Positions 1 to 32,000 are shown, counted from the stretch's first letter. The stretch is DNA of 32,000 bases from Trichodesmium erythraeum IMS101 (GCF_000014265.1 NC_008312.1:690001-722000), one strand, 5' to 3'. Notes: generated by a model not told the origin, from the sequence alone. Translations and numbers: made by a program.

Positions 1-572
1 GGCAGATTTTTCGAAGCTTGATAAAGCTCTTGATAGGCTTGTTCATCTCCTCGTAAATGAGCAGTTTCTGTTGCTAGTTGAACTGCCCAACCTAGATTTG
101 TTTGTAGACAAAAAGCCCCTCCTTCATAAGCCCAGTCTGTATATAAATTATAACCAATCATTGCCGGACAAATTGTTTTTATAACAGGAGATTTAGCACT
201 AGCAGCATATAGTTGAGTCATGCCTTGATAAGAAAATCCATACATTCCTATTTCCCCAGTGCTACCTGGTAAATTTGCAGCCCAATTAATAGTATCAATT
301 CCATCTTCAATTTCATGGGCAAATAATTCAAATTCACCCTCTGATGTACCCCGACCCCGCACATCTTGAATAATCACAATATAACCATGAGCAGCATACC
401 ATGTTGGGTGAGCATAGACTACCGTTGAGGCGATCGCTCTGCCATAAGGTTGTCGCATTAATATTACTGGAAATTCACCTGCTGCATCAGGGCGATAAAT
501 ATCAGCATCTAAACGTATACCATCTCTAGTAAATATAGAAGTAGTTTCTTTGGGTAAGATTTTCATTTTCAT
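1..572 (-). CDS. CocE/NonD-family alpha/beta hydrolase (S15 X-Pro dipeptidyl-peptidase-like), N-terminal ~190 codons; the C-terminus lies beyond the window edge
   Basis: Absent from the ORF track because no stop falls in the window. The reverse complement from ATG 572-570 reads MKMKILPKETTSIFTRDGIRLDADIYRPDAAGEFPVILMRQPYGRAIAS...DVRGRGTSEGEF...IGMYGFSYQGMTQ... and stays open to base 1. The PVILxRxPYG opening and GxSYxG nucleophile elbow are hallmarks of the family. Confidence 0.8.
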   Translation of the reverse strand, partial: MKMKILPKETTSIFTRDGIRLDADIYRPDAAGEFPVILMRQPYGRAIASTVVYAHPTWYAAHGYIVIIQDVRGRGTSEGEFELFAHEIEDGIDTINWAANLPGSTGEIGMYGFSYQGMTQLYAASAKSPVIKTICPAMIGYNLYTDWAYEGGAFCLQTNLGWAVQLATETAHLRGDEQAYQELYQASKNL

Positions 573-605
573 ATTTGTAAATAGGGTTTGCTAAAAAAGT
601 ATTTT

Positions 606-626
606 TAGGGAGTAGGGAATAGGGAC
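606..626. repeat. Three tandem heptamers TAGGGAG/TAGGGAA/TAGGGAC (STRR-like short tandem repeat)
   Basis: Read directly from the sequence. Heptamer tandem repeats of this kind (related to the STRR1 CCCCAGT class on the other strand) are characteristic of heterocystous cyanobacteria. Degenerate relatives occur at 2230-2262 and 17451-17467. Confidence 0.55.
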
Positions 627-661
627 TTAGTAGCAAGGATAAAAGCAATTATAAAACAATA

Positions 662-1778
662 TATAGCAATCCCATATTGGTCGCAACAGATATAATAGTA
701 AGAATAACAGATCTAAGAAAAAGACAAAAAATGAATATTATAGATAAACTAAATGATTTTATTAATCAAACAAAAGAGTCTAAAGAAATTAAAAGGGCCT
801 TGGCCGTAAAAATGACCTTGTCAGGAAAATCCTACCATGAAGTCAAAGAATTATTAAATGTTTCTCACAGTTTTATTAGTGAATGGAAAAACCAAGCATT
901 ATTTCATGGTGTAGAAAGTTTAAGGCTTCAGTATCAAGGGAGACAAGGTTACTTAAAAACGGTCGAAAAAGAGAAAACAATTGAGTGGTTGAGAGCACAA
1001 GATTATCTTAGGTTATCAGATTTAAAAAACTACTTACAGGAGCAATATGATGTGGTTTTTGAGTCTAATCAAAGTTACTATAACTTGTTTAAAGAAGCGG
1101 GCATAAGTTGGAAAAAAACTCAAAAAAAGAATCCTGCTAAAAATGATTAATTAGTAGAAGTTAAAAGAAAAGAAATAGAGGAATTTTTAGCTAAATGGCA
1201 ACCAGAAATAGAAACTGGAAAGCTTACAGTGTTTATGATTGATGAATGTCATCTTCTATGGGGAGACATATTAGGTTATGCTTGGGGAAAAACAGATGAA
1301 AGAATAGAAATTGCAATTAAAAATGAAAAAGAAAGACAGACTTATTATGGAGCTTTAGACTATAAAACCAAGGAATTTCTTGTGCAAGAATATGAGAGTG
1401 GAAATACTAAAAATACTATTGAATTTATTAAATATTTGCAGAAGCAAAGACCGGGCAACAAATTGGCAATATTTTGGGATGGGGCAACTTACCATAACTC
1501 TCAAGAATTTCGAGAATATTTAATGACAATTAATCAATACTTATCAGAAGAAGAATTGTTGATAAATTGTACAAGATTTGCTCCCAATGCTCCGGAGCAA
1601 AATCCTGTTGAAGATATTTGGTTACAAACCAAAAATTTCAGTATTACTTTTTATCATCTTTGCAGTTCTTTTAAAGTAGTTAAGTGGCTATTTAAGTTTT
1701 TTGCGGATGGTCAAATATTCAATTTCCCAAAACTTTTTCAGTATGAAATTTTGCCGCAACCTACTTAGGATTGCTATA
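662..1778 (+). mobile_element. IS630-family insertion sequence (~1.1 kb) with imperfect terminal inverted repeats and flanking TA/TA
   Basis: The left end is TAGCAATCC at 664-672. The right end is GGATTGCTA at 1768-1776 (9/9 inverted, about 17/25 over 25 nt). TA dinucleotides at 662-663 and 1777-1778 fit the TA target duplication of IS630/Tc1-mariner elements. The transposase stop codon lies inside the right IR. The element sits about 90 bp upstream of the hydrolase start codon. Confidence 0.85.
677..1768 (+). pseudogene. IS630-family DDE transposase interrupted by a single in-frame TAA (1148-1150)
   Basis: ORFs 677-1150 and 1229-1768 are in the same frame. Codons 1151-1228 (LVEVKRKEIEEFLAKWQPEITGKLT-like) are open, so only one stop separates the HTH N-domain from the DDE domain. 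DDE-region motifs are MIDECHL, IFWDGATYHNS and PNAPEQNPVEDIW. Confidence 0.85.
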
Positions 1779-2376
1779 GTTCATATCAGACGAAATTTAT
1801 AAGGCATAAAACCATGATGTTCAGCTTTTCAAATTACATAATTGCAAAAAAAAATAATTAACTGAACCATATTAAATTAATTAGGAAATTTCCATAATAT
1901 CAATTTCCAAAATAATAGTATATTTAAATAGCACTTTAAATATTAATTAATCAATCCTAATTGCTATTTATTAAAACTAATTTTTTTTCAAAATTTAGTT
2001 ATTAAATAATTCATATAACAGGAATATTTTTTCCTCTCTCGCACTAAGTTAATGTTAATTATTATTATATTTACTTCTCCTCGACTCCCATACTAATCCA
2101 CCTTCTGGGTCAATAAAATGTAAAAATTTTTTTGAGAAATAGTAATACAAATGACTAATAACTTTTCTTGTGATAATTAATAGAGAACTAAGTTTGTTAA
2201 TTATTTTTATGTTGTATAGACACAATTATGCAATATCCCTAACCCTCTTCCCCTACTCTCCTACTCGAAAGCCAGGGTAGAAAAGTTTTTGAGAAATGGT
2301 ATAAAAATTGTCCCTTAATTTTTATGCTTTTGTCGTTCTAAAATGTTAAGGTGCTTGAACTTAGAAAAACCGAAAG

Positions 2377-2488
2377 TTAGCATTTTTTTTTGACTCCAAA
2401 ATACTAAAGTCCCTAACCCCCTAACAGAGAATTTAGCATTTTTTTTTTGCTCCAAAATACTAAAGTCTCTAACCCCCTAACAGAGAAT
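2377..2488. repeat. Tandem direct repeat, 2 x 56 bp (TTAGCA-T9/10-G(A)CTCCAAAATACTAAAGTC(C/T)CTAACCCCCTAACAGAGAAT)
   Basis: The two units (2377-2432 and 2433-2488) differ only by one T/A indel near the T-run and one C/T substitution. Confidence 0.9.
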
Positions 2489-2629
2489 AAAGGAAAAATT
2501 AAATTAAGTAGGATCAATAATAAAAAGCTTTTTAATAACTAATTGAGTAAATATACTAGAAAAATTTTATTTTCAAATAGTACTTCTCAAATAATGTGAA
2601 GTAAACTTTTATCTTCCTTTTCTTTTTAA

Positions 2630-3079
2630 TCAAAATTTATAAAAATTTGAGCTAGTCAAAACTTGGATATCTTCTTCATCTAAATCTACTGGTTTTCCAC
2701 TGCGAATTAGTTCTGCAAAGTCTTCATTTGGCACCATAATACACAAGGCATAAAGACGAGTGGAACCAGTATTTTCTATAATATGATTACCCGTTGGTGG
2801 CATAAGAATACTATCACCAGCACAAATATTAATAGATTTTCCATCACAGCTTGCTTTTCCTTCTCCTTTGAGAATAAAAAACATTTCTACAGCGAAATGA
2901 TGTTGATGTAAAGGTGTTTTTCCTCCTACATCAAAAACTTCTAAACATACAGTTAAAGAAGCATTGGCATTGGCTGGGCTGAAAATAATTGCTAGTCTAT
3001 TATTATCATTAGGACTAATGCGATATGCTTGATAGTCTTGGGGAGACTTAACAACTGGAATCATGCAACGAGTAATCAT
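2630..3079 (-). CDS. Cupin-domain protein (149 aa)
   Basis: ORF track. It carries the cupin metal-site pattern GGKTPLHQHHFAVEMFFILKGEG ... GDSILMPPTGNHIIEN (the G-x5-HxH-x-E and G-x5-P-x-G-x2-H-x3-N motifs). Confidence 0.7.
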   Translation of the reverse strand: MITRCMIPVVKSPQDYQAYRISPNDNNRLAIIFSPANANASLTVCLEVFDVGGKTPLHQHHFAVEMFFILKGEGKASCDGKSINICAGDSILMPPTGNHIIENTGSTRLYALCIMVPNEDFAELIRSGKPVDLDEEDIQVLTSSNFYKF

Positions 3080-3298
3080 TTTCTTATAAGTAATAGTGTT
3101 AATTTATTTAGATAATTATTGATTATTATAGCTACATTTTAAAGGTTTTGACTTTTAGCTTTAGGTAGCACAGTAAACTTTTTTTACTTATTACTTATTA
3201 CCCTTTTAAATTAATGTAGCACTACTCATTTATAGCAGCGCGGACATTAGGAAATTATGAAGCTTGCTCAGGTTTGGGAGTAAACCTTGATAACTGTG

Positions 3299-3318
3299 AA
3301 ATAGGCGATCGCCTATTT
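3299..3318. repeat. 20-bp perfect palindrome centred on a HIP1 site (AAATAGGCGATCGCCTATTT)
   Basis: Read directly. It is self-complementary over all 20 nt and sits in a gene-free spacer. It could act as a bidirectional hairpin or terminator remnant. Confidence 0.6.
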
Positions 3319-4773
3319 TAATTAAATTTTTGTTCATAGTCTATCAGGAAAATAGAATAGCACAGAGGGAAGGTTTGGCGTTGACGGAGCTGATGGGCAG
3401 CTATATCGCTCCTTAGAACTGGTATCAATTAATTCTTATCCCACACTTTGCACTCTCCACTACTAAAATCTTTTAGTGGGAAGCCTAGCAGTGTTTATAA
3501 TTTATAAATGTTATCTCTTCTGGGGATATCTTTTGGATTATATTTGAGGAATAACCGATAACTATCCCATTCTCTGTTTTACCAATTTATCGCAAATATT
3601 TATTTGCCAACGACTTCAGTAAAATTATCACTTTTTCTATTTCCAGAATTGTCAATTATCAGAGCAAACCCATTTATAATTCTAGTTTGATTATGTCGAT
3701 TTATAGTTTTTTATGCAACACTCATTTATCGAATCTTCTTGTCATTTAGCATACCTAATAAAATGATATATATTATAGTATGAAAAGACAATAATGTTTT
3801 CACTCATTTGAGCAATATTTTTCCTTTTTGTTTTTCTTAATGTTGCGGTGATGTACAAGATTAATCAAAGGGTAGGGCGTTTACTCAAGGCATTTGCTAC
3901 TCTTATTAAGTTTTATTCAGATATCACACTAATTCTTAAAGGCAGAGATACTATTTTTTCTTCTAAAAATTTTATTGCTAAAACCGGTAAAGTCGCACTT
4001 AATGATACAAAGATGGAAATAATAAAATCTAGAATTATTTGTTTTGGTCAAAATCTTTCTTTTAGGTAACTTATCAGTATAGCGGTTACTTAGTAGGATG
4101 CTTTCACACCACAAACTACTCTTATGTTCTAATTTGACCAAAATTTGTAGAGCTTGATAATTATAGCTATATCATCACCATAAACTTGTATCAGCAATTC
4201 AGTAATAGTTAAATAATCTCCCCATTCATTTTTTTTTACTACCTACCAAGCTACTAAAAAATTTATATTTATCCTAGCATATTTCTTAAAAAAAACAACT
4301 AAAAAGTTGCCCCTTTATGCAAGGCAAGCTCATATAAAATTTTCTTGACAAATCAATGTTTTTATTATCTGCTTGCAATACAAGCTTTTCAAGGAATTAT
4401 AAATATTACATAATTTTCATATTATCGGTTTTCACGGCTTAACAATTAGAATGTATTTTCCTTACTAAATTAATCTCAAAATCTTTTAGGGCAATAGGAT
4501 TAGAAAATATACTATTTGTCAATAATTGTTAAGATGAGCTGACCCTGTCCCTTTATGGGCAAAGCAATAGAGACCAGATTTTTTGGTAATTTAGGTTTTC
4601 TTCCTTTCAGAGTATTGAAGTTCCTATTATAATAATTGTACTGGCCTAAGGAGAAAGTAATATCTATTTCTATTAGAACAGCTTAAATTTTAATTTAAAG
4701 GTAAAACATGACTACTTTTTTTGTCATTAATACCAATTAACAATCAAGATTAACCTAATTTTAGAGGAAGACT

Positions 4774-5922
4774 ATGCAATTAACAACTACTCAGTTAGAT
4801 AACTCAAATATAGACACCCCAAAACATGGTTTACCAGTGACAATAATTACAGGTTTTCTGGGGAGTGGGAAGACTACTTTACTTAACCATATATTGCAAA
4901 ACCAAGAGGGTGTTAAAACTGCTGTTTTGGTAAATGAATTTGGAGAAATTGGGATTGATAATGAGTTAATTGTTTCTACCAATGCAGATGACACAATGGT
5001 AGAACTTAGTAATGGTTGTGTTTGTTGCACTATTAATGAGGACTTGGTTAATGCAGTTTATAAGATTTTAGGAAAATCAGAAAAATTTGATTATATGGTA
5101 GTAGAAACTACTGGTTTAGCTGACCCATTGCCAGTAGCTTTAACCTTTTTAGGCACTGAGTTAAGAGATATGACTCGCTTAGATTCAATTATTACTTTGG
5201 TAGATGCTGCTAACTATAGTGTTGATTTGTTTAAGAGTCAAGCAGCACATAGTCAAATTGTCTATAGTGATATTATTTTGTTGAATAAAACTGACTTGGC
5301 AGATGAAGCATATTTAGATTTATTGGAAGTGAAAATTAGAAATCTTAAAAAAGATGCTAGAATTATTAGAACTAAGAAATCACAAGTAGCTTTACCATTA
5401 GTTCTGAGTGTTGGTCTATTCGAGTCAGATAAGTATTTTGAGTTGGCAGAAGTTGATCAGCACCATAATCATGGCCATGACCATCATGATCATGATCATG
5501 AACACGAACATCATCACCATGACCATGAACACGAACATCATCACCATGACCATGGACATGAACATCATCACCATGACCATGGACATGAGCATCATCACCA
5601 TGAACACGATCACTATCATTCTAACCATTTAGAAAATGATGGATTTACTTCTATTTCTTTTCAAAGTGATAAACCTCTTTCAATGAAGAAATTTCAACAT
5701 TTTTTAGATAATAAATTACCAGCAAATGTTTTCCGAGCTAAGGGTATTTTATGGTTTCAAGAAAGCTCTTTACGACACATATTTCACTTAAGTGGTAAGC
5801 GGTTTAGTATTGAAGATGATCAGTGGAATGGTAATAATCATAAAAATCAGTTAGTTTTCATTGGTCAGAACTTAGACCATGAGAAGTTGCGATCGCAATT
5901 AAAAGATTGTGTTATCTCCTAA
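4774..5922 (+). CDS. COG0523-family G3E GTPase (CobW/YeiR/ZigA-like putative zinc metallochaperone) with an internal His-rich tract
   Basis: Motifs: Walker A GFLGSGKTT, the metal-binding CxCC motif GCVCCT, ETTGLADP, and NKxD as LNKTDL. There is a 56-residue stretch of H/D/E (HHNHGHDHHDHDHEHEHHHHDH...). An SD-like GAGGAAG lies 6 nt upstream of the ATG. Confidence 0.9.
   Translation: MQLTTTQLDNSNIDTPKHGLPVTIITGFLGSGKTTLLNHILQNQEGVKTAVLVNEFGEIGIDNELIVSTNADDTMVELSNGCVCCTINEDLVNAVYKILGKSEKFDYMVVETTGLADPLPVALTFLGTELRDMTRLDSIITLVDAANYSVDLFKSQAAHSQIVYSDIILLNKTDLADEAYLDLLEVKIRNLKKDARIIRTKKSQVALPLVLSVGLFESDKYFELAEVDQHHNHGHDHHDHDHEHEHHHHDHEHEHHHHDHGHEHHHHDHGHEHHHHEHDHYHSNHLENDGFTSISFQSDKPLSMKKFQHFLDNKLPANVFRAKGILWFQESSLRHIFHLSGKRFSIEDDQWNGNNHKNQLVFIGQNLDHEKLRSQLKDCVIS
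5500..5607 (+). repeat. Four tandem 27-bp units inside the COG0523 gene, encoding (E/G)HEHHHHDH repeats
   Basis: Units at 5500-5526 and 5527-5553 are identical (GAACACGAACATCATCACCATGACCAT). Units at 5554-5580 and 5581-5607 are close variants (GGACATGA(A/G)CATCATCACCATGA(C/A)CA(T/C)). Confidence 0.9.
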
Positions 5923-6401
5923 AAAGTAATAAATAATGGCAATGGTGAAAAACCAATTTGTTCAAGTAATAAGGGCAGTAAAAAAAACTTGATTATGGGT
6001 GTTTATCAGACAAATAGGATAAGTTATGAACTGAAAAATAGCAGAAAAAGTATTTTCATTTAACTTCTTATTTATAACTCCTAAAAAAAACTCTAGTTGT
6101 TTGTAGCCAAAATTTATCACCTAAGGAATAAGGTAATAAATATAGGATTCAGCACTTAGTAATCACTACATATTTGAAAGCTGAGTGCTGAACCCTGAAG
6201 ATTATCAAGAGCGGGCAGTTAAATTTAAAAATATATTCCTTGATTAAGTATAGCAATCAAATAAAAGCTCAGGAAGCTGAACTATTCTGGGTTTGCTCAT
6301 ATAACCAAGGTTAATGTCTTAACCTATGCTTTAATTTGCTTATAAAAAATTCCTATAAATCAAAATAAATAATGATTTTTGACTTTTGACTTAAATAAAT
6401 T

Positions 6402-6863
6402 ATGCGAGTTGTTATCCAAAGAGTTAATTTTTCTCAGGTAAAAGTAAATGAAGAAATTGTTGGTAAAATTGGCAAAGGATTAAATTTGCTTGTCGCTATT
6501 TCCACAACTGATACAGAAGCAGAAATAGATTGGATAGTACGTAAATGTCTAGATCTGCGTTTATTTCCTGACCCAGATAGTAATAATAACTTTTGGGAAA
6601 AATCTGTCAAAGATATAGATGGTGAATTGTTAATAGTTAGTCAGTTTACTCTATATGGAGATTGCCGTAAAGGTCGTCGCCCATCTTTCGATAACTCTGC
6701 ATCTCCTGAAGTTGCTAAACAACTTTATCAACTATTTGTAGAAAAATTAAAATTGAGTGGTTTAAAAGTAGCAACTGGTATTTTTGGAGCAATGATGCAA
6801 GTTGAAATTGATAATGATGGTCCCGTAACTTTCTTGTTAGAAAAAGAAGCTAATAATAAATAA
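6402..6863 (+). CDS. dtd: D-aminoacyl-tRNA deacylase
   Basis: MRVVIQRV... VSQFTLYGD... GRRPSF... [17 protein letters not shown] are the canonical Dtd motifs. The 153-aa length is also typical. Confidence 0.9.
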
Positions 6864-7750
6864 TTATTATCAGTTAATAATATGGTAAAGGAAAATATAA
6901 ATATTAAAATAGTAATTAATTTGTGAGAATAATCTAGTCATAAATTATCTAATAAAAAATGTAGTTATTATTTATAAAGCATTGATTCATGCTAATAATA
7001 GTATACTAAATAAATTTGAATAATGGCAGTGAAAAAAATTGGAATATTGAGATTTTCTACCTACTTATAGAAACCAAATATAATATCAATATTCTAGATA
7101 TTTATTAAATATAAATGGATTAAAGTAGAGACAATTAACCACTATAAAAGCTGATTTTAATGAGTCAAAAAAGTGCTTAATAAAAAACGGAATGGAATAT
7201 GTAATTAATTTGGCTTCTGTACTTATCAAATATCATTAATTAGCTATAATCAAAAATGCTTTTCTTACATCAATTGCTATCTTTTTCCAATTCCTAATTT
7301 CCGATTACCTGATTTTTTTCCACAGTGGGTATTCAAAGAGACATGATATTAGCAGTCAACTAACAGCAAATTAATGAATAATTCTTTCTAAAGCTAAAGT
7401 ACGCTACTTTAGTAGTAACTTTTAATTCTCTGTGAATTTCTAAATTGCTGTAGTTGCTCCCAAATTAATAGCTAATAGGAGATGACTGAATGTTGATACT
7501 ACTATAAATAGAATTTATGGTTTTACGAACTCAGATATAGGTATTTCCACACCATACTATTCTGGTTCAATATCTAGGGAAAATTAATGTTATACTTAAT
7601 AATAAGTAACAATACTAAACTGTTTAGTTTTTGCCTCAAATTGATGTCATAATCGTCAAATGTGGTATTGGCTTCCAGTCTGTAACCCAAGTTTATAGCC
7701 TGCCGGTCAAAATTTAGTTGATATAATTTTTATTTTAGAAAAGGAAAGTT

Positions 7751-8074
7751 ATGGGTTTTTTTGATTCAGAAGTAGTGCAAAAAGAAGCCAAGCAACTATT
7801 TGAGGATTATCAATCCTTAATTATGCTAGGAAGTAATTATGGCAAATTTGACCGAGAAGGTAAGAAAATGTACATTGAGCAAATGGAAGCTATGATGGAT
7901 AGGTATAAGATTTTTATGAAACGATTTGAACTGTCGGAAGATTTCATGGCTAAAATGACTATGGAACAACTTAAAACTCAGTTAAATCAATTCGGAATTA
8001 CTCCTCAACAAATGTTTCATCAAATGAATGTAACTCTAGAAAGAATGAAATCAGAATTGAATCATCAGTCCTAA
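7751..8074 (+). CDS. Conserved cyanobacterial hypothetical protein (DUF1825-like, 107 aa)
   Basis: ORF track. The sequence MGFFDSEVVQKEAKQLFEDYQ...GKFDREGKKMYIEQME...FGITPQQMF matches what I recall of a small protein family restricted to cyanobacteria and plastid lineages. The family name is from memory and not verifiable here. Confidence 0.6.
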   Translation: MGFFDSEVVQKEAKQLFEDYQSLIMLGSNYGKFDREGKKMYIEQMEAMMDRYKIFMKRFELSEDFMAKMTMEQLKTQLNQFGITPQQMFHQMNVTLERMKSELNHQS

Positions 8075-8788
8075 TTTAATTAAGATAAATAACCGCTTAT
8101 TAATTGCAATTTCAGGTAGTACTCCATAAGTAACTATAAATATAAATTAGTAAAAGTCACTGCGGATATTATCCATTTTTGTCTACCTGTCCAAAGTTTA
8201 CGTCTTTAAAAAACCTTCAAAAATGGTTATGTCCACAACAGTAAACAGATATTTTTGTGCTACTAATGTGGACAACAATTTTTTGGGAAACTCTTCCCAA
8301 AAACTGATTGACTAAGCTACTTACCTGCTGGTTCACTGACTGTTAAGATAAAAATTTAACTTGCTGTAATCTCTCGTTATGGAGAAGGCAAAAGCCATTG
8401 ATAAATTGAGAAAGAATTAAGATTTACTTCAAAGCTCAGGCTCCTTTAAGCACAAGAAGTATTCATTTAAATCTCGTCTCGCCTTTAAAGCAGGAAGTAT
8501 GATTGCTGAAGCCTTGAGGTCTGAGAGCCGAATACTTACTCTTTTGTGAAACTGACATAATGGGACTTGAGAAAAAAATAGGTTAAAAATAAGCTAACAA
8601 CTTTATACAGCAATTTTTTTACCCTCAAATCGTATTTTTTTATAGATCTATATTTCTAATTATTCTTAGCTTTTTAGCGGTATTTATGGATTTAACTGGA
8701 CTTGGTTTGAGGTTATTTTTGATGTATTTAATTTAAATCTTAAAGTACCGATAACATATCTCTACTGAACTAATTCAATACAAAAACA

Positions 8789-10753
8789 CTAGGGCCTATC
8801 AAACTTATATGCCGGAGGAAAATATTCTTTGCGCATACCACTCATGGCTTGATTCATAAAATCACGCCAGATAGGTGCAACAGTAGTACCACCAGTAGCT
8901 CCATAGTTGAGTGGTCGGTAATCATCGTTACCTACCCAAACGGCAGTTGACAACTGAGGAGTATAGCCAACAAACCAAACATCCCTTTCTGAAGAAGTCG
9001 TACCAGTTTTTCCAGCAGCTTGACGACTTATTCTCGCCCTAGTAGCCGTACCTTGTTCAATTACTCCCACCAATATACTATTAAGTGATGCTACAGCCCA
9101 CTGATTGAGAACCAATTTAGGTTTAGGAGTATTGTCCAATAAGACATTTCCACTAGTATCTGTCACCTGGACAATAAACGTCGTATCAGAATGCCAGCCA
9201 TTATTAGCAAAAGTGGCATAGGCACCCGCCATTTCTAGAGGTGTCAAGTCAACAGAACCCAATGGTAAAGAAATCACGGGTTCCATGGGACTTTTAATTC
9301 CCAAGATTCGACAAACCTCAATCACCTTATTAAGCCCTACAACCTGACCAATTTTAACAGCAGGTATGTTCAGAGAAGATTGTAAAGCCTTACGAATACT
9401 TACTGCTCCAGAATATCCGCCACCATAATTTCGAGGAGAATAATAACCGGTACCATCTCGATAATTAACAGGAGCATCTATAACCACTGAAGATGGGGTA
9501 AATCTACCCGAAGCAAAAGCAGTATAGTAAACAAAAGGTTTAAACGAAGAACCAGGTTGCCTGAAAGCTTGAACAGCGCGATTATATTGACTTGTTTTAA
9601 AATCTGCCCCACCAACCATCGCTTTGACAAAATGAGTGCGTGGGTCAACTGCTACTAATGCTAATTGACCTTTGTCCCAACTCCGATAAAGCCCACGATA
9701 ATATAAGATTTTATGCCATTCACTTACAGTTTTCTCTGCCATCTTTTGGAAGTTCATATCAATAGTAGTTTGTATGCGCATTCCTCCCTTCAGAACAGCA
9801 TCTTTACCGAACCTCTCAGTTAATTCCTGAATAACTGCACTGGTAATATAAGGAAGTTTACTCTTACCAAAAGAAGTAACTTTACCTACATACAATGGTT
9901 GTTTGAGAGCTTCTGCTTCCTCTTGAGCGGTAATCCAATTTAGTTCTCGCATCCTGGCTAGAACTGTTGCCTGACGCTGTTTAGACTTTTTGTAGTTAAT
10001 AAAAGGGCTATATTCCTCTGGCGCAGGAATCATACCTGCCATCAAGGCCGCTTCCGCCAAGGTTAAATCTTCGGAAGACTTATTAAAATAGCTTCGAGCT
10101 GCAGTTTCAACTCCATATAAATTATGGCCCCAGTAAATTTGGTTGAGGTATAATTCTAAAATTTCATCTTTGGCCATAATTTGTTCCATTCTAATTGCCA
10201 AAACTGCTTCAGCTACTTTCCTACTAAGTTTGGCTGTTGGGGAGAGAAACAAATTTTTTACCAATTGCATGGTCACAGTAGAACCACCTTCAACGGTTTT
10301 ACCCCGCTCTAAGTTAGCTACAAGAGCACGCATAATTCCAATGGGATAAATCCCTAGGTGATTGTAGAAATTACTATCTTCGATTGCCAAAACTGCTCGT
10401 TTGAGGTCTGGAGAAATTTGCTTTAGAGGCATGACTTCTCGGTTGGCCTCATCATGGAGACTTGCCAGGGGCCTACCTTTGATATCATATATACGAGTTG
10501 TTTCTGAAGGTGTATAATTTTTGAGCAGCCTTACATCTGGCAGATTACGAAAGCTAATGGCTAAACCTACTAATCCACCAGCAACTAATGAGCTAGTCAG
10601 CATAGTAATGCCTAATACTGTACCTGTTGTAACTTTACCGACAGACTGAACAAACTCGAAGACTGGTGCAGATTTAGATAATGGTTTTTTAGTTTGCTTG
10701 TTTGGGAGAGTGTTGGTGGACACTTTGATTTCACTTCCTTGGATAGACTTCAT
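8789..10753 (-). CDS. Class A penicillin-binding protein (bifunctional GT51 transglycosylase / transpeptidase)
   Basis: There is an N-terminal TM anchor. GT51 motifs are EDSNFYNHLG, GGSTVTMQLVKN and RKVAEAVLAIRME. Transpeptidase motifs are SSFKP (SxxK), SPRN (SxN) and KTGTT. Confidence 0.9.
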   Translation of the reverse strand: MKSIQGSEIKVSTNTLPNKQTKKPLSKSAPVFEFVQSVGKVTTGTVLGITMLTSSLVAGGLVGLAISFRNLPDVRLLKNYTPSETTRIYDIKGRPLASLHDEANREVMPLKQISPDLKRAVLAIEDSNFYNHLGIYPIGIMRALVANLERGKTVEGGSTVTMQLVKNLFLSPTAKLSRKVAEAVLAIRMEQIMAKDEILELYLNQIYWGHNLYGVETAARSYFNKSSEDLTLAEAALMAGMIPAPEEYSPFINYKKSKQRQATVLARMRELNWITAQEEAEALKQPLYVGKVTSFGKSKLPYITSAVIQELTERFGKDAVLKGGMRIQTTIDMNFQKMAEKTVSEWHKILYYRGLYRSWDKGQLALVAVDPRTHFVKAMVGGADFKTSQYNRAVQAFRQPGSSFKPFVYYTAFASGRFTPSSVVIDAPVNYRDGTGYYSPRNYGGGYSGAVSIRKALQSSLNIPAVKIGQVVGLNKVIEVCRILGIKSPMEPVISLPLGSVDLTPLEMAGAYATFANNGWHSDTTFIVQVTDTSGNVLLDNTPKPKLVLNQWAVASLNSILVGVIEQGTATRARISRQAAGKTGTTSSERDVWFVGYTPQLSTAVWVGNDDYRPLNYGATGGTTVAPIWRDFMNQAMSGMRKEYFPPAYKFDRP

Positions 10754-10842
10754 ATTTTTGATCAGTATAATTAGACTTCTCAGAGAAGACTAATAACTGA
10801 AATGACCCTCAGAGTTAAGCTGTATATATTCATTAAGACTAG

Positions 10843-12060
10843 ATGATGACTGATAAATTTACATGGCTGCATCGTGGTATTAGCGAAATATTCCCAGATC
10901 AACCATATTCTCAAGACCCTAATGAAAACTTAATCCTGAAATTAACCACATTAGACCGTCCTTTGCGGGTTAAGTTAGGAATTGACCCGACAGGAGTTGA
11001 TGTCCATTTAGGCCATAGTATTCCGGTGAGAAAACTCCGGGCATTTCAAGATGCTGGACATACAGCAGTATTAATAATAGGAGATTTTACCGCAAGAGTT
11101 GGTGATCCGACTGGAAAATCTGAAGCCCGACGCCAGTTGACTCCAGAGCAGGTACAGGAAAATGCCAAAACTTACTTAGATCAAGTCCGACCAATATTGG
11201 ATTTTGATACCCCAGGACGGCTAGAAATTCGCTACAACTCAGAATGGCTATCTAAACTAGATTTGGCAGATATTCTTGAGCTTCTGGCGACTATGACTGT
11301 GGGGCAGATGTTGGCGAAGGAAGGTTTTGCCCTTCGTTATCAACAGGAAAATCCTATATATATCCATGAGTTTCTTTATCCTCTGATGCAAGGTTATGAT
11401 TCTGTAGCTGTGGATGCTGATGTGGAATTGGGTGGTACTGACCAAAAGTTTAATATTGCGGTGGGGCGAGATTTACAACGTCATTTTGGTAAGAGGACTC
11501 AGTTTGGTTTGTTAATGCCAATTTTGTTGGGGACTGATGGAGTCCAGAAAATGTCTAAGTCTCTGGGAAATTATGTGGGTTTGTCGGAGGACCCTTTGAG
11601 TATGTATTCTAAGTTGGAGAAAATTCCTGATGACCAGGTAGAAAACTATTTTGAATTATTGACAAATTTAAATATTAATGATATAGATAAAAATCCTCGT
11701 GAAAGACAAAAATTGTTGGCTTTGGATATCGTGTCTCAGTATCACAGTCAGGAAGCTGCTTTGGAAGCTCAACAAACTGCAGTGAAAATGGTAATTAAGG
11801 GGGATATGAGTCAAACTGAGGCAGTACCAGAATTTTCTTTGGCTTCTGTGGAGTTTCCAGCGAAGTTGTTTTATGTTGTTAGCGCTAGTGGTTTGTGTAA
11901 GAGTAGCTCTGAAGCTAGGAAAAAAATTGCTGGGGGTGCTGTACGTTTGGATGATGAGCGTATTTCAGATCAGAATTTTACTTTAGATTCCCCAGCAGAC
12001 CTTGATGGTAAGGTTTTACGGGTTGGTAAAAAGAATTTTGTTCGCCTGGTAAAAAATTAA
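10843..12060 (+). CDS. tyrS: Tyrosine--tRNA ligase
   Basis: It has the HIGH-type motif (VHLGH), KMSKS, and a C-terminal S4-like domain ([25 protein letters not shown]). It is divergent from the PBP gene across an 89-bp spacer. Confidence 0.9.
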
Positions 12061-12096
12061 CTAATACTTTTGCTTAAGCTCAAACTCAAAGAAAAA

Positions 12097-12168
12097 CTTC
12101 TTAGTTTTATAGCTTGACTGCTCAGAAATAGAAATGTGAGAATTTTTCAGACTTTGGTCTAGACTTTA
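12097..12168. repeat. Copy 1 of a ~70-bp direct repeat in the tyrS-pyrF spacer
   Basis: CTTAGTTTTATAGCTTGACTGCTCAGAAATAGAAATGTGAGAATTTTTCAGACTTTGGTCTAGACTTTA. It is about 93% identical to the copy 249 bp downstream. Confidence 0.85.
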
Positions 12169-12346
12169 TAGCACTTTCCTTTAACAGAATTTTCACAATT
12201 TACTTTGTACCTAATATTCCCGAAATATGCTGTAAGTTACAAAAAATTCAAGGAGGGAAAATTTCGGAGGAGAAGGGAAGTAAAAGTACCTAAAATTTCT
12301 CACTCTTTGGGAAAGTCTTGAGACGGAAATTATTCAAAAGTACAAC

Positions 12347-12417
12347 GTCTTAGTTTTATAGTTTGACTGCTCAAAAATAGAAATGTGAGAATTTTTCAGG
12401 CTTCAGTCTAGACTTTA
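12347..12417. repeat. Copy 2 of the ~70-bp direct repeat in the tyrS-pyrF spacer
   Basis: It has 5 mismatches in about 69 aligned nt against copy 1. A second short shared block (AAAATTCAAG(G/A)AGGGAAA(A/T)(T/A)TTC) follows each copy, at 12243-12265 and 12424-12446. Confidence 0.85.
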
Positions 12418-12528
12418 AGTCAACAAAATTCAAGAAGGGAAATATTCTGATTGAATTTCTCTGGTCTAAAACTATAGATAGATATTTGGGAAAATTTTGG
12501 TAAATAAAATACCTACTTAGATTGATAA

Positions 12529-12650
12529 GACTTACGCAGTCAAACTATATATAATATATTTTTGGTAATTGTTTCAAATGTTTATACTACGATTAGTACC
12601 TTTGCATAATTGCTGATTAAGTTTGAAAGTCTTTGGTCTCTACAGCAGTT
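12529..12650 (+). repeat. Dispersed repeat, copy X (GACTTACGCAG...), homologous to 27733-27898
   Basis: An ungapped hand alignment of 12529-12621 with 27733-27825 gives 71/93 identities. A shared GGTCTC(T/C)ACAG block follows after an indel of about 45 nt. Confidence 0.75.
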
Positions 12651-12712
12651 TTTGTCGGAGGCTCAGATTAAGCTAGAAATTTTATGGTCTCCTATATCGT
12701 TTCCTGAAATTG

Positions 12713-13441
12713 ATGAATATTGATAATATTATAGTCCCTTTGGATGTTCCGAATGAGGCAGCAGCGATCGCTCTGATAGAAGAACTACCTGAAATAATCT
12801 GGTGGAAGGTTGGTCTAGAATTGTTTGTTAGTTGTGGCCCTCAGATTTTCTCAATTCTTAAACAACGCCAGAAAAGGATTTTTCTAGATTTAAAGTTCCA
12901 TGATATCCCTAATACTGTTGCTGGAGTTTGTCGATCTGCTGCTAGTTATGGGGTTGATTTGTTGACTATTCATGCTACTGCTGGTAGAGTAGCTCTGAGT
13001 AGGGCACAGCAAGCTGTTCTGGAAGGGGCAAAAATTATAGGGCAAAAGCCACCAAGGTTAATAGCTATTACTATTTTGACAAGTTTGACTTCTCGTGATT
13101 TAGCTTTTGACCTCAAAATTCCTTTGGAGTTACCAGAATATGTTTTACAGATGGCATTGTTGGCTCAGGAATCTGGTTTAAGTGGGGCAGTTTGTTCTCC
13201 CCAAGAGGTAGAACAGTTGAGGCGGGTTTGTGGAGATGATTTTTTGTTAGTTTGTCCAGGAGTGAGGCCAAGTTGGGCTGAAGTAGGAGACCAGAAGCGA
13301 TCGCTAACTCCTGCTCAGGCCATTAAGGCTGGTGCTAATTATCTGGTTATAGGCCGACCTATTACTGCTACTGCTGACCCAAGAGAAGCTTTGAGGCGCA
13401 TTTGTCAGGAAATTTCAGGTGATCAGAAAGAGGGGAGTTAG
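12713..13441 (+). CDS. pyrF: Orotidine 5'-phosphate decarboxylase
   Basis: Motifs: [11 protein letters not shown] (the DxKxxDIxxT active-site motif), IAITILTS, and VIGRPIT at the C-terminus. The track ORF starts at TTG 12710, but ATG 12713 is the likelier start. Confidence 0.9.
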
Positions 13442-14117
13442 AAGTTTAGTCCTCAGTTATTAGTGCCTTTGGCTAAAGTATTGGGATTGAAATTAGTATT
13501 ACATTCAATAAAGATAGATTATCTCACCTGGTAAAAAAACCTTGTAATGACATTCCATGAATTTTTTCTACTGTGGTATACCCATCAAAAAAAATCACTG
13601 TATATTAACAGTTGAAAAGTTTTCTTTGTGAATTCTTTGGAGTAATTTTTTTTAAATATGATATTAGTAGAAAATGGAAAATACTGGGAATAACTATTGC
13701 AAGCTAAGGCTTTTAGCTATATCAAGGTTATAAAATTTATATTCTCAACTAGTCAGATAAGCTAATGCTTTTGTATAAAAACTTTGATGAGCTGCAATGA
13801 TATTATAATTACGTTTTTATTTTTTTCTAAAATGTTTTGATTTTTTGGGAAGAGGGGTTTAGAAATAATAGGCAATTAGCAAGATTTTCAAAGTTAGTTT
13901 ATATGTTTTTAAATTTGATAACTATTTCATAAGAATTTGAGAACTAATTAGGTGATTTATTAAGTACATTAGCATTAGCTTTTTTTATATTTTTTGAAGT
14001 ATTAAATTAAGTTTTATTCTCTTTATTTTTCAATCTACTATAATTGCTTGAGCAAACTTTTATGGAATAGACTATATAATTTTGAAAGACTGTTCAAAAT
14101 AAAAATAATAGAACCGA

Positions 14118-14737
14118 ATGTTATTTTATTTAAAAATATTTATTTTCTTAGTCACAATTAGTAGTACAGTTAGTTTAGATTTATTTTCACCTAACTCTAT
14201 ATTGGTTACTATCAACAATAAAATAATTGTAAGAAGTAGAAAACCTAGACGACCTAGAAGAAAAATAAGAGAACAAATACAACCTGCTGAAATGGAAAAA
14301 AAAAATCTGTTTGCCCTGAAAATTCTGATAATTTAGAAATTTTAGTAGCAGCTTTAATTTTAGATTTACCTAGTTATGTTAATCGAGAAATTCAACGCGA
14401 TCGCCAACCAAATCAGAATTATATAAAAAGGAATATAGTTATTGCAGGTCGTCCTGAGTTTGAGAATTTACCCAGATCTTATACGCCTTCTATACAGGAA
14501 GATATTAAGCAAATATTTTTAACAACTCTAGAAAGACAATATCAAGGTACTCAGGTAGTTGAATTACAAAGATTTCATTGGTTATTTATGAAGCAAAATG
14601 AGACACAATGGAAACTAATTAATATGTTTTCTATAGAAGAAAGTTTATCAGAAAATATTCTACTCCAACCAGAAGATACAAGTGATGGAGTATTTGCTAA
14701 AGGTATTAGAGCTTGGTTAACAAAATGTTATTTTTAG
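14118..14737 (+). pseudogene. Conserved-hypothetical gene split by a frameshift in an A10 homopolymer (14296-14305)
   Basis: Track ORF 14118-14336 has a signal/TM-like N-terminus and ends ...PAEMEKKNLFALKILII*. A second frame is open from 14291 to the stop at 14735-14737. It gives 143 codons (SVCPENSDNLEILVAALILDLPSYVNREIQRDRQ...LERQYQGTQVVELQRFHWLF...GIRAWLTKCYF) with no usable start codon near its 5' end. The two frames overlap exactly at the A-run, and A11 or A8 would fuse them. Confidence 0.7.
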
Positions 14738-14950
14738 GAATAAAATAAGAGTTAGCATATAGATAGGGTGGCTTAATTCATAAACTCAAATATACACCGT
14801 AAGTTTTAAGGTTTTACTTCAGGAACTCAACTTTGATGCAAAGTAGTAATTTTTCTAAGATATCTCTTGGTTTTTCAAACTCACTAATACAAGTTTTTAT
14901 TCCTATTTATAATCATGGTAGACTAACCACAGGTTCTTGGTTAGTTTTGT

Positions 14951-14976
14951 TTTATTTATTTATTTATTTATTTATT
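14951..14976. repeat. (TTTA)6 microsatellite
   Basis: Read directly: TTTATTTATTTATTTATTTATTTATT. Confidence 0.9.
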
Positions 14977-15272
14977 GTTGTTGACTTTTAGTATTAAAAT
15001 ATTTGATTATTATGCTTTGGTATATAAACCATCGGAGCGAATATTATATAAACAAGACATTAATTATAAAACTCTTGTATTGCGTTTATTTAGCTCCCTA
15101 AATTTATACATCTTCAGCAGAGTGTAATTCGACCTGTATAAAAATTTAAAGTGAACTTTTTTTTACTTATAAATATTATAACTGATAATCAGTAAATTTT
15201 CAATATTTGTTGAGATAGATCTAATTTTGTCTAATTATTTGACTTCTTATTTTACTTCTGTAATTAGCTCTA

Positions 15273-16340
15273 TTACTTACTTCCTAAATGACTGAATTTT
15301 TGTATATTGCCTCCCACTTTATTTATCTGATCAATCATTTGATATAGTCTGCCTATGTCCTTGTGGTTAAAATGCATAACTAAACGTGGTAAGTGAAAGG
15401 TTTTATCTGCGGACTCTTCTGGTAATACTTGACTTTTCTCTATATTTCCTACAGTTAAAATATCCCTAAATTCTTGATTCAAAAAGTCTACATCTTTGTC
15501 TGAAATTTCTGATTTAAGACGAATTACAAACTTTTCTCCTACATAACGACTAGAATGATAAACTCTATAAAAATTGGCGATCGCTTCATAAGCTGATTCT
15601 AAGTTATCTGTAATAGTGTAAAAATTATAATCATTTGGACTTATCAAACCTCGTAGGAGTAATTGTTTATTTATAAAATCATTCCAGTCATACCAATAGT
15701 TTCCACCAGGATAATCTATTAATATTACAGGAGCGGGGCCAAATTTACCTGTTTGTACTAGTGTTAAAGTTTCAAATGCCTCATCTAGGGTACCAAAACC
15801 ACCTGGAAATAAAGCTATAGCATCAGTTTCTTTCAGGAAAAATAATTTACGAGTAAAAAAGTATTTAAAGTTAATTAATTTATTGTTACCTCTTATAAAT
15901 GGATTAGACTCTTGCTCAAAAGGTAACTGAATATTGAGACCGAAAGATTTGTTGCTTCCTGCTCCCTCATTACCAGCTTGCATTATCCCAGGACCTGCAC
16001 CGGTCATTACCATAAAACCTTGTTTAGTCATATGATGAGCAAATTCTACTGCCATTTTATACTCTGGGGTATCTGAGGATACTCGTGCAGAACCAAATAT
16101 AGTAATTTTAGGTATATGGCGATAGGGATAAAATGTTTTAAATCCATTTTCCATGTCTTGTAAGGAGGCCGCTAATATCTTCCAGTCCAGGTACTCAAGT
16201 TCTTCTCCTGCGATATTAACTATAGTGGAAAGCGATCGCCTTATCCATTTTTGCTGTTTCAAGTTGGGCAAATTTTTGAGTAATTTGCTTACTTCTTGCT
16301 CAATGAACTCAATTGTAGATTTGTCAAGATTTGAGGCCAT
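15273..16340 (-). CDS. LOG-family (TIGR00730-type) Rossmann-fold nucleotide-binding protein, long form (355 aa)
   Basis: It carries the PGGFGTLDE signature (PGGxGTxxE) and the upstream GAGPGIMQAGNEGA glycine-rich motif of LOG/PpnN-like nucleotide 5'-monophosphate nucleosidases. It has N- and C-terminal extensions. Confidence 0.75.
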   Translation of the reverse strand: MASNLDKSTIEFIEQEVSKLLKNLPNLKQQKWIRRSLSTIVNIAGEELEYLDWKILAASLQDMENGFKTFYPYRHIPKITIFGSARVSSDTPEYKMAVEFAHHMTKQGFMVMTGAGPGIMQAGNEGAGSNKSFGLNIQLPFEQESNPFIRGNNKLINFKYFFTRKLFFLKETDAIALFPGGFGTLDEAFETLTLVQTGKFGPAPVILIDYPGGNYWYDWNDFINKQLLLRGLISPNDYNFYTITDNLESAYEAIANFYRVYHSSRYVGEKFVIRLKSEISDKDVDFLNQEFRDILTVGNIEKSQVLPEESADKTFHLPRLVMHFNHKDIGRLYQMIDQINKVGGNIQKFSHLGSK

Positions 16341-17266
16341 AGATTGTTTCTATATCCTAGACAACTTTATTTATTTATACCAGAACAAAGAGAGCACAAA
16401 AAAGAAAATTAATTATTAATATCCTGTTGCAACTCTTGTACATAAATAATTTGTTGAAAAAACTGTAGGGTCAATTAATGACAAATAGAGAGCGATATCT
16501 CTGTTGAGTTATCAATTCTCAGCTCAAGTCAAAACTATTAGTTATAAATGATTTCAATTTTATTAATGTCTTAATACCTTTTTCTAGTATTATATATATA
16601 ATCAAAAAAAATATATATAAGTTCGTGTATTGGCTGATAACTTTTCTGACACAATTCTTTTTACTCCGAAGGCTCTTTTAATTTATTTTATCTCTTTTTT
16701 ATAAACTATAAAATAATCTAGTTCAAGCTCGAATATTCATTGTTTTTCTTTTCTGAAAAGATGTTATTATTAATATTGTAACTATTACAATTTATTTATA
16801 AATATTATATTATATATTTATCTTAAGGATTGTAATTTTCAACAGTATATTAGGTTATATTTATTTCCACTAATTTACTATACTAAATTTATGAAAAATT
16901 GATGAAATTAATTCAATGTATTCTGGGTTAAAATATATTAAAAAGAAATATGGAGATAATATTTATTGTTCCAAAATATTTATTTTAATAAAACTTTATA
17001 GCTAAATATTAATATGTAAATTTCTGATTTTTTTCAATAAAATCTCAATTATTTAATAATAACATTTTATATTTTATTTAGTTGAAAAACTAGTAAAAAA
17101 AAAAGAGGGTTTTTTAGTGGCATTCACATTATAATAAACATATTTTTACTTGAGAAAAGCTACAGGATTAAATGTTTTTATTGATTCGAGGCTAAAGTAA
17201 TCAAATATCATCCATAATCACTCTGTTATCATAATTATTTAAACTCTTTTTTTCTATTGTCACTGA

Positions 17267-17297
17267 GCTCGAAATACTACTCCCTCATCCCTAAATT
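17267..17297. repeat. Distal copy of a 31-nt direct repeat (GCTCGAAATACTACTCCCTCATCCCTAAATT)
   Basis: It is identical, except for one extra C, to 17440-17471, which overlaps the S8 gene stop codon. Confidence 0.85.
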
Positions 17298-17439
17298 AAA
17301 CAAATTTTTGACCTCACTCTTGATAAGATAATAACTAGATTTAATCTTAGACAAATTTTAAAGCTTTCCTATTGCTAGAGAACCTCTTTAATTAGAGGAA
17401 ATTTTAGAAATGTTTAAATTAGATAGTTATTTTGATGAA

Positions 17440-17471
17440 GCTCCGAAATACTACTCCCTCATCCCTAAATT
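17440..17471. repeat. Proximal copy of the 31-nt direct repeat, overlapping the stop codon of the S8 protease gene
   Basis: GCTCCGAAATACTACTCCCTCATCCCTAAATT. The TAG stop (17467-17465, minus strand) lies inside the repeat. Confidence 0.85.
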
Positions 17472-19603
17472 TTATCGGGAATTTTGTCGGGAATTTCTAT
17501 TTCAACTTCATTCTTAACAGGATTATAAATTGAGATATTAGTTTCTAGAGCTTCAAAACTCACAACAAGAGAATATGGAACATCAGCATGTGGATCGTTA
17601 TTCCATCCTTCATGTCCGACTACTGCAATACAAAAAGCTTCTCTAAGGTTATATGAATTAACAGTTGCCCAATCTTTTTGAAGAGTTCCTGCAGTTCTAG
17701 AAACACCCTTAACTTGACCATAATTTCCCTGTTTACCGAGAGTCCATTTAAATGGATCTTCTCCCTTGTCTGAATCTTCTGGAGCATTATCATCCTTTAA
17801 AATTCTTGCTAAAAATCTATCAGGATCTTCTCCTTTTTTGCTACACTCCCAATCAAGCCATGTTGAAAGATATCTTCTTCTATTTCGTCTAGTGCGACGG
17901 GGTTGAGCTTTGTAGGAAAGTGTAATTTCTACTAGAATTTCTAACTCTTCCCCCTGAGAAAGTAATTTTTCTGGTAATTTCACTTGATAAACATGAGCTT
18001 GTTTAGCTTTAATTCTTTGTTCTCCTCTTGTAATTAAAGTGATACGGTTGGCAGAATTTCCTAAAGCACGGTCAATATTAGGAATTCCATAACCAATTTG
18101 ACGTATAATATTTAACTTGTCGATATTTTCATCTCTTGTCCATTCAGGCCATCTAGCTGACTGCACAATTAAAGCACGATATAAAAGACAATTCTCATTG
18201 GGTAATTCAGCAGCTAGACAAGCTGCAATATGGCTAACTTTTGGTGCCGCAAAAGAGGTTCCTACTTGGTTAGAAGATATAGCAGGGCCACCGCTCGGGG
18301 TTGAACGTACCAACTCAGGACAAATTACAGATTCAAAATAAGTAATCTTTGGGGGTGTACTTTCATCCTTGACTAGATCGCCACCATACTCAACTACTTC
18401 TGGTTTAATTGTCTGCCAAATTCCCCATCCTGAACAGGAAAAAGCTGAGGGCATATCTGTTTTTGATATTGAACTATAAGGTGGAGAGTTGTAGTAAATG
18501 GAAGCAACTGAACCAACAGTTAGCGCTTGGAAGCTTTGAGCAGGGTTAGCAATTCTGCAAGAGTCTTCTAAAAGATAATCAGGATAGGGGCGGTTTGCTT
18601 TGAAGTGATCTGTAACTGACAATCTTGTAATACCTATCTTGCTATCTGAAGGTTTATCTAAAGGTAAATTACCAGCAGAAACAATAAATAGAATATCATT
18701 AAGCCAAGTAAGTTGGTCGATAGCAGCTGCCCAAGCACTCATGTAGACTTGGCGACTAGGAACTGCTCCAGTAATTGAATGATTAAATATTCGTGTTTCT
18801 GTTTTCTTGTATAACTCAACTATTTCACTCAGTAAACTAGGTGGAAATAACTTTTCTGGAAGCTTACAATATTGATTTAAAACTCTAGCATTTTGAATCC
18901 AGCAAATAGCTTTTTGAGTACCATTCCGAGGTATATTTCTGGGATAGAGAATAGCACCCGCTACTCTTGTTCCATGTCCGCCATTTTTAACGTAGTCAGA
19001 AGTTTGATCAGTTTCCCCAGGAACCCAGCCAGAGGAGTTTTGTTGATCAATAGCTGATTTTAACAAAGGATGTCTTTCTTCAATACCACTGTCTATTACG
19101 CAGACTTTTGGCGCATTTAATTCAGGTGCTTCTAAAACAAAAGAAGGCTTATCCGTTTCAGATGAGCCTGAGTTTTGAATTAATTCACTAAATTCATCAG
19201 GTTCACTAACATCAAATATATAAGGAAAGTTCAAAACTAGATCCTTTAAACCTTTACCTGAAATCTTCATTCGACATGAAAAGCTATCTGGTAACGATGC
19301 TCCTGCTACAATTTTCCCGTCTATGAAACTTTGAATGTCTGCGTTGTAAAAACTCACAAACTTTTCCAGTTCATCTTGACGTTTTAGTTGTAGTTCATCC
19401 CAAGATTCATAAGTCATATCACGCTTGTCCATCCAAGTCTTGACTCTTTTTTTATATTTATCTTTACTTTCATCATATTTTCGATTCGGATGCTTGGGCA
19501 ACATTGATTTCGTTCCCAGACAAGCAATTCCTACATCAACTGTATAAATTTGGTCGCCCTTTACTCTATCCCAGTGAGAACAAAGTTCAGGAGAAAGAAT
19601 CAA
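17465..19603 (-). CDS. Large intracellular S8 (subtilisin-like) serine peptidase, IetS-like; the reading frame is open for 58 more codons upstream (to 19777)
   Basis: Catalytic set: VCVIDSGI (Asp), GGHGTRVAGAI (His), IVSAGN (oxyanion Asn), GTSFAAPKVSHIAA (Ser). No N-terminal signal peptide is evident. About 170 aa on the N-terminal side and about 230 aa on the C-terminal side carry no motif I recognise. The track start is a TTG. Upstream codons stay open up to a TAG at 19780-19778, which lies 5 codons after ATG 19795. Confidence 0.85.
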   Translation of the reverse strand: MILSPELCSHWDRVKGDQIYTVDVGIACLGTKSMLPKHPNRKYDESKDKYKKRVKTWMDKRDMTYESWDELQLKRQDELEKFVSFYNADIQSFIDGKIVAGASLPDSFSCRMKISGKGLKDLVLNFPYIFDVSEPDEFSELIQNSGSSETDKPSFVLEAPELNAPKVCVIDSGIEERHPLLKSAIDQQNSSGWVPGETDQTSDYVKNGGHGTRVAGAILYPRNIPRNGTQKAICWIQNARVLNQYCKLPEKLFPPSLLSEIVELYKKTETRIFNHSITGAVPSRQVYMSAWAAAIDQLTWLNDILFIVSAGNLPLDKPSDSKIGITRLSVTDHFKANRPYPDYLLEDSCRIANPAQSFQALTVGSVASIYYNSPPYSSISKTDMPSAFSCSGWGIWQTIKPEVVEYGGDLVKDESTPPKITYFESVICPELVRSTPSGGPAISSNQVGTSFAAPKVSHIAACLAAELPNENCLLYRALIVQSARWPEWTRDENIDKLNIIRQIGYGIPNIDRALGNSANRITLITRGEQRIKAKQAHVYQVKLPEKLLSQGEELEILVEITLSYKAQPRRTRRNRRRYLSTWLDWECSKKGEDPDRFLARILKDDNAPEDSDKGEDPFKWTLGKQGNYGQVKGVSRTAGTLQKDWATVNSYNLREAFCIAVVGHEGWNNDPHADVPYSLVVSFEALETNISIYNPVKNEVEIEIPDKIPDKI

Positions 19604-19825
19604 CTCTGGTTTCTTAGTACCATCAATTATTTCCCATATTCCAGCAACTGCACCACTTTTATTTTCTTCTGCAATAAATTTCTCTATTTTTGTCTGTAAT
19701 TCACTAAGCTCTAAATCTACTGAAGCACCAATGATATATCCTTCTTCTAATTCGGCAATTAACTCTATTCCATAACCCTATTGTCTTTCTACCATTTGAA
19801 CTTTATTTGACCCTATTTTTAAACT

Positions 19826-20833
19826 TTAACTCCAATAAGCTTTTATTTCTGCAACAACTTCCTCCAAATGTTCGTGAATCACCAACTCTTCCCTTTCCAG
19901 GATAGCTCTTTTAGCTGCATTTTGACCTACTTTAACAGCTTGAGCAGCAGAAAAATTACTCATTTGTTTAACAATTAAATCCCATTTAATAGAACCAACT
20001 GCCACAACAGATAAAGTTTGTTTTAATATTCTCTGAAGCTCATTTTCCCCTGGTTTTGGAACTAAAATTAAATCGTCAAATCTTCTCCAAAGAGCAGTAT
20101 CTAAAGACTTATTTAGATTTGTTGCTGCTACTACAAGACCAGAATTTGAGCTATACTCATCAAGAACTTGTAGAAATGTATTCACCACCCGCTTAATCTC
20201 TCCTACTTCCTGACTATCTTCCCGCGATCTAGCAATAGAGTCACATTCGTCTAAAAATAGCAAACACGGACTTTCATTCGCCATATCAAAAACCGATCTT
20301 AAATTGCTGGCCGTCTCACCTAAGTAAGACGAGATCATTGCATCAAAGCGAACTTTTACCAAAGGTAAACCTGTATTCCACGCTAAACGTTCAGCACCTA
20401 AAGTTTTACCACAACCTGGTGGCCCATACAACAGAATTTTTTGTCTATAGGGCAAACCATAATGGGCCAGTCTATCTCTGGCAACATACTCACGTTCAAT
20501 TCGCCGGAAACGTTTTTCTACAGTTTCCGGTAAAATCATATAATGCTGCAACTTATCCCTAGATATATAAGAGACCAAGGGATTTTCAAACCTCTTACTT
20601 TTGGGAAGTTCACTTAGAGGTCGTAACTCATTCGAGTTCTGTGATAACGTAGTTCCTGGCTTGGAGGTACTAGACTTCTTTCTATTTTTAGTAATATTCT
20701 CTAACTGTTCAGCAATTCGGGTATGTCCTTTTTTGCGTTCCTCTTCTATTGCCAGAAACATCAATTTCTCAACCGCTTCGTTATCTGAACTAGCGATCGC
20801 TCTAAACAGTCTTTTGAGAAGCTCTGCTTTCAT
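19826..20833 (-). CDS. Classical AAA+ ATPase, IetA-like (335 aa from ATG 20833; the track ORF starts at TTG 20845)
   Basis: Motifs: Walker A GPPGCGKT, Walker B LLFLDECD, sensor-1 VVAATN, and the second-region-of-homology/Arg-finger stretch LDTALWRRFD. It has an N-terminal domain of about 110 aa that is helical plus low-complexity. GAGGGG lies 4 nt upstream of ATG 20833. One HIP1 site lies inside the gene (about 20789). Confidence 0.85.
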   Translation of the reverse strand: MKAELLKRLFRAIASSDNEAVEKLMFLAIEEERKKGHTRIAEQLENITKNRKKSSTSKPGTTLSQNSNELRPLSELPKSKRFENPLVSYISRDKLQHYMILPETVEKRFRRIEREYVARDRLAHYGLPYRQKILLYGPPGCGKTLGAERLAWNTGLPLVKVRFDAMISSYLGETASNLRSVFDMANESPCLLFLDECDSIARSREDSQEVGEIKRVVNTFLQVLDEYSSNSGLVVAATNLNKSLDTALWRRFDDLILVPKPGENELQRILKQTLSVVAVGSIKWDLIVKQMSNFSAAQAVKVGQNAAKRAILEREELVIHEHLEEVVAEIKAYWS

Positions 20834-21072
20834 TTTGCCCCTCAATATTTAGTAATATTGCCTTCAATAAACATTATAACTTGATTATTTTATCAATAAC
20901 AATAAGAATATTTTAAACCACATTCGGGACGTCAACTTGTAACATTAAAAGTAGTAGCTTGCTAAGTATTTATAATATATAAATCATCTTTTTTATGAAG
21001 TTAACAATTTGTTATCCATAACCTCGCACCTGTTGTTGTCATTAGGTTATTTTATATTAGAAAAAATTAAAA

Positions 21073-21261
21073 TCAATTGCCTGATATTTCCTTCATTTTT
21101 AGTAAAAAGTTTAGCCAACCTTGGTGCATTAGCCAAAACATATAAAACCCTACTAAAAAATTACTAATAATAATCAGAGAAAAACTTCTAATTTGCCATG
21201 CTATAGCTATCAACACACCCAATAGCAAAGAAATTACAATTACAGTATACAGCTCCAGCAT
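21073..21261 (-). CDS. Hypothetical small membrane protein (62 aa, two hydrophobic helices)
   Basis: ORF track. Hydrophobic segments are LYTVIVISLLLGVLIAIAW and FSLIIISNFLVGFYMFWLM. I recognise no homology, so the coding status is uncertain. Confidence 0.35.
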   Translation of the reverse strand: MLELYTVIVISLLLGVLIAIAWQIRSFSLIIISNFLVGFYMFWLMHQGWLNFLLKMKEISGN

Positions 21262-21287
21262 TATTTAAATTTTCCTTCATGAAATCT

Positions 21288-21317
21288 AAAAGGTTCCCTA
21301 TTTCTAGAGAACCTTTT
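21288..21317 (-). terminator. Hairpin downstream of tkt (9-bp stem AAAAGGTTC/GAACCTTTT, 12-nt loop); candidate intrinsic terminator
   Basis: The inverted repeat is perfect. On the minus strand the stem is followed by TTTTAGATTT. It lies about 140 nt after the tkt stop. Confidence 0.5.
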
Positions 21318-21456
21318 AATTATAATTGATAATTTGAGATAGCTAATAGGCAGATATAGCAAGCACTACAATTAAGGCATAAAACTTTACAGATAATAGC
21401 TTAAAAATTTAAACCCTAACTGATAGCCGATCGCTATAAACAACCCACCATCAAAA

Positions 21457-23475
21457 TTAACCCAACAATGCCTTAGCCTTAGCTACAATGTTATCAACAG
21501 TAAATCCAAACTTTTCCAGTACCACACCGCCAGGAGCAGAAGCACCAAAAGTATCAACACTCAAAGTCGCACCTTCATCAGTCACATAACGATGCCAACC
21601 AAAACTAACACCTGCTTCCACTGCCAAACGCTTCTTCACAGACGCAGGGAACACAGACTCCTTATAAGCTGCATCCTGCTCTTCAAATAATTCCCAACAT
21701 GGCATAGAAACTACCCGAACCTTCTTACCTTCAGCACGAAGTTTTTCACCAGCTTCCACACATTGGTAAGTTTCACCACCAGTACCAATAAGAATAATGT
21801 CAGGAGTACCCTCGCTGTCACTAAGCACATAAGCACCTTTAGCAACCGCATCAATAGAACTACCAGCTAAATTAGGTAAACCTTGACGAGATAATGCTAA
21901 CAGAGTCGGTTGAGGATGACTTGCTTTAGCTTTTTCTACTGCAATCTTATAAGCCCCAGAAGTTTCATTACCATCTGCTGGACGAATAACTATCAGTTGT
22001 GGAATCAAACGTAAGGATGCAATATGTTCAACTGGTTGGTGAGTCGGTCCGTCTTCACCCAAAGCGATGGAGTCGTGAGTCATTACCCAAATAACACCAG
22101 CTTCAGCTAAAGCAGATAAACGGATAGAGTTCCGCATATAGTCAGTAAACACCAAGAAAGTTGCACCATAAGAAATTAACCCAGAACCGTGTAGAGCAAT
22201 ACCGTTACAAATTGCTCCCATTCCATGTTCCCGAACCCCAAAGCGCACATTTCGGTTTTGGTATTGACCTTTTTGAAAATCTCCTAAACCCTTGAGTAAA
22301 GTTTTGTTAGAAGGAGCCAAGTCAGCAGAACCACCAATTAATTCTGGTAAAACTCCAGCTATTGCGTTGAGTGTTGCACCAGACTGGTTACGAGTAGCAT
22401 CTTTCTTACTTTCAGGAGTATATTTAGGTAGTGCATCCGCCCAACCTTCAGGTAGTTTACCACTTACCATCCGTTCTAAAGTAGCTGCATCTTCAGGATA
22501 CTTAGACTTATACTCAGAGAATAATTGATTCCATTCTTCCTCATATTTAGCTCCTCGCTCAACTGCTTTGCGGAAGTGACTGAGAGCATCTGGTGGAACC
22601 TCAAACTCTGGATATTCCCAACCAAGATGTTTCCGAGTTGCTGCCACCTCATCAGGACCTAGTGCCGCACCATGTACATCGTGAGTATCAGCTTTATTAG
22701 GAGAACCGTAACCAATAATAGTAGTAACTTTAATTAGGGAAGGTTTGTCAGTAACTGCTTTTGCTTTTTCAATAGCTTCAGCGATCGCTTCTAAATTAGT
22801 ATTACCATCGCTAACGTGCTGAACGTGCCAACCATAAGCTTCAAAACGTTTACCTACATCTTCAGTAAAAGAAATATCAGTGTGACCATCAATAGAGATA
22901 TGGTTATCATCATAGAAAGCAATTAACTTACCTAAACCCCAGTGTCCGGCAAGGGAGCAAGCTTCACCAGAAATCCCCTCCATATTACAACCATCACCCA
23001 CAATTACATAAGTATAATGGTCAATGAGATTACAATCTGGCTTATTAAATACAGCAGCTAAATGAGCTTCAGCTGCAGCTAATCCTACAGCATTAGCAAT
23101 ACCTTGTCCTAGTGGCCCAGTAGTAACTTCAATACCTTCAGTAATATGATTTTCTGGATGGCCAGGAGTTTTAGAATTCCACTGACGGAATTGTTTAATT
23201 TCCTCTATAGGTACACTGTCATAACCAGTCAAGTGCATCAAAGCATACTGTAACATACAGCCGTGGCCAGCAGAGAGAACAAAGCGATCGCGATTTAACC
23301 ATTTAGGATTTTTGGGGTTAAACCGCATCAACTTATCCCAAAGGACAAAGGCCATTGGTGCCGCACCCATTGGTAGTCCTGGATGGCCAGAATTAGCTTT
23401 TTGGACTGCATCAATTGCTAAAAAGCGAATAGAGTTAATGCAAAGTTCTTCAAGTGATTGAGTTGCAACAGCCAT
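21457..23475 (-). CDS. tkt: Transketolase
   Basis: 672 aa. Motifs: NSGHPG, the ThDP motif [10 protein letters not shown], and [12 protein letters not shown]. It looks like a full-length canonical TktA. Confidence 0.95.
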
Positions 23476-24904
23476 AGTTATCGTTATCTATATAATTAAT
23501 CAAGTGTGTAAATGCCAGAGCTGATCAACCAGATATTTTTCTACAGTGATATTTGTCTGGAATGTTTCTCAAGCCATATACATTACAGATCATCTCACCT
23601 GTGGGGAACTCTAGGCAAGAGAAGTTATCAAGTTAAAATTTTTCCGGCCATCTGCAGTTAAACTTATGATATTGACTATACTTATTATTGTTAAATGAAA
23701 AGTTAATTAACTGTTGCTTAAGTTACTTTGGAGAGTATTTGTCAAGCAAATATTAAGAAGGTTAGAAAACTTTCCTTGCAATACTTATGGAGTTTTTGGA
23801 GGTTTTTCCTACGACAATATTTTTTCGTATCTTTTACTGGTTGAGTGAAAAAAAGTTACATTTGGCTTTGATGTATCATAAAGCATCAGAATTAATACTT
23901 ACATACCCAAACAATCAACTGGGTTTATTGTCCTAATTATTTTTGTTCTCTCTCCTCACCTTCTGCTGATAACCTGGTTTCTACATAATTCCTACCTAAT
24001 GATCATATTGATTATCTAAAATTGTAGTGAAGTAAATTCTAATTAATACTGTCTATATCACCCTACTTTTGCAACTCTTATCAAATATTCAGTAAATATA
24101 TATTTTGCTAGTTTGATAATATAAACTCATGTAGTAAATTTTATAAAATCTGATACTTCAATAACTATCCCATTAAACTAGAGTTTCTAAAATATACAAA
24201 AAACACAGGGGATGACTTTCTAAATTTAACGCTAAAATTAAATATGTTTGTGCCTATTTTAGACATAGTTTTTATATTAATTTAGTCATAAAATGTTAAA
24301 TAATTTTGCTATAAATATCATATTTTCTGGTATAATAATCATCATATCTAAACCCCAATATCTTTTTGATAAAAGCTTTCATGGTTTATATCATTAATTT
24401 ATATGGGAGAAAATTTGCGGAATCGAACTGAAGCTAAGTTTGATAAATATAGTATATAATTTATAGTTATAAACATATAATAAACCACAAAAATAAAACA
24501 TAGATTTTGTAGATTGAAAGGTATAAATAAAGAGTTAAATGTTAAGAAATTAAATTATTTTAACTTCAGTTCATTCCATGATAGAGATATTAATGAAACT
24601 ATTAACATTTTGAATATAGCTTCACCCAAAATCTAGGTTGAAATAATCAAGAAAATAAGATAAAAAAAAACCAGTTCAACTATTACTTTTTGTTTGTCTA
24701 ATAGAACAGAGTTCTATGTTCTATCCAGTCGCAGAGGGACAAACCGAGATAATTAAATAGAAAAGGAGGAAACGTCAGACTGCCTCTAAGTCAACAGATT
24801 TTAATAAGTCGTCAACTGACCCTGACTTTAGCCAACTTTAGTTATTTTGATGAATAGGACCCTCTGTTGTCTCCTAGAATAACCGAGGGAGAATATAAAT
24901 CTAA

Positions 24905-25075
24905 ATGCTACTCCCCGATCCAATTGTCGTTATTCCCAGTATTCCTAATTGCAGCATTAAAGTTATTAGGCCATTCATACTTTATAGTCAGTGGACTTAT
25001 CAAAATTATGGAATTCTTGACAGAATACATCTGAGATTTTTTATCGAAAAATTGGGTTTAAAGCTTCCTCCATAA
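24905..25075 (+). pseudogene. Possible relic of a class I SAM-dependent methyltransferase C-terminus (56 codons)
   Basis: This short ORF is below the track cut-off. It reads MLLPDPIVVIPSIPNCSIKVIRPFILYSQWTYQNYGILDRIHLRFFIEKLGLKLPP. The GILDR(T/I)HLRFF(T) block resembles a motif I recall from Methyltransf_11/23-type proteins. It lies isolated in a 2.9-kb gene-free stretch. Confidence 0.25.
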
Positions 25076-26383
25076 GCAGGGGATTTTTAGTTGTTTTTTT
25101 TGAATGTATATATTAAAGTTTTGCTAATTAATCTTGTGCCTATATTCTAGTATGGGGTTTTGTGGTTAATGAAAAACAATCCTTTTTCATTGCTTCTCAA
25201 ATCTCTGAAGTCTAAGATAAAATTTCCCATTACTATTAGACTTATATAAGCTTTTAGTTTAGATTAAACCCAAAAATTGCTATCCTGCCTGAGGTATTAT
25301 TATCTATTAGTAGTATGCTTTATTTGATTGTGAATACTGTGGCTTAATTTGTGAAGCGTGACTTAAATGCTACGTGACTTAAATGCTAATTGAAATCTAA
25401 TTATGGAGTTCATTAACTAAAGGTTTGCCAGGGAAGTTTGATAATGCCGATGTAGCTAGGTTAAAGCAGGAAAAGAACTCATATCAGCAAGCATCTTCAG
25501 AGATTTATGTAAATAATTGTAAGTTTCTTAGAACAGTAGTAGTTATGCATAAAATGGGCATGGAGTCAAGTATAAGGCTAGGATCAAGTTTCCTCTCATC
25601 GGAATGAAAAGTATTAACTTTTTACACATCAAGGGACTGAAGACTTTCTACTGTCAAGAACCCCTCCGGGTCTAACAGCTAGGGAGTATCAAAAAATTGT
25701 ATAGCAGATATATTTTTGTCTGATTTGAAACCTATTGTTCCATAACACTTATACCCCATGTCAAAATTTAGTATTTCGTATGAACCATTCTTTGCTTTGT
25801 CTGAAGATAACTATGAAAATTATAGGTTAAAATATTTATGACATTTTAATAATAATAATTTTTGTTATTATTAATAATAGAAGCGGTAATAATTTTTTTT
25901 CTAACAACTGATACGCAGCAACCTAACTTAATCCTTAACAACCTATACTATTACTTTTAGTGCTAAACATACCTTGAAAATTCACCGTATAAATTTATCT
26001 ACTGAGAGGTTATCTTAGAGAAAACCTATCTAAATTTGCTTGTAAGTACTATAATTTTAAGTAAAGTATATTGTTAAAAAGCAAGGGTATACCAAGTTTA
26101 TTGAGATTACCCCAGGTTTATTAACAATATGCATTGGCCCTGGGGAGTATATCCGAATTTTGACAAGCTATTCTTGTAAGCCTTTGACTACATATGTCCT
26201 TAAAGTGATCGGCACTAAGAGAAGCTCATTAGCAAAACTCAGGCACGGAAAATACTTAAAATACTTATCAGGGATTAGGCCACAAGATGATTTGATCGTC
26301 AGCATCCCTAATCACGAGCTAAATGTTATATTCAGGTATGATTATTAGCTTTAGATTCCAAACTATAAACCTTCTTTTAGTAT

Positions 26384-27634
26384 TTATCGATATTTTTTAA
26401 ATGCCAGAGTCACATTATGGCCTCCAAATCCAAATGAATTAGATAAAGCTACTTCTATTATTTGAGAGCGACTTTTTTTGGGGACATAATCTAGGTCACA
26501 CTCTGGATCAGGATTATCCAAATTAATAGTTGGTGGGATTTTATCATTGGCGATCGCCATTACTGTAGCGATCGCTTCAATACCTCCAGAGCCACCCAAT
26601 AAATGGCCAGTCATTGACTTAGTTGAACTAATTGCTACCTGAGAGGCACTTTCTCCTAGTACCTTTTTGATGGCTTTTGTTTCTGTTGTATCGTTTGCTC
26701 GTGTACTGGTACCATGAGCATTTATATAACTAATTTGTGCAGGAGTTAAGCCAGCGTCTTTCATTGCTAATTGGATAGCTCTAGTTGCCCCCTCTCCATC
26801 AGGTACTGGGGAAGTCATGTGATAGGCATCACAGGTCATACCATAACCGACCATCTCTGCATATATTCTTGCTCCCCTACTAAGAGCACATTCTAATTCT
26901 TCTAAGATTAGAATACCTGCACCTTCACCCATGACAAAGCCATCGCGATCGCGGTCAAAAGGACGACTGGCAGAAGTGGGGTCATCATTACGAGTAGACA
27001 AAGCCTTAACAGAAGAAAATCCTGCTAATCCCAAAGGTGTTACTGGAGATTCAGTTCCACCACAAATCATTGCTTGAGCATATCCTCTTTGGATCAAACG
27101 GAAAGCATCTCCTATAGCATTTGACCCAGAAGCACAAGCAGTCATAGTACAAGAATTTGGTCCTTTAGCCCCAGTATGAATTGCTGTTAGACCTGCGGCC
27201 ATATTAGCAATCATCATCGGAATCATAAAAGGACTACACTTATTAGGGCCACGATTTAAATATATTTCTTGCTGGTCTTCTAAGACTTTAATGCCACCCA
27301 CCCCAGTACCAATAATTACTCCCACCTGTTCTGCGTTTAGATCGTTGATTTCAAATTTTGCATCAGCAATTGTCTGTTTGCTGGCTGCAACTGCAAACTG
27401 AGTAAAGCGGTCCATGTGTTTTGCCTGTTTGCGATCCATATGTTCAAGAGGGTCAAAGCCTTTGACCTCTGCCGCAATACAACATTTGTGTTTAGAACTA
27501 TCAAATAGGGTTATTTTGTCTACACCACTTTTACCGTTTAATAAACCATCCCAATATTCAGACAGAGTGTTGCCAATTGGTGTTATTGCACCCATTCCTG
27601 TGACAACTACCCGTTTAAGCTCTTTGTTTGTCAT
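26384..27634 (-). CDS. fabF: 3-oxoacyl-[ACP] synthase II (KAS II)
   Basis: Motifs: RVVVTGMG..., the active-site Cys in TMTACASGSNAIG, HMTSP and NAHGTST (the His-His pair), and GFGGHN. The track ORF begins 11 codons upstream (27667). ATG 27634 (MTNKELKRVVVTG) fits the family N-terminus better. Confidence 0.93.
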   Translation of the reverse strand: MTNKELKRVVVTGMGAITPIGNTLSEYWDGLLNGKSGVDKITLFDSSKHKCCIAAEVKGFDPLEHMDRKQAKHMDRFTQFAVAASKQTIADAKFEINDLNAEQVGVIIGTGVGGIKVLEDQQEIYLNRGPNKCSPFMIPMMIANMAAGLTAIHTGAKGPNSCTMTACASGSNAIGDAFRLIQRGYAQAMICGGTESPVTPLGLAGFSSVKALSTRNDDPTSASRPFDRDRDGFVMGEGAGILILEELECALSRGARIYAEMVGYGMTCDAYHMTSPVPDGEGATRAIQLAMKDAGLTPAQISYINAHGTSTRANDTTETKAIKKVLGESASQVAISSTKSMTGHLLGGSGGIEAIATVMAIANDKIPPTINLDNPDPECDLDYVPKKSRSQIIEVALSNSFGFGGHNVTLAFKKYR

Positions 27635-27732
27635 ATTTTTTTTATTTTTAGTTTTCAGAAATTCCACACGTAGAACCCAGAACCCAGAAACTTTGGGCTT
27701 AGACGTTTTATAGCGTTATACTTCTTGAACTG

Positions 27733-27898
27733 GACTTACACATTACTGCTATATATAGTGTATTTTTTGTAATTATTTCAGATATTTCTACTATGATTAG
27801 TGTCTTTGCACAACTACTGTTGAGGTATAACCCTAGTTATCTCAACCTTATAGCTCTCTGCTTCAAAAGTTGAAAAAAGCTATGGTCTCCACAGATAG
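27733..27898 (+). repeat. Dispersed repeat, copy Y (GACTTACACAT...), in the acpP-fabF spacer; homologous to 12529-12650
   Basis: See copy X: 71/93 identities over the first 93 nt. Relative to X, this copy carries an extra ~45 nt that contains the inverted repeat GTTGAG...CTCAAC. Confidence 0.75.
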
Positions 27899-27968
27899 AA
27901 AGAATTAAATCTACCACCTTCTTGTATCAGAAATTCTTTGACTCACCTAACACCAATAGAGAGTTTTA

Positions 27969-27996
27969 GATATTCATGCCTTAAGGCATGAATATC
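27969..27996. repeat. 28-bp perfect palindrome GATATTCATGCCTTAAGGCATGAATATC
   Basis: Read directly. Every position pairs with its mirror. It lies in the acpP-fabF spacer. Confidence 0.9.
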
Positions 27997-28103
27997 GGAA
28001 TTTAAGGCTATACTCTATCTTAATTATTAATATTTTGTGAGAGAGTTTCATAGTTACTACTACTGAGTAAGTTTAATATCATAGCATTAATCGTCAATAG
28101 AAA

Positions 28104-28207
28104 AGGACTTACCTATCCAAATAATGAACAGTATTTATTGACCTAATTATTATTTTTTTTGCTCTGGCGGATATTTTGTGGATCAACTAGGTTTCTGGGT
28201 AAGTCCT
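28104..28207. mobile_element. MITE-like 104-bp unit bounded by 10-bp inverted repeats AGGACTTACC / GGTAAGTCCT
   Basis: The inverted termini were read directly (28104-28113 and 28198-28207). The same GACTTAC core begins both copies of the X/Y repeat (12529, 27733). There is no coding capacity. The MITE assignment is inference. Confidence 0.35.
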
Positions 28208-28269
28208 ATCTAAAAAAACACTCAAATCTTGGCTACCCTTTAATTTTCTGAGTCCCCAGAAACTAATAG

Positions 28270-28294
28270 CCCGTTAAGCTAAAGCTATAACGGG
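28270..28294 (-). terminator. Hairpin just downstream of acpP (7-bp stem CCCGTTA/TAACGGG, 11-nt loop); possible attenuator or terminator
   Basis: It lies about 36 nt after the acpP stop on the minus strand. Only a weak U-rich tail follows (CTATTAGTTTCT). Confidence 0.35.
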
Positions 28295-28329
28295 ATACTA
28301 TTTTCCAACACATTTAAAGTAGTAAATAA

Positions 28330-28596
28330 TTATTTTTCCAGTTTTATTTTTCCATCATCCATCTTGTTTTGAATATAATCCACAGCAGCTTGGACAGTAG
28401 TAATTTTTTCTGCTTCTTCATCTGGAATCTCTGTACCAAATTCTTCTTCCAATGCCATGACTAATTCTACAGTATCTAAAGAATCAGCTCCTAGATCGTT
28501 AGCAAAACTCGATTCTGGCGTGACTTCTTTTTGGTCTTTTTCCAGTTGTTTAGCCACAATTTCCATGACTTTCGCCGGAACACTATCGTTGGTCAT
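28330..28596 (-). CDS. acpP: Acyl carrier protein
   Basis: It has the phosphopantetheine attachment motif [21 protein letters not shown]. It is 88 aa, with a short lysine-rich C-terminal tail. Confidence 0.95.
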
Positions 28597-29130
28597 AAAA
28601 TTTTCTCCTTACTTGAAATTATTTAAATGTTGCGTTTCCAATTTTATCTGAAACTAGGTTAAAACTAACAATTAATTATGGCAATTGAGTATCTTTGACA
28701 TCGTTTCCAGCTTAAAGCTAAGGAGATTACTATCGCTCCTTAACTATTGGGTAGGCTAACGCTTTAGGCGATACTGCTAATTGGCATTAGTCTTTCCTTT
28801 TCCTGTAGGTCTATTTTTTTATTCTCAATGCTTTCGAGAGACTCAACAAAATCTGTTGCAGCATTTTGGTGTTTATCATGTTTGCTGCCATATTTCAAAC
28901 ATTTCAACTAAAGTTTCTCTACAACAGAGAAGCTGAAAACCTATTTTTCAGTTAATTTCTTTAATTTTTTACTATTATCACAAGCTTATTACTTTTGTCA
29001 AAGTATTTTCTTGGTTTTGGCGCAAATTATTTATGATAATCATAAACCTATATTATAAATCAATATAGAATAGATTAATATCATTAAAATCATCACATAT
29101 ATTTTAACAGCTAATTTTTTAGTTAATGTA

Positions 29131-30036
29131 ATGTCTGCTCAAATACTCAAATATGCTTACTTTCCTGGTTGTGTAGCTCAAGGTGCTTGCCGAGAGCTTT
29201 ATCAGTCTACCCAAGTTCTTACCCAAGTCCTGGGAATAGAGCTAGTAGAACTCAAAAAGGCTGCTTGTTGTGGGTCTGGTACTTTTAAAGAAGACTCTCA
29301 ACTATTAGAAGATACTGTTAACGCTCGTAACATAGCTTTGGCTGAGGAACTAAATTTACCCTTATTAACCCATTGTAGCACTTGTCAAGGGGTTATTGGA
29401 CATGTGGATGAGCGTCTTAAAGAATCCCAACAAACTGAACCAGCTTACTTAGAACAAATCAATGGCCTCTTACAAAAACAAAGTTGTTCTCCTTATCAAG
29501 GCAGTACAGAGGTTAAACATCTACTATGGGCATTAGTGGCAGATTATGGTCTTAAGGAAATCCAAAGTCGTGTCACTCGTAAGCTCTCCGGCCTCAAATG
29601 CGCTGCTTTCTATGGTTGCTATTTACTTAGAGGTCAAAGTAATTTACTTTATGATGACCCTTATCAACCAGAGTCTATGGAAAATGTGTTTCGGGCTATT
29701 GGAGCTACCCCAATTTATTATCGAGGACGGACTCAATGTTGTGGTTGGCCTCTTTCTAGTTATGCTACTAATCAGGCTTTCCAGATGGCCGGAAATCATA
29801 TTAGTGAAGCTATTGACAAAGGTGCAGATTGTATGGTAACCCCTTGTCCTTTATGTCACTTAAATTTAGATTCCCGTCAACCAGAAGTAGAGAGAGTGAT
29901 TGGCCATAAGTTAGGTTTACCAGTATTACACTTACCCCAATTAATAGCTTTAGCTTTAGGCATTTCTCCAAAGGAACTAGGATTAGATCGTCATATAGTT
30001 TCAACTCGTCCAGTATTAGAAAAGTTGGAACTTTAA
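29131..30036 (+). CDS. HdrB-like / SdhE-type protein with two CCG domains (heterodisulfide-reductase subunit B family)
   Basis: There are two cysteine-rich CCG repeats: ...CCGSGTF...CSTCQ and ...QCCGWP...CPLCH. The N-terminus YFPGCVA is typical of the family. Confidence 0.8.
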   Translation: MSAQILKYAYFPGCVAQGACRELYQSTQVLTQVLGIELVELKKAACCGSGTFKEDSQLLEDTVNARNIALAEELNLPLLTHCSTCQGVIGHVDERLKESQQTEPAYLEQINGLLQKQSCSPYQGSTEVKHLLWALVADYGLKEIQSRVTRKLSGLKCAAFYGCYLLRGQSNLLYDDPYQPESMENVFRAIGATPIYYRGRTQCCGWPLSSYATNQAFQMAGNHISEAIDKGADCMVTPCPLCHLNLDSRQPEVERVIGHKLGLPVLHLPQLIALALGISPKELGLDRHIVSTRPVLEKLEL

Positions 30037-30174
30037 ATAATTCACTAGTTACTACTAGATAATTGAGATACTTTAAGTTTTTCAACAATGTTTATCAGTG
30101 ATCAGAACCAGTAAGGTAAACTAAATCGAGGCATTAACATCTAAAAACTTGCTGTTATATCTGCCTTTGAGTAG

Positions 30175-30456
<282 letters not shown>

Positions 30457-30527
30457 TACTAACTTCCCTCTATTAATTTTTGGTTGGAAATTTAATAGGA
30501 GGGAGGGAAAACCTTATGTGACATACT

Positions 30528-30566
30528 CCCGCACTAAGCTGAGGCTATAGTGTGGGCTTTTTGTTT
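30528..30566 (+). terminator. Intrinsic terminator candidate downstream of psaC
   Basis: The stem CCCGCACTA (30528-30536) pairs with TAGTGTGGG (30548-30556), 9 bp including one G-U. The loop is 11 nt and is followed by CTTTTTGTTT. Confidence 0.6.
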
Positions 30567-31507
30567 CCCAGTACTCCTCAATAGGTTAAATAAACTCCAA
30601 GATTTTTCAGGACTCAACGCCCTGTCGCTGTATTTTTTATATTTATTGCCACCTTTAGATCGTGGTCTATATACTATGGCACAAGGCCAAAATTAGTTTT
30701 GTGGGATACAGCATTTGGCCACAGTTAGAGCGGAGAATGCTTAACTATTTCTTTAAAAATAACAAAAAAAGTTTAGTTATTCAAAGTAAAATTTGCTTCG
30801 TTTGAATTGAAGGATATTTCAATTCACCAATGGGCATATATTTTTAGTTAATTTACTTAATAAAATTAAACCATGTTTTTTCTAATTTTTTTTCTGATTA
30901 CCACTAGAAAATGACTGGTATTAAAAATTAGGTAAAAGTAAGACTAGGGTCAAGTCTGCCGATCGCTACTTAAGTTGCATAAACTCTGTGAAAAGTCAAC
31001 TCCTATCACACCTTTGAGTGGCTATAACTCCTCACGGCTAATAGCTCGGGAGGATGTTAAATGAAACATAAATTCTGTGATTCTTAAATGGAGAATGGTT
31101 TGAGCTATTTGCATCTATTTTCCGGCCCTAAAATAATCAACTGGCAGATGGTGTTGTAGTTCACTCTCTAGTTAGGGATGCTGGAGCCCTTGCTCCTATA
31201 AGTGGCCTAATTTCTGATAAGTCAAAACCGATCTGGGTTTTGCCAATTAACTGTTTTGAGTGGTAAAAGCACTTACAAAAAGAGCTTGTCAACTTTGGGA
31301 GATACCCTATCAGTAGACAGCTTTCTACTGTGTATTGTTAAAAATTTAGAGGACACTAATACTATCGGGACTAATTTACCCCTATTTTTTGATTTTTTTG
31401 GCCATTGGTCATAATTCCATAAACATTTAACTTATCCTGTGGAATAAGTAAATTTGAGGGAATATATCTTAAATAGTGATTAAAAATTAATAGGAGTAAA
31501 AAATTAA

Positions 31508-32000
31508 ATGTGTGGAATTGTTGGTTATGTTGGTACACAGTTAGCTACAGAAATTTTACTATCAGGATTAGAAAAACTAGAATATCGGGGTTATGATTCT
31601 GCTGGTGTGGCCACTATTTGTAATGGTCAAGTTAAATCTGTTCGTGCTAAAGGTAAGCTATACAACCTACGGGAAAAATTGGCAGGAGTGGAAATGTTAG
31701 CTAATGTTGGCATTGGTCATACTCGTTGGGCAACTCATGGTAAACCGGAAGAATATAATGCTCACCCCCATACGGATGATACGGAGCGAGTCGCAGTAGT
31801 AGAAAATGGAATTGTAGAAAATTATCGGGAGTTACGCAAAGAATTGGAAAGTCAGGGGCATAAGTTTGTTTCTGAGACGGATACGGAAGTTATTCCTCAT
31901 TTAATTGCAGAATTTTTATCTAATTTTGCGGGAAACGAGAAAGGGAGAACGAAGAACAGGGAAAATTTTTTAGAGGCAGTGCGTCAGACTGTGAATAAGT
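31508..32000 (+). CDS. glmS: Glutamine--fructose-6-phosphate aminotransferase, N-terminal 164 codons (continues beyond the window)
   Basis: Absent from the track because no stop falls in the window. ATG 31508 gives MCGIVGYVGTQLATEILLSGLEKLEYRGYDSAGVA...GIGHTRWATHGKP...AHPH, the class II glutamine amidotransferase N-terminus with catalytic Cys2. Confidence 0.9.
   Translation, partial: MCGIVGYVGTQLATEILLSGLEKLEYRGYDSAGVATICNGQVKSVRAKGKLYNLREKLAGVEMLANVGIGHTRWATHGKPEEYNAHPHTDDTERVAVVENGIVENYRELRKELESQGHKFVSETDTEVIPHLIAEFLSNFAGNEKGRTKNRENFLEAVRQTVNK

Follow-up and report, generated by a model that had tools for sequence, protein, structure and literature searches.

Between a LOG-family gene and tkt, the chromosome of Trichodesmium erythraeum IMS101 carries an AAA+ ATPase gene followed by an S8 protease gene (Tery_0448/0449), and the locus raises the question of whether this pair constitutes a complete IetAS system, which reportedly is an anti-phage system (Gao et al. 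2020). The original prediction had read the pair as an IetAS-like conflict module from the sequence of the window, by which we mean the whole stretch of 32,000 nucleotides analysed. It had named both flanking neighbours correctly but had proposed its comparisons for the Nostocales, whereas the source genome, Trichodesmium, belongs to the Oscillatoriales. An ORF scan returned two co-directional minus-strand ORFs (19826-20845 and 17465-19603), and both predicted genes are real. With a probability of roughly 70%, we consider the pair a chromosomal toxin-antitoxin/abortive-infection module of the IetAS family, which is long resident and undergoes toxin-first decay.

Both genes match the IetA and IetS models, and thus the IetAS-like reading holds at the family level. 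The PADLOC model PDLC02196 (IetA) aligned residues 9-330 of the ATPase to profile positions 6-318 of 374 (E = 1.2e-81), and three more PADLOC IetA models gave E-values of 1.5e-78 to 1.3e-42. For the protease, PDLC02198 (IetS) yielded 3.2e-54 with the window ORF and 1.5e-55 with an intact allele, the match spanning profile positions 246-780 of 795. Pfam scores exceeded the gathering cut-offs for AAA (PF00004, 2.1e-32; 112.8 bits vs 21.2) and for Peptidase_S8 (PF00082, 1.7e-31; 110 bits vs 21.8). The top NCBIfam matches were IteA and IteS, but the scores were 228.9 bits for IteA_antiphage (NF042959; equivalog cut-off 510) and 113.3 bits for IteS_antiphage (NF042956; cut-off 900). Judged by these comparisons, the pair is homologous and not equivalent to the validated IteA/IteS proteins. 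The cyanobacterial pair forms a distinct subfamily, in which the first ~275 residues of intact IetS were aligned by none of the PADLOC IetS models. The two genes are adjacent and co-directional with the ATPase upstream, and both products retain complete catalytic residues. However, a complete IetAS system also implies two intact genes, and the window carries a 273-bp deletion and an in-frame TAG in ietS.

The ietA gene is intact. All motifs predicted for the ATPase (GPPGCGKT, LLFLDECD, VVAATN, WRRFD) were confirmed (Table 1), whereas the predicted start was not: TTG 20845 opens the longest ORF, but public databases have a 335-aa protein starting at ATG 20833. This exact protein is WP_011610304 (T. 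erythraeum IMS101); in the public assembly collection, 77 indexed blocks contain it, and all full-length copies listed in its cluster comprise 335 aa. Among solved structures, Cdc48/p97 D2 domains come closest (E = 1.7e-51), and the gene product may be regarded as a putative antitoxin or regulator. The single HIP1 site noted inside the gene was located at 20793-20800; the whole window holds 14 such sites as compared with 0.02 expected by chance. The promoter candidate of the operon has the top minus-strand score (10/12 matches), which is a consensus match only, and the number of promoter-like sites in the region does not exceed the shuffled expectation. A weak promoter-like site lies within ietS (19758-19731).

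Table 1. Sequence features of the ietAS locus (positions counted from the first nucleotide of the window)
Feature	Position	Strand	Basis or remark
Strong terminator-like hairpin downstream of tkt	21276..21319	-	MFE -18.5 kcal/mol, z = -4.2
Segment present in Trichodesmium, absent at the Okeania sp. SIO1I7 site	17406..21056	-	promoter region, ietA, ietS, short 3' tail
Candidate sigma-70-type promoter of the ietAS operon, TTGTTA-18-TATAAT	20873..20902	-	~40 nt upstream of ietA ATG
ietA-like gene, classical-clade AAA+ ATPase, 335 aa	19826..20833	-	PADLOC, Pfam, database record
IetA Walker A GPPGCGKT	20402-20425	-	motif
IetA pore loop SYLGE	20315-20329	-	motif
IetA Walker B LLFLDECD	20240-20263	-	motif
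IetA sensor-1 VVAATN	20117-20134	-	motif
IetA arginine fingers WRRFD	20075-20095	-	motif
ietS 5' stub: ATG 19795-19793, V-E-R-Q, in-frame TAG 19780-19778	19778..19795	-	translation MVERQ-stop-GYGIEL
Residual ietS frame, 770 codons + stop (residues 98-867 of the intact 867-aa protease)	17465..19777	-	
Hypervariable mosaic patch of IetS, residues ~151-300 (867-aa numbering), upstream of catalytic domain	19169..19618	-	
IetS Asp motif VCVIDSG	19085-19105	-	motif
IetS His motif GGHGTRVAG	18956-18982	-	motif
IetS Asn motif IFNHSI	18773-18790	-	motif
IetS Ser motif GTSFAAP	18242-18262	-	motif
52-bp polymorphic insertion, ietS 3' end	17435..17486	-	allele alignment, repeat and tandem-repeat scans
Degenerate hairpin-repeat copy	17351..17405	-	60-115 nt downstream of ietS stop

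The complete Asp/His/Asn/Ser set predicted for the subtilase was found in the order D, H, N, S, and among 40 homologues D326, H365 and S605 were invariant and N429 nearly so. By inspection, the N-terminus of intact IetS (MVERQSQKFPHIQLRRTSSG...) carries no hydrophobic signal sequence and the stretch MVERQSQKFPHIQLRRTSSGNAAPASGRRKPNPQ is hydrophilic, which bears out the predicted lack of a signal peptide. In the N-terminal region of IetS, neither Inhibitor_I9 nor any other Pfam family gave a match. A secreted subtilase accompanied by an unrelated chaperone was rejected on the basis of the lacking signal peptide and the lacking I9-type propeptide. Allele differences among Trichodesmium concentrate in a patch of IetS with pS values of 0.05-0.14 and pN values of 0.03-0.10 (ietA: pS ~0.005-0.02), and one allele pair differs there at 14 non-synonymous and 0 synonymous positions. 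Residues 181-240 form the least conserved blocks among 30 cyanobacterial homologues. The hypervariable patch (aa ~150-300) may determine specificity or act as a sensor.

The original ietS ATG at 19795 follows the ietA stop codon (19826-19828) after a spacer of 30 nt. When the window was aligned with three other alleles (L003, L006, L007), exactly 273 bp were missing, with the junction between 19780 and 19779, and intact alleles (867 aa, 97% identical) hold the extra bases exactly at the MVERQ/TAG point. Here, CAA T/CT CAA ... CTT A/AG GGT of the intact allele (breakpoints at the slashes) reads CAA T/AG GGT in the window, and the allele alignment revealed no microhomology at the breakpoints. 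The deletion removes residues 6-96, recodes residue 97 and creates the TAG at codon 6. Over 100% of its own length, the remaining sequence is 97% identical to an intact 867-aa protease (P0001). The S8 ORF of the window is therefore a remnant, a 273-bp deletion allele, and not a whole gene; the original prediction had overlooked the lesion, although its size of at least 712 aa was suitably cautious. The deleted stretch holds 13 positions that are invariant in 30 cyanobacterial homologues (H11, I12, L14, T35, N38, R42, H45, G46, L49, E70, P73, L84, D87), and the predicted structure places the 91 lost residues in the N-terminal region, where they make up its first strand, a long helix and another strand. 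Because of the deletion and the early stop, we infer that full-length IetS cannot be made in IMS101.

Past the TAG, 770 codons remain open and every catalytic residue is kept. The first canonical start (ATG, GTG or TTG) follows after 59 codons and is TTG 19603, at which the annotated 712-aa ORF (Tery_0448) begins. It is possible that a shortened protease is made from this TTG or from a later ATG.

Could stop codon and deletion simply have arisen during sequencing or assembly of the reference genome? In scaffold L005, a gap of 100 Ns falls precisely on the deletion site, which shows that assemblers struggle here with mixed alleles. However, independent assemblies share this junction exactly: the complete IMS101 genome, the separate T. 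erythraeum assembly GBRTRLIN201 (L002, GCA_018457135.1) and the metagenome contigs L001 and L004 (different projects), with L004 representing another haplotype. These data render an artefact extremely improbable. In wild Trichodesmium, intact (L003, L007) and deleted ietS alleles coexist at the same locus, and the deletion allele segregates alongside the intact ones in natural populations. The 712-aa product is on record for 23 contigs, and in the second deletion-bearing haplotype (L004) the frame is open at 711 aa. Other damage also occurs in the genus: one allele is split into products of 467 and 385 aa, another is truncated N-terminally (648 aa), a third is frameshifted near its C-terminus (737 aa), and in a further case 10 aa are duplicated at the catalytic Ser. 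The polymorphic 52-bp insertion, 2.5 kb away from the deletion, gives a C-terminal tail of ...EIPDKIPDKI instead of ...EIPDKITI, provides the stop codon used in the window and carries one copy of a perfect 28-nt repeat (17444-17471; partner copy at 17270-17297). All four combinations of deletion and 52-bp indel were found (window, L004, L007, L003), and hence the deletion allele is old enough to have recombined. For the catalytic and C-terminal part of the two deletion alleles, a pN/pS of 0.86 was calculated; since this value rests on only 12 substitutions, it does not demonstrate relaxed constraint.

The frequency of the deletion allele in the 23 contigs and its age would also fit a tolerated, even adaptive variant that is no null allele. 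In this case, an N-terminally shortened protease of 712 aa (start at TTG 19603) or less would work together with IetA and the module would still be functional in IMS101. The 770 open codons of the window with all catalytic residues, the open frame of the L004 haplotype and the NCBI name (S8 family peptidase, without pseudogene wording) point in the same direction. At such low divergence, however, an open frame is expected even in a young pseudogene, and the same gene suffered several clearly destructive lesions in the same genus. Moreover, the shortened protein would lack 91 residues with their 13 invariant positions, and translation would have to resume 59 codons past the stop at a start for which inspection revealed no obvious ribosome-binding site. 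Thus, we consider a functional module unlikely, although it deserves some weight. Within the preferred scenario of toxin-first decay, the sequence suggests that the IMS101 module is probably disabled and that ietA most likely survives as an orphan antitoxin gene. A full-text literature search for expression or activity of Tery_0448/Tery_0449 returned no results.

The pair had been predicted to be an accessory insertion that was not a very recent arrival. In five other cyanobacteria of two orders it immediately follows tkt, and the gene order tkt-IetA-IetS is common to Trichodesmium, Lyngbya, Nostoc, Scytonema, Rivularia and the MAG J06633_8. In pairwise comparisons, the amino-acid identity of IetA tracks that of tkt (0.92/0.90, 0.94/0.89, 0.83/0.82, 0.71-0.77/0.73-0.76). 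This linkage and this parallel divergence indicate that the module has long occupied the position behind tkt in filamentous cyanobacteria and is no fresh insertion. In contrast, the argument from AT-rich, gene-free flanks failed. Such flanks exist, and besides ietA and ietS the tkt-LOG interval contains only one ORF of at least 60 aa, a 62-aa membrane ORF. However, such DNA is general in the window (intergenic GC 0.19-0.30 throughout; ORFs of 100 aa or more add up to ~49% of its length, leaving about half non-coding), and it therefore has no value as insertion evidence.

The expected flanking repeats do exist. In addition to the 28-nt repeat, the hairpin downstream of tkt, for which 0 of 200 shuffles folded equally well, contains a repeat (family D1, 21282-21317) with a degenerate, 83% identical copy at 17353-17388 that folds no better than shuffled sequence. 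These copies, the only two matches of the hairpin motif in the window, bracket the 62-aa ORF and ietAS. The sister genus Okeania has the hairpin repeat twice, around the 62-aa ORF alone. When compared by BLAST with the Okeania locus (L021), homology covers tkt and the 62-aa ORF as far as 21057 and resumes only at the hairpin copy. The equivalent points are ~160 bp apart in Okeania (10479-10638), and a VapBC-like pair follows, which occupies the tkt slot in place of ietAS.

The shared linkage to tkt and the parallel divergence of IetA and tkt could also indicate a domesticated cellular AAA+/protease system (e.g. regulated proteolysis or programmed cell death) that is inherited vertically with the acpP-fabF-tkt block and is no conflict system. 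The mean column identity of 76% among 30 cyanobacterial IetS sequences, unusually high for a defence gene, would be consistent with this scenario. We nevertheless regard it as quite improbable, since the pair is not core: Okeania, the nearest genus, lacks it at this site, four other cyanobacteria carry it elsewhere and close relatives are located on plasmids. The copies of Microcoleus, Trichocoleus and Hyella reside at unrelated loci, and the first two of these group within Nostocales sequences. In Calothrix, the pair has an Eco57I-type restriction-modification gene as neighbour, along with CHAT, Trypco2 and DUF4365 genes. Full-length homologues are found on plasmids of Synechocystis, Leptolyngbya, Planctomyces and Burkholderia. 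Furthermore, PIN and CHAT genes also gather in the slot behind tkt, and ietS was repeatedly broken in Trichodesmium. The ATPase-then-protease adjacency was observed in 12/12 other genomes or plasmids examined; the spacer comprises ~20-35 nt in cyanobacterial chromosomal copies, and two plasmids have a 3-nt spacer or an 8-nt overlap.

For the favoured toxin-antitoxin/abortive-infection module, we propose, by analogy with experimentally studied homologues, that intact IetS would be a cytoplasmic subtilisin-type protease with toxic activity. IetA, which belongs to the classical AAA+ proteins and has kept its aromatic pore loop intact, would restrain IetS in an ATP-dependent manner, most plausibly by engaging or remodelling it, a coupling step that we infer. 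A trigger (e.g. a phage protein) or the loss of IetA supply would break this control, and freed IetS would cleave cellular targets and stop growth. The earlier statement that trigger, substrates and coupling are uncharacterised was too strong, since toxin-antitoxin behaviour and a phage trigger were shown for distant homologues. In pTiC58 IetAS, SGI1 SgiAT and Mycoplasma TA132/133 the protease acts as toxin and the ATPase as antitoxin, and loss of the toxin is tolerated whereas antitoxin-only loss is lethal (PMC5006074, PMC8562856). A Bacillus cereus homologue confers abortive infection, which is triggered by SPbeta yosG (bioRxiv 10.1101/2022.08.27.505566). Defence requires the protease activity and mutated-ietA constructs could not be made, but the biochemical mechanism of IetAS was still termed unknown in 2026 (PMC13069673). 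From the asymmetric consequences of toxin and antitoxin loss, toxin-first decay is predicted, as seen here, and in decaying chromosomal toxin-antitoxin systems toxin inactivation usually precedes antitoxin loss (PMC13617665).

When compared with the IetAS system of Gao et al. (2020), the IMS101 pair shares the order of AAA+ ATPase and S8 protease, strong HMM matches and a cytoplasmic protease with a full catalytic set and a large C-terminal extension reaching profile position 780/795. It differs in the length of intact cyanobacterial IetS (867 aa vs profiles of ~750-800 positions), in the shortening of the window gene by deletion and stop codon and in scoring below the NCBIfam equivalog cut-offs. 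With pTiC58 IetAS, SGI1 SgiAT and Mycoplasma mycoides TA132/133 it has the two-gene architecture of AAA-ATPase and subtilisin-like protease in common, but the IetS-type proteins of Agrobacterium plasmids reach only ~24-26% identity, confined to residues ~312-863. Most of these systems reside on plasmids or islands, which they stabilise, whereas the IMS101 copy is chromosomal and lies between housekeeping genes. ietHAS (Liu-DS4), a three-gene system with an SNF2 helicase, has the IetA + IetS core in common with the IMS101 locus, which contains no helicase (PMC13069673). Plasmid homologues from Synechocystis sp. PCC 6714 (pSYLC), Leptolyngbya boryana and Burkholderia plantarii (bpln_1p) share the full-length architecture (query residues 1-863; 54% identity in cyanobacteria, 41.5% in Burkholderia) with an AAA ATPase gene directly upstream; the Burkholderia copy differs in being located on a conjugative plasmid next to an integrase gene.

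The locus carries genes for a LOG-family protein, the S8 protease (Tery_0448, here ietS), a 335-aa AAA ATPase (WP_011610304, here ietA) and transketolase (tkt), and two independent assemblies (L001, L002) match the window at 100% identity over 8.2 kb. Trichodesmium belongs to the Oscillatoriales, not to the Nostocales. ORF calls, motif search and Pfam confirmed the motifs and coordinates that the original prediction had given for an ATPase/S8 protease pair. The ietA product has the classical AAA+ motifs, with Walker A (GPPGCGKT), an aromatic pore loop (SYLGE), Walker B (LLFLDECD), sensor-1 (VVAATN) and WRRFD arginine fingers. It matches Pfam AAA at 2.1e-32, and among solved structures it comes closest to the D2 rings of Cdc48/p97 (E = 1.7e-51), unfoldases that thread their substrates. 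The ietS ORF matches the S8 subtilases (Pfam 1.7e-31). A HIP1 octamer claimed to lie within the ATPase gene was also recovered (20793-20800; n=1), and 14 HIP1 sites were found in the window vs 0.02 expected.

Features of the ietAS locus in the window and of the corresponding Okeania locus
Feature	Coordinates	Strand	Remarks
ietA ORF	19826-20845	-	339 aa from TTG; 335 aa from ATG 20833
ietS ORF as annotated (Tery_0448)	17465-19603	-	712 aa from TTG
62-aa ORF	21073-21261	-	two hydrophobic stretches; between tkt and ietA
Hairpin repeat (AAAAGGTTCTCTAGAAATAGGGAACCTTTT), window	21276-21319 and 17351-17405		two copies; ~45 nt, TATAAT-like box then strong hairpin
Hairpin repeat (AAAAGGTTCTCTAGAAATAGGGAACCTTTT), Okeania sp. 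SIO1I7 (locus L021)	about 10195-10234 and 10646-10686		two copies

The suggested relationship to the anti-phage pair IetAS holds at the family level. PADLOC assigned the two proteins to IetA (1.2e-81) and IetS (3.2e-54) with no other model close, and the best NCBIfam matches were the anti-phage IteA and IteS models. Both NCBIfam scores are far below the equivalog cut-offs (229 vs 510 bits for IteA, 113 vs 900 bits for IteS), and the PADLOC IetS models, while spanning the catalytic domain and C-terminal extension, do not reach the N-terminal ~275 residues of intact IetS. From these profile matches we assign the pair to the IetAS family in a broad sense and the protease to a distinct subfamily of proteases of about 860-890 aa. 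The predicted co-occurrence was seen in every locus examined, where an AAA ATPase gene lies directly upstream of the protease gene. In related systems, SgiAT of SGI1 (PMC5006074) and TA132/133 of Mycoplasma (PMC8562856), the protease acts as the toxin and is neutralised by the ATPase, and in Mycoplasma deletion of the antitoxin alone is lethal. For IetAS of Bacillus cereus, the mode of action is abortive infection and the trigger is YosG, a protein of SPbeta (bioRxiv 10.1101/2022.08.27.505566). Defence requires the protease activity, constructs with mutated ietA could not be made, and the anti-phage mechanism is still called unknown (PMC13069673).

When we followed ietS upstream of its annotated TTG, we found the S8 frame open up to 19777. 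An in-frame ATG is present at 19795, 30 nt past the ietA stop; it is followed by V-E-R-Q and then by a TAG (19780-19778), beyond which the ietS frame resumes as GYGIELIAEL... The closest database protein to the ietS ORF (97% identity across the whole query) comprises 867 aa and consists of MVERQ, SQKFPH...DPDKL (residues 6-96), K97 and GYGIEL. DNA alignment with three environmental contigs of Trichodesmium in which the gene is intact (L003, L006, L007) indicated that the window is short of exactly 273 bp, with the break between 19780 and 19779. Intact alleles read ...CAA T/CT CAA...CTT A/AG GGT (slashes mark the breaks) and the window reads CAA T/AG GGT. The deletion preserves the frame in itself, yet it joins T to AG and thus creates the stop. 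No microhomology was found at its breakpoints. Thirteen positions that are invariant among 30 cyanobacterial homologues fall within the lost segment. An assembly artefact was rejected, since the identical junction is shared by the IMS101 genome, assembly GCA_018457135.1 and metagenome contigs from other projects, among them L004, which has a different haplotype. The deleted segment (11055-11327 of L003) contains a HIP1 site (GCGATCGC), and the remaining ietS of the window is free of HIP1.

Taken together, we read the locus, with a probability of roughly 70%, as an IetAS toxin-antitoxin/abortive-infection module in which the toxin gene was broken first and ietA stayed intact. A broken toxin gene beside an intact antitoxin gene is the usual first stage in the decay of chromosomal toxin-antitoxin systems (PMC13617665). 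The rival explanation is that IMS101 retains a truncated IetS protease that is still active. The ORF has Asp, His, Asn and Ser in canonical order; the first ATG, GTG or TTG past the TAG is the annotated TTG, 59 codons downstream. As the window allele has a stop at codon 6 and has lost 91 conserved residues, it would be unlikely to yield a working toxin, and we regard an active truncated protease as improbable. The IMS101 locus is a decapitated toxin gene beside an intact antitoxin gene. Since the 712-aa ORF still matches the models, an automated search would report a complete IetAS at this locus, and PADLOC run on the public IMS101 genome would flag the pair; censuses of defence systems should treat such complete-looking calls with caution. 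Trichodesmium is a major marine nitrogen fixer, and its laboratory model IMS101 probably represents a natural null for IetAS.

The exact IetA protein of the window was found in 77 indexed blocks of the public assembly collection. Allele counts were drawn from the index of this collection and from protein records, not from the metagenome scan, in which IetA recovered distant AAA proteins via the generic YGPPGCGK pattern and no Trichodesmium population samples. The deletion form of IetS (712 or 711 aa) was present on 23 contigs, and the intact forms beside window-type IetA measure 865-877 aa. Other broken Trichodesmium ietS genes are split into products of 467 and 385 aa, truncated at the N-terminus (648 aa) or frameshifted at the C-terminus (737 aa). 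Full-length IetA in this cluster always has 335 aa. One 877-aa protein (P0140, Trichodesmium sp. St19_bin2) carries an in-frame tandem duplication of 10 residues (ISSDTVGTSF ISSDTVGTSF) exactly at the catalytic serine motif, either a further lesion that inactivates the gene or an artefact of assembly. Alleles also differ by a 52-bp insertion at the ietS 3' end (window 17435-17486), which alters the last residues. All four combinations of this insertion with the 273-bp deletion were found (window, L004, L007, L003), and the four-gamete test thus shows past recombination among the alleles and a deletion that is not of very recent origin. A perfect 28-nt direct repeat is present at 17270-17297 and 17444-17471, the latter copy overlapping the ietS stop inside the insertion, and a 12-nt tandem repeat (17468-17496) codes for IPDK-IPDK at the IetS C-terminus. 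Depending on the allele, IetS ends in ...PDKIPDKI, ...PDKITI or ...SEVETEISEKITI. Intact and deleted alleles at one locus with identical IetA constitute a natural matched pair for probing the role of the IetS N-terminal region.

Alleles diverge by 1.4-3.6% at the nucleotide level in ietS vs 0.1-0.4% in ietA and tkt among contigs with identical IetA; for L007 the ietA divergence is 0.6%. The allele differences cluster in IetS residues ~150-300 (intact numbering), where pS amounts to 0.05-0.14 and one allele pair differs by 14 non-synonymous vs 0 synonymous changes. Between two intact alleles, pN/pS is 0.61 overall and falls to 0.39 when only the catalytic and C-terminal part is taken. Since the two intact alleles are diverse as well, the elevated diversity reflects a mosaic variable patch inherent to the gene rather than pseudogene drift alone. 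Over the cyanobacterial family, residues 181-240 are the least conserved stretch of IetS.

Structure prediction gave a mean pLDDT of 45 when AlphaFold2 was run with intact IetS and 30 cyanobacterial homologues. With 40 mixed cyanobacterial and proteobacterial sequences, pLDDT was 58, with residues 10-290 at 70-90 and half of the S8 domain below 50. Foldseek against the PDB matched nothing but subtilases, furin and Kex2, and these weakly (TM about 0.14), with long alignments at rmsd about 18-30 Å, and these matches do not permit assignment of the N- and C-terminal regions. A PDB sequence search found no IetS-like structure, and only the Asp-His segment of subtilisin BPN' matched. For the N-terminal region there was no match in our local Pfam copy and only a weak precomputed match to PF27160 (Y4kK_N). 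The C-terminal extension contains an arginine-rich motif (SYKAQPRRTRRNRRRYLSTWLDW; 17873-17902, minus strand; residues 719-740 of the intact protein), which is almost invariant over cyanobacterial and proteobacterial homologues, though overall identity is only about 43%. It might be a processing site, a nucleic-acid-binding patch or an IetA-binding patch.

The pair had been interpreted as an accessory insertion. IetAS lies directly downstream of tkt, behind the conserved acpP-fabF-tkt block, in Trichodesmium, Lyngbya aestuarii, a Nostoc, a Scytonema-type contig, Rivularia and MAG J06633_8, with PIN and CHAT genes around it in the last two. Pairwise IetA identity between genomes closely tracks tkt identity, and the IetA and IetS trees alike place Trichodesmium and Lyngbya as sisters. 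These data argue for long residence at this site, which speaks against recent arrival. Core synteny does not apply either: in Okeania sp. SIO1I7, of the sister genus (tkt in the same 90% cluster), tkt is followed by a 62-aa ORF and a VapBC-like pair instead of ietAS. Homology between Okeania and the window ends at 21057 and resumes only in the downstream hairpin repeat, which defines a 3.65-kb presence/absence segment. Other copies lie elsewhere, after groEL in Microcoleus, at other sites again in Trichocoleus and Hyella, and beside an Eco57I-type restriction-modification gene with CHAT, Trypco2 and DUF4365 genes in Calothrix sp. NIES-4071. In the tree, the Microcoleus and Trichocoleus copies are nested among Nostocales sequences, which indicates some horizontal transfer. 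IetAS is not core, and its tkt-linked copy appears to be a long-term resident. A scan of the genome collection returned only five loci, with no Trichodesmium among them. Conflict-type genes beside ietAS or downstream of tkt (loci L013, L009, L011, L021) include an Eco57I-like RM enzyme, CHAT proteases (one fused to CHASE2), Trypco2, DUF4365 and PIN/VapBC pairs. The tkt 3' flank appears to be a recurrent hotspot for defence and toxin-antitoxin genes, a long-lived landing place. In Lyngbya aestuarii BL J, ietA (L008 3929-4918) encodes GPPGCGKN in Walker A, and replacement of the conserved Thr/Ser may impair ATP/Mg binding.

The AT-rich, gene-free flanks that had been taken as a mark of insertion are common to the whole window: ORFs of at least 100 aa fill only about half of its 32 kb, and intergenic GC of 0.19-0.30 recurs throughout. 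The ietAS pair itself does not stand out in GC (0.34-0.39). The 62-aa ORF between tkt and ietA is conserved in Okeania (77% identity), which lacks ietAS; we therefore rejected it as a part of the module and consider it a real small gene of the tkt neighbourhood. No counterpart was found in Nostoc. In Okeania the two copies of the hairpin repeat enclose the 62-aa ORF alone, and in Trichodesmium they enclose this ORF together with ietAS; as to its nature, a terminator, an operator and a small mobile repeat are all conceivable. Between tkt and fabF, a stretch of 2.9 kb (23476-26383) lacks any ORF of at least 100 aa, and tblastn detected no remnant there of the lipoxygenase gene that Okeania carries at this place. 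An Rfam search of the window yielded no RNA family.

As to the mechanism, IetA, with its intact aromatic pore loop and p97-like motifs, probably controls IetS by using ATP to engage a part of the protease. The conserved N-terminal region of IetS would be a candidate handle for IetA, and the variable patch directly upstream of the catalytic domain a candidate trigger-recognition surface. On a more far-reaching reading, tkt-linked IetAS of filamentous cyanobacteria would be ancient and mostly vertical, the ATPase evolving as slowly as transketolase, residues ~150-300 of the protease diversifying by recombination and possibly positive selection, and functional and disabled protease alleles being kept as a balanced polymorphism in wild Trichodesmium. 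We consider this combination a long shot. If it were true, the module would be a regulated self-killing or phage-abortive switch with relevance to the dynamics of blooms, and the strain in standard laboratory use would naturally lack its function.

A literature search found no mention of Tery_0448 or Tery_0449. Full-length relatives of IetS are present in many cyanobacteria (64-80% identity), on Synechocystis and Leptolyngbya plasmids (54%) and in Burkholderia, Ralstonia, Xanthomonas and others (about 41-45%). In contrast, identity with the Agrobacterium Ti-type IetS is just about 24-26% and is confined to the catalytic and C-terminal part. Earlier work has described the family, together with its gene order and its behaviour as a toxin-antitoxin and abortive-infection system; what the present analysis adds to these known systems is the null-type allele of the reference strain, the natural intact/deleted polymorphism, the variable patch and the conserved tkt linkage.
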